Shown here: positions 1-53,311 of the stretch, piece after piece | Layout of the letters: each line of letters opens with the position of its first letter | How positions within the stretch are numbered: position 1 is the first letter of the stretch | From: an uncultured Deinococcales bacterium | Lineage (GTDB): Bacteria > Deinococcota > Deinococci > Deinococcales > JAAFIG01 | DNA length: 53,311 nucleotides | Assembly: GCA_964244895.1 (NCBI GenBank) | Contig: CAXTKV010000007.1 | Location: 1-53,311 of the forward strand | Direction: 5' to 3' | Notes under the pieces: model-generated | The model's database searches: none | Seen by the model: the letters and a program-made list of their open reading frames with translations, nothing else | Told to the model about the DNA's origin: nothing | Made by a program: the position numbers and the translations under genes

Positions 1-2
1 GG

Positions 3-506
3 TTCTGGATCATCTCGAACCGCTTCATGAGCCCGTTGGTGCTGGCGCTGCCGTTTTACGTGATCGCCAACGCGCTCGGGATGCTGAACAACGTCTTTAC
101 GCTGGTGGCCATCTATTTGAGTTTCACGATACCGCTGGTGGTCTGGCTGACGATGGATCAGTTCCGCAACATCCCGCGCGAGATCGACGAGGCCGCCGTG
201 GTGGACGGCGCGAGCATGTTCCAGGTGTTTTCCAGGATCGTGCTGCCGTTGGCCATGCCGGGCGTGATCGTCGGCGCGATTTTAAGTTTCATTTTTTCCT
301 GGAACGAGATGCTGTTCGCCCTGATCCTGACGCGCTCCGAGGCGCGCACCGCGCCCGTGGCAGCCACCAGTTTCATGAGCGGTTACGACCTGCCGTGGGG
401 CGTGATCATGGCGACCGGCACGATCATCGTGGTGCCGGTGATCGTGTTCGCGATGCTCGTATCGAGGCATCTGGTGCGCGGTTTGACGCTCGGCGCGGTC
501 AAATAA
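3..506 (+). CDS. Carbohydrate ABC transporter permease (MalG-like), 5'-truncated by the window edge
   Basis: EAA loop ([15 protein letters not shown]), [11 protein letters not shown] motif, hydrophobic helices; frame open back to the window start. Confidence 0.92.
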
Positions 507-560
507 GACCGTCCGGGACGCTGTTTTTGAATCTCGAGCAACGTCGTCCTGGACGGTCTT
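505..560. repeat. Dispersed palindrome family A copy
   Basis: AAGACCGTCCGGGACG...CGTCCTGGACGGTCTT. Confidence 0.9.
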
Positions 561-595
561 CCAAGTCGCTTGTCCTCAAGGAGCGGAGGCGTTCG

Positions 596-1480
596 ATGAA
601 TCCACTCGGCATCAACTTGAGTTTCACCGTCAAACGCTGGGTGGAGCCCGAAGTCTGGACTTCGCTCGTCTCGAGCATGGGCTTGGAGTTGGCGCAGTTC
701 TCTTTTGATCTGATCGACCCGCTCTGGCCGTCGGGCTTGCGCACGCCGCTGGCGAGGGCGCACCGAAGCGCGGCCCGAGAATGCGGCATCGCGATCCACA
801 GCGCTTTCGTGGGGCTGGCGTGTTACACCTACAACAACCTGCTGCATCCCCTGCCCGAAGGGCGCGAGGCGGCCAAACTGTGGTGGCGCGGGGCCATCGA
901 GACCGCCGTGGAATTGGGCACGGAACGCGTCGGCGGGCCGCTCGGCGGAATGAGCGTGCGCGACGCGAACGATCCGGCGCGGCGCAAGGAACGGCTCGAG
1001 ACGCTGCACCTCGACCTGCGCGAACTGCTCGATTACGCGCGAGCAATGGGCCTGACGGAGTTCCTGATCGAACCCGTGCCCCTGACGCGCGAGACGCCGT
1101 GGACGACCGATCAGGCGCAGGATTTGGTGGCGCGGCTCTCGAGCCCCGCGTTGCCCGTGCGTCTGTGCGTGGACATCGGGCACGCGCTCTACACGCCCCT
1201 GTACGGCCACGGCGCGAGCCTCGAGCCGTGGCTGGCGTTGGGCGATGCGCTCGGCCTGCTGCACCTGCAACAGACGGATGGCCTCTCGGACTCGCACTGG
1301 GGTCTGGACGACCCTCGCGGCATCGTTCGCCTAGAGGGCGTGCGCCGAGCGCTCGAGGCGGCGCATCGCGCGACCACGCCCGTGATCCTGGAAGTCTTCT
1401 ACCCCTTCGAGGCGAGCGACGATATCGTGATCGAGGACGTGCGCTCGAGCATCGCGCAGATGCGCCAAAGCTGGTCGTGA
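596..1480 (+). CDS. Sugar phosphate isomerase/epimerase, TIM barrel (EryC-like)
   Basis: ATG 596 after AAGGAG/GGAGG; metal motifs FLIEP, VDIGH, HLQQTDG..H, ILE; follows a sugar ABC permease. Confidence 0.8.
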   Translation: MNPLGINLSFTVKRWVEPEVWTSLVSSMGLELAQFSFDLIDPLWPSGLRTPLARAHRSAARECGIAIHSAFVGLACYTYNNLLHPLPEGREAAKLWWRGAIETAVELGTERVGGPLGGMSVRDANDPARRKERLETLHLDLRELLDYARAMGLTEFLIEPVPLTRETPWTTDQAQDLVARLSSPALPVRLCVDIGHALYTPLYGHGASLEPWLALGDALGLLHLQQTDGLSDSHWGLDDPRGIVRLEGVRRALEAAHRATTPVILEVFYPFEASDDIVIEDVRSSIAQMRQSWS

Positions 1481-1491
1481 GACGCAAAAAT

Positions 1492-1533
1492 CACCGTCCA
1501 GCACGCGTTGTTGAAAACGCGTGCTGGACGGTG
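1492..1533. repeat. Dispersed palindrome family A copy
   Basis: CACCGTCCAGCACGCGTT-N6-AACGCGTGCTGGACGGTG. Confidence 0.95.
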
Positions 1534-1541
1534 CCCCGAGT

Positions 1542-2036
1542 TCAGCGCGGCCTGGTGATGCGTTCGATCACCAGATCGGTGATGTCGGTGTCCTCGTCGG
1601 CGTACACGACCAGCGCCGACTGCTGGGCGACGCCGCGATCCATCACGACGCTGATGTTGGCCGCGCGCGCCGTCTCCTTGATGGCGTTGTCGATGTCCTT
1701 CGTGATCGGCTCGAGCGCAGCGTTGATGCGCGATTGCCAGCGTTGCGTGGTCGCCTGGTAGGTTCGGGTCAGGACATCGAGCTGCGCGCGCTCGTTGGCG
1801 CTCGCGCCGCCCGCGTTGACCCTGGCGCGCAACGGCGAGATCTGATCCTGAATCGGTTGCAATTCGGCGTTGGCGGCGTCCCGCAACTGCCTGATGTCCC
1901 CGCCCTTCGGGTGCGCGTCCAGCACGCGCTGCGCGGTCACGAAAGCGACGCGTTTAAACCCGTCGGTCTGTGCGATCGGGGCTGAAAGCGCCCCGATCAG
2001 GGCGATGGCCAGGATGGCGGTCAGGATTTTGTTCAC
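1542..2036 (-). CDS. OmpH/Skp family periplasmic chaperone
   Basis: Signal peptide, [10 protein letters not shown], coiled coil, C-terminal [23 protein letters not shown] before GTG. Confidence 0.88.
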
Positions 2037-2254
2037 GGTGTCCCTCCTCGGGGCTCAGCCTATCTCCTTGGCGAAGGTCGGGTTCAAGTCTCGTCCCTAG
2101 AGGCTCGGCGGCTTGGACGCTTCGAGAAAAGCCCGAGTCGCGAAGTTCCCAGCTCGAGAACCGCGATTGGCTCGAGCTTGAGCGCGAGGGCCGAATACGT
2201 CTCGGGCTCAGCGGATGCCTTCGGTCGTTCTCGGAATCGCGGTATTCTCCACAC

Positions 2255-2896
2255 GTGCCATCAGAACCCTTTTTTCCCAGCGGTCACATCGAGGTGATCG
2301 TCGGGCCGATGTTTTCCGGCAAGTCCGAGGAACTGATCCGCCGCGTCACGCGCGCGCTGATCGCGCGGCAACGCGTGCAGGTTTTCAAGCCCGCGATCGA
2401 CGACCGCTATCACGTCACGCACGTCGCCTCGCACGCGGGACGCACGGCGGAAGCCCGCGCCGTGGCGGGCACGACCGAGGTGCGCGAGCGCCTGGGGCTG
2501 GCGCCGGAGCCCGCGCTGTTCGGCGCGACCGCACCGCCCGCCCTCGAGACGCCGCTGCCGGACATGGTCGCCTTCGACGAGGCGCAATTCTTCGACGACG
2601 GCCTGATGCCGCTCGCGCTCGAATTGGCTGGTGCGGGCGTGCGCGTGATCTGCGCGGGCTTGGATCTGGATTTTCGCGGCGAACCCTTCGGGCCAATTCC
2701 CGAACTGCTGGCTCGCGCGGAGCACGTCGAGAAACTGACCGCCGTGTGCGTCGTGTGCGGCGCTCCGGCCACGCGCACGCAGCGTCTGGTCAACGGTGTG
2801 CCCGCGCGCTTCGACGACCCGGTGATCCTGGTCGGCGCCTCCGAATCCTACGAGCCGCGCTGCCGGGCGCACCACGAAGTCCCGAGAAGGCGCTGA
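2255..2896 (+). CDS. tdk: Thymidine kinase
   Basis: [12 protein letters not shown]-loop, FDEAQF, CVVCG and YEPRCRAHH Zn site; TATTCT 6 nt upstream of GTG 2255. Confidence 0.95.
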
Positions 2897-2904
2897 AGCT
2901 CAGA

Positions 2905-2949
2905 AACACCGTCCGGCACGCGAATTAAATATGCGTCCCAGACGGTGTT
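2905..2949. repeat. Dispersed palindrome family A copy
   Basis: AACACCGTCCGGCACGC...GCGTCCCAGACGGTGTT. Confidence 0.9.
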
Positions 2950-3030
2950 CCCGCCGTTGGCTCGAGCGGGCGATTCCGAATCTCGAGTAGACATCCTACA
3001 AACGTCATTCACGAGAACGGATTCACCCGA

Positions 3031-3094
3031 GGGCAACCGCGAAGGTTGCCCCTACGCAACACGGTTTTGTAAAGGTAGGGCTTGTCCCTACCCT
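3031..3094. repeat. GTAG-type REP-like doublet (degenerate)
   Basis: GGGCAACCGCGAAGGTTGCCCCTAC, then spacer, then GTAAAGGTAGGGCTTGTCCCTACCCT. Confidence 0.6.
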
Positions 3095-3150
3095 TCGCTC
3101 GATACGTTTCCGACCACTTCGCAGGCGCTCGGGTCTCCCCTGCTGGGGCC

Positions 3151-3185
3151 AAAAAACCCCCGCCTGGAGACTCAGGGCGGGGGTT
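3151..3185 (-). terminator. Rho-independent terminator of bamA
   Basis: AACCCCCGCC...GGCGGGGGTT stem with T6 on the minus strand, just after the stop. Confidence 0.85.
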
Positions 3186-3197
3186 GATGAGCGGAAT

Positions 3198-5870
3198 TTA
3201 GAATCTGAAGCCGAAGGTGAAGTGGAACTTCCCGCCCGGATTCCACGGGCTGAAGGCGTAGAACAACCCGATCGGCGGCAGTTGCAGGCCACCGAAACCC
3301 AGGTTGATCTGCACGCCCAGGCCGACGCTCCACTGCAGACCCTCGGGAATCGAGGCGATGACCGCACCGGTCGAATCGGTGCGGGTGGCCCGCGTACCGT
3401 TGCCCCAGGCGTTGCCAAAATCGAAGAACAGCACACCCAGCGCGCCGTAGGTGAACGAGGTCTTGAGGCCGAAATCGTAACGGAGCTCCAACGAACCCGA
3501 GTAAAAAACGTTCCCCGTCAGGTCGCCGTAGCTGTAACCGCGCAGCGCGAAATCCTCGTTGCCGGTCGGCACGTCGCCGAGCTTGAACTGGGAGTTGGTG
3601 GGCGGCGCACCGAAGATCACGCCGGTGCTGAAGCGCCCGGCGAGCGCGAAGTTGCGGTCTTCACCGAGGCCAAAATCGCCGTTCTGATCGAAGCCGAAGC
3701 CCAGGTAAGAGCGCACGCCGACCGTGAATCGCGTCCAGGAAAGCGGCAAATTGGCCTGCGATCCGAAGCCGTAGCCGATGGCGCTCGAGAGCACCACGCC
3801 GGAAGTCGGGAAATCCTGACGGTTGCGGGTGCTGTACGTACCGCTCAGTTGAATGAACGAGGTCAAGCTGTCGGCGGGGATCACCGCGCGGGCGGCCTGC
3901 TGCTCGGCGTCGGTGTACTCGAAGCCGCTTTTGGTCTCGAGCGCGTTCGTCTCGTAAGTCAGGTTGTAGCTCAGGCTGACCGAGAAGTTCTGACCGATCG
4001 GGCGGCTCAGGCTGAGCCCAAATCCGGTGTCCCGGATGGTGTAACGGCGCGGTTCGGTCGCCTCGTTGCCGGTCGTGCTGGGTTTATCGATGGCCGCCGC
4101 GTAGCCGGAGAGCAGGTTGCCCGCGCTGGCGATGCTGGTGCTGACGGAAAACGTGGCCGAAGTCTGGGTCGTCTTGAAATCCAGGAAGTCGATGTACAAC
4201 CACGGGATCGAGTACGATGCACCGCCAGAAAAAACCTGACCCGCATCGTTCGGGCTTGCCTGGAGTTGCACCTTGACGATGTGGTTCAGGCCCCACAGGT
4301 TCGATTCGCTGTAGGTCAACGAACCCTCGAAACCCGTCAGGCTGTTGTAGCCGATGCTGGGCAGGAAGGAACCCGTCTGGCCTTCCTCGAGCTCGAAGAT
4401 CAGGATCACTTCCTCGGGCTTATCGGCGTTCGGCACGCGCCCGTTCAGTCGCAGGTCGCGCAGCAAGCCGAGCTGCTGGATGCGCCCGAAGGCTTTTTGC
4501 AAATCGGGACGGTAGAACAACCCGCCTGCGGCTGGGAATTCGCGGGTGATCACGTCGTCCTGGGTGCGGTGGTCGCCGCGCCACTGGATCTCGTAGCCCA
4601 CGACCTTCTCCTCGAGCAATTCGATGTTGTAGACGCCGTCCTGGTAGCTGACGCGCGGCTGCGCGACGATCAAATAACCCGCAGCATCGTAGGCGGCAGC
4701 GATGGCTGGGTAATCGATCTCGGTCGCGATCTGGGCGTTGTAGGTATCGCCGACCTTCTGGCGCAAGAGTTTGGTCAGTTGTTCACTGGAGAGCACCGTG
4801 TTGCCGGTGAATTTGATTTCCTTGATCGGGCCGGTCGGGGCGTCCCCGAAGACGATGGTCACGGCCACCGATTCCTTGGAAACCTGCTCGACCTTCAACT
4901 GGATCTGCTTGTCGCGGTTCTTGGCGAGGGATTGCAGGTCGTTCAGCAGTTTGTCGTAGTTGAAATAATCCCCGACCTTGACCGACAACTGCCCCGGATC
5001 GAGCCCGAGCGCGGTGGCGTCGATCGCCACGACCTTGAGTTCCGTGACGTTGACGGTCAGCTTGCCATCCACCAGTTCGGTCGTGTCGGTATTGACGCCC
5101 GAGCCGCGATAACCGATCTTCTGGTAGGCCGCACCGACTCCGTTTAGGGCGGTCACGTAGGCTTGCGCATCGAAGACGCCCTTCTGCACCAAAGGCGCGA
5201 AGACGGCTTCGATGTCCTTGGTCGGCACCAGGGTCGCGCCCACGACCTCTACGGACTTGATGGCGGCGGATTCGTCCACCGCGTAGGTGATCTTGACCGT
5301 GCCGTCCGGGTTGGGCGTCTGCTCGAGCGTGACCTTGGGCGTGAACGGCAGCAATTGCCGGTAGCCCTGGGCTAACCCGGTGCGCCCATCCTCGAGTTTG
5401 GTGTTGTTGACGATGGTTCCGGCGGCCACGTTGAACTGCTGATCCAGAAACGTCACCAGGCGGTCGCTCGGGAAGAGGTTGTTGCCCCTGAAAGCGACCT
5501 CCGCGATGCGCGGGTTGAGTTCCACGCCGATCACGACCTGTTTTTTACCGTCCAGCTGGCGAACGGTGACGGTCACGGACTTGAAGTACCCGAGTTCCAG
5601 CACCTGCTGTTTGATCTCGTCGGGTTTGACGCCCTCGATCGGATCACCGACGGAAACGTTGACGGAGACCTTGATCAAACCCTGCAGCTCGAGCGCGCTG
5701 TCCGCACCCTGCACGATGATCTCGTCGATCGGCCCGGTCACGTTCGGGGCTGGAGCGGGTTGAGTGGTAGCGGGCGGTGTCGGGGCGGGTGGAGCCGTCT
5801 GCGCGCGGACTGACCAGAAACTGGCAACCGCAAAAATCACGATGAGCGAGGGGCCGAAGCGTTTGAACAT
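3198..5870 (-). CDS. bamA: Outer membrane protein assembly factor BamA/Omp85
   Basis: Signal peptide, several POTRA repeats (FRGNN, FTGNT), barrel with LRGY motif, C-terminal FTFGFRF. Confidence 0.92.
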   Translation of the reverse strand: MFKRFGPSLIVIFAVASFWSVRAQTAPPAPTPPATTQPAPAPNVTGPIDEIIVQGADSALELQGLIKVSVNVSVGDPIEGVKPDEIKQQVLELGYFKSVTVTVRQLDGKKQVVIGVELNPRIAEVAFRGNNLFPSDRLVTFLDQQFNVAAGTIVNNTKLEDGRTGLAQGYRQLLPFTPKVTLEQTPNPDGTVKITYAVDESAAIKSVEVVGATLVPTKDIEAVFAPLVQKGVFDAQAYVTALNGVGAAYQKIGYRGSGVNTDTTELVDGKLTVNVTELKVVAIDATALGLDPGQLSVKVGDYFNYDKLLNDLQSLAKNRDKQIQLKVEQVSKESVAVTIVFGDAPTGPIKEIKFTGNTVLSSEQLTKLLRQKVGDTYNAQIATEIDYPAIAAAYDAAGYLIVAQPRVSYQDGVYNIELLEEKVVGYEIQWRGDHRTQDDVITREFPAAGGLFYRPDLQKAFGRIQQLGLLRDLRLNGRVPNADKPEEVILIFELEEGQTGSFLPSIGYNSLTGFEGSLTYSESNLWGLNHIVKVQLQASPNDAGQVFSGGASYSIPWLYIDFLDFKTTQTSATFSVSTSIASAGNLLSGYAAAIDKPSTTGNEATEPRRYTIRDTGFGLSLSRPIGQNFSVSLSYNLTYETNALETKSGFEYTDAEQQAARAVIPADSLTSFIQLSGTYSTRNRQDFPTSGVVLSSAIGYGFGSQANLPLSWTRFTVGVRSYLGFGFDQNGDFGLGEDRNFALAGRFSTGVIFGAPPTNSQFKLGDVPTGNEDFALRGYSYGDLTGNVFYSGSLELRYDFGLKTSFTYGALGVLFFDFGNAWGNGTRATRTDSTGAVIASIPEGLQWSVGLGVQINLGFGGLQLPPIGLFYAFSPWNPGGKFHFTFGFRF

Positions 5871-6077
5871 TCAATCCTCCACGAGGCAGTGTTCACGTCC
5901 CCGCGATTTGGGCTGTGAAGCACGAGTGAGAACGATGGTAGATGCTCGAGCGCAAAACCGAGGGGCGTTTCGCAGCGGGCGCATCTTCGAGCGGGTTCTG
6001 GGGGTCAGATGGTAGACCAGAACCGGTTCGACAGCGGATCATACACGAAGCTGAAATTGGGCAGATTCGGTCAGCAC

Positions 6078-6124
6078 CGTCCCAGACGGCGTTCTTTGGT
6101 CGCTTTCCGACACCGTCTGGGACG
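6078..6124. repeat. Dispersed palindrome family A copy, arms in swapped order
   Basis: CGTCCCAGACGGCGT...ACACCGTCTGGGACG. Confidence 0.8.
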
Positions 6125-6223
6125 CGAGAATCCGCAATCGAGATGCCCCACGCTCGATGAACTTCGGGCCAAACCGGCTCGAGGCTTGCGGCGAAAACCG
6201 GAGCGCGGGGTACGATGGCACCG

Positions 6224-7060
6224 ATGCCAACTGGGGAAAACAGCACTTCGCGCGTGCAACAAAGCGCAGACGCCATCCGCGCGTTCGGTTCGCTCGAGCC
6301 AGAGATCGCCATCATCCTGGGTTCCGGTCTGGGGCCGCTGGCGGACGAGCTCGAGAACCCGACCGCGATCTCGTTCGCCGATTTGCCGGGCTTTCCCGTC
6401 TCGACCGCGCCCGGTCACGCGGGCCGGGTCGTGCTGGGCACGCTCGAGGGCAAGCGCGCGATCGCCTTTCAGGGTCGCGTCCACGTCTACGAGGGCTACA
6501 GCGCCCAGGAAGTCGCGATTCCCGTGCGGCTGGCGCACGCGCTGGGCGCGAGGACGCTTCTGGTGACCAACGCCTGCGGCGGGCTGAACCCCGCCTGGCG
6601 AGCGGGCGATCTGATGCTTCAGACGGACTTCATCAATTTCACCGGCATGAACCCGTTGATCGGCCCGAACGACGACGCGCTGGGCCAGCGTTTCGTGGCG
6701 ATGATGGACGCCTACGACCCTGAATACCTGACGGTCGCGCGCAAGGCCGCTCGCGCCCTCGATCTCGAGTTGCGCGAGGGCACGTACCTGGCCTTCACCG
6801 GCCCGACCTACGCGCCGCGCGCCGAATTGCGGATGTTCCGCGCCTGGGGTGCGGACGCGGTCGGCATGAGCACGGTGCTCGAAGTGATCGCGGCGCGGCA
6901 CGCCGGAATGCGCGTGCTGGGCGTTTCCAGCGTCACCGACATGGCCGTGGCCGACCGCGAGGATCACTCGGGCACGACCGAGCAGGCCGTGATCGAGCAG
7001 GCTGCGCGCACCGGGCCGCGCTTTCGTGCGCTGGTGCGCGGCATCCTGAAAGCGCTTTAG
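6224..7060 (+). CDS. Purine nucleoside phosphorylase (trimeric PNP/XapA family)
   Basis: IILGSGLG, GHAG, GRVHVYEG, TNACGGLN, DAVGMSTVLE; TACGAT 7 nt upstream of ATG 6224. Confidence 0.93.
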   Translation: MPTGENSTSRVQQSADAIRAFGSLEPEIAIILGSGLGPLADELENPTAISFADLPGFPVSTAPGHAGRVVLGTLEGKRAIAFQGRVHVYEGYSAQEVAIPVRLAHALGARTLLVTNACGGLNPAWRAGDLMLQTDFINFTGMNPLIGPNDDALGQRFVAMMDAYDPEYLTVARKAARALDLELREGTYLAFTGPTYAPRAELRMFRAWGADAVGMSTVLEVIAARHAGMRVLGVSSVTDMAVADREDHSGTTEQAVIEQAARTGPRFRALVRGILKAL

Positions 7061-7091
7061 ATGACTCGGCGTGTTCCTCGACAACTCGCGA

Positions 7092-7130
7092 CCAGGACGA
7101 ATCTCGAGAATACTGTCCCAGACGGTGTTC
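7092..7130. repeat. Dispersed palindrome family A, partial copy
   Basis: CCAGGACG...GTCCCAGACGGTGTTC. Confidence 0.7.
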
Positions 7131-7143
7131 TTAACGCACAAAT

Positions 7144-7812
7144 ATGATTTCCGAGGTTCTCGAAACGATCCGAGCCACCTGCGAGCGCGCCGGACGCGAC
7201 CCCGGCAGCGTCAAATTGATCGCGGTCACGAAATCGCACGGTATCGAAGAAATTCGAATCAACCTGATCGCGCACGGCCACGAGCTGCTGGGCGAGAACC
7301 GCGTCCAGGAAGCCCTGCCGAAGATCGAGGCGATCCCGGAAGCCGAATGGCACCTGATCGGGCACCTCCAGACGAACAAGGTCAAGTTCTGCCAGGATTT
7401 CAAGCTGATTCACTCGCTGGACAGCGAAAAACTGGCCGTCGAAATCGCTAGGCGAAGTGAGGGCTGGGGTCGCGCGCCGGATGTGCTCTTGGAAATCAAC
7501 GCGGGTCGAGAACCGCAAAAGCACGGTGCCCTCCCGGAGGACGCGAAGGCGCTCCTGAACGCCACCCGTGCGGCTGGCCTGGCGGTGCGCGGCCTGATGA
7601 CGGTCGCGCCTGCGGGTGACCTGGCGCTCGCGCGGAAAACCTTCCTGGAATTGCGCGAATTGCGTGATAGCCTGGGTCTCGTGGAATTATCGATGGGCAT
7701 GAGCGAGGATTACCCCATGGCGATTCTCGAGGGTGCGACCATGGTTCGCATCGGTCGCGCGATCTTTGCACCCCATCAGGACACCGAAATTCGTAGCGGA
7801 GCGAACCCATGA
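7144..7812 (+). CDS. yggS: YggS/PLPBP pyridoxal phosphate homeostasis protein
   Basis: LIAVTK, GENRVQE, WHLIGHLQTNKVK, LSMGMSEDY, MVRIGRAIF. Confidence 0.96.
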   Translation: MISEVLETIRATCERAGRDPGSVKLIAVTKSHGIEEIRINLIAHGHELLGENRVQEALPKIEAIPEAEWHLIGHLQTNKVKFCQDFKLIHSLDSEKLAVEIARRSEGWGRAPDVLLEINAGREPQKHGALPEDAKALLNATRAAGLAVRGLMTVAPAGDLALARKTFLELRELRDSLGLVELSMGMSEDYPMAILEGATMVRIGRAIFAPHQDTEIRSGANP

Positions 7813-8267
7813 AATTCACGCCACTGGACATTCGCCATCAGGAATTCTCGAGCGGCCTGAGCGGGTACAACAAGAAGGACGTGCGCGAATTCCTCTCGCA
7901 GGTCGCCGAAGACTTCGAGGAATACGAGCGCCAGCAGCGCCAGCTTCAGGAAAAAGTCGCGCAGCTCGAGGAAAAAGTCAACGAGCTGCGCCAGGGCGAG
8001 GAAACCCTGCGCCGCGCCGTGGTCAGCGCCGAGAAGATCGGCAACGAGATGCGCTCCAACGCCGAACGCGAATCGCAACTGATGATCAAGGAAGCCGAGG
8101 CCGCCAAGGAAAAACTCCTGCGCGAAGCCCTCCAGAAAGCCCGCGACGTGCGACTGGACATCGAACGCGCGCGCGGCGAGAAAGCCATGTTCTTCAGCCA
8201 GTTCCGCGCCCTGCTGAACACGTACCTCGAGAGCGTCGAACGCTACGAGGACAAGACGACCGGCTGA
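7809..8267 (+). CDS. divIVA: DivIVA domain coiled-coil protein
   Basis: TPLDIRHQEF..GY...DV..FL N-terminus plus long coiled coil; overlaps the yggS stop. Confidence 0.9.
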   Translation: MKFTPLDIRHQEFSSGLSGYNKKDVREFLSQVAEDFEEYERQQRQLQEKVAQLEEKVNELRQGEETLRRAVVSAEKIGNEMRSNAERESQLMIKEAEAAKEKLLREALQKARDVRLDIERARGEKAMFFSQFRALLNTYLESVERYEDKTTG

Positions 8268-8288
8268 ACGCCAGGTCGAATGCTCGAG

Positions 8289-8567
8289 ATGCGCGTCTTT
8301 GTCTGGGTTCAACCCGGCGCGAAAACCACCGAATCCGCCGGAATGCGCGGCGATGAGCCCAAGATTCGCATCGCTGCCAGACCCGAGGGTGTCGAGGCGA
8401 ACGCCCTGCTGTGCGCGTTCTTGACCGAAACGCTCGGCGTTCCGAAGCGCGATGCGCAGGTCGTGTCCGTTCAGACCTCCAGATGCAAATTGCTCGAGAT
8501 TCCGGACGAGGCCAGAGAACGCTTTCTGGCGCTGTTCGACTCAACACCGTCTGGCACGCATATTTAA
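8289..8567 (+). CDS. DUF167/YggU family protein (divergent)
   Basis: VWVQPGAK, ANALL..FL...LGVPK, TSRCK; C-terminus encoded by a repeat copy. Confidence 0.75.
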   Translation: MRVFVWVQPGAKTTESAGMRGDEPKIRIAARPEGVEANALLCAFLTETLGVPKRDAQVVSVQTSRCKLLEIPDEARERFLALFDSTPSGTHI

Positions 8568-8588
8568 GAACGCGTGCCAGGCGGTGTT
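8543..8588. repeat. Dispersed palindrome family A copy overlapping the DUF167 3' end
   Basis: AACACCGTCTGGCACGC...GCGTGCCAGGCGGTGTT. Confidence 0.9.
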
Positions 8589-8699
8589 TGCGCCCCGAAT
8601 CACCTCAAGATCGGCGCGCAGCAGCCCAATCGCGCTCGAGAAACGAGAATCAGGCGTGACCCAGGCGTTAGACTCCTGCACACACCACAGGAGGACCGC

Positions 8700-9515
8700 A
8701 TGGACGAGTACCGCATCCGACCCGGCAAGCGACTCAAGCTCAAACGTTTCGACCCGGAAGACACGGGCAAATACAACCTGGAAACGGACAAGGCCAAAGT
8801 CGAAGCGAAAACCGCCAAAAACCTCGCGCGGATCGCGACGGAACAAGAAAAACTCTTCGCGGGCGCATCGCAGGCCCTGTTGATCGTGGTTCAGGCGATG
8901 GACGGCGCGGGCAAGGACAGCCTGATCAAACACGTCATGGGCAGCGTCCTACCGCAAGGCGTGCAAAACACGTACTTCAAGGCTCCGTCCACGCTGGAAA
9001 AATCCCACGATTATCTGTGGCGCATCCATCAAGCGTGCCCACCCAAGGGGTTGATCGGCATCTTCAACCGATCCCACTACGAGGACGTGCTGATCACCCG
9101 CGTTCACGGCTGGATCGACGCCAAAACCGCTAAAAAACGCTTTGCACAGATCCGCGATTTCGAGCAGATGCTGACCGACAACGGCACGAAAATACTGAAG
9201 TTCTACCTGAACGTCTCCAAGGAAGAGCAGCGTCTGCAGCTTCAAGAGCGCGTGGACGACCCGACCAAACGCTGGAAGTTCAACCCCGGCGACCTGGAAG
9301 AACGCAAGCTCTGGGAGGACTACATGCACATGTACGAGGATGCCATCAGCGAGACCAGCACGGAAGCCGCGCCGTGGTACGTCGTGCCCAGCAACAAGCG
9401 TTGGTTTCGGAACCTGGTGATCTCCACCGCGATTGCCGACGCGATGAAAGCGATGAAACTCGAGTACCCGACGCCAGCCGGGACGACGGATTGGGCCACG
9501 CTCAAGATCGAGTAA
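8700..9515 (+). CDS. Polyphosphate kinase 2 family protein (class III-like)
   Basis: QAMDGAGKD, FKAPS, IFNRSHYEDV, KRWKFNPGD, APWYVVP; GGAGG RBS. Confidence 0.93.
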   Translation: MDEYRIRPGKRLKLKRFDPEDTGKYNLETDKAKVEAKTAKNLARIATEQEKLFAGASQALLIVVQAMDGAGKDSLIKHVMGSVLPQGVQNTYFKAPSTLEKSHDYLWRIHQACPPKGLIGIFNRSHYEDVLITRVHGWIDAKTAKKRFAQIRDFEQMLTDNGTKILKFYLNVSKEEQRLQLQERVDDPTKRWKFNPGDLEERKLWEDYMHMYEDAISETSTEAAPWYVVPSNKRWFRNLVISTAIADAMKAMKLEYPTPAGTTDWATLKIE

Positions 9516-9560
9516 AGACCGTCCAGGACGCGAATTCGAGAATGCGTCGTGGACAGTGTT
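9515..9560. repeat. Dispersed palindrome family A copy
   Basis: AAGACCGTCCAGGACGC...GCGTCGTGGACAGTGTT. Confidence 0.85.
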
Positions 9561-9567
9561 CTCGAGT

Positions 9568-9966
9568 TCAGGCTCTGGAATCTATCTCGTCGGCGAGGGT
9601 CAAATCGCACTCGCGCAAGGCGGTTTCGAGATCGTCGTGGCGCGCGTACTCGGTCACGAGTCCGTCCTGAACGAGAAACCGCGAGGCGACATCCGCCTCG
9701 CCGATCAGCTCGCCGGAATCCACGGAGCGCCAGACGGCGTGCTGTTCGACTACGACGACATTCTCGCGGGCGAAGGTGCGCTTCGGCTCGAAGCTCAGTC
9801 CCGCGCGTTCGAGCCAATCCCGGAGAATCCCGTGTCCAGTCGCGGGACCGCGCGGCCCCACGATCACGATGCCCGGACTCGAGTGTTCGAGCAGCCGGTC
9901 AACGTCCCGACGATTCACCGCTTCCTGCCAGCCCTGCACGATCTCGAGCGGGTCTTTCGCGTTCAC
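9568..9966 (-). CDS. SnoaL-like/NTF2 family protein
   Basis: IVQGWQEAVNRRDVD, GPRG...G, VASRFLVQDGLV pattern. Confidence 0.75.
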   Translation of the reverse strand: MNAKDPLEIVQGWQEAVNRRDVDRLLEHSSPGIVIVGPRGPATGHGILRDWLERAGLSFEPKRTFARENVVVVEQHAVWRSVDSGELIGEADVASRFLVQDGLVTEYARHDDLETALRECDLTLADEIDSRA

Positions 9967-9992
9967 GTCGCCACCTTCGTCACCTCGCGGGT

Positions 9993-11318
9993 TCAGGCTC
10001 GAGGAATCTTGCCGCCGAACAGATTCGCCAATCCGCGACCTTTCGCGCCGCGCATCATCTTCATCATGTCCTTCATCTGCTCGTGCATCTTGATCAATCG
10101 GTTCAATTCTTGAACGCTCGTGCCGGAACCGGACGCGATACGGCGGCGGCGTTGACCATCGATCAGTTTGGGGTTGCGCCGCTCCTTGTTGGTCATGCTC
10201 GAGATCATGGCTTCGATGCGTTTGAACTGTTTTTCATCGACGTTGATGTCGGCGGGCAGGGCGCGGGAAAGGCCGGGAATCATCTTGATGATGTCCGTCA
10301 TCGGCCCCATGCGTTGAATGGATTTGAGTTGCTCGAGTAAATCCTCGAAGTCGAAATCGCCGGGTTTCTTACCGGGATCGAAGGCTTTGACCTCGGCCTG
10401 CTGCGCGCGTTCGATCAAGGTCAGCACGTCGCCCATGCCCAGGATGCGCTGCGCCACGCGGTCGGGATAGAAGGGTTCCAGACCGCCGATTTTTTCGCTG
10501 ATGCCCGCGAACATGATCGGTTTGCCGGTCACGGCGCGCGCGGACAGGGCCGCGCCGCCCCTGGCGTCACCGTCGAGCTTGGTCATGATCAGACCGGACA
10601 GCCCGATGCGCTCGTCGAAGGTCTGGGAGACGTTCAGGGCTTCCTGGCCCGTCATGGCGTCCACCACCAGGAAGGTTTCCGAAGGTTCCAGTTGGGTTTT
10701 CAGATCAAAAAGGGCATCCATCAGCGTCTCGTCGATCTGCAAGCGGCCCGCGGTGTCCACGATCACCAGGTCGTGGTAGTTGGCCTGCAGGTATTCCGCG
10801 AGGCGCTGCCTGGTCACGGCGGGCGATTCGTTGTCGCCGACCTCGAGGACGCTGACCCCGACTTGCTTACCGAGCACCTTCAACTGGTCGCGGGCGGCGG
10901 GGCGTTGGGTGTCGGCGGCCACCAGGAGCGGGCGGCGGCCTTTGGATTTGTAGAACGCGGCCAGCTTACCGGTGGTGGTGGTCTTGCCCGCGCCCTGCAA
11001 GCCGACCATGAACCAGACGTTGCCACGCTCGCGCAACGTCGGCTGAACCGCTTCAGAACCGAGCATTTCGATCAGTTCGTCGTAGACGATCTTGATGACC
11101 TGCTGTCCGGGCGTCAGGGAGTTCAGCACGTCGGTGCCGATGGCTTTTTCCTGGACTCTCTGAATGAAATCTTTGGCGACGTTGAAATTGACATCGGCTT
11201 CCAGCAGGGCCACGCGGATCTCGCGCATGGCGGCTTTGACGTCGTTTTCGGTGAGTTTGCCGCGACCGCGCAGGCCGTCCATGATGTCTTGCAGGCGTTT
11301 TCCCAGGGACTCGAACAT
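9993..11318 (-). CDS. ffh: Signal recognition particle protein Ffh
   Basis: [25 protein letters not shown], Met-rich M domain. Confidence 0.98.
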
Positions 11319-11394
11319 GGCTCGATTGTATCCCCGCCCGCACCGCAGATCCCGGCAAAGCTCACGCTGAGCCCAGGTCAGAATCAGGAAAGTG

Positions 11395-11460
11395 CAAGAA
11401 CACCGTCCTGGACAATCAATTTCAGCATCGTGAAGTCTTGCGTGCTGGACGGTGTTCTTG
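11395..11460. repeat. Dispersed palindrome family A copy
   Basis: CAAGAACACCGTCC...GCGTGCTGGACGGTGTTCTTG. Confidence 0.9.
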
Positions 11461-11568
11461 CTGCGGGCAGAGGCATCTAAAAAGGCAGGATCATCATCCA
11501 GGACGGCGTTTCAAGCGGGTGTAAGTGTTTCGTAACCTTAGGTGGTTCACACTAGCTCTCGGTGAAGC

Positions 11569-12063
11569 ATGAAAATGACTAAGATCATCCCGGCACTGGT
11601 CGCAGCGTTCGCTACCGTCGCGCTCGCGCAGACCACCGCACAAAAGCCCCAGCTCACGCTCGAGAGCTACCTCGTGCGGACAGAAGTCAAGGATGGCAAG
11701 AGCACTGAGGTCTTCGAGAAGGCCACCAACGTCAAGCCGGGCCAGGTCATGGAGTACCGCGTCAGGGCGCTCAATCCGGGCGATCAGGCCGTCAACAACA
11801 TCACGCTGGAACTGCCGATCCCGCGCAGCACCAGCTACCTGGAAAACACCGCCACCGTCAGCAAGGACGCCAACCTGCTGGCCTCGTGGGATTTCAAGCG
11901 AAGCTTCGGCGCGACCCCGTTGAAGCGCAAGGTCATCCGCGACGGCAAAACCGTCGAAGAGATCGTGCCCGCCACCGAATACACCAACCTCCGCTGGGTT
12001 ATCCGCACGCCGCTGGCCGCGCACGCCAGCTTCGAGTTCAAGGCCCGCGTCAAGATCAAATAA
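11569..12063 (+). CDS. Secreted single DUF11-like domain protein
   Basis: Signal peptide ALA-Q; VKPGQVMEYRVRALNPG...PIP...LRW...FEFKARVKIK; start may be 11575. Confidence 0.85.
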   Translation: MKMTKIIPALVAAFATVALAQTTAQKPQLTLESYLVRTEVKDGKSTEVFEKATNVKPGQVMEYRVRALNPGDQAVNNITLELPIPRSTSYLENTATVSKDANLLASWDFKRSFGATPLKRKVIRDGKTVEEIVPATEYTNLRWVIRTPLAAHASFEFKARVKIK

Positions 12064-12171
12064 CCCACCCCGCTCGAGTCCTCCAGGTCTGGACGCTCGA
12101 GCCTCAATTCTTCACGGCCTGAACTGCCGATCGGCAGCGGAGCAATCATGAGCACTATTTTCGGAGGAAGC

Positions 12172-15111
12172 ATGTTCAAACGCATCGGCGTCGCCGCGAT
12201 CACAGCGGCGTTGCTTTTCGGCACGGCGCTCGCGCAATCCGCGACGCCCGCCGGGACGCAGATTCAAAACCAGGCTTCGGCCACGTACACGGACGCCACG
12301 GGCCAGCCGCAAGTGGCGACCTCGAACCTGGCGATCACGGTCGTGCAGCAGGTCTACGCCATCAACATCACGCCCAACACCCAGTCGGCCACCGGATTGT
12401 TCGGCCCGAGCGACCCGAGCAACTTCACGGGCGTTCCCGCCAGCACCAACGACGATCAGGCGCTCGGCGGCTCGAACGATAACTTCGGCTACACGATCCT
12501 GAATCCCGGCAACGGCTCCGATACGTACACCCTGAGCGTCGTACTGGATCCGGCCAACGCTGGCGCACCGCTGACCGGCGTGACCGTCTATAACGACGCC
12601 AACGGCAACGGCCTGGTCGATCCGGGCGATACCGTGCTGACCGGCTGGAACGCGGGCACGCTGACCGGCACTGTCAACGTCCCGGCCAACGGCAGCGCCA
12701 AAGTCGTGGTCAGCGTCAACGTCCCGAGCAGCGCGGCGGGAACGTCTTACAAGCTCGACCTGACCGGCGTCTCGAGCGGCGGCGCGGGCATCGTGGACAA
12801 GAACAACCTCTCGCGCGTCACGGTGGTCAGCGACGCGATTCTGGATCTGAACAAGGCCGCCGCAGGCCCGGACACCAGCAGTCAGATCACGTACTCCCTG
12901 ACGGGTTCCAACACCGGCAACCAGGCCGGTAAGTCCCGCCCCGGCATCGTGGTCATCACCGGCACGAACGCCGGAACCTACAACGGCGTGCTGATCGCCG
13001 ACGTGATCCCGTCCGGCACGACCTACGTGCAGAACAGCGCTTCCGGCAGCGCCGGTAGCCCGCTGGCCGCCGTGGTCTACAGCACCACCGCAAGCGGTAC
13101 GGCCTGGAGCTTCGATCAGCCCGCCTCCGGCGTGCTGCGCGTCGGCCTGCTGATGCTGCCCGCCAGCCCGATCGCCACGGCCACCAACACCTCCGCCACC
13201 TCGACCAACACCGTGCCCACCAGCGCGAATTACAGCCTCGGCTTCAAGGTCGCGGTCAACGGCGCCACGGCGGCGGGCTCCTCGATCCTGAACACCGCAA
13301 CCGTCGATTACCGCCGCACCAACGGCACGACCGACCAGACCACGACCTCCAACCAGACGACCTCTTTCGCGCCCACCACGCGCTCCGTCGGAGTCGGCCC
13401 GAACGGTTTCGCCACCGGTAACCCCGGAACCATCGCGGGTTACACCGATCCCGTCACCGGCAAAGCGTTCACCTACACCGGTTCCGGTACGGGCGCACCG
13501 ACCAACACCACGGACGTGCAGGCCGTTCCCAGCCAGCGCATGAACACGACCGTCAGCTTCGTGCAGAGCATCACCAACTCCGGCAACGCCAACGACAGCT
13601 TCGCGCTCTCCTTGGACGCCTCGAGCAACCTGCCTGCGGGCACGAACGTCAGCTTCTACCTCTCCGACGGCGCGACACCCCTTTCCGGCAATATCGCCCT
13701 GTCCGCCGGTGCCAACACGAACTTCGTGGTCAAAGTCAACCTGCCCGCCGTGGCCGCACCCGCGACCGGCGCGCCGTTCAACGCGGTCATCAAGGCGACC
13801 TCGCAGGCGGACTCGACCAAGACCGACATCACCACAGACCGCATCACAGCCCTGACCGACGGCCTGGGCGTGACGTTGCGCAACAACGACTCGAGCACCG
13901 CGACCGCGCCGCCCGCCGGAACGACCGCCACCTCGAGCACCCTGAGCGTGACCCCCGGCAGCAGCGTCACCTACCCGTTGGTCGTGACCAACACCGGTGC
14001 CGCCACCGACACCTTCAACCTGAGCGCCAGCGGCGCTGGTCTGCCCGCAGGCGCGACCGTGCAGTTCTTCGTCGACGCCAACGGCGACGGCGTGGCCGAC
14101 AACGCCACCCCGGTCGGCAACACCGGCCCGATCTCGGCGGCAGCCTACTACCAGTTCGTCGCGGTCGTGACGGTTCCCGCCAACGCCGTGCCGCAGACGG
14201 CTGTGGGCTTCACCTTCACCGCCACCTCGACGGACAGCGCCACCACCAGCGACAGCCAGGCCGATGCGTTGACGGTCAGCGCCGTCAACAACTTCAGCTT
14301 CAACCCGAACCGTTCCGGCACGATCACCAGCCCCGGCACCCTGATCTACGCGCACACCGTCACCAACAACGGCAACTCGAGCATCACGGCCCTCCAGATC
14401 GCCCCTTCGGGCGGCGGGGCGGGTTTCAGCTACCAGATCTTCGTCGATGCGAACAACAACGGCAGCGTCGATGCGGGCGAACAGCAGATCAGCACCTCTA
14501 GCGCGACCACGCTGACCGCGGCCATCGCGTCCAGCACGTCCGTCAACCTGCTGGTCGAAGTCACGGCGGCCTCCGGCATCCCCTCGAGCACGGTCGATAC
14601 CAAGACCTTGACTGCGACCGCGACCTTCGGCTCGGGCGGCACCTCGACCGCCAGCGTGATCGACACCACGACCGTCGTGGCCGGCAACTTGCAGGTTTCC
14701 AAAAGCGCTTCGACCGCGACCGTCAAACCGCGCACCCTGCTGCTTCCCGCGAACTACTCGCAGTCCGAGATCACCTACACCATCACCGCTCAGAACATCG
14801 GCAGCGCCGCGATCAGCAACGTGATCGTGTTCGACCCGATTCCGCAGTACACCGATTTCAAGTTCACGACCCTGGCCGTCTCGGGCTGCCCGACCGGTGC
14901 GACCTGCACGGCGGAATACTCGACGGACAACGGTGCGACCTGGAGCGCGACCGCTCCGACGGACACCAACGCCAACGGTTACAGCGATTCGGCGGATGCC
15001 GCGCGCGTCACCAACGTCCGCGTCCGCATCACCAACGCCTCGAGCACGCCGGTCAACGCCTTCACACCCGGCAGCAGCATCACGATCACCTTCACCGTCA
15101 GCGTCCGATAA
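12172..15111 (+). CDS. Secreted DUF11 repeat protein, putative major pilin/fibre subunit
   Basis: GGAGGA RBS 12163-12168, signal peptide ALA-Q, Thr/Ser/Asn-rich Ig-like repeats (NTG..DTF), DxNxNG loops, two DUF11 domains. Confidence 0.88.
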   Translation: MFKRIGVAAITAALLFGTALAQSATPAGTQIQNQASATYTDATGQPQVATSNLAITVVQQVYAINITPNTQSATGLFGPSDPSNFTGVPASTNDDQALGGSNDNFGYTILNPGNGSDTYTLSVVLDPANAGAPLTGVTVYNDANGNGLVDPGDTVLTGWNAGTLTGTVNVPANGSAKVVVSVNVPSSAAGTSYKLDLTGVSSGGAGIVDKNNLSRVTVVSDAILDLNKAAAGPDTSSQITYSLTGSNTGNQAGKSRPGIVVITGTNAGTYNGVLIADVIPSGTTYVQNSASGSAGSPLAAVVYSTTASGTAWSFDQPASGVLRVGLLMLPASPIATATNTSATSTNTVPTSANYSLGFKVAVNGATAAGSSILNTATVDYRRTNGTTDQTTTSNQTTSFAPTTRSVGVGPNGFATGNPGTIAGYTDPVTGKAFTYTGSGTGAPTNTTDVQAVPSQRMNTTVSFVQSITNSGNANDSFALSLDASSNLPAGTNVSFYLSDGATPLSGNIALSAGANTNFVVKVNLPAVAAPATGAPFNAVIKATSQADSTKTDITTDRITALTDGLGVTLRNNDSSTATAPPAGTTATSSTLSVTPGSSVTYPLVVTNTGAATDTFNLSASGAGLPAGATVQFFVDANGDGVADNATPVGNTGPISAAAYYQFVAVVTVPANAVPQTAVGFTFTATSTDSATTSDSQADALTVSAVNNFSFNPNRSGTITSPGTLIYAHTVTNNGNSSITALQIAPSGGGAGFSYQIFVDANNNGSVDAGEQQISTSSATTLTAAIASSTSVNLLVEVTAASGIPSSTVDTKTLTATATFGSGGTSTASVIDTTTVVAGNLQVSKSASTATVKPRTLLLPANYSQSEITYTITAQNIGSAAISNVIVFDPIPQYTDFKFTTLAVSGCPTGATCTAEYSTDNGATWSATAPTDTNANGYSDSADAARVTNVRVRITNASSTPVNAFTPGSSITITFTVSVR

Positions 15112-15118
15112 GCCCTTC

Positions 15119-15162
15119 TCGGCCTCCTGGAGATGTCCGTCCAGGAGGCCGAATCCTCTTTT
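15119..15162 (+). terminator. Intra-operon stem-loop/terminator after the major DUF11 gene
   Basis: TCGGCCTCCTGGA-N8-TCCAGGAGGCCGA followed by ATCCTCTTTT. Confidence 0.7.
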
Positions 15163-15247
15163 GAAGCCGACAACAACGGAAACCAAAATGACTATTCCGG
15201 CGTCCAATCGAAACCCACGCTCAGGCTCTGGCCCGAGCTCAGAACGT

Positions 15248-15288
15248 ACCGTCCGGGACGCACGATTGAGAACATCGTCCTGGACGAT
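15248..15288. repeat. Dispersed palindrome family A copy
   Basis: ACCGTCCGGGACG...CGTCCTGGACGAT. Confidence 0.8.
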
Positions 15289-15308
15289 GCGTCGAAGGGC
15301 GACCCGCG

Positions 15309-18300
15309 ATGATCTCGAGGGCTGAGCTATTCCGCACCGCGCTGGCCGCGACGCTCTGCCTGAGCGCGATCTGGTCGGCCCAGGCGCAATCCGGCCCGAC
15401 TGCGGCGGGCTCGAGCATCGAGAACCAGGCTGCGGTCACGTTTTCCGGGCCGGACGGTCAATCCCGCGTGGCGTTTTCCAACGTGGCGCGCAGCACCGTG
15501 CAGCAGGTCTACGCGATTCAGGTCAAACCCGACGCGGGCAACGCACCGACGACCGCGACATCGTTCGCGTTGCCGCCCGACCCGTCCAACGACCGCGCGG
15601 CCCTGGCGGGTTCGAGCCTCAACTTCGCGTACGCCGTCACCAACCCCGGCAACGGCCCGGATCAGATCGCACTGAACGTTCTGCAATCGAACTCGGACGA
15701 TTTCGATCTGAGCGGCGTCAAGCTGTACCGCGACCTGAACGGCAACGGGCAACTGGACGCGGGCGAACCCGAGATCACCGCGCCGCTGACCCTGGCGGCG
15801 GGATCGCGCCAGTCCGTGGTCGCGGTCGCGCAGGTTCCGCCGACCCAACCGGATGGTGCGAGCGCCAGGATCGATCTGATCGGGCGCTCGATCGGTGATC
15901 CCAGCGCGCTGGACGACAACAACATTGCCCGAGTGACGGTTTCCAGGGACGCCAACCTGACGATTTCCAAGAGCGCCCTGGGTCCGGACGCGTCCGGGCG
16001 GATCGAGTACACGATTCAGGGCTCGAACCTCGGGCGGCGCGCGGCGCGCAGCCTGCCCGGCGCGGCCATCGTGGACGGCGTGCTGACGGACGGCATCCTG
16101 ATCTCCGACGCGATTCCCAGCGGTACGAGCCTGGACATCGACACACCCGCCATCGGCAACTCGGGCGGCGTGGGCGGCTCGAGGGTGGTGTATTTCATCA
16201 ACAGCGCCTGGACGACGATACCCAACGCCTCCGCCAGCCGGGTCGGGTTGCTGATCCGCGACGCCGCACCCACGACCTACACGCCCCAGGACGCGCTGCC
16301 TTCCGGCTCGAGCTACAGCTTGCGGTTCACGGTGCAACTCGGCAGTCTGCTTGCGGGCGGGGCGACCGTCACCAACGTTGCGACCATCGCGTACGGCACT
16401 TCGACCGACGCGACCGTCAATACACCGTCCAACACGACCTTCACGAGCGTCCCGGCGCGCAGCGGTGCGCGCATCGGGCCGTTCAATCAAGCCGACGGCG
16501 CGGCCAGCGGCAGTTACAGCCTGCCGGATCCGATGACCGGACTGAGCTGGGCGATCTCGCGTTCCGGCGACGGAGCGAGCGCCACCGACGAGCAAGCGAT
16601 CGCGAGCGTCACCGGCACCAGGTTCGTGATGTTCAAGAACACCGTCAGGAACACTGGAAACCTGACCGACACCTTCAACGTCACCCCCGACCTGAGCTTG
16701 ACTGGGGCGCACTTGCCGCCCGGAACCGCGATCGAAATCCTCAGCGGTGACGGCGTGACCCCGTTCGGCAGCGTCACGCTCGAGCCGGGCCGGGAAGCGG
16801 ACGTGACCGTGCGGCTGACGCTGCCGACGACCATCACGGCGCTGGAGTCGGTTGATCTGCCCTTGCGGACGACCTCGAGCCTGAACCCTTCGGCCACCGA
16901 CATCACGCGCGACCGCATCTTTCAGGTTTCGCCGTCCATCCCGAGTTACTTCGTCTGGATCGGCCCGTTGGGTCAACCGACCGCGACCGAATACCCGAAC
17001 CTCGCCGACCGTCAAGCCGCGACCAGCTTCGAGGGCACGCCCGTCACCTTTACCAACACCGTGCTGAACGCTGGAAACACCCCGGATCGGATCAACCTCT
17101 CGCTCGAGACGCCCTTGCCGAACGGCTGGAAGCTGAGCTGGTGGAGCGCCGACGGCCTCCAGGAACTGACCGATCACGACGGCGACGGCCTGCCCGACCT
17201 GGGGCCGCTCGCCCCAGGCGAAAGCGCGAATTTCATGCTGCACGTCACGCCGCCAGCGGGCGTCAACGGGGACAACAACGGCGCGGGCTGGAATATCGCG
17301 ATCCGCGCAACCTCCAGCGCGCAACCGAACATGGTCAACCGCACGCTCGACACGATCACCGTCCTGCGGCCCGTGACCGACGCCTGGGCGTTCACCAAGT
17401 CCGTCTCGATCACCCGCGTCCAGCAGGGTGAGACCATCGGTTACAGCTTCAGCCTCGAGAACACCAGCGGCGCGACCCAGAGCGATGTCACCGTCCAGGA
17501 CGCGCTCGAGGCGAACCTTTCGAGCCCCTTCGATGACGCCACGAGCACCGTCCAGGACGCAAAAAACTCGAATGTGTCCTACGCGGTATCCGTCCGCTTC
17601 GATCCCGCCAGCCGCGCGATCACCTGGCGCTTCCCGAGCCTGCCCGCCGGAGCCAGCCTGAAACTCGCTTTCAAGGCGCGCGCGCTCGAAAGCACGCCGG
17701 ACGCGACCACCATCACCAATCGCGGCACCGTCTCGAGCGCAGAGATTCCGCTCGTCGTGTCATCGAACGCCGTGCAGACGGACGTGATCGGCGCTATTTT
17801 GCAACTCGAGAAAATCGCGCTGCAACCGAGCGTCAGCATCGGTGGCAGCCTGGAGTACGAGCTGCGCGTCAAGAACGCCTCCGCGTCGGTCGCGCTGATG
17901 GAAACCACCGTGACCGACACCATGCCCATCGGACTGGCCTACCGAACCGGCTCGAGCCGACTCGACGGAAACGCGATTCTTGACCCGAGCATCGTCGTTC
18001 AGAGCGGCAGGCAAGTGCTGACCTGGAACATCGGTCATCTGGACGCCCAGACCACCGCGCGACTGCGCTTCGCGAGCATCGCCACGCCCGCCCTACCCGA
18101 ACGCGTCGTCAACCAGGCCACCGCCGCGGCGCACACCAACGTCGGAGCCCAGGTGCAGGTCACGTCCAACCGGGCGACCGCCAGCCTCAAACGCGAAGAG
18201 GGCGTCTTCACGCGCCGCAGCGCGATTGTCGGGCGCGTCTATTTCGATACTGACGACGACGGCTCGTTCACCCCAGGCAAGGACGAACCGCTGCCGGGCG

Positions 18301-18887
18301 CGCGCGTCTACCTTTCCACCGGACGCTACGCCATCACCGACCAGGAGGGGCGCTACAGCTTTGCCGAACTCGAGGCCGGAACTTACGCGCTGCGCCTCGA
18401 CCCGATCACCGTGCCGTTCACGCCGCGCACCGACCCCGCCAACCTCGATAAGCCCGGTACCAGCATCCTGCGGCTGGACGGCCCCGGATTGTTCAACGCC
18501 GATTTCCGCCTCAAGCCACCCGTCGCCAGCGCAACCCGAGAACGCCAGACGACGCTGCGCATGGGCGCAATCGAATTGCACAAATCCATCCAGCCCGGCG
18601 GAGCCGGGTACGCCGCGACCATCAGGCTGCACCTGGAAACGCCCATTGCGGCCCTCCGGCTGACCGACCCGATCCCCGCGGGCGCGGAACGCCGAGGGCT
18701 CGAGATCGCCGGCCCCGACGGGCGAGCGCTCGAATTCGCCACCGACGGCGACACGATCCTGTTGGGCGGGCTCGAGCCGGGGGTGTACGTGATCCGCTAC
18801 GCGCTGATCTGCGACCTGACCGAAGATGCCGCGTTCACCGACCCCGATCTGGACTGGGACGATGTCCTGATGCCCGCAAAGAAGTGA
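15309..18887 (+). CDS. Secreted multi-DUF11 protein with SdrD B-like domain
   Basis: Signal peptide AQA-Q; N-terminal half paralogous to the 12172 gene; three complete DUF11 domains; IVGRVYFDTDDDG...GARVYL...TDQEGRYSF. Confidence 0.88.
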   Translation: MISRAELFRTALAATLCLSAIWSAQAQSGPTAAGSSIENQAAVTFSGPDGQSRVAFSNVARSTVQQVYAIQVKPDAGNAPTTATSFALPPDPSNDRAALAGSSLNFAYAVTNPGNGPDQIALNVLQSNSDDFDLSGVKLYRDLNGNGQLDAGEPEITAPLTLAAGSRQSVVAVAQVPPTQPDGASARIDLIGRSIGDPSALDDNNIARVTVSRDANLTISKSALGPDASGRIEYTIQGSNLGRRAARSLPGAAIVDGVLTDGILISDAIPSGTSLDIDTPAIGNSGGVGGSRVVYFINSAWTTIPNASASRVGLLIRDAAPTTYTPQDALPSGSSYSLRFTVQLGSLLAGGATVTNVATIAYGTSTDATVNTPSNTTFTSVPARSGARIGPFNQADGAASGSYSLPDPMTGLSWAISRSGDGASATDEQAIASVTGTRFVMFKNTVRNTGNLTDTFNVTPDLSLTGAHLPPGTAIEILSGDGVTPFGSVTLEPGREADVTVRLTLPTTITALESVDLPLRTTSSLNPSATDITRDRIFQVSPSIPSYFVWIGPLGQPTATEYPNLADRQAATSFEGTPVTFTNTVLNAGNTPDRINLSLETPLPNGWKLSWWSADGLQELTDHDGDGLPDLGPLAPGESANFMLHVTPPAGVNGDNNGAGWNIAIRATSSAQPNMVNRTLDTITVLRPVTDAWAFTKSVSITRVQQGETIGYSFSLENTSGATQSDVTVQDALEANLSSPFDDATSTVQDAKNSNVSYAVSVRFDPASRAITWRFPSLPAGASLKLAFKARALESTPDATTITNRGTVSSAEIPLVVSSNAVQTDVIGAILQLEKIALQPSVSIGGSLEYELRVKNASASVALMETTVTDTMPIGLAYRTGSSRLDGNAILDPSIVVQSGRQVLTWNIGHLDAQTTARLRFASIATPALPERVVNQATAAAHTNVGAQVQVTSNRATASLKREEGVFTRRSAIVGRVYFDTDDDGSFTPGKDEPLPGARVYLSTGRYAITDQEGRYSFAELEAGTYALRLDPITVPFTPRTDPANLDKPGTSILRLDGPGLFNADFRLKPPVASATRERQTTLRMGAIELHKSIQPGGAGYAATIRLHLETPIAALRLTDPIPAGAERRGLEIAGPDGRALEFATDGDTILLGGLEPGVYVIRYALICDLTEDAAFTDPDLDWDDVLMPAKK

Positions 18888-18928
18888 TCGTCTCGCGTTG
18901 CAGCTCGAGCGAGCGCTCGAGGATGATG

Positions 18929-18953
18929 AAAACACCGTCCTGGACGGTGTTTT
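18929..18953. repeat. Dispersed palindrome family A, collapsed copy
   Basis: AAAACACCGTCC-T-GGACGGTGTTTT. Confidence 0.9.
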
Positions 18954-19085
18954 TTCAGCTTAAAGCAATGTGTCCCCGACGGTTCCCGATCTCGCGGTCG
19001 AAATCGCGCGCGGCACGAATGGGCGTGCGCGAACGGTGGCGCGGGATCGAGAGTTCGAAACGACGGGTCGCGTCCCGTTCCAGAA

Positions 19086-19808
19086 TCAGCGCTTGACGAG
19101 CGGACGGCGGGCGGAAACCGCGTTCAGGACGCCCAACAACACCGGAATCACCATCGGGTCGAAGTGCGTTCCGCTGTCCTTCTCGAGACGCGCGATGGCT
19201 TCCTCGCGCGGCAGGGCGTTGCGGTAGGAGCGCTTGGTGGTCATGGCGTCGTAAGCGTCCACCGCGCCGATGATCCGTCCGCCGAGGGGAATGGCCTCAC
19301 CGACGAGGTGATCGGGGTAACCGCGCCCATCCCAGCGTTCGTGATGCCCGCGCACCATGTCCACGATGGCCGCATCGAGGCCGTTGGCGGCAGTGATGCG
19401 CGCACCGTGACCGGAATGCTGGCGCATCAGTTTCCACTCATCTTCGGACAACGGCCCCTCGCGGCGCAGCACGGACGCGGGAATCATGATCTTGCCGATG
19501 TCGTGCAGCAAAGCCGCAATGCGCACCTGGGTAACTTCTTGTTCGTTCAGACCGCACGCCTGAGCCACGAGCGCGCTCAGGTGCTGCAGGCGCTCGAGGT
19601 GGCCGCGCGTGTAGGCGTCGAATTCGTCCATGCGCTGCGCCAGATGGCGCAGTTTGCCGACCTGAGGGATGCCGTCCAGGTCGTTCAATCGGGGTCTGTA
19701 GGAACTGGGCTTTTCGATCCGGTGCGCTTCCACGGTGGCGCGTTCCACGGGTTGTCTCGTGGTCTGCGCAGCCTTGGGGAAAGTGAAGACGAAGCCGGGG
19801 TGTCGCAT
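19086..19808 (-). CDS. HD-GYP domain protein (putative cyclic dinucleotide phosphodiesterase)
   Basis: YTRGH, LHDIGK, HHERWDGRGYP, DAYDAM..R.YR. Confidence 0.92.
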   Translation of the reverse strand: MRHPGFVFTFPKAAQTTRQPVERATVEAHRIEKPSSYRPRLNDLDGIPQVGKLRHLAQRMDEFDAYTRGHLERLQHLSALVAQACGLNEQEVTQVRIAALLHDIGKIMIPASVLRREGPLSEDEWKLMRQHSGHGARITAANGLDAAIVDMVRGHHERWDGRGYPDHLVGEAIPLGGRIIGAVDAYDAMTTKRSYRNALPREEAIARLEKDSGTHFDPMVIPVLLGVLNAVSARRPLVKR

Positions 19809-19994
19809 GGATGTAGGTTCAATTTACGAAGTTTCGCATTACAGTTTTCTTTCGGGGAGGCGATGGCGTCCACTCGGTGCTCGAGCGAGACCACATTCGG
19901 TACTCGAGCGAGACCAGGCGGGGCGGCTCGAGGCCAGGTTCGTGCGGGTGCGCTCCGGAGGAACTGCGCCATTCTCAGGTCGTAGACTCTGGGC

Positions 19995-20717
19995 GTGGTC
20001 ACGACGAGGTTGATCAAAAATCCCGAAGATCCAGCGATTCCGGCTTTCGGACTGGTGCAGGACGCCAGCTACCCGGAACCAGAGAACCTGATCCCGGCCA
20101 GCATGCTGCCGAAATTGATCACCTGGAGCGACGAGTCCCGAAAAAATTTCGTGCTGGTCGCGGAAGATGACGCCGTTGTCGTCGGCGGCTGCGTGTTTCA
20201 CTTTTTGCGTGAGCCCGACACGGGCTTCTCGAGCTTCATGGCGGTCGCGCGAGCCGCGCGGGGTCGGGGCATCGCGCGGATGCTGCACGAAGCCAGATTT
20301 CGCGTCCTGGATGACGCCGCGAGGGCAACGAACGGGCGGGATGTGCATGGCGTTTTCATCGACGTGCTGAACCCGAAGCGCTTGAGCCCGCACGAGTTCG
20401 GGCTGGAGCAATCCGTGGGTTCCGATCCGTTCGTGCGGCGCAAGGTGTTTGCGGCTTTCGGCTTCAAACGCGTGAACCTCGACTATCAGCAACCCTTTGG
20501 CGGGGCGAACGGTGGGCCAGTCACGAACCTGGATTTGCTCTATTGTCCGCATCCGGGCGTCGATGCCCAGACCGTGCCGCTCGAGACGATCTTGGGAACC
20601 CTGCGCGCGTACTGGTCAGCGTGGTTGGGCGAATCCCGCACGGCCAAGGCGCTCGAGCGTCTGCGCGGGCTCGCATCGGGCGCGGACGTTTTGCTGGTGG
20701 ACGCGACGGTAGATTGA
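19995..20717 (+). CDS. GNAT family N-acetyltransferase
   Basis: MAVARAARGRGIARML acetyl-CoA motif; TAGACT 6 nt before GTG. Confidence 0.8.
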   Translation: MVTTRLIKNPEDPAIPAFGLVQDASYPEPENLIPASMLPKLITWSDESRKNFVLVAEDDAVVVGGCVFHFLREPDTGFSSFMAVARAARGRGIARMLHEARFRVLDDAARATNGRDVHGVFIDVLNPKRLSPHEFGLEQSVGSDPFVRRKVFAAFGFKRVNLDYQQPFGGANGGPVTNLDLLYCPHPGVDAQTVPLETILGTLRAYWSAWLGESRTAKALERLRGLASGADVLLVDATVD

Positions 20718-21592
20718 TGCGCGTGAACCCACGAATCCTGTCGCTCGCGCTGGTGCTGGCCGTGTTCTCGAGCGTCTTCGCGCAACCCAATCCGGGTGCG
20801 CACGAGGAGCAGATCGCGTACCGATCCGGCGCGTTGAGTATCAAGGCGCGCGTCTTCTGGCCCGCCGGGACGGGACCTTTCCCGGCGATCGTCTTCAACC
20901 ACGGCGGCGTCAGCGGCATCTCGAGGGGAACGATTCAGCGCTGCCGCGAACTGGCGCTGGCAGGTTTCGCGGTCTTCGCCTCGAGCTACCGGGGTGAGGA
21001 CGGCTCGGACGGGCAAATCGAGATCGCCAAAGGCGAGGTCGATGACGCGCTGGCGGGGTTGGCCTGGATGCGAGCCAACCCGATGGTGGACGCCTCCAGG
21101 ATCGCGGTCGGCGGTTCCAGCCACGGCGCAGAAATATCCTTGCTGGCCGCATCACGGACGGACCAGTTCCGCGCGATGGTCTTCATGTACGGCGTCAGCG
21201 ACCTGTACGCCTGGTACGCCTACCTGGTGCGCACCAACCAGCTCGGACGCGATCAGCTGACGCGCCAGACCTACGGCGACGGCCCGCAGGATCGTCCGAC
21301 GAGCTTCGAGATCAGGAACGGTCTGAGCGCACTGGAAAAACTACCCGCCACCATGCCGACGCTGATCTTGCAGGGCGGTGCCGACACGACCGTACCGCCC
21401 GAGCAGGCCGTGTTCCTGCGGGATGGCCTGCTGCGCTTGGGCCGGCCCGTCAGCTTGCGGCTGTACCCCGTAAGCCCGCACGGCTTTTTCAACAACCGCG
21501 AGACGGAACTGCGCGCCAGCAAGCTCCGGGGGCGGGCTTCGATCGATGCCTTCGACGCGACGGTCGCGTTCCTCAGGCGAAACCTGCGATAA
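20717..21592 (+). CDS. Secreted alpha/beta hydrolase (S9 peptidase-like)
   Basis: NHGG, GSSHG nucleophile elbow, GGADTTVP, HGF; signal peptide; TGATG coupling to the GNAT gene. Confidence 0.85.
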   Translation: MRVNPRILSLALVLAVFSSVFAQPNPGAHEEQIAYRSGALSIKARVFWPAGTGPFPAIVFNHGGVSGISRGTIQRCRELALAGFAVFASSYRGEDGSDGQIEIAKGEVDDALAGLAWMRANPMVDASRIAVGGSSHGAEISLLAASRTDQFRAMVFMYGVSDLYAWYAYLVRTNQLGRDQLTRQTYGDGPQDRPTSFEIRNGLSALEKLPATMPTLILQGGADTTVPPEQAVFLRDGLLRLGRPVSLRLYPVSPHGFFNNRETELRASKLRGRASIDAFDATVAFLRRNLR

Positions 21593-21646
21593 GACCGTCC
21601 GGCACACGTTTTCTCGAGAGGTGAAAAGTGCGTCCTGGACGGTCTT
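21591..21646. repeat. Dispersed palindrome family A copy
   Basis: AAGACCGTCCGGCAC...GCGTCCTGGACGGTCTT. Confidence 0.9.
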
Positions 21647-21651
21647 CGGGT

Positions 21652-22140
21652 TCAGTCCGGCGTCCAGAAATGCTCGTGCGCGACCTGGGCTTCGGTCTCG
21701 AGGGCGGGGCCGATCACCTCGATGGCGCGTTGACCCCGAGCAAAGACATCGCGGCACGGCAGGCGCATGGTCGGATTCTCGGGGTTATCACCCGTCAGGA
21801 CGTACAGGTGCTCCTCCGAGAGCGCGTACACGACTCGGCTGACGCCGCCCCAGTAGATCGCGCCCGCGCACATGGCGCACGGTTCCGCGCTCGAATAGAG
21901 CGTGGCGCGCCGAAGCGTCTCGCGCGGGAAGGTCTGAGAGGCGGCGCGCATCAGGTTGGTCTCGGCGTGCCCGGTGCAATCGTTGGTCGTTCCGACCGTG
22001 TTTTCAGCTTCCAGCACGATCTTGCCGTCCACCACCAGCACCGCACCGAACGGGTGGTTGCCGTTCCAGCGGGAACGCTGCGAGACTTCAATGGCGCGGC
22101 GCAGGAAATTCAGGTCGAGCTGCGGGTCGGGATCGTTCAC
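21652..22140 (-). CDS. Nucleoside/guanine deaminase family protein
   Basis: GNHPFGAV, HAE, EPCAMC Zn motif; start placed at GTG 22140. Confidence 0.9.
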   Translation of the reverse strand: MNDPDPQLDLNFLRRAIEVSQRSRWNGNHPFGAVLVVDGKIVLEAENTVGTTNDCTGHAETNLMRAASQTFPRETLRRATLYSSAEPCAMCAGAIYWGGVSRVVYALSEEHLYVLTGDNPENPTMRLPCRDVFARGQRAIEVIGPALETEAQVAHEHFWTPD

Positions 22141-22177
22141 GACGGCATTCTGGCACGCTGGCGTGAGATGATGAAAC

Positions 22178-23323
22178 ATGCTCCCGGAGCTCAGTCGGAC
22201 CGAGGCCAGGCGCGCGATGCTTGCCGAGGCCGCGCTCGAGATCGGTTTCGACGCGGTCGGCTGGGCCGGTGCGCGCGTGCCACAGATTGAACTCGAGACC
22301 TTCCGGTCGTGGATCGATGCCGGAATGCAGGCGGGCATGGATTACCTGCCGCGCAGTATCGACCGGCGCTCCGACCTGCAAAGCAGCTTCGCGCCCACCC
22401 AAAGCGCGCTGGCGCTGATGGTCAGCCACAACCACCCCGATCCGGGCGCACCGCGCGATGGCGTACACCTCGGGCGGGTGGCGCGCTACGCCTGGAGCCG
22501 CGATTACCACGCGAGTCTCAGACCGCACCTCGAGAAACTCGAGGCCGCCGCATCACGGATCGGGGTGCGGACGAAAGCCTACGTGGATCACGGCCCGATC
22601 TTTGAGCGCGGGCTGGCGGTGCGCGCCGGGCTGGGCTGGCGCGGTCGATCCAGTCAGGTCATCAGCACCAGATTGGGCGCGCTGACCACGCTGGCGGTGC
22701 TGCTGACGGATCTCGAACCTCCGCAAGAATTGAGCCATCCCGATCGGTGCGGGCGATGCACCGCCTGCGTCAACGCCTGCCCGACGGACGCGATCACCCC
22801 GGAACGACTCGTGGACTCGCAGCGTTGCATCGCGTACTACACGGTCGAGCATCGCGGCCCGATCCCGCTCGAGCTGCGCGCAAAATTCACCGATCACCTC
22901 TTCGGCTGCGACGATTGCCTGGACATCTGCCCGTGGACGACCCACGCCGGACGATTTTCGGGCCTGCTCGAACCGGAACCCGAGCTGGCGCACCCGGACA
23001 TCAGCCAGTTCTTCGCGCTCTCGAGCCACCAGTTTGAACGGCGCTTCGAGACGACCGCCTTCTCGAGGGCGCGGCGCAAGGGCATGGCCCGCAACGCCGC
23101 CATCGTGATCGGCAACCTGCGCGACCCAGCGCACCTCGATCTGCTCGAGATCGGCCTGACTGACGCGGGCTGGGAGGTGCGCGAGGCGTGCGCCTGGGCT
23201 CTGGGCAGGCACCTCGCTGATGCCGTCGCGCAGAAGGTGCTGGAACGTGCCCTGCACGACCCGGATCAGCGCGTCACCGAAACAGCCCGCTCGGGGCTCG
23301 AGGGCGCATTTCGGGCGACCTGA
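22178..23323 (+). CDS. queG: Epoxyqueuosine reductase
   Basis: RYAWSRDYH, CGRCTACVNACPT, GCDDCLDICPW, C-terminal HEAT repeat. Confidence 0.95.
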   Translation: MLPELSRTEARRAMLAEAALEIGFDAVGWAGARVPQIELETFRSWIDAGMQAGMDYLPRSIDRRSDLQSSFAPTQSALALMVSHNHPDPGAPRDGVHLGRVARYAWSRDYHASLRPHLEKLEAAASRIGVRTKAYVDHGPIFERGLAVRAGLGWRGRSSQVISTRLGALTTLAVLLTDLEPPQELSHPDRCGRCTACVNACPTDAITPERLVDSQRCIAYYTVEHRGPIPLELRAKFTDHLFGCDDCLDICPWTTHAGRFSGLLEPEPELAHPDISQFFALSSHQFERRFETTAFSRARRKGMARNAAIVIGNLRDPAHLDLLEIGLTDAGWEVREACAWALGRHLADAVAQKVLERALHDPDQRVTETARSGLEGAFRAT

Positions 23324-23370
23324 AGCCATCCGGGAGCCCTTTTCCTCGCGCCAGACGGTTCAGAAATAGA

Positions 23371-23393
23371 AAACACCGTCCTGGACGGTGTTT
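23371..23393. repeat. Dispersed palindrome family A, collapsed copy
   Basis: AAACACCGTCC-T-GGACGGTGTTT. Confidence 0.9.
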
Positions 23394-23517
23394 ATGCACC
23401 AATGCTGGCTTTGCACCTGCTTCGAATGTGAAGCCGCCGAGCGCCACACCGATAATTTCGCCGTTAGAATGAAGGTGAGACGGGCTACAGGCTCGAACGA
23501 CCGGGGGGACAACGCGC

Positions 23518-24600
23518 ATGTGGCGATTGATGGTGTTTGCAGTGTTTCTGGTGGCGGCTGCCATCGGGTATTTCACGGGCCTGACCACGGCCCAGACCAA
23601 GCTCGTCACTCCAGACGAGATCAACTCCGTCGAGATCGTCAACCGATCCCGGCGCGCCGTCGTGACCGTCTTCGCCAAGATCGCGCCCGAAGCGCGGCAA
23701 CCCGGCGAACCCGAAGACGTGATTTCATCCGGGTTCTTTTACAAATCCAACCTGATCGTCACCAACTACCACGCCATCGCGGACAATCCGGTGGCGGTCA
23801 GCGTGCAACTTTTCGACGGGCGGCGCGTGCCCGCCACGATCGAAGCCATCGATCAGGGCATCGACATCGCGCTTTTGAAGGTGTCCGGCGTGACCGCCCC
23901 AACGACCCTCAAATTTGGCAACTCCAAAGATGTCGCGCCCGGCCAGAAACTGATCGTGCTCGGCTCGCCGTCCGGCAAGCCCAACAGCGTCGCGGTCGGC
24001 GTGGCCAGTTCGTACAACCGCATCACGGAATTCAACGACGATATCGGCGTCGAAATCCCGGAGATGCTCCTGATGGACGTGAACATTCAGCTCGGCAACT
24101 CCGGCGGCCCGGTGATGGACTCTCGAGGCAACGTGGTCAGCGTGGTGGACGCCAACCTGACCAACGCGGTCGCGGCGGGCGGCGTGATCGGGCTGGCGAT
24201 CCCATCGAACCTGGTCGGTGAAAGCCTGTCCGATCTGGAAAAATTTGGTGTGTCCCAGCGCGGTCAGTTGGGCGCGAGCCTGAAGGACCTGACGGAGCTC
24301 GAGCCGATCACCCTGAAACTGGCCGGTTTCAGCTCGTCCAACGGCGCGATGGTCGTCGAGATCGAACCCGGCGGCCCAGCCGCCAAAGCCGGAATCCGGG
24401 CCGCCAGCCTGAACCGCGACGGCAAGCTCGAGACCCTCGGCGATATCGTCATCAAGGTCGACAACACCGCCGTGCGCAACAAGTTCGATGTCGTTCAGGA
24501 GGTCGCCAGACGCCGCCCCGGTCAGAACGTGACGTTGACCGTCTGGCGCAACAAGCAACCCGTGCAGTTGAAGGTGCAGATCACTGCCCGGACGCGCTGA
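23518..24600 (+). CDS. HtrA/DegP-like serine protease with PDZ domain
   Basis: TNYH, DIALLKV, GNSGGP triad; PDZ with GGPAAKAGI..GDIVIKVD. Confidence 0.92.
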   Translation: MWRLMVFAVFLVAAAIGYFTGLTTAQTKLVTPDEINSVEIVNRSRRAVVTVFAKIAPEARQPGEPEDVISSGFFYKSNLIVTNYHAIADNPVAVSVQLFDGRRVPATIEAIDQGIDIALLKVSGVTAPTTLKFGNSKDVAPGQKLIVLGSPSGKPNSVAVGVASSYNRITEFNDDIGVEIPEMLLMDVNIQLGNSGGPVMDSRGNVVSVVDANLTNAVAAGGVIGLAIPSNLVGESLSDLEKFGVSQRGQLGASLKDLTELEPITLKLAGFSSSNGAMVVEIEPGGPAAKAGIRAASLNRDGKLETLGDIVIKVDNTAVRNKFDVVQEVARRRPGQNVTLTVWRNKQPVQLKVQITARTR

Positions 24601-24603
24601 GAA

Positions 24604-24647
24604 AACACCGTCCAGCACGCATTTCAGGATTCGCGTGCTGGACGGTG
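24604..24647. repeat. Dispersed palindrome family A copy
   Basis: AACACCGTCCAGCACGC...GCGTGCTGGACGGTG. Confidence 0.95.
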
Positions 24648-24847
24648 CCGCTGCCCTGTTGGCGTTTTTTTCGCGCTGCAAACCCGATCTCGAGGCAACC
24701 TTACATCGCTTCGGTGATCATGAGCTTCCCACGAAGTGAAGTACAGCCTTCGACTCCAACGGCTGAGGGCGCATCTAGCACGACCTCCAACGACACCGTG
24801 TGAAGGCGGGGCAAAGAAACTCATCCTCGAGAAGCTAGAATCCGTGC

Positions 24848-25744
24848 ATGATTGCCCGGTTTCCTCGAGCCTTCGCGTGCGGCGCGCTCGTCCTGACGCT
24901 CGGTTCGTGCAACACGAACACGCAGTCGGGCGGGCAGGTCTTGCAATTCTTGACCACCAGCCTGCCGCCCGCCTACGTCGGAGAGTCCTACCAGCAGAAC
25001 ATCCAGCTCTCGAGCGGCACGCGCCCGTACACGCTCAAACGCGCCAAGGGCGAACTCCCGGCGGGGCTGGTGCTCTCCGGCTATTCGCTGTCCGGCACGC
25101 CGCTGGGCAAGGTGGATCAGCCCAAAACCTACACCTTTTCCCTGGAGGCGACCGACGCGAACCTGGCCAACAAAGTCCAGGAGTTCATGCTGACGCTCAA
25201 CCCTGAGCGCCCCAGCAGCCTCGAGTGGACGCTGCCCGGCACCAGCGTTCAGGGTGAGCAGCGCATTCCGGTGACCATGAAATCGCCGCGCCTGGTGCGT
25301 TCTTACCGCGTCACCATCCCGTTTCCGAAGGGCGCGAGCCTCCTCAGGCTCGAACCCGCCGAGGGCAAACCGATCCTTTTTTCCAAGCTCGAAGCTGACG
25401 TGCTGACGATCCACGGCGGTCTGACCGAACCGATCCAGACGATGAAGTCAGTGACGGCCTTCTACCTGGTGATCAACCTGCCGACCAGCACCAAGATCGA
25501 GGGCAAGATCGGCTTCGAGGTGCGCTCCAACGGCAGGAGCGTGGCGGCGCAGGAAATGGCGACTGGAACCCCCAAACCCGCGCAGCCCGCACCCACCACA
25601 CCGAACCCGACCGCGCCCAACCCGCCGGATCCCACCGCTCCGCCACCAACCAGCCCGACGCCAACCAGCCCAAACCAACCCGGCCCGACGCCACCAGCGC
25701 CGCCCGCCTCTCCGCCACCGCCCGCGCCCGGAGGTGGATCGTGA
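24848..25744 (+). CDS. Lipoprotein with putative Ig domain, beta-sandwich domain and Pro-rich tail
   Basis: Lipobox LGSC; TTSLPPAYVGESY...SGTRPY...GELPAGLVL...LSGTP (He_PIG-like); TAGAAT 6 nt upstream. Confidence 0.8.
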   Translation: MIARFPRAFACGALVLTLGSCNTNTQSGGQVLQFLTTSLPPAYVGESYQQNIQLSSGTRPYTLKRAKGELPAGLVLSGYSLSGTPLGKVDQPKTYTFSLEATDANLANKVQEFMLTLNPERPSSLEWTLPGTSVQGEQRIPVTMKSPRLVRSYRVTIPFPKGASLLRLEPAEGKPILFSKLEADVLTIHGGLTEPIQTMKSVTAFYLVINLPTSTKIEGKIGFEVRSNGRSVAAQEMATGTPKPAQPAPTTPNPTAPNPPDPTAPPPTSPTPTSPNQPGPTPPAPPASPPPPAPGGGS

Positions 25745-26244
25745 AAGCGCACGCCCTGATCCTGACGCTGGCCTGCGCCATCGGGACGGCCTTCGCGACC
25801 GTCTACACGAAACTGAGCCTCGAGCAGCAGATCGAAAAGGCCGAGGTGATCGTCCACACCGCCATCAAATCCGTGAGCGCCGAGACGCGCGCGGGCAAAC
25901 CGTGGGTGGTCTACGCGCTCGACCCGAAACGCTTCGTGCTGGGCGTAGCCACCGACCTGCCGCAGACGGCGGGCGCACCGAGCTTCGCGGTGTACGGCAG
26001 CGCCACCGTCCGGCTCGAGGGCGCACCGAGCTTCAAGGTCGGTGACGAGGTCGTCTTGATGCTCTACAAGAGCGCCTACGATTCGCCCGTGGTGGGCTTC
26101 CGCCAGGGCGCGTACCGGATCGTGGACGGCAAGGTGCAGACCCTGGACGGCAAGCCCGTGGTGCTGACGATCGAGGGCAAAACGCTCGAGGTCACGCGAG
26201 AACAATTCCTGGCTCGCGTGGATCAGATCGCGAAGGCCAGATGA
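25741..26244 (+). CDS. Secreted hypothetical protein
   Basis: Signal peptide AFA-T; LSLEQQIEKAEVIV...GAPSFKVGDEVVLML...VVGFRQGAYRI; 4-nt overlaps with both neighbours. Confidence 0.8.
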   Translation: MKAHALILTLACAIGTAFATVYTKLSLEQQIEKAEVIVHTAIKSVSAETRAGKPWVVYALDPKRFVLGVATDLPQTAGAPSFAVYGSATVRLEGAPSFKVGDEVVLMLYKSAYDSPVVGFRQGAYRIVDGKVQTLDGKPVVLTIEGKTLEVTREQFLARVDQIAKAR

Positions 26245-27065
26245 AACGCTCCGGTTTGATTCCCGCGCTCGTCCTCGGGGCGGGCGTCGCGTTGGCCGCG
26301 CCCTTCGCGTACCGGGTCGCGGTCAGCGAAGGCATGCCGTCGGGCTTTCCCGGACAGGTGGATCGGGCTTTCAAGCAGTGGGGCGACGTGCAAGCCACCA
26401 CGCTGAAAATCCAGAAGCTCGACAACGCCGACGTGAGCTTCAACTGGGGCAACGACGGCGTGGTATTCAACCCGGATGCCGCCACGCGCACCGTCATCAC
26501 CGACGGCGCGGCCTCGGGTGCAGCGCCAAAGATAGAGGTTCGATTCAACCCGAATTCGCCGCTCGACCGCGATAGCGCGCTGTTTGTCGAAGCCGGATTG
26601 CGCCTGGGTGTGGACATCGACCCCGCCGTGGATGGCAAACGCGCCCTGACGGAAACCGATGCCAGGGCGCTGCGCGCCCGCTACAGCCCGGACGGCGACC
26701 TGAACGGCGACGGGCGAATCGACATCGACGACCTGGAACTGATGGCCGCGAATTTTGGCAAGCGCGCTGCGGCGGGCTCGAGCGTGCTGGGCGACCTGAA
26801 CGGCGACGGCGCGGTGGACGACAAGGATCTGGAAATCCTGAAGAAGAACTACAGCTTCGCCGCCCCGCCATCGCCCGCCGCGCCAGCCAGCCCAACGAAT
26901 CCGCCCGCCAACCCGAGTGCGCCCAAGACGCCGCCCGCGCCGCCTTCGCCTCCGGGCTCCACACCTCCGACCAGTCCTGCCCCGCCCGCAAATCCCACGC
27001 CACCGGCCAGCCCTACTCCTCCGGCACCGCCGAGCCCGCCGCCAGCATCACCGCCCGGTGGTTGA
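26241..27065 (+). CDS. Secreted dockerin type I-like domain protein with Pro-rich tail
   Basis: Two GDLNGDG.(I/V)D..DL repeats followed by helices; signal peptide. Confidence 0.8.
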   Translation: MKRSGLIPALVLGAGVALAAPFAYRVAVSEGMPSGFPGQVDRAFKQWGDVQATTLKIQKLDNADVSFNWGNDGVVFNPDAATRTVITDGAASGAAPKIEVRFNPNSPLDRDSALFVEAGLRLGVDIDPAVDGKRALTETDARALRARYSPDGDLNGDGRIDIDDLELMAANFGKRAAAGSSVLGDLNGDGAVDDKDLEILKKNYSFAAPPSPAAPASPTNPPANPSAPKTPPAPPSPPGSTPPTSPAPPANPTPPASPTPPAPPSPPPASPPGG

Positions 27066-27084
27066 ACCTCGAGAGACCCAGTAC

Positions 27085-27113
27085 AAAGGGACGCATTTTG
27101 TGCGTCCCTTTTT
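27085..27113 (+). terminator. Rho-independent terminator
   Basis: AAAGGGACGCA-TTTTG-TGCGTCCCTTTTT. Confidence 0.88.
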
Positions 27114-27396
27114 GTTGCTTGCGCCCGATCTCGAGACGCCGTTCAGGATTGATCACTCGCGGGAATTCAGCGCACCAGACGCATCTTCGTGTCTCAGGCG
27201 GTTCCTCGAGACATCGGGCCTCTTGCGAACATCCGTCTCGAGAACGAGTTGGCGCGAGGGCAACCGTCAAGTTTGCCCGTACAGGACAGCGTTTTGCAGG
27301 CGTAGGTCTGTGACTTACCCTTTCCTCGGGGCGAGTTTGATCACGCTCGCAGGAGGTTTAGGGTCTGGTTGGTCAAATCAACGAGCAAACCGATGC

Positions 27397-27801
27397 TTAA
27401 CGAATCCCCGTGTCGTACTGAACGCTCACCTGGGTCGTCACGCCATCCGCGAGCGCCACGGTCTGCACCGAGGCCCTGGGCAGCGCCACACCGCCCGGTG
27501 TCTGAGGAACGAGCGTGTACGATCCCGGTTTTGCTGCAACAGAAAAATGTCCGGCAGCGTCCGATGCGAAGCGCACGATGGTTTGACCCGAACCATCGCG
27601 CAGGCTGAGCGGCGCGATGTAGGGCTTGTCGGCGCAAGCCGGATCGTTGTCCCTGATGACCGGGCAGGTCGGGCCGAGCGTGACCGTGCCTTCCAGCGTG
27701 GCGGTCAGGCCGAAGTCCTTCGACGATGGGATGTTCTGCACCGGGCAGGCCACCAGCCAGACCGCGACCAGCCCGAGCGAAACTATTCGGAGCGCGTTCA
27801 T
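27397..27801 (-). CDS. Lipoprotein, carboxypeptidase-regulatory-like fold
   Basis: Lipobox LVAC; GTVTLGPTCPV...CADKP...SDAAGHF...PGSYTL...YDTGIR. Confidence 0.8.
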   Translation of the reverse strand: MNALRIVSLGLVAVWLVACPVQNIPSSKDFGLTATLEGTVTLGPTCPVIRDNDPACADKPYIAPLSLRDGSGQTIVRFASDAAGHFSVAAKPGSYTLVPQTPGGVALPRASVQTVALADGVTTQVSVQYDTGIR

Positions 27802-27851
27802 ATTTTGAAGTCTACGCGACCTCGTGAGAAGGGCTCGAGTTTAACCAGCGG

Positions 27852-27895
27852 CACCGTCCAGCGCACGGATTCAAGAACGCGTGCTGGACGGTGTT
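27852..27895. repeat. Dispersed palindrome family A copy
   Basis: CACCGTCCAGCGCAC...GCGTGCTGGACGGTGTT. Confidence 0.9.
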
Positions 27896-27915
27896 CTTTG
27901 GTCAATCCTCGAGAA

Positions 27916-29377
<1,462 letters not shown>

Positions 29378-29504
29378 GCAGCGGAGTCTAGCAGGAACGC
29401 GGTCACGACGGCTCTAGAAATCTGGGGCGCTGCGACTCATCTGGCCCGCGTCACGTCACGGAAGACGTTCCAGCCCCCTCGCCAATTTACAGGGAAATGA
29501 CCAG

Positions 29505-29551
29505 AACACCGTCCTGAGCGCGATTCTCAGGGGTGCGTGCTGGACGATGTT
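29505..29551. repeat. Dispersed palindrome family A copy
   Basis: AACACCGTCCTGAGCGC...GCGTGCTGGACGATGTT. Confidence 0.85.
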
Positions 29552-29840
29552 ATTCGACGATGCGAGGAACCTTAAAGAAGCCATCCTCGGCGTCTACGGC
29601 CACGCTCATGGCCTCGAGTTGGGTGAAGCCGGGTTGCGCGATGTCCTCGCGCATGATGTTGGTCAACGGCACGGGGCGGGGCATCTCGGGCAGTCCGTCC
29701 AGGTCGAGCTTCTGGAGGGCTTCGAAGGATTCCAGGATCTTGTTGATGTCGCGCTTGGCGCGTTCGGTTTCAACCGCGTCCATTTCCAGGCGCGCGAGTT
29801 TCTTGAGGTGCGCGATTTCGGCGTCGGTGATGGTGTCCAC
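29550..29840 (-). CDS. gatC: Asp/Glu-tRNA amidotransferase subunit C
   Basis: ITDAEIAHLKKLARL, NIMRED, DGFFKVPRIVE. Confidence 0.95.
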   Translation of the reverse strand: MDTITDAEIAHLKKLARLEMDAVETERAKRDINKILESFEALQKLDLDGLPEMPRPVPLTNIMREDIAQPGFTQLEAMSVAVDAEDGFFKVPRIVE

Positions 29841-29850
29841 GCGTCCACTT

Positions 29851-29904
29851 TAACCGGTGATCGACCCGTCCTGACCGGTGATCGACCCGTCCTAACCGGT
29901 GATC
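29851..29904. repeat. 21-bp tandem repeat, about 2.6 copies
   Basis: Unit T(A/G)ACCGGTGATCGACCCGTCC. Confidence 0.9.
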
Positions 29905-30650
29905 AGCCTGGCGAGGGCGTACACGGCGGGAGCCAGAATCAGCGTCGGCAACAAAGACCCGACGCGGACGCGCTTGTCCTCGAACTCGAGACCAGCCAGC
30001 ATCAGGTTCACGGAAATACCCACGATCATCGCGCCCCCAGCGCCCGTCACCAGCAGCACGCGCGGGTCGGTCGCCGGATCGGGAATCAGCGACGCCAGCG
30101 AGCCCGCCAAGAGCGAGATGCCGCCCTGCAAGACCAGCACCACGAGTGCGCTCGCGCCCACGCCCAGGCCGTAGACGCTGGTCAGCGCGAGGGCCGCGAT
30201 CCCATCGAGCGCACTTTTGATGTAGAGCGCGCTGGCGTCGCCCTGAAGGCCGTTCTGGATCGAACCGATCAGCGTCAACGGCCCGACACAAAACAGCAAA
30301 CTGGCCGTGACGAAACCCTGGGTGAACGATCCGCTGCCGCGAAAGCGCGCCTTGAGCCAGTCGCCGAGTCGCTCGAGCCTGTCCTCGAGCCGGATCGTCT
30401 CGCCGACGACCGCGCCCAACGCGAGCGACACCAGCGCCAGGATCACGCCGGGAATCGGGCCAGCCCTGACCTGACCCAGATCGCCCGCCATGCCCAGCCC
30501 GATGCTCAAAACCACCAGGCTGAGGACTTGCAAAAGCGTTCGGTTGATGCGTTCGTTGATGCGGCCTGCGACCACCAGCCCGACGCCCGTGCCGAGCAGC
30601 ACAGCGACGACGTTGACGAGCGTGCCGGAAGTCTTAGAGATCAAGTCCAC
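29892..30650 (-). CDS. DUF554 family membrane protein
   Basis: GTLVNVVAVLLG, GFVTASLLFCVGPL, KSALDG; TAGAAT 8 nt before GTG 30650. Confidence 0.92.
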   Translation of the reverse strand: MDLISKTSGTLVNVVAVLLGTGVGLVVAGRINERINRTLLQVLSLVVLSIGLGMAGDLGQVRAGPIPGVILALVSLALGAVVGETIRLEDRLERLGDWLKARFRGSGSFTQGFVTASLLFCVGPLTLIGSIQNGLQGDASALYIKSALDGIAALALTSVYGLGVGASALVVLVLQGGISLLAGSLASLIPDPATDPRVLLVTGAGGAMIVGISVNLMLAGLEFEDKRVRVGSLLPTLILAPAVYALARLITG

Positions 30651-30693
30651 GAGCGCGGATTCTACCCCGGCTCGCGAAGCCTGAGTCGGTTTC

Positions 30694-30775
30694 AACACCG
30701 TCGTGGACGTTGATTTGACCGATTCAACCGCGCCAAATCTAAAAGCTGTCCAAAAAGATCGTCCTGGACGGTGTT
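30694..30775. repeat. Dispersed palindrome family A copy with long spacer
   Basis: AACACCGTCGTGGACG...CGTCCTGGACGGTGTT. Confidence 0.8.
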
Positions 30776-30889
30776 TTTACGCATCAAAATTTGTTGAATT
30801 TTCCTTTTATCTGATCTTGAGGCGCGCACCCGACACTGAAGCCCTAGGGAACGCGCCTCGAGTCAACGCGCCCAGCCGGGAGAACGACC

Positions 30890-32725
30890 TTGAAATCGAA
30901 TATCAACGCCATCGTTGCCGCGACCGTTCTGAGCCTCTGGCTGGGGGGCTGCGGAACGCAGAATCCACCAGCCCAACCCATCGTCTCCAATCCGGGCGAC
31001 GAGATTTCAGCTCAGGCCTTCCCGGAACCCGCGCTGCCGCAAGCGGCCATCACGACGGACGCCGCCACGCTGGGCTACTGGTCACCGACCCAACCGTGGC
31101 CGCTGACCGCGATCCACGCCAGCCTGATGCCGAACGGCAACCTGATGACCTGGGACATGAACGGCGACGGTGGCAGCAACCCGGCGGACGGTTCAAACAT
31201 CACCTTTGAACCGCAGAATTCGGTCAGTACGCGCGGCGGCTGGGATTCTCCGACCGGCGACTGGCGGCGCGTGGACATCTGGGATCCTCGAGCCAACGCC
31301 CACACCTGGGCGAACAACATGACCACGAACATGTTCTGCTCCGGGCACGTGCTGCTGGCGGATGGACGCCTGTTCGTCGTCGGCGGTCACTACGGGCTGC
31401 CTTCCGACGCGAATGGGAACCTGCAAATCCCTTCGGGTCAGCAACCACCGTTCGATCTTTCGGCCTACCAGGCCCTCAACGCCAACGGCCAGAAGATCGC
31501 TTTTCAGGCCACCGGTGGCGGCAAAAAGGACATCAACCTTTTTGACTGGCGCACGAACACGTGGTCGCGCAGCGCCGACATGGCCAAAGCGCGGTGGTAC
31601 GCGTCCGGTACGGTTTTGGCCGACGGTGGCGTGATGGTCGCCGGTGGCGACAACGAATTTGCGAAATCGGTTCCCGAAGTCGAAATCTGGCGCAACGGGG
31701 CGTTCTCGACGATGACCTCCGACAACGCCAACGGAGCCGCATGGGCTTCGTACTATCCGCGCTTGTTTCAGGCATCGAACGGGCAGGTATTTCACGCGGG
31801 GCTCCTGAACGACATGTATTCGGTTGATCCGTCGAACACGAACCCGATGCAATTCGCCGGGAAGCGCGATGGCGTTTACCGCAGCTACGGCAATACAGTC
31901 ATGTTCGAGCGCGACAAGATTCTGGTGGTCAACGGCCAGCAACCGATTGACCTGACAGCCAACCCGCCCGTGAACAGCATCGGCTACACGAAAACGGCTG
32001 AAATCATCGATATTTCCCCCGACGCGGGCGGCACGACCGCGCCGACCGTCGATTCGCTGCCGAACCTTCCCAGGGGCCGATTCCAGTCAAATGCGACCAT
32101 CCTGGCGGACGGCACGGTGCTGGTAACGGGCGGGAACGACGATCCGACCGGCATTCAGAACTCGGGCAGCCAGAACTCGAACCTGTACGCCGTGATGACG
32201 CCACTTTTGTTCAAACCCAACGCGAACGCCACCAACGGAACGTGGTCGAACATGGCGGACATGGCGCAAACGCGCCAGTACCACAGCGTCGCGCTCTTGA
32301 TGCCGGACGGTCGGGTGTTCTCGGCGGGTTCGGGCAACTGCACGCGCGAAGGCTGCACCGACCTTTCGGACCGTTCCCACGAATTCTTCTGGCCGCCGTA
32401 CCTGTTCAACGCTGATGGCACGCTGGCGCGCCGTCCGAGGATCGTCAGCGCGCCCTCGAGCGCGCGCTTCGGGCAGACCATGCGCATCGGCACGCCGGAC
32501 GCGAGCAGCATCACCAAGGTCACCTGGATTCGATTGGGCAGCGTCACGCATTCGGACAACATGAACCAGCGCAGCATGACGCTCTCGTTCTCGCGCAGCG
32601 GCGATTCGTTGGTGGTCAACGCGCCCGCCAACGGCAACGTTGCCCCTCCGGGGCATTACATGCTGTTCGCCGTGAACGCCAACGGCACACCGTCCGTGGC
32701 GCGGATCATCAGGATCGACAACTGA
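30890..32725 (+). CDS. Lipoprotein copper radical oxidase (galactose/glyoxal oxidase-like, Kelch + DUF1929)
   Basis: Lipobox LGGC; MFCSGH, RWYAS, RQYHSVALL.PDGRV, GSVTHS, PPGHYMLF. Confidence 0.9.
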   Translation: MKSNINAIVAATVLSLWLGGCGTQNPPAQPIVSNPGDEISAQAFPEPALPQAAITTDAATLGYWSPTQPWPLTAIHASLMPNGNLMTWDMNGDGGSNPADGSNITFEPQNSVSTRGGWDSPTGDWRRVDIWDPRANAHTWANNMTTNMFCSGHVLLADGRLFVVGGHYGLPSDANGNLQIPSGQQPPFDLSAYQALNANGQKIAFQATGGGKKDINLFDWRTNTWSRSADMAKARWYASGTVLADGGVMVAGGDNEFAKSVPEVEIWRNGAFSTMTSDNANGAAWASYYPRLFQASNGQVFHAGLLNDMYSVDPSNTNPMQFAGKRDGVYRSYGNTVMFERDKILVVNGQQPIDLTANPPVNSIGYTKTAEIIDISPDAGGTTAPTVDSLPNLPRGRFQSNATILADGTVLVTGGNDDPTGIQNSGSQNSNLYAVMTPLLFKPNANATNGTWSNMADMAQTRQYHSVALLMPDGRVFSAGSGNCTREGCTDLSDRSHEFFWPPYLFNADGTLARRPRIVSAPSSARFGQTMRIGTPDASSITKVTWIRLGSVTHSDNMNQRSMTLSFSRSGDSLVVNAPANGNVAPPGHYMLFAVNANGTPSVARIIRIDN

Positions 32726-32740
32726 ACCAAAAGGATCGCG

Positions 32741-32773
32741 AAGGGGACTCGAGGCTCGAGTCCCCTTTTTTTT
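32741..32773 (+). terminator. Rho-independent terminator
   Basis: AAGGGGACTCGAG-G-CTCGAGTCCCCTTTTTTTT. Confidence 0.88.
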
Positions 32774-32812
32774 GCGCTCGGGACGTTGAACCTGGAATCG
32801 GTTTTTTCAAGA

Positions 32813-32866
32813 AGACCATCCAGCACGCAGTTTTTTGGATCTCGAGCGATGCGCGCTGGACGGTCT
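32813..32866. repeat. Dispersed palindrome family A copy
   Basis: AGACCATCCAGCACGCA...TGCGCGCTGGACGGTCT. Confidence 0.88.
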
Positions 32867-32991
32867 GCCGCCACAGTGCGCGTCGCCACCTCGAGACCAG
32901 GAGCCTTGTTGGCGCGAAGTTTCGCCGTGCCCGCTCGAATTGCGACTGTTCCGTCACGGTTCCCCGGATCAGCGCCAGTAGAATGCTGAGC

Positions 32992-33204
32992 GTGAACGAG
33001 AAGCTTCCACCGGGCGTCTACCGAACGGATCAGCCGTCCGACCAGAGCGCGCCTGCGGGCTTCGAAGCACCGGAAATCAAGCCCGACTGGAAAGACTTCG
33101 TGGCCCTGACCATCGCGGCCTACCAGATTCTGCTGCTGCCGCTGGCCGCAATCATCGGCGGGGTGGTCGGGGTGTTCTTGCTGTTGCGTTTGCTGTTTCA
33201 TTGA
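32992..33204 (+). CDS. Small membrane protein
   Basis: TAGAAT 7 nt before GTG; DWKDFVALTIAAYQILL hydrophobic C-terminal half. Confidence 0.7.
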   Translation: MNEKLPPGVYRTDQPSDQSAPAGFEAPEIKPDWKDFVALTIAAYQILLLPLAAIIGGVVGVFLLLRLLFH

Positions 33205-33228
33205 TGCCGTTCCAGACAAAGGAGACCC

Positions 33229-35010
33229 ATGACCGCGACCCCGTACCCGACCGAGCAACTGCGCTGGGATCTCTCGAGCCTGTACGCCGGGCTGGACGAT
33301 CCGCGCCTGGAAAGCGATCAGACGACCGCGCTCGCGGAAGCGATGTCTTTCGCGGACGCGTACCGGGGTCGAATCTCGGGATTGTCGGCTGAGGAATTCC
33401 GCAGCATGATGCAATCGCTGGAACGAATCGGGATTCGAGCCCAGCGTCCCGTCTGGTACGCGGGGCTGCGCTTCGCGGCGCAGACGGACGACGCGGCGGT
33501 CAAGGTTTTACTGGATCGCGTGCGAGCCCGAGCCACGGAGATCTCGAACCTCTCGACCTTTGCGCAGCTCGAACTGACCAACCTGCCGGACGAAGCCGCG
33601 ACGCGATTGCTGCGGAGCGCCGATCTGGGCGAGTACGCGCACGCCATCCAGAGCGCCCGCCGCTACGGGCCGCACACCCGCTCCGAAGATGAAGAGCGCT
33701 TGTTGAACACGAAATCCCTGACCGGACGCGCCGCCTGGACGCAGCTGTACACGGAAATCACCAGCGCCATCAGGATCACGCTCGCGGTGGACGGGGAACA
33801 AAAAAATTTGACGCTGGACGAGGTGCGCGCGCTCAGATCCAGATCGGATCGCGATCTGCGCCGCCGCGCCACGGAGGGCCTGTACTCGGCCTTCGCGGAG
33901 CGCGAGCACGTGCTGACGTTCATCTTCAACACGTTGTATCAGGACTGGAAGTTCGACACGGAATTGCGCCATTACGACTCACCGATCGCCGCCACGATCC
34001 TGCGCGACGAACTGCCGCCCGCCTCGGTCGAGGCGCTGATGAGCACCACCGAAGCCAACGCGAAGCTCTTGCAGGCGTATTACCCCCTGAAAGCGCGCTT
34101 GCTCGGCATCGCGGATTTCTCGAGCTTCGACACGCTCGCACCGCTGGAGGATTCGCCCAGGCGCTACAGCTTCCCGGAAGCCCGCGATCTGGTGCTCGAG
34201 GCGGTCAACAGCTTCAGTCCGCAGTTGGCGGGCCTGTGCCAGGCGTTCTTCGATCAGCACCGGATTGACGCGCTGCCGCGCCCCGGCAAGCGCGGCGGGG
34301 CGTTCTGCTCGAGCTTCTCGCCCAACGATCACGCGTTCATCCTGACGAACTTCAACGGGCGGCTGGACGATGTCTTCACGCTGGCGCACGAGTTGGGCCA
34401 CGGGGTTCACGCGGAACTCTCTCGCGGGCAGAACGCCACGAATTTTGGTCACAGCTTGCCCTTGGCGGAAACGGCCAGCACCTTCCTGGAAATGGTCTTG
34501 CTGGATTATTTGATGCAGCGCGCCGACGAGCGCACGCGCCGCGACCTGCTGGCCAATTTGATGGAGGACGCGATCGGGACGATCTTCCGTCAGGTGCAGA
34601 TCACGCGCTGGGAGCAACTGGCGCACCTTGAGCGCGCTCTGGGTGTGGTTTCCAGCCAGCGTTACGGCGAGTTGTGGCTCGAGACCTACCGCCGCTTCTA
34701 CGGTGACGCGGTCGCGCCGACGGAACTCGACCGGTGGGGCTGGATCGGCATTCCGCACGTGGTCGGGTCTCGGTTTTACTGCTATTCCTACGCCTTCGGC
34801 AACCTGCTCGTGTACGCGCTGTACGAGCGTTACCGCCAGGAGGGTGCGGCGTTCGTGCCCAAGTACCTGGAGTTCCTGTCCGCCGGGGAATCCGCCACAC
34901 CGGACGAACTGGTCGCCCGTCTGGGCGTGGACGTGACCGACCCCGGCTTCTGGCAGTCCGGTTTCGATTACATCGAGCGCCAACTCGAGGCGTTCCGGGC
35001 CTTGACCTGA
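33229..35010 (+). CDS. M3 family oligoendopeptidase F
   Basis: WDLSSLY, GKRGGAFC, TLAHELGH, AETAS.F.E, FYCYSYAFG; AAGGAG RBS. Confidence 0.94.
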   Translation: MTATPYPTEQLRWDLSSLYAGLDDPRLESDQTTALAEAMSFADAYRGRISGLSAEEFRSMMQSLERIGIRAQRPVWYAGLRFAAQTDDAAVKVLLDRVRARATEISNLSTFAQLELTNLPDEAATRLLRSADLGEYAHAIQSARRYGPHTRSEDEERLLNTKSLTGRAAWTQLYTEITSAIRITLAVDGEQKNLTLDEVRALRSRSDRDLRRRATEGLYSAFAEREHVLTFIFNTLYQDWKFDTELRHYDSPIAATILRDELPPASVEALMSTTEANAKLLQAYYPLKARLLGIADFSSFDTLAPLEDSPRRYSFPEARDLVLEAVNSFSPQLAGLCQAFFDQHRIDALPRPGKRGGAFCSSFSPNDHAFILTNFNGRLDDVFTLAHELGHGVHAELSRGQNATNFGHSLPLAETASTFLEMVLLDYLMQRADERTRRDLLANLMEDAIGTIFRQVQITRWEQLAHLERALGVVSSQRYGELWLETYRRFYGDAVAPTELDRWGWIGIPHVVGSRFYCYSYAFGNLLVYALYERYRQEGAAFVPKYLEFLSAGESATPDELVARLGVDVTDPGFWQSGFDYIERQLEAFRALT

Positions 35011-35188
35011 GCGCGTGTTGATCAGCAGCGAGAGCAAAGACGAGAGGTAAACGAACAAAGGTGAAAGTAAACCCCATGAGACGCGCGATACATCGGAATT
35101 CTTGCGCCTCACTTTTTCCTTTTCCCGTTCACCTTTTACCTTCACCGACCCGTTCTGAACGCCGACGACGCAGGAGTTGGACACCGCG

Positions 35189-35243
35189 CGAGAACACCGT
35201 CCAGCGCGCGATCTCGAGAATATCGTCCAGAACGGTGTTCTCG
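35189..35243. repeat. Dispersed palindrome family A copy
   Basis: CGAGAACACCGTCCAG...CGTCCAGAACGGTGTTCTCG. Confidence 0.88.
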
Positions 35244-35398
35244 AATTCTTCACACGGGCTTCCGAATCGTGTCTAGGGCGACCGAGCGCCTCACATTCTG
35301 GGCTCACAAGTACGGCTGGGCCTTCAGACTTGCTTGAATCTGGCCTCGAGTGTCGGTTCTGAGACGTTTCTGTAAGAATTCGGGCGTAATACTAGGGC

Positions 35399-35518
35399 AT
35401 GAACCTTGAAGAGGTACTGGCCAGACTGCGCGAGATGCTCGAGCGCGTCCGCGAGGCGGTGCGCGCCCCCCAACCGGTCGCCATCCCCATCCCGGTCAAC
35501 CGCTCACCGCGTCGCTGA
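35399..35518 (+). CDS. Small 39-aa protein
   Basis: MNLEEVLARLREMLERVREAVRAPQPVAIPIPVNRSPRR*; coding-like codon usage; followed by a hairpin. Confidence 0.65.
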   Translation: MNLEEVLARLREMLERVREAVRAPQPVAIPIPVNRSPRR

Positions 35519-35531
35519 AGGAAAAAACCCG

Positions 35532-35571
35532 TCCCCGATGGTCTTTCTAGTGAAATGACCGTCGGGGATTT
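35532..35571 (+). terminator. Stem-loop/terminator after the small ORF
   Basis: TCCCCGATGGTC...GACCGTCGGGGA-TTT, A-tract on the 5' side. Confidence 0.7.
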
Positions 35572-35586
35572 GCGTTTGGATTCGCG

Positions 35587-35701
35587 GAATCGGTGATCGA
35601 ACCCAGATCGAATCGGTGATCGAACCCAGATCGAATCGGTGATCGAGCCCAGATCGAATCGGTGATCGAGCCCAGAACGAATTGGTGATCGAACCCAGAA
35701 C
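35587..35701. repeat. 23-bp tandem repeat, 5 copies
   Basis: Unit GAATCGGTGATCGA(A/G)CCCAGA(T/A)C, no spacers. Confidence 0.95.
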
Positions 35702-35730
35702 GTGCGCAGCAAGCGCGTCAAGATGCAGAG

Positions 35731-36354
35731 GTGAGCGACCTCCGCGCCGAACTTCCCGATTGGGCCTTCCACAGAGACGACGAAACGCCGGACGAGCGCT
35801 TCTACGCCAGCCCGCGCCTGGTGACGCACATCGACGCTGGCGCAATCGAGGCCGTGACGCGGTTGTACCGCGAGTTCTTCCCGGCGGACGGCGCGATCCT
35901 GGACTTGATGAGTTCGTGGGTCAGCCACCTGCCGGATATCGCGTACTCGAGCGTGACCGGGCTGGGCATGAACCGCGCGGAACTGGAGCGCAACCCCAGG
36001 TTGACGGATTTCGTGGTGCAGAACCTCAATGCGAACCCCGTCCTGCCGTTCGGGACGGCATCCTTCGATGGCGCTGGATTGTGCGTCAGCGTGGATTACC
36101 TGACCGACCCCGCGACCGTGCTGCGCGAGGTCGGGCGCGTCCTGAAGCCGGGCGCGCCGCTCGTGATCACGTTTTCCAACCGCTGCTTTCCGACCAAGGC
36201 CATCCGCGCGTGGCTGTCGCTGGACGACGCCGGGCGCGTGGCGCTGGTGCAGCGTTTTCTGCTCGAGGCCGGGAATTTTTCGGGGATCACCGCACTGGAT
36301 CGCAGTCCCGCCGTGGGCGACCCGTTGTACGCGGTCATCGGTCGGTCAGCGTAG
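35731..36354 (+). CDS. Class I SAM-dependent methyltransferase-like protein
   Basis: FYASPRLVTHID, LDLMSSWVSHLP, VSVDYLT.P, RVLKPG, FSNRCFPTKA. Confidence 0.9.
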   Translation: MSDLRAELPDWAFHRDDETPDERFYASPRLVTHIDAGAIEAVTRLYREFFPADGAILDLMSSWVSHLPDIAYSSVTGLGMNRAELERNPRLTDFVVQNLNANPVLPFGTASFDGAGLCVSVDYLTDPATVLREVGRVLKPGAPLVITFSNRCFPTKAIRAWLSLDDAGRVALVQRFLLEAGNFSGITALDRSPAVGDPLYAVIGRSA

Positions 36355-36357
36355 AAC

Positions 36358-36407
36358 CACCGTCCTGGACGCATATTTTTGAACTTCAGGAGCATCGTCC
36401 TGGACGG
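36358..36407. repeat. Dispersed palindrome family A copy
   Basis: CACCGTCCTGGACGC...CGTCCTGGACGG. Confidence 0.82.
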
Positions 36408-36419
36408 GTTCCCTGCGGG

Positions 36420-36944
36420 TCATCCCGCCGGAAAGCCCGGCGACTGACGGATGCGCTCGAGTTGCACTCGATGGTGCGCGATGTGGGTTCGCATGAATTC
36501 CAAACCCTGACGGAGCGAAATCGATCCGGCGACCGGGTGAACGAACCTCGATCGTTCGAGCGCCGTCGCCTCGAGCGGTTCGAGCAGCGCCCTCAGATTG
36601 ACGCGCACGTCGCTCCAATCGGCCCGCACGTCGTCCAATGGGCGCCGTTCCCTCGGCACGGCGGGTGGAAGGGTCGGAACGCGCAAGCCCGACCTGAACG
36701 AGACGGTGATCAATCCGAGGATCAGATTCGAGCGCCAGTTGAGCGACCTGAGCTGAGTCCCTTCGCTCGAATCGACCAGGGCTTTCTCGACGATGATCAG
36801 GTGCTGGCCGACCTCGAGCATCGACCAACCCCTGGGTGCGGGTTGGAACTCGAGCTGCGCCACCGAGTGCCGCTCGAGTTCCGTCACGAACGCGGTCGTG
36901 TCGCGTTCGAGGGCGTCGAACTGCGATTGGATGCGTGCGTCCAT
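36420..36944 (-). CDS. DinB family protein
   Basis: WSMLEVGQHL...HPVAG...HIAHH..QL. Confidence 0.85.
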   Translation of the reverse strand: MDARIQSQFDALERDTTAFVTELERHSVAQLEFQPAPRGWSMLEVGQHLIIVEKALVDSSEGTQLRSLNWRSNLILGLITVSFRSGLRVPTLPPAVPRERRPLDDVRADWSDVRVNLRALLEPLEATALERSRFVHPVAGSISLRQGLEFMRTHIAHHRVQLERIRQSPGFPAG

Positions 36945-38377
36945 CAGTCTCCCGCCGTCTGCACCTCTGGCTCGAGCTCAGGCTGCGGCTCGATCTCGAC
37001 CAGCGCGGGTTGCAACCCGATGCCGACCATCCACTCGCAAAAAGCGTCCAGGCCGCGCCGGAACAGCAACGGGCGTTTCTCGCGCTTGCCGAGCTTTTTC
37101 TTGTTGCGCCATTCTGCGGGCACGCGTTCGCGTTCCAGCTCGGGTACGAGCGCCCAGTTCGTGTTCATCGGTTGAAAATTCTTGGGTTCAGCGCTGGCCA
37201 GAAAGCGCGTCAGCGCGCCCAGCATGGACGCCTCTGGCGGCACGACCACCGCAAGCCCCTGCGCCAGCCGCGCGGCGTTCAATCCGGCCAGCCAGCCCGT
37301 CGCGGCGCTCTCGAGGTAGCCTTCGGTTCCGGCCAACACGCCCGCCGTCAGCTTGTCCGGGTGATCCTTGAATTGCAGGCTGGCGGAAAGCAGCCTGGGC
37401 GCGTTCAGGTAGGTGTTGCGGTGCATCACGCCGTAGCGCGCAATTTCGGCGTCCTGAAGGCCGGGAATCAGGCGCACGACGGCTTTCTGATCGGGCCATT
37501 TCAGTCCGGTCTGGAATCCGACCAGGCTCCACAGGCGGCCTTCTCTGTCCTCCTGCCGCAACTGCGCGACTGCGTAGGGTTCGCGCCCGGTGCGCGGATC
37601 GGGCAGGCCCTTGGGTTTCATCGGGCCGAAGCGCGGCGTGTCAATGCCGCGCCGCGCGATCTCTTCGATCGGCATGCATCCCTCGAAGAACTCGAGTTTT
37701 TCCCAGTCGTGCGGCGTGTGGTTTCTAGCGTCCTGGAGGGCGCCATAAAAGCGCTCGTACTCGGGTTTGTCGAATGGGCAGTTGAGGTAATCGGCCTCCT
37801 GACCGTAGCGTCCGGCGCGGTAGGCGATGGAGAGGTCGATGCTCTCGGCTTCGATCACGGGCGCGGCGGCATCGTAGAAGCTCAACCGTTCACCGCCCGC
37901 GAAGCGCGCCAGCAAGTCCTCGGCCAGCGCGTCCGAGGTCAACGGCCCCGTAGCGATCACGACGATGCCGTCCGGCACGCGGGTCAGTTCCTCGCGGTGA
38001 AAGTTGATGTTCGGGTGCGATTCCAGGGCGCGCGTGATCTGCGCCGCGAAACCATCGCGTTCGACCGCCAGCGCGTTCCCGGCTGGGATGCGGTTCTCGA
38101 GGGCCGCCGTCATGACCAGCGCGCTCGCGGCGCGCATCTCGGCCTGAAGGAGACCCTTGGCGTTGCCCTCCCCTTCCCCGCCCAAAGAATTGGAGCAGAC
38201 CAGTTCGGACGCGTCCCGTGAGCGGTGCGCGGGCGTCATGCGCGTCGGGCGCATCTCGTACAGGTGCACGCGCACGCCCTGGTTGGCCGCCGCCAGGGCC
38301 GCCTGCGATCCCGCCAGTCCCGCTCCAATGACGGTAATTCCAAAATGCTCGCTCGCGCCCGCCGGGATGTCCTTCAT
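36944..38377 (-). CDS. trmFO: Methylenetetrahydrofolate--tRNA-(uracil-5-)-methyltransferase
   Basis: GAGLAGS, ELVCSNS, FYDAAAP, FEGCMPIE, RYGVMHRNTY, GTEGY.ESAA. Confidence 0.96.
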   Translation of the reverse strand: MKDIPAGASEHFGITVIGAGLAGSQAALAAANQGVRVHLYEMRPTRMTPAHRSRDASELVCSNSLGGEGEGNAKGLLQAEMRAASALVMTAALENRIPAGNALAVERDGFAAQITRALESHPNINFHREELTRVPDGIVVIATGPLTSDALAEDLLARFAGGERLSFYDAAAPVIEAESIDLSIAYRAGRYGQEADYLNCPFDKPEYERFYGALQDARNHTPHDWEKLEFFEGCMPIEEIARRGIDTPRFGPMKPKGLPDPRTGREPYAVAQLRQEDREGRLWSLVGFQTGLKWPDQKAVVRLIPGLQDAEIARYGVMHRNTYLNAPRLLSASLQFKDHPDKLTAGVLAGTEGYLESAATGWLAGLNAARLAQGLAVVVPPEASMLGALTRFLASAEPKNFQPMNTNWALVPELERERVPAEWRNKKKLGKREKRPLLFRRGLDAFCEWMVGIGLQPALVEIEPQPELEPEVQTAGD

Positions 38378-38471
38378 TGGCGCGAGTGTACCCGAACGGC
38401 AGTGGTTTCGGCTCGAGAATCGTGCGGTAGCGATTCTCGACGCGCCAGGCGAGATCGAACACGAGTTCTTT

Positions 38472-38516
38472 CCCTACAGCACACGGTTTTCGTATGGGCA
38501 GGTCTGCGACCCGCCC
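38472..38516. repeat. Degenerate GTAG-type REP-like remnant
   Basis: CCCTAC-AGCACACGGTTTTC-GTATGGGCAGGTCTGCGACCCGCCC; spacer resembles that at 3056-3068. Confidence 0.5.
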
Positions 38517-38589
38517 TCCCCTCGAGAAAATCGGGTGTCGAGCCATCACCGGCGTTCTATAGAGGGTCGCTGAATTTTGAGCAGTCAAA

Positions 38590-38636
38590 AACACCGTCCA
38601 GCACGCGATTCTCAACGACACGCGCTGGACGGTGTT
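38590..38636. repeat. Dispersed palindrome family A copy
   Basis: AACACCGTCCAGCACGCG...CGCGCTGGACGGTGTT. Confidence 0.92.
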
Positions 38637-38646
38637 CCCGTAAACC

Positions 38647-39300
38647 TCAGTTCGAGGGCCGATCCTCGGTCAGCACGTAATTGAGCGTGCCATCGCCTCT
38701 GGAACCGACGATGAAGAGCGTGTAGACCTTGCCCGCCTCGAGACTCACGTCCGGCACGGGCAGAACGCGGTCGGCTGAATCGGCGAAACGAATCTCCAGG
38801 TTGAACAACCCCGGCCCAAAACGCAGGTAGCTCGAGGCGTCCTTGAACCCCACGCCGCGCAACAGCGACAGGTTGCCGCGCATTCCGATGTCGAGCGTCG
38901 GCGCGTCCGGGCTGGCGTTGATCACGCGCAGGCGCGCGAAATTCGGGTTGGGCGCGAGGTTATCGACGAACACGACCGGGCGCTGCGATTTCTCCGGCCC
39001 GAACCCGGCGGCGGTGATGGTGTAGGTTTCGTCGCCGAAGCTCAGGTTGCGGCCTTCCAGGATCGGGTTGCCGCGCTCCCCGGCAGCGTAAATCGTCACA
39101 TCGTAAACCCCGTTCGGCACGTGCAGGTAGGCGGTCACGGTGCGGAACGGAATGTTGGAGAAGGTTTTCTGACCGTTCAGGTACACGTCGACCGATGGGG
39201 CTCGCGGCGCGAGGTGAGAGACGCGCACGTTCGCGGCCAGCGCGGGCGAGGCCATCGCGATGATCGCGAACACCGCCAGTTTCAGTCTTTTCTGGTTCAT
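38647..39300 (-). CDS. Secreted DUF4397 domain protein
   Basis: VRVSHLAPRAPSVDVY, LRVINASPDAP; signal peptide. Confidence 0.88.
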   Translation of the reverse strand: MNQKRLKLAVFAIIAMASPALAANVRVSHLAPRAPSVDVYLNGQKTFSNIPFRTVTAYLHVPNGVYDVTIYAAGERGNPILEGRNLSFGDETYTITAAGFGPEKSQRPVVFVDNLAPNPNFARLRVINASPDAPTLDIGMRGNLSLLRGVGFKDASSYLRFGPGLFNLEIRFADSADRVLPVPDVSLEAGKVYTLFIVGSRGDGTLNYVLTEDRPSN

Positions 39301-39468
39301 ACGTACCCCGTTGTTGATGTCGCTCGAGCCTACACGTTCGGCATCTCCCGAAGATCATCCGGCCTCACGGTCGCGGTGCTGCACCCACCGACCGCACCGG
39401 ACGGACCTCGCATTTGCACGGGATTCCGTCCGGCAGGATGATCTTCACGTCGCTCGGGCCGGGTTCAT

Positions 39469-41643
39469 TCAGCGGTCCTGCACCAGCAGCGCGCTGAAGG
39501 CGCTGGAACCGGCGGCGGGATCGAGCGCCACGCCGGTGAACACGCCGGTGGAAGGCAGCGCGACCGCGCCCGTGTCGATCACCGGGGTTTTGGAGTGCGG
39601 CGCGGTGATCCGCACGCGGTACGAGCCGGAGTTGACCTCGAGGTACTTCGTGTTGGCCTTGAACGCGAAGTTGCGGATGGTTGGGTCAATACCGGTGATG
39701 CTGGCATCGGGCGCGGTGATGTACACGTCCACCGTGCCCGCCTGCGACGCGGCGTGAACCAAGCGCAGTTTGGCTTTGCCCGCGCCGGGTCTGGCGTCGC
39801 CGTCGGCGCTGTCGTTCAGCACCAGCGCCTCGATACTGGCGACCGGGTTGATGGCGATCACGGTGTAATCCATGTTCCTTGAGAACCACAGGTTGGCCTG
39901 AATCGCGGTGGTGCTGGTTCCAGCGACGTTGACCTTGATCTGGCGCTGACCGTAGGGAACCGTGGCGTAGGCCGTGGCCTTGCCGAAAACCAGGTTCTCG
40001 AAGGCTTTCATGCCGTCCACCAGCACGTCCACGGCGGGTGCGTCAAAGGACGCATGAATGGCGCGCACGCTGGAATCGGGCAGCAATACCGTGTCAATCG
40101 CGTGAATCACACCGTTGCTGGCCTGAATATCCGCGATCACGACCTTGACCAGACCGTTCAGCACCAGCGAATCGCCCTGCCTGGTGATGAAGATGCCCTC
40201 GCCCGCCAGGGTCTGAACTTCCTTGAGTTTCATCAGGTCGCTGGCGGTCAATTTGCCGGACAGCACGTGGTATTTCAGCACGCGGGTCAGCGCGTCGCCA
40301 CCGGGAAGGCTGGCGAGCTTGGCGAACGCATCGTTGGTCGGCGCGAAGACCGTGAACGGCCCGTCGCCGGACAGCGTTGCCACCAGGTTCTGGGCTCGCA
40401 GCGCGCCGACCAGCGTGCTGAAGCGCGAATCCGCCGCTGCGATCTCGAGGATGGAGGGCGCGGGCGGGATCAGCACGGTGTCGATCACGTGGATCACGCC
40501 GTTGCTGGCCTGAATATCGGCGGTCGTGACCTTGACGACCCCATTCAAAATCACGTCGCTTCCGACCTTCTTGACGGTGACCTTCTTGCCCTGAAGGGTC
40601 GTGACCTCGCCAGCTTTGAGCAGGTCGGTGGCCAGGAATTTACCGCTGGCGACGTGGTACAACAGCACCTCTTTGAGCGCTTCGCCGTCCGGGATGGCGC
40701 TCAGTTTGGCGAAGGCGGCGTTGGTCGGAGCGAAGACTGTGAACGGCCCCTTACCGGAGAGGGCTTCGACCAGGTTGGCCTTCTGAAGCGCACCCACCAA
40801 CGTGCTGAAGGCCGGGTTTCCGGCGGCGATCTCGACGATCGATTTCGGCGCGGGCGGCGCGGTGGTCGGGGCGTTGAACTTGGTCTCGTCGATCAGAATG
40901 GCGCCGAACTTGCCCGCATCGTTCGGCTTGTCGATCGCGACGGCGGTCAGCACGTCCCCGGCCTTGACCTGGAGCGCTCCGGAATCGATCACGACCGTTT
41001 TGGTGTCGGGCAGCGTGACGCGCACGCGCAGGCCACCCGGACGGATGCGGAAGTACGAGCTGATGCTTTTGAAAGGAATGTTCTCGAGGATCGGGTCGAT
41101 CTTGCCCAGATCCGCGTCTGGCCTGGACAGGTACACATCCACCCGAGGTGCGCTGGGAGCACCGTGCAGCACGCGCAATTTCGCGGCGTTGCGCGCTTTG
41201 TAGCGCGTGTCTTCGAGCACCAACGGCGCGATCTGCGCGAGCTTCCCGGCGGCGTAGACGCTGTAGCGGCGTCCCGCCTCGAGATCCAGATTCGCGTCGA
41301 TCACGGTCGTGGTCGTGTTCGCAGCCTTGATCTTCAGGTTGTGCGAGCCCGCCGCTAACGGCGCCGGGCCGACGAAGTTGGTGTACGTCAGGTCTTCGCT
41401 CAACAGCGCATCATCGGCGAACACGTCCACGGCGGGCGCGTCCGGCGAAAGGTGAATGGCGCGCACCAGCGCGTTGCTCGAGCTGCCGATCTGCGCGCCC
41501 AGGCTGAATTCGACCGTCTCGTCCGGCGCGTCTTGCGGGCTCATCAGCATGGAATCCTGGGAGCCGGGAACCGGGGCCGTGTTGCAGGCCGCCAGCCCGA
41601 GCGCGACCACCAGCGCCGTCAGGCTTCGTTGGAATACGTTCAT
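39469..41643 (-). CDS. Lipoprotein with DUF4397 modules flanking two fasciclin domains
   Basis: Lipobox LAAC; HLSPDAPAVDV; two [12 protein letters not shown]...NGVIH.ID. Confidence 0.9.
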   Translation of the reverse strand: MNVFQRSLTALVVALGLAACNTAPVPGSQDSMLMSPQDAPDETVEFSLGAQIGSSSNALVRAIHLSPDAPAVDVFADDALLSEDLTYTNFVGPAPLAAGSHNLKIKAANTTTTVIDANLDLEAGRRYSVYAAGKLAQIAPLVLEDTRYKARNAAKLRVLHGAPSAPRVDVYLSRPDADLGKIDPILENIPFKSISSYFRIRPGGLRVRVTLPDTKTVVIDSGALQVKAGDVLTAVAIDKPNDAGKFGAILIDETKFNAPTTAPPAPKSIVEIAAGNPAFSTLVGALQKANLVEALSGKGPFTVFAPTNAAFAKLSAIPDGEALKEVLLYHVASGKFLATDLLKAGEVTTLQGKKVTVKKVGSDVILNGVVKVTTADIQASNGVIHVIDTVLIPPAPSILEIAAADSRFSTLVGALRAQNLVATLSGDGPFTVFAPTNDAFAKLASLPGGDALTRVLKYHVLSGKLTASDLMKLKEVQTLAGEGIFITRQGDSLVLNGLVKVVIADIQASNGVIHAIDTVLLPDSSVRAIHASFDAPAVDVLVDGMKAFENLVFGKATAYATVPYGQRQIKVNVAGTSTTAIQANLWFSRNMDYTVIAINPVASIEALVLNDSADGDARPGAGKAKLRLVHAASQAGTVDVYITAPDASITGIDPTIRNFAFKANTKYLEVNSGSYRVRITAPHSKTPVIDTGAVALPSTGVFTGVALDPAAGSSAFSALLVQDR

Positions 41644-41685
41644 GAAATCCCCCTCTAGATCGTGCTGATTGGTTCTCGAGCGTCG

Positions 41686-41720
41686 GTCTGTGGCGCGAGA
41701 GCAACCCTCGCGCCACAGAC
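41686..41720 (-). other. Intergenic 14-bp perfect stem-loop
   Basis: GTCTGTGGCGCGAG-N7-CTCGCGCCACAGAC with no U tract; possible mRNA stabiliser. Confidence 0.6.
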
Positions 41721-41768
41721 GGCGTCATCCGTTTCCCTGAACCCATTGCGCGAGTTCAAGATTGGGAT

Positions 41769-42251
41769 TCACATGGGCATCAGCACGGTGTCAATCACGT
41801 GAATCACGCCGTTGCTGCCCACGATGTCCGCCGTCGTCACCGTCGCATCGTTGACCATGACCTTGCCATCCTTGACCTTGATCGCGATCTCCTGACCGTT
41901 GACCGTCTTGGCGCTCTTACCGTCCATCTTGATCGCGTCCGCCGCCATGACCTTAGCCGCCACCACGTGGTACGTCAGGATCGAGGCCAGCTTGGCTTTG
42001 TTCTCGGGCTTCAACAAGTCTTCGACCGTGCCTTTGGGCAGTTTGGCGAAGGCGGCGTTGGTCGGAGCGAAGACGGTGAATGGACCTTTGCCGGAGAGGG
42101 TTTCGGCCAGTCCGGCGGCTTTGACGGCGGTCACCAGGGTGGTGAAATCCTTGTTGGCTGCCGCGATCTCGACCACGGTTTTGCTCATCGTGTCCTGCGC
42201 GAAAGCGGCAGCGGCGAGGGCCAGAACTCCTGCGAAAATCACGTTCTTCAT
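41769..42251 (-). CDS. Secreted fasciclin domain protein
   Basis: [52 protein letters not shown]. Confidence 0.95.
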
Positions 42252-42342
42252 GTTGACCTCCTGGGTCTGGGCGGCGTTGCGCCCGTGTCAGAAGGATGCG
42301 GGTCTGCCGGTTGACCACCAGTCACGGTTCAAGCTGGTTTTG

Positions 42343-45300
42343 TCACGCGCTTAAAAAGCTGGCCCACAATTCTGGCAAGGTTTCCCCGACTTCCTTCATG
42401 CGTTCGCGGCCCGACTGGTACTCGCGGGCCAGATCGCGGCGGTTGCCCGCACCGCGCAGCGCGAGGCACAGCAACTCGAGCGCGTCGCGATCGTAGGGTT
42501 CCATGCCAGTCAGGATGCGAGCCGGTCGCACGGCGCTGCGCGGGTCGCGCTCGAGCAGGCTTTCCAGATGCACCCTGAGCGTATCCGTCAGGCGGGAGCG
42601 AACGCCGGGTTCCCAGCCACCCCCGTCCAGCTCGATGTCCTCCAGGTACGCACCGCGCCACAACTCGGGGTTCGGATCGCGCAGGAAGCGTTCCGCGTCC
42701 GACTCGAGCGCCCCGAGCGCGTAGCCGTTGGCGGTGCGAACCACGACGCGATCACCGAGTTTCTCGCGCAGGCGGTACACCAGGTTCTTGGCGCTCGATT
42801 GCGCTTTTCCCTCTTGCAATTCGGGCCAGAAGGCATCCCAGAGCTCCAGGTCTGGCACGTCCTCGCGCCCGGCCATGCGGGCTTCCAGCAGGCGCGCCAG
42901 GAGCGCGCGCCCCTGACTGGAATGCCAGCGCAATTCCCGGCCATCGCGGCGCACCCGCACCGCACCCAACACGAGCAGTTCAATCCCGTCCTGGACGGTG
43001 TTCTGAATCACACCTGCGTGCTGGACGGTGTTCGCCGTCCGGAACCCCGCCAGTTGCGGAAAATAAATCCGCACCAGGTTGGCCGCGTGCTGATGGCCTC
43101 GAGCCTCGAAGGTTTCCAGGCGGCAGCCAGCGGATTTCGCGTCGCCCGTCAGCCGATCCACCTCCAAAGCGGCGCGCTCGGCGGCCACCAGCCTCGCCGA
43201 GCGCAGCATGGTTTCCGCCGTGCGGTACGCCGCTATCGCTTCCTCGGTTCGTCCGAGCGCCTCGAGCGCGGCGCCCCTGGCACTCATCTCGATGGCAGCG
43301 TGATCGGCCTGCCCGATGGCGCGCGCGATCTCGAGGGCGCGTTCGGTGCGTTCCAGCGCCAGACCGGGATCGCCGTAGCGGGCTTCCGCCAGCGCCGCCT
43401 GCGCCAGCGCCATGTTTTCCAGAACCGGCGTGGTGCTGTGCGCGAGTTTCAGGGCCGCATTCGCGTGGCGCAACGCCAGGGAACGCGTATGGGGTGCATC
43501 CCACTCCAGGTACAGGTGGCTGATCTGGCAATCCCAGACGATCAACGAATCGCGCGCGTCCGCCCGATCCGGCAACTGGCGCGATTCGAGCAGCAGTTCT
43601 TCGGCACGCTCGAACTGCGCCAGTTCCGTCAGGACGCTGGCCAGCCGCAATTGCGCCCTGGACACGCCCCAGCCGTCACCGAGTTCGTTGCGGAGTTGGA
43701 TCGCGCGTTCGCTTTCGGCGGCGGCATCTGTAAAACGCCCGAGGTGCTCGAGCGCTTCGGCGCGCAATTCGATGGCGCGCGCCAGGTCGCGCGGCGCGTC
43801 GAGCCGCTCGAGCGTTCCCGCCGCGATGCCCGCCAGGCGCTCCGCGAGCGTCGGATCGCCCTCGAGGGTCGCCAGGTACGCCAGCGCAGCCGTCACCAGG
43901 GCGCGTTCGTGTGGGGTCGCGGCGGCCTCCACGGCGGATTCCAGCAATTCGCGGGCCGCCAGGAATTCGCCGAACTGCATCAGCGCCCAGGCCACGTCGC
44001 GCTGCACCAGCGCGGTCGCGTCCGCGTGGCGCTCCGGCTGGGCGCGCCACAAGTCCAGCACGGCCTCGAACTCGAGTTGCTGGGTGCGCAACGCGATCAG
44101 ACGCGGCCACCAGGCGCGCTCGAGCGTGTCGGCTTTTGAAACCGTCTCGATCAGGCGTTGGGCTTCACCGACCTGACCCGAGAGCGCCAGCAGTTCGGCG
44201 GACAAGAGCGCCGATTCCGGGCTCGGGTGCGCCCGGTGCGCGATCTGCGCCAAGCGCGAGGCCTCGTTCAGATCGGTGCGGCGCAAGCCCTCGGCGGCCC
44301 GCAGCGCGAGTCCCGCCTGGCGTTGACCGCTCGCGTGCGACGCGGCGCGAGCCAGCAAGCGCGCGGCGCGTCTGGATTCGCCGCGCTTCGAGACGCGCTC
44401 GGCAGTCGCGGACAGGCGCTCGACCGTGTCCATCGGCTCGAGCTGCGCCAATTCCAGCAGTTCAGCCGCGATCAAGGCCAGCGAGAGGTCTTTTTGAGCT
44501 GCGTCCTCGAGCGATTCGAGCGCACGCCGCGCCAGTTCGCGCCGTCGGCTGCCCGAAACCCGCCCGATCATCACGTCGCGGTAGAGCGGGTGCGCGAAAT
44601 CTAACCCGCGCAGCACGCCGTGGCGCTCGAGTTCCGGTCGGATCATCTGGAGCTCCACGAGGGTCAAGCCCGCCGCGTTCGCCCAGAGCACAGCTGGAGC
44701 ACCGGGCGGCAGGATGCTCAGGGCCTCCAGCGCCGCCCGCGTCGGGTCATCGGCGGAGGCCCGTTCCAGCACGCGAGCCAGCAGACCATCCAGGCTGGTC
44801 GGCAAGCGGTCGTCCTGCGGTGCGCGCCAGCGCCAGCGCGCGCCGTCGCTCCAGAGCGAACCCTGGCGCGTCAGGAACTGAAAATATTCCAGGCTGAAAA
44901 GCGGGTTGCCGTGCGCCCGCGCCCAGATCCAGCGGAGCGCCTCCGGGGGCAGCGTGCCGCGAGCGGTGGATTCCAGCAGCGCAACGGCCTGCGGTTTCGG
45001 CAGCGCGTCCAGCCGCAGCGCCTCGAACGGTTCCGGCGGCGCGTTGCGCGACGCGACGATCAGGGCCACGCCCCTGATGCGCTGAACGCCGCGCGCCAGG
45101 GCCGCAAACAGCTCGAGCCGGGTCGGGCTGGCGGCCTGCAGATCGTCCACGAACAAGGCGATCGGCGCGACCTGCGCCAGCACCGCCGAGATCGCCTCAG
45201 CCAGCGCGTTCGGTTCCGTGACCTCTCCCCGGTTGGCTTGCTCGAGCCGCCTGAGCGCCCAGACCGGAGCCTCGAGCCTGATACCGGACGCCTCGAGCGC

Positions 45301-45471
45301 CGCCTGAATCGACGTATTGGCGCTGATGATGACCGACCGGATGGGGGCATCCTGCAACCACGCGCGCACCGCGAAGCTCTTGCCGACGCCCAACTCGCCC
45401 CAGACGCCCAGCGTCAAACTGGAACGCCCGGAGGCGATGCTGCTCCAGTTCGGTGCGCTCAGACGCGTCAT
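42343..45471 (-). CDS. STAND-like ATPase/TPR regulator with C-terminal SARP/BTAD-like region
   Basis: GELGVGKS, VDDLQ, GNPLF, FAHPLYR, TPR-like helices, VLGAVRV...LWDAFWP...LVYRLR...SDAERF. Confidence 0.82.
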   Translation of the reverse strand: MTRLSAPNWSSIASGRSSLTLGVWGELGVGKSFAVRAWLQDAPIRSVIISANTSIQAALEASGIRLEAPVWALRRLEQANRGEVTEPNALAEAISAVLAQVAPIALFVDDLQAASPTRLELFAALARGVQRIRGVALIVASRNAPPEPFEALRLDALPKPQAVALLESTARGTLPPEALRWIWARAHGNPLFSLEYFQFLTRQGSLWSDGARWRWRAPQDDRLPTSLDGLLARVLERASADDPTRAALEALSILPPGAPAVLWANAAGLTLVELQMIRPELERHGVLRGLDFAHPLYRDVMIGRVSGSRRRELARRALESLEDAAQKDLSLALIAAELLELAQLEPMDTVERLSATAERVSKRGESRRAARLLARAASHASGQRQAGLALRAAEGLRRTDLNEASRLAQIAHRAHPSPESALLSAELLALSGQVGEAQRLIETVSKADTLERAWWPRLIALRTQQLEFEAVLDLWRAQPERHADATALVQRDVAWALMQFGEFLAARELLESAVEAAATPHERALVTAALAYLATLEGDPTLAERLAGIAAGTLERLDAPRDLARAIELRAEALEHLGRFTDAAAESERAIQLRNELGDGWGVSRAQLRLASVLTELAQFERAEELLLESRQLPDRADARDSLIVWDCQISHLYLEWDAPHTRSLALRHANAALKLAHSTTPVLENMALAQAALAEARYGDPGLALERTERALEIARAIGQADHAAIEMSARGAALEALGRTEEAIAAYRTAETMLRSARLVAAERAALEVDRLTGDAKSAGCRLETFEARGHQHAANLVRIYFPQLAGFRTANTVQHAGVIQNTVQDGIELLVLGAVRVRRDGRELRWHSSQGRALLARLLEARMAGREDVPDLELWDAFWPELQEGKAQSSAKNLVYRLREKLGDRVVVRTANGYALGALESDAERFLRDPNPELWRGAYLEDIELDGGGWEPGVRSRLTDTLRVHLESLLERDPRSAVRPARILTGMEPYDRDALELLCLALRGAGNRRDLAREYQSGRERMKEVGETLPELWASFLSA
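42986..43032 (-). repeat. Dispersed palindrome family A, in-frame intragenic copy
   Basis: Minus strand AACACCGTCCAGCACGC-AGGTGTGATTCAG-AACACCGTCCAGGACGG. Confidence 0.9.
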
Positions 45472-45531
45472 GCGAATCGCATCGTACCGGGCGAAGATTC
45501 AGGCTGTCTGAGGCGCGACGCACGCCGAACG

Positions 45532-45574
45532 ACACCGTCCAGCACCCGAATTTATGATCGCGTGCTAGACGGCG
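45532..45574. repeat. Dispersed palindrome family A copy
   Basis: ACACCGTCCAGCAC...GCGTGCTAGACGGCG. Confidence 0.85.
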
Positions 45575-45595
45575 AATTCTTACACCCGAGCATTC

Positions 45596-45994
45596 CTACA
45601 CCTGCTCCAGGAGCGGTCGGTGGCAAGCCCACAGGCTCGAGGTCGCCCGCCACGAACCGGGCGCGATCCCGACGTGCCGCACGGGTTTGACGGGTCTACC
45701 GATGACATCGAACTCGAGCGCGGCGAACAGGGAATCCAGGGTCGAGCCGAGCCGCTTCAGGCCGTGGAAATCCAGCCGCAACTGCGCGTGCTTCGCCTCT
45801 AGGGAACGCAATCCCGCGAAGGGCTCGAGTTCCGAAAGCGTTCGCACGGCGCGCGGCGGCCCGACCAGCAACTCCGCCAGCACCGGCACCAGCCCGGCGT
45901 GATCTCGTCCCAGGCGTTCCGGGTCGAACTCGAGCGCCAGTTCCAGGTTGATTTCGACATCCTGCCAGACGGGTTTGGAAATGGGGTGCGCCAT
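45596..45994 (-). CDS. Hypothetical protein
   Basis: 132-aa ATG ORF with GC3-rich codons filling an otherwise empty gap. Confidence 0.5.
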   Translation of the reverse strand: MAHPISKPVWQDVEINLELALEFDPERLGRDHAGLVPVLAELLVGPPRAVRTLSELEPFAGLRSLEAKHAQLRLDFHGLKRLGSTLDSLFAALEFDVIGRPVKPVRHVGIAPGSWRATSSLWACHRPLLEQV

Positions 45995-46144
45995 GAATCA
46001 TTGTGGGATCATTCCCCAACCGAGTCAAGCCGGAAAATCACGTTCAGGACGGAGTTCAGGCGCGTTTCGAGGTGGCAGTCTCGGGGCGAGAGTGCCAGAC
46101 ACGGCACTCAGGAGCGGGCACGATGCTCGAGCCCGCATCGGCGG

Positions 46145-46197
46145 CACCGTCCAGCACACGAGCGACGGCATGCAAAAACACCGTCCGGAACGGTCTT
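46145..46197. repeat. Dispersed palindrome family A copy (arm plus collapsed unit)
   Basis: CACCGTCCAGCAC...AACACCGTCCGGAACGGTCTT. Confidence 0.8.
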
Positions 46198-46393
46198 CTC
46201 GAGCACCACACCCCGCTCAATCCGCGTCCGAAGGCTTTTCGCTTTTACGCTAACTTCTGACTTCTTGACCCCTGACCGCTTTTCGTTGCCAATTCTGAAC
46301 ACTTTTTCAACGTTCCACAGGCTCAAATTGGGCGGTGCTTCACCGTTCTCACTGCGCTCAACGGACAATGGTAGCCATGAAGGGCCGCCGATC

Positions 46394-47005
46394 ATGACCC
46401 AGACGGACAGGGGTACGCGCATCGCGCTGATCGCGCTGGGTGCGCTGATCGCGATCGGGCTGGTGCTTTCCTTGCTGCCCAACCCGGCGACCGCGCCATT
46501 GGCCGAGGTCAAACTCGAGAAGGTCGATCTGGTGCTGTTCCCGGCGTCCGATCCGAACGCCCGCTGGACCTTCAAGGCCGCGAACGTCACGTACAACCCG
46601 GAATCTCGAGAATCGCTGGCGTCGGGCTTGCAGGATGGCCAGCGTTACGTGACCGTCAAGGACGCCAAAACGGGTCGGGAAACCCGAGAACTCGACCTGA
46701 GCCTGAAAGCCCAGGAAATCAAAATTGACGCGCAGGACAACCTGAGCACCCAACAGGCGACCATCTTCATTCCGAAAGGCTGTTACTTGCTGCGCCTGGG
46801 CAAACCGGGAGACACGCCCGTGATGATCGATCAGAACACCGGCTTCCGCGCCAATTACGTCGATCTGGATTCGCCCAACCTGAGCTTCACCGGCACGGAA
46901 TTCACGTCCGATTTCGCCCTCAAGAACGCGGGCGGTTTGATCGAAGCCAAAGCCGCCGAGAAAGCCCTCAAAACCTGCGCCAGCATCAAGACCGCATTTC
47001 AGTAA
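46394..47005 (+). CDS. LptC-like membrane-anchored protein
   Basis: Single N-terminal TM helix, beta-rich periplasmic part (WTFKAANVTY), upstream of LptA-like genes. Confidence 0.6.
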   Translation: MTQTDRGTRIALIALGALIAIGLVLSLLPNPATAPLAEVKLEKVDLVLFPASDPNARWTFKAANVTYNPESRESLASGLQDGQRYVTVKDAKTGRETRELDLSLKAQEIKIDAQDNLSTQQATIFIPKGCYLLRLGKPGDTPVMIDQNTGFRANYVDLDSPNLSFTGTEFTSDFALKNAGGLIEAKAAEKALKTCASIKTAFQ

Positions 47006-47020
47006 CCGTCAGGAGCCAAG

Positions 47021-47914
47021 ATGAACATCAACTTCAAGATCGTCCTCGCCGCGCTGGTCGTCTCGAGCCTCGCGCTCGCACAGTCCGAGAACCGGATCAT
47101 CACCATCAAGGGTCGGTACTCCGGCGACCTGCGGATGGGGCCGTACAGCTTTAAGGGCGACGTGGAAGCCAGCGTTCAGAACCTCAAGATCAACGCCCCA
47201 GAAGCGACCCTAAAAGCCCCCGACAAGCTCGAGATGAGCCAGGCGCAGGGCAAACGCATCGCGAATTTCTCGGGCAACGTGACCGTCACGCGCGGGCGCA
47301 TGACCGCCAACGGCCCGGCCCTGGAATACAAGGAAGAAACCGGTCTGGGCGTGCTGGCGGGCCCCACCAAAGTCGTGCAGAAACCGGAGAAAACCGGCGA
47401 TGACGACGTGGTGATCAACTCCCAGACCGCGACCTTCGACGTGGACACGGATGTCAGTTCATCCAAAGGAAGCGTCAAGCTGGTCAACGGCAACCAGTCC
47501 GCCACCGCCGACCGCACCAGCTTCGACGAGAAAGCCGACCTGGCCTGCCTGTACGACCCCAGCAAGGTTGTGCTGGTGCGTGAGCCCAAAAAAGCCGGGG
47601 AAAACAAGCTGACCATCAACGCCAAGGAATCCAGGATGCTGACCGACAAGAAACTGCTGATCGCCACGGGCGGCGTGACCCTGGTTTCTGGCGGTAACAC
47701 CACCACCGGCGACGCGCTGTACTACGATGACAACACCAGCGTGGCCTACGTGGTCGGTTCCTCGAGCAAACCCGCCGTCAACACCAACGACAAATCGGGT
47801 TCGCGAATCAGCGGCGGTACGATCGAGCGCAACATCAACAAGAATCAAGTCACCCAGCGCGGTACGGCCTTCTCGATTCCGTTCGACAAATTCAAATGCC
47901 CAACCGACAAGTGA
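47021..47914 (+). CDS. LptA/OstA family protein
   Basis: Signal peptide; repeated jellyroll motifs FSGNVTVTRG, GSVKLVNG, ATGGVTL...GDALYY. Confidence 0.8.
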   Translation: MNINFKIVLAALVVSSLALAQSENRIITIKGRYSGDLRMGPYSFKGDVEASVQNLKINAPEATLKAPDKLEMSQAQGKRIANFSGNVTVTRGRMTANGPALEYKEETGLGVLAGPTKVVQKPEKTGDDDVVINSQTATFDVDTDVSSSKGSVKLVNGNQSATADRTSFDEKADLACLYDPSKVVLVREPKKAGENKLTINAKESRMLTDKKLLIATGGVTLVSGGNTTTGDALYYDDNTSVAYVVGSSSKPAVNTNDKSGSRISGGTIERNINKNQVTQRGTAFSIPFDKFKCPTDK

Positions 47915-47926
47915 GGACTTGAGCCG

Positions 47927-47970
47927 ACACCGTCCGGGGCACATAACGTAAAATACGTCCCAGACGGTGT
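47927..47970. repeat. Dispersed palindrome family A copy
   Basis: ACACCGTCCGGGGC...CGTCCCAGACGGTGT. Confidence 0.85.
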
Positions 47971-47989
47971 TCTCGAGACAGAGGAACGC

Positions 47990-48922
47990 GTGCGAAGAAG
48001 CGAAAGAGCTCGAGTCATCGGCGTCCTGTTGAGCGCAATGCTCGGCGGGACGTTGCTCGCGCAATCGCAACCCGCTACGCCGCCAACCAATCCGCCGCCA
48101 GCCAACCCGACGCCACCGCCCGCGAGCCCTTCGGCTGCCCCGAGCGACCAGAAAGACCCCGAACAGCCCTTCTACGGCGATTCCAGCCCGCGCGTCACGG
48201 TCGTGCGCGACGACAAGACCATCACCGCCACCAAATACGGCCCGGACGACAAGGGCCTGGCGATCATCTGCCCGCCGAAGGACGACGACCCGGATCAACT
48301 GACCCAGACCGTCTATTACGATGTCGCGCCGTACTTCGTGCACATCAACGTGGACAAGAACCTGATCAAAGCGCCCATCGCTTTCGTGACCGCCCAGGAC
48401 GGCGGCGACGGCAAGATCGAGGCCTACGCGGGCACGGCCACGGAATCCAAGGACGAGAAAGCCTGTTTGCCCGACCTGAAACCCGACCCGAAACCCGGCA
48501 CGGTGCTGGTCGAGCAGGGCAAGACCAAACTGACCGGTTCCAGGCTCGAGTACGACCGCACCACGGGGATCGCGGAAGTCGCCGGGCCGATCGTCTTCGA
48601 GCGCCCGCAGCAGAACGACGCCCTGAAAGGCACGTCCGACAGCATCCGGATTTACGTGGACGACGAGAAAACCGTGCTGGAAGGCAACGTCACGCTGACC
48701 AGCAAGTGCCGCACGTCCACCGCCGAACGCGTCGAGTACGACGACACGAAAAACCGCGCGATCCTGTTCGGCAAGCCCGCGATTTCAAAGCAAGTCGATG
48801 GCAAGGGCGAGATTCAGGGCACGGTGATTTCCTATAACCTCGAGACGAACGACGTGATCGTCACGGAAACCTACGGTGGCGTCAGCGGCAAGTTCGACGA
48901 CACCGCCGAAGCCTGCCGTTGA
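47990..48922 (+). CDS. LptA/OstA family protein
   Basis: Signal peptide, Pro-rich linker, VEQGKTKLTGSRLEYD, LEGNVTL, IQGTVISYNL. Confidence 0.8.
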   Translation: MRRSERARVIGVLLSAMLGGTLLAQSQPATPPTNPPPANPTPPPASPSAAPSDQKDPEQPFYGDSSPRVTVVRDDKTITATKYGPDDKGLAIICPPKDDDPDQLTQTVYYDVAPYFVHINVDKNLIKAPIAFVTAQDGGDGKIEAYAGTATESKDEKACLPDLKPDPKPGTVLVEQGKTKLTGSRLEYDRTTGIAEVAGPIVFERPQQNDALKGTSDSIRIYVDDEKTVLEGNVTLTSKCRTSTAERVEYDDTKNRAILFGKPAISKQVDGKGEIQGTVISYNLETNDVIVTETYGGVSGKFDDTAEACR

Positions 48923-48929
48923 ATGACAG

Positions 48930-48977
48930 GAACACCGTCCAGTACGCATTCTGTGATTCGCGTACTGGACGGTGTTC
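48930..48977. repeat. Dispersed palindrome family A copy
   Basis: GAACACCGTCCAGTACGC...GCGTACTGGACGGTGTTC, perfect 18-bp stem. Confidence 0.95.
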
Positions 48978-49326
48978 TCGCACCGAAGTGCGAATCCCAG
49001 GCTCGAGCCACTCCGACGTGATGACCCACAGCCTGTCATCCTGAGGAGCTTGCGACGAAGGATCTTTCGCTGTTGCGTGGTGCATGTCTTACCCGAGGCG
49101 CGTCGCTCTAGCATCCCGAACCCGTCAACTCGAGCCATCCGGCTCGGTGTGAACCGAAGCCGAGGCCACGAGCGAACAGGGCGTTGGTCACTTGCGCGCT
49201 CGTGCCATCCGTCGCAAGCTACGATGAGGAAACGCTCGGGCGGCGAGCTCGGGCTTCAAAAGTGGCGTCGAGTACGACCCGGAACGGTTTCATCCCGGCG
49301 ACTCGAGCCGACATCCAGGACTGAGG

Positions 49327-51552
<2,226 letters not shown>

Positions 51553-51577
51553 GTTCCTGGCTCTCGAGAAGCGCAAC

Positions 51578-51621
51578 AACACCGTCCGGCACGCATATTT
51601 GAAAACGCGCGCTGGACGGTG
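51578..51621. repeat. Dispersed palindrome family A copy
   Basis: AACACCGTCCGGCACGC...GCGCGCTGGACGGTG. Confidence 0.9.
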
Positions 51622-51943
51622 CTCTCACGTGGGCGAGGAGGGCCATGAGCATCGGCTTTCGTGCCACATCAGGATCACCAAATCCATCGACCGTTTGTAC
51701 GGGCGAACGGTCTGTTCGCCCTCGGGCAGCACCATTCCTCGAGATACCGCCATCATTGCGACCGAAGCTCGAGGTTGCTGTTCGAGTCACGCACGAGGCG
51801 ACCGCCAGACGAATCCCGAGGCCCGCGCTTTAGTCGCTCGAGCATTGGGCTGGAGTTCCTGCGAATCTCGAACGCGTCCAAGCGGCTCGGGCCGATCGAG
51901 TGGGTGCAGCGTCGACGGCTCGAGCCTCCGCGCAATCCCAATT

Positions 51944-51991
51944 GAACACCGTCCCGCACGCATTTAAGAAACCGCGTTCCAGACGGTATTC
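51944..51991. repeat. Dispersed palindrome family A copy
   Basis: GAACACCGTCCCGCACGC...GCGTTCCAGACGGTATTC. Confidence 0.85.
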
Positions 51992-52051
51992 TGGAGCTTC
52001 GCGCAGTTGCGCTGCGGCGGGTAAAGAACCCACCGATTTGTGCATTGGCGC

Positions 52052-52107
52052 TTGACAAAACCGAAGATCGGGACATAACCTGCAAACGTTTAGATAAACG
52101 TTTGCAG
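52052..52107 (+). promoter_or_regulatory. Sigma70-type promoter with overlapping LacI-type operator palindrome
   Basis: TTGACA (52052), 18 nt, TAACCT; CTGCAAACGTTTA-GA-TAAACGTTTGCAG (52080-52107). Confidence 0.75.
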
Positions 52108-52158
52108 AACCGCATCCGTCCCGACGGATGCCTTCGACTCGCACCGAGAGGCGTCGGC

Positions 52159-53190
52159 ATGACCGCACTTCGCAGGCCAACCATCAAGGATGTCGCCAAG
52201 GCCGCCGGGGTCACGTACCCGACCGTCTCGAGGGTGCTCTCCGGCAAGCCTTACGTCGCGACCGACACGCGCGAACGCGTCATGCGGGCCATCGAGAACC
52301 TCGGCTACAGGCCGTCCGCAGCGGCGCGAAGCATGGTGCTGAACCGCACGCAGACGCTCGCCATGCTGGTGCCGCACCTGGCCGACCCGAACTTCGGCAT
52401 GTTCTTCATCGGTGCGGAACGCGAGGCCAGAAACCACGGTTACAGCGTGTTGGTGGCGGATCACGAATCCATCACCGGGAGCGACCACCTGCTGAACGAA
52501 CACCGCGTGGACGGATTGCTGATTCTCGAGTCGTACCGTTTCGGACCCGAACTCGAGGGGCTGGGCGTGCCGATCGTTCACCTGGACGACGCCCCGATGG
52601 ATCAACTCGGCGGGGGCCGGATCGTCGGACGGCACCTCAAAGAACTGGGGCACGAGAACATCGTGCTGATCGGTGGCCCCGCCGATGCGCCGCACGCCAG
52701 CCTGCGCTACGACGGTCTGCTCGAGATCCATCCGCGCGCGAAATGGATTCCGGGCGATTGGACGGCGGAATCCGGGTACGCGCTCCTCGATCGCGCGCTC
52801 GAGCGAGGCGTCACGGCCATTTTTGCGGCCAACGATTTCGTAGCGCTCGGCGCGATGCGCGCCCTGCGAGAACGCGACCTGGACGTGCCGCTCGATATCA
52901 GCGTGGTCGGCTTCGACGACTCGCCGCTCGCGCGGCACTTTTACCCGTCCTTGACGACCGTGCGCCAACCCATCGAGGTGCAGGGCGCGCACGCCGCCGC
53001 GATCCTGATCGCCAGGCTCTCCGGCCAGAACGCCCCGAGCGCCCCGCCGCACCCTCTGGAACTGATCGTGCGCGACTCGAGCGGCACGGCCCGCACGGGC
53101 GCGACCTCGAGCCGTAAAACCTTCACCAGTGCTTCACCAATCCACGCGAAGGACTCGACAGGTCCACCGAAAAAACGGCATACTGACTGA
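52159..53190 (+). CDS. LacI family transcriptional regulator
   Basis: PTIKDVAKAAGV...TVSRVL, LGYRPS, AIFAAND, DISVVGFDD, LTTVRQP. Confidence 0.95.
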   Translation: MTALRRPTIKDVAKAAGVTYPTVSRVLSGKPYVATDTRERVMRAIENLGYRPSAAARSMVLNRTQTLAMLVPHLADPNFGMFFIGAEREARNHGYSVLVADHESITGSDHLLNEHRVDGLLILESYRFGPELEGLGVPIVHLDDAPMDQLGGGRIVGRHLKELGHENIVLIGGPADAPHASLRYDGLLEIHPRAKWIPGDWTAESGYALLDRALERGVTAIFAANDFVALGAMRALRERDLDVPLDISVVGFDDSPLARHFYPSLTTVRQPIEVQGAHAAAILIARLSGQNAPSAPPHPLELIVRDSSGTARTGATSSRKTFTSASPIHAKDSTGPPKKRHTD

Positions 53191-53284
53191 CACGCAAATC
53201 ATTTTTAGAGGAGGTTCGCCTGGTCGATCTCGACGTTGTTTGATGCTGTCTCGCCTTAAATCCGTTTCACCTAAAGAGGTCTAC

Positions 53285-53311
53285 ATGAAACTGAAACCGC
53301 AAATGATGTTG
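53285..53311 (+). CDS. Start of an ORF running off the window (MKLKPQMML...)
   Basis: AGAGGT RBS then ATG 53285; signal-peptide-like start. Confidence 0.5.

Follow-up and report, generated by a model that had tools for sequence, protein, structure and literature searches.

A split DUF11/CLIPPER domain suggests head-to-tail assembly of a candidate covalent surface fibre in a Deinococcales bacterium

Does a surface protein that seems to carry the two parts of one domain at its opposite ends join these parts within itself, or does it use them to link to another subunit? This question is raised by gene A in the window, that is, the whole stretch of 53,311 nucleotides analysed here from an uncultured Deinococcales bacterium (contig CAXTKV010000007.1). 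Gene A (12172..15111; this and all other features given are on the forward strand) encodes a proposed shaft subunit of 979 amino acids, with a signal peptide, a donor hairpin, five whole Ig-like domains, one of which is a CLIPPER domain, and a C-terminal acceptor. The likely Sec signal peptide (12172..12234) was assigned by eye from its basic start, hydrophobic core and ALA-Q; its hydropathy maximum lies at residue 5, and the AlphaFold model has a helix at residues 5-15. The donor beta-hairpin (residues 22-60, 12235..12351), which includes Asn33 (12268), is recognised by profile alignment to the final two strands of the internal domain. By profile and fold matches, domain 1 (61-221, 12352..12834) is Ig-like and complete, and shares its type with domains 3-5. 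It is followed by a complete internal DUF11/CLIPPER domain (222-402, 12835..13377), identified by fold matches and by its triad K228 (12853), D277 (13000) and N374 (13291), and by three tandem Ig-like stalk domains (403-837, 13378..14682; AlphaFold model, profile and fold matches). The C-terminal acceptor (14683..15108) is, by sequence and profile, a CLIPPER domain that has K844 (14701) and D888 (14833) and lacks the final two strands. Each A is thereby a six-domain stalk in the AlphaFold model. All of these residues are in frame and correctly placed in the sequence-only reading that preceded this work, as is N39 of the next gene, B.

Profile-profile comparison of the domains of A, built on an alignment of 99 sequences, indicates that the front of the protein corresponds to the final two strands of a DUF11/CLIPPER domain, and its tail to the remainder. 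Residues 836-979 align to, and end at, positions 5-144 of the internal domain (220-402; probability 98.2, E 5e-14), and residues 24-60 align to positions 147-183 (probability 94.0, E 1.4e-7). Because these alignments are complementary, the tail piece and the front hairpin tile one full domain with no overlap. The strands of the hairpin in the AlphaFold model (30-40 and 46-58) have a pattern equal to that of internal strands 371-381 and 388-399. The sequence-only reading had the tail stopping just before an Asn-bearing last strand; the stop, directly after ITITFTVSVR, is exact, but the missing part is a two-strand hairpin and not one strand. Its proposal that this part sits at the mature N-terminus of A agrees with the alignment of residues 24-60 to the domain end. 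It had also named a finding that would count against it, namely that the N-terminal segment belongs to the sheet of domain 1. However, domain 1 gives an end-to-end profile match to residues 705-837 (probability 99.4), and its fold matches begin at residues 61-63, so domain 1 does not need the hairpin, and the assignment of the hairpin to domain 1 was rejected.

Protein B matches PF01345 with 72.4 bits (cut-off 24.6) and A with just 18.3 bits, under that cut-off; TIGR01451 (cut-off 24) detects both A (38.5 bits) and gene C (28.2 bits). The model of the internal domain of A resembles the CLIPPER structure 9IFR (Z 10.9, rmsd 2.4, 120 of 123 residues aligned), as well as BcpA (3kpt, Z 12.4) and Jo-In (5mkc, Z 9.5). 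In both the internal triad and the terminal split triad, Lys, Asp and Asn occur in the order of the DUF11/CLIPPER family. DUF11 domains are classed as CnaA-like, and a crystal of a whole CLIPPER domain has a Lys-Asn bond beside Asp (PMC12617251). This classification, together with the match to 9IFR, rules out the CnaB-type fold that had earlier been assumed for A. The full model of A gave only generic tandem-Ig matches in Foldseek, the terminal acceptor (not folded alone) appears in neither of the two top-50 fold-match lists, and when the PDB was searched by sequence, with A, B or the profile as the query, nothing fell below E 0.2.

Conservation was assessed in 318 full-length homologues of A, limited to 780-1050 amino acids. 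The C-termini of all 318 reach the end of the model within 8 residues. N33 and D888 are each kept in 316, and K844 is kept in 301 by column, with 14 more explained by one-column alignment offsets; the terminal Asn/Lys/Asp triad is complete in 313, and the internal triad in 304. When the internal Lys is lost, Asn is usually lost as well (12 of 13 cases), which suggests that the internal triad acts as a unit. At the termini, three shafts have lost the acceptor Lys and retained N33, as expected if N33 pairs with another partner. One of these shafts, L023, has a tip protein that retains Lys and Asp. The profile matches 146 of 201 genomes of Deinococcota, partial matches included, and relatives also occur in Pseudomonadota, Verrucomicrobiota, Acidobacteriota and others. 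Thermus thermophilus HB8 has them in a five-gene run on pTT27 (TTH_RS10905-10925). The conservation of the split architecture, which the sequence-only reading had proposed to look for, is thus seen in the terminal triad and in an operon conserved among several diderm phyla.

This operon consists of C, the donor-and-acceptor shaft A, a donor-only B and an acceptor-only adhesin. Gene B (15309..18887, 1192 amino acids) is, by sequence and family matches, a donor-only protein, which we propose to be the base or to connect with the barrel protein. Its donor hairpin (15396..15506, with Asn39 at 15423) is 55% identical to that of A over 40 amino acids (E 7e-8) and scores 35.9 bits against the donor profile, in agreement with the earlier observation that the next gene opens with the same segment. 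B also has three complete CLIPPER domains with K221/D267/N356, K697/D731/N804 and K835/D870/N935, an SdrD_B-like domain, and a small terminal Ig domain with K1092, D1120 and a final TDP-x-x-x-W strand. Downstream of the shaft gene, a donor-starting gene is present at 68 of 77 loci, is not detectable at nine and is never on the reverse strand (0/77). The donor-only protein is fused to, or adjoins, a likely outer-membrane barrel: in 26 proteins an N-terminal donor is combined with a barrel-like end, and 22 of them have the Asn. When five barrel proteins were scanned, only a single one exceeded the cut-off of an outer-membrane family (Porin_4), and counts of amphipathic strands gave no clear contrast. 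Large acceptor-only proteins number 29, of which 28 have Lys and Asp, and some carry lectin or beta-helix domains. In the window, neither a barrel nor a tip gene adjoins A and B; in this genome, barrel gene D and tip gene E sit outside the window's contig, on C28 and C23. Acceptors directly precede the next donor within one chain in natural tandem fusions, namely P0104 (four junctions), P0105 (one) and L068.

Gene C (11569..12063, 164 amino acids) encodes a small DUF11-like acceptor, apparently secreted, from which the terminal hairpin, the Lys and the Asp are all missing. It lies directly upstream of the shaft gene at 77 of the 81 loci with room for it and is absent from four. With positions equated by motif, none of 78 homologues of C has K at the Lys position or D at the Asp position. 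Since it lacks both residues, C could take the hairpin and yet would not react with it, and we propose that it may bind the donor hairpin reversibly, as a cap or chaperone. A role for this small upstream gene is absent from the sequence-only reading, as are the barrel and the tip adhesin. Between A and B is a terminator-like hairpin with a T run (15119..15152; z -5.0 against 200 shuffles). Hairpins with z < -2 are found 3' of the shaft gene at 51 of 83 loci, and after other operon genes at 10/92, 4/51 and 2/29. Such a hairpin would favour A over B in amount. A promoter scan found none. Among the sequencing runs listed, none with RNA was a carrier, and one run had a share of 0.18.

We consider it probable that A forms the shaft of a surface fibre by donating its front hairpin to another subunit, whose tail domain is thereby completed, likely with a self-formed Lys-Asn bond as a lock. 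Once A has been exported by Sec and its signal cleaved, the hairpin would be free, and probably held by C. It would then enter the acceptor of another subunit at its open edge, where Asn33 would lie beside Lys844 and Asp888, and an amide would form with loss of NH3. The fibre would begin at a base made of donor-only B, either joined to barrel protein D or fused with it, continue through repeated copies of A, and end in the acceptor-only adhesin E at the tip. D would anchor the fibre and may export it.

Head-to-tail complementation in trans, as proposed from the sequence, is well supported by indirect evidence: the tiling, the terminal triad, the donor-only and acceptor-only partners, the tandem fusions, and the apparent independence from sortase. 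The last was also an earlier claim, and it agrees with the genome, which is 91% complete and has no match to sortase family PF04203 (a control was positive in 3 of 14 genomes), and with the C-terminal 60 residues of A, B and C, which have no LPxTG-like motif. Covariation and AlphaFold, however, gave no docking signal. In mean-field covariation (318 sequences, effective number 253, 25 template pairs), the N-terminal hairpin and the acceptor reached a mean z of 0.41, as compared with 0.66 and 0.42 for two negative pairings. The internal control was positive, with N374-K228 and N374-D277 on top. The power of this test is low, because the terminal residues are nearly invariant and acceptors would meet the donors of several genes. 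AlphaFold confidence in the hairpin of A was 79/94/93/93 without the acceptor and 84/95/88/94 with it; it is independent of the acceptor and therefore lends docking no support.

Other arrangements could use the same parts. The split-domain lock might build a short, modular, multi-gene giant fibrillar adhesin, with a base, one or a few copies of A and a tip, instead of a long pilus. Fused forms with merely two to four shaft units, the six-domain length of a single A, and the potential of C to act also as a chain-ending cap are all in keeping with this arrangement. We regard it as unlikely, because both halves are in A, nothing in A would halt self-extension, and the frequent terminator-like hairpin 3' of A suggests a surplus of A. 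Complementation in trans could also be real yet non-covalent, with Lys, Asp and Asn retained for packing. Lys or Asn is absent from four of the 318 shafts (plus one N-terminally truncated record), and oligomers of BsaA N35A withstand unheated SDS (PMC11580942). This alternative is quite improbable given that the triad is near-invariant in A, whereas all 78 C proteins, of the same acceptor shape, lack both Lys and Asp, and that the bond is present in the CLIPPER crystal (PMC12617251).

The hairpin of A might instead complete the C-terminal domain of the same molecule, giving a discontinuous domain. One protein does hold both halves, and domains D1 and D2 of RrgA are built from distant parts of the chain (PMC5333627). 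This self-circularisation, which the sequence-only reading had offered as its alternative, appears very unlikely beside assembly in trans, because donor-only proteins (B and the anchors) and acceptor-only proteins (E and C) keep the halves, B and E keep the reactive residues, and such proteins would be senseless without trans partners. The three shafts that hold N33 despite loss of the acceptor Lys also speak against it, and the five tandem short-linker domains that separate the halves might put a closed form under strain. Finally, circular permutation of a repeat could have left the split behind as a relic; the hairpin would then pack on domain 1 or act as a signal for export, and the last domain would be stable alone. 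AlphaFold predicts the hairpin with confidence even when the acceptor is left out, the covariation signal is absent, and tandem repeats exist as a possible source of a permuted unit. However, domain 1 is complete without the hairpin, buried Lys, Asp and Asn are maintained in several phyla, and two core strands are missing from the acceptor, which makes a relic highly improbable.

Assembly in trans with a Lys-Asn lock has likenesses among known systems. Chaperone-usher pili (type 1 and P) consist of an acceptor-only tip adhesin, a donor-and-acceptor shaft and a donor-only base. The same set is found in the conserved operon, and the polarity from tip to base, the outer-membrane barrel and the small helper protein are likewise similar. 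They differ in that a single, non-covalent strand is donated in chaperone-usher pili, and in that the helper here resembles an acceptor for the donor and not a donor of a groove strand. The PF00577 usher family has no match in five barrel proteins (E 0.01) or in the 91% complete genome, and C gave no PapD family match at E 0.1, matching DUF11/TIGR01451 instead. One Atlas cluster in which 35% of members are ushers scored 0.76, which is a lead only.

Similar chemistry is described for BsaA of Clostridium perfringens, of the TasA family (PMC11580942), in which an N-terminal donor carries the Asn, the acceptor supplies Lys and a catalytic acid, and the polymer is covalent and sortase-independent. 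Donor N33 and acceptor residues K844 and D888 are predicted to be arranged in the same way here. BsaA differs in its monoderm host, SipW operon, TasA-like subunit, single donor strand and Glu acid (PMC11580942), whereas the present system occurs in diderms, has CLIPPER subunits of several domains, a hairpin of two strands and Asp as the acid, and includes a barrel protein of its own and a small, non-reactive acceptor. Moreover, A, B and C have no Peptidase_M73 (TasA/camelysin) match at E 0.1, and no SipW peptidase gene was seen by eye in the neighbour lists. The archaeal thread Saci_0406 (PMC9715654) also assembles head to tail by donor-strand complementation, and intermolecular isopeptide bonds have been proposed for it, but these join Asn57 to the N-terminal amine of subunit n+2, in a different, archaeal subunit without a Lys-Asp-Asn triad. 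As a precedent for a split domain that reacts in trans, the sequence-only reading had named SpyTag/SpyCatcher; with a CnaA-like fold, the closer one is Jo-In, the split RrgA D2 (PDB 5MKC). Jo-In re-forms in trans through an Asp-dependent Lys-Asn bond with loss of 17 Da, but it was engineered from an intramolecular domain, has Lys in one half and Asp and Asn in the other, and forms no natural polymer (PMC5333627). CLIPPER domains (PF01345, 9IFR) share fold and triad order with A and occur in stalks of surface adhesins, including those of Gram-negative bacteria, but the published bond is intramolecular within one domain (PMC12617251), unlike halves at opposite protein ends or in separate genes. 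The terms "split" and "Deinococc" are absent from the main text of that paper. CryoSeek TLP-1 fibrils (PMC11494351), haloarchaeal tafi (PMC11821415) and Litorilinea DUF11 hooks (10.1101/2025.08.19.671072) were set aside, as the available text of these reports describes no split DUF11 domain with isopeptides.

The chemistry thus already has precedents in BsaA, the archaeal thread and Jo-In. A literature search, confined mostly to openly accessible journals, found no paper on this operon and no description of such a fibre in diderm (two-membrane) bacteria. The covalent pili known so far are mainly sortase systems of monoderms, together with BsaA and the archaeal thread. We lean slightly toward the broader view that these operons represent an as yet unnamed pilus class, widespread among diderms, with multi-domain CLIPPER subunits, a covalent chain made by donor hairpins without sortase or usher, a dead-acceptor cap, and its own giant outer-membrane barrel for export and anchoring; this would be a natural SpyTag-like polymer, present also in T. 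thermophilus HB8. If this is true, diderms would possess a covalent fibre that needs no sortase and has outer-membrane machinery of its own, and many genes annotated as "DUF11" or "hypothetical", including those of the T. thermophilus run, would gain a function. The family would also offer many natural split tag/catcher pairs for protein ligation, some of them thermostable.

Three genes make up the candidate operon, all on the same strand: C (11569-12063, 164 aa), A (12172-15111, 979 aa) and B (15309-18887, 1192 aa). They follow a gene that is ffh (SRP)-like by its motif. The N-termini of C, A and B resemble signal peptides when judged by eye, and inspection of their C-termini found no LPxTG-like ends. 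The closest named relatives of A, the proposed shaft subunit, belong to Meiothermus, Calidithermus, Thermus and Deinococcus, which points to a probable Deinococcota host.

The AlphaFold model of A consists of a hairpin (30-58) and six beta-sandwich domains (mean pLDDT 88.6; 99 sequences). In model comparisons, residues 222-402 match 9IFR, a crystal structure of CLIPPER (Z 10.9, rmsd 2.4, 120/123), and BcpA 3kpt (Z 12.4). CLIPPER is the new name of DUF11 and is CnaA-like (PMC12617251), so, with the 9IFR match, the label "CnaB" given to this domain by the sequence-only reading is wrong. The same paper places the CLIPPER bond between Lys715 and Asn806, with Asp748 alongside, in a domain that extends to 828; on this description, the segment absent from the last domain of A is two strands. 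The sequence-only reading was right that a segment is missing at the C-terminus, but it had claimed one last strand. In a profile comparison with all profiles taken from a single alignment, A 836-979 (the acceptor) spans internal-domain positions 5-144, A 24-60 (the donor hairpin) spans positions 147-183, and the two add up to one domain with zero overlap. Domain 1 (60-221) matches the complete domain 705-837 end to end and is thus independent of the hairpin, which speaks against the hairpin as a piece of that domain's own sheet.

All seven residues singled out by the sequence-only reading are present in the window sequence where it had placed them, and the check it proposed, on homologous operons, found the split architecture conserved. 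Among the first 103 matches, query counted, N33 of the hairpin is kept in 101 (both exceptions being N-terminal fragments) and D888 of the acceptor in 102. A larger set, drawn from pooled searches and loci at 780-1050 aa, gave 318/320 proteins aligned over >600 positions. N33 and D888 are each present in 316/318, the C-terminus lies <=8 residues from the model's end in all 318, and the terminal triad N33/K844/D888 is complete in 313 (after Lys was realigned by one column in 14). The acceptor Lys is absent but N33 present in three shafts, Asn is absent in one, and one record is truncated. The internal triad K228/D277/N374 is complete in 304/318; Lys is lost in 13 relatives, and Asn is gone too in 12 of these.

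Donor and acceptor gene classes recur across the 99 loci compared (the best 80 of 506 confirmed, plus 19 hand-picked regions). On the donor side, the two profiles recognized 26 donor-to-barrel proteins and 44 further donor-only ORFs, many of them clipped at a locus edge; on the acceptor side, 34 small and 33 large ORFs were acceptor-only. The remaining ORFs comprised 83 shafts and 27 others. C lies immediately 5' of the shaft in 77 of the 81 loci with room, a partly circular count whose profile derives from 32 of these small ORFs. A donor-starting frame follows the shaft in 68/77, compared with 0/77 for the reverse-strand control. The donor Asn occurs in 22/26 donor-to-barrel proteins and 42/44 other donor-only ORFs, under a profile biased towards Asn. 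Lys and Asp are both absent from C in 78/78, and both are kept in 28/29 large acceptor-only proteins (4 mis-started shafts removed), some of which carry lectin or beta-helix domains. R160 in the last strand of C is near-invariant (76/78) and unconserved in the shaft acceptor. In T. thermophilus HB8, pTT27 has five genes in the same order, all annotated as hypothetical or DUF11, and the profile is matched in 146/201 genomes of the phylum, partial matches counted. Shorter divergent shafts of 735-782 aa share the operon layout in genomes of the window's taxonomic order (L113:4245-6593 and L118:9880-12087), and some genomes have two operons. At the level of sequence, the split, its conservation and the partner classes are established, and the arrangement is real and conserved.

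B and the barrel protein D are separate genes in Deinococcota-type loci and fused in other loci. D shows homology to the second half of the fused protein (E as low as 4e-21) and is likely an outer-membrane barrel: Porin_4 scores above cut-off in 1/5 barrel proteins scanned, and the neighbours in the Atlas, at 0.92 or lower, are outer-membrane clusters. The C-terminus of B is a small Ig domain with a conserved Lys, Asp and TDP-x-x-x-W strand, found in 14 Deinococcota-type proteins; in the fused anchors listed, the match to the B profile stops around the SdrD_B-like part. The genome of the window has D on another contig, directly 3' of a 3013-codon ORF (ORF at G000:C28:228-9269, barrel gene at 9242-15622, locus L119). 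This ORF carries many DUF11/DUF7507 repeats and B's C-terminal module, without a donor hairpin. Ends of the B type may serve generally to hook proteins onto the barrel. An acceptor-only protein of ~770 aa whose truncated last domain has Lys and Asp (G000:C23:14592-16931, minus strand), an orphan far from the operon, is a candidate tip subunit.

A terminator-like hairpin lies 3' of A (15119-15152, z -5.0). Stable folds (z < -2) follow the shaft gene in 51/83 loci, compared with 10/92 after C, 4/51 after the barrel gene and 2/29 after the tip gene, control windows that often extend into coding sequence; this pattern fits A as the abundant subunit. A REP-like palindrome, ACACCGTCC...GGACGGTGT, occurs genome-wide; window positions 18929-18953, 11400-11455 and 23371-23390 are among its many intergenic sites. 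Its 9-mer, counted along a single strand of the 5.1 Mb assembly, has 1078 copies (~30 expected from base composition, by hand estimate), and its closed hairpin form has 82.

The subunits would be exported by Sec and C would cap the donor hairpin, which would then be inserted into the acceptor of another subunit, where a Lys-Asn bond would form with Asp assistance. The fibre would run from base through shaft to tip and be anchored in the barrel. Complementation in trans of some kind is very probable. Self-closure, with A's own hairpin in its own acceptor, is unlikely, chiefly because donor-only and acceptor-only members exist. Two results speak against the docking of hairpin and acceptor. Covariation recovered A's internal triad; between hairpin and acceptor it showed no excess (mean z 0.41, versus 0.66 and 0.42 for negative controls). 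AlphaFold confidence in the hairpin was the same with or without the acceptor, in two runs with different alignments.

Several giant proteins (P0104, P0105 and L068:9980-20293) comprise 2-4 shaft units joined head to tail. P0104 has four acceptor-to-donor junctions and P0105 one, with Lys, an acid and Asn all in place. L068 has the same layout with three junctions but, at 60% identity to P0104, is no independent case; its gene, in a Nitrospirota record, lies directly 3' of a normal shaft gene. Such fusions are a covalent version of the proposed chain, although an origin by repeat permutation also fits them. P0151, with many internal domains, keeps the donor hairpin at its start and the acceptor at its end over 3376 aa, so subunit length can vary widely. 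We consider a covalent polymer of A the probable product; a short covalent stalk instead of a long polymer is unlikely.

The proposed fibre would resemble chaperone-usher pili in polarity and BsaA in chemistry (PMC11580942), but by the membership tests for these systems, and for sortase pili, the window's system belongs to none of them. The archaeal thread has a bond different from the proposed Lys-Asn bond (PMC9715654), and Jo-In provides a case of a split domain, similar in fold, that reacts in trans (PMC5333627). We found no description of the C-A-B operon in the literature searched (main texts, mostly of open-access papers). The operon would encode an apparently undescribed variant among self-locking donor-strand fibres, one that has an outer-membrane component of its own.
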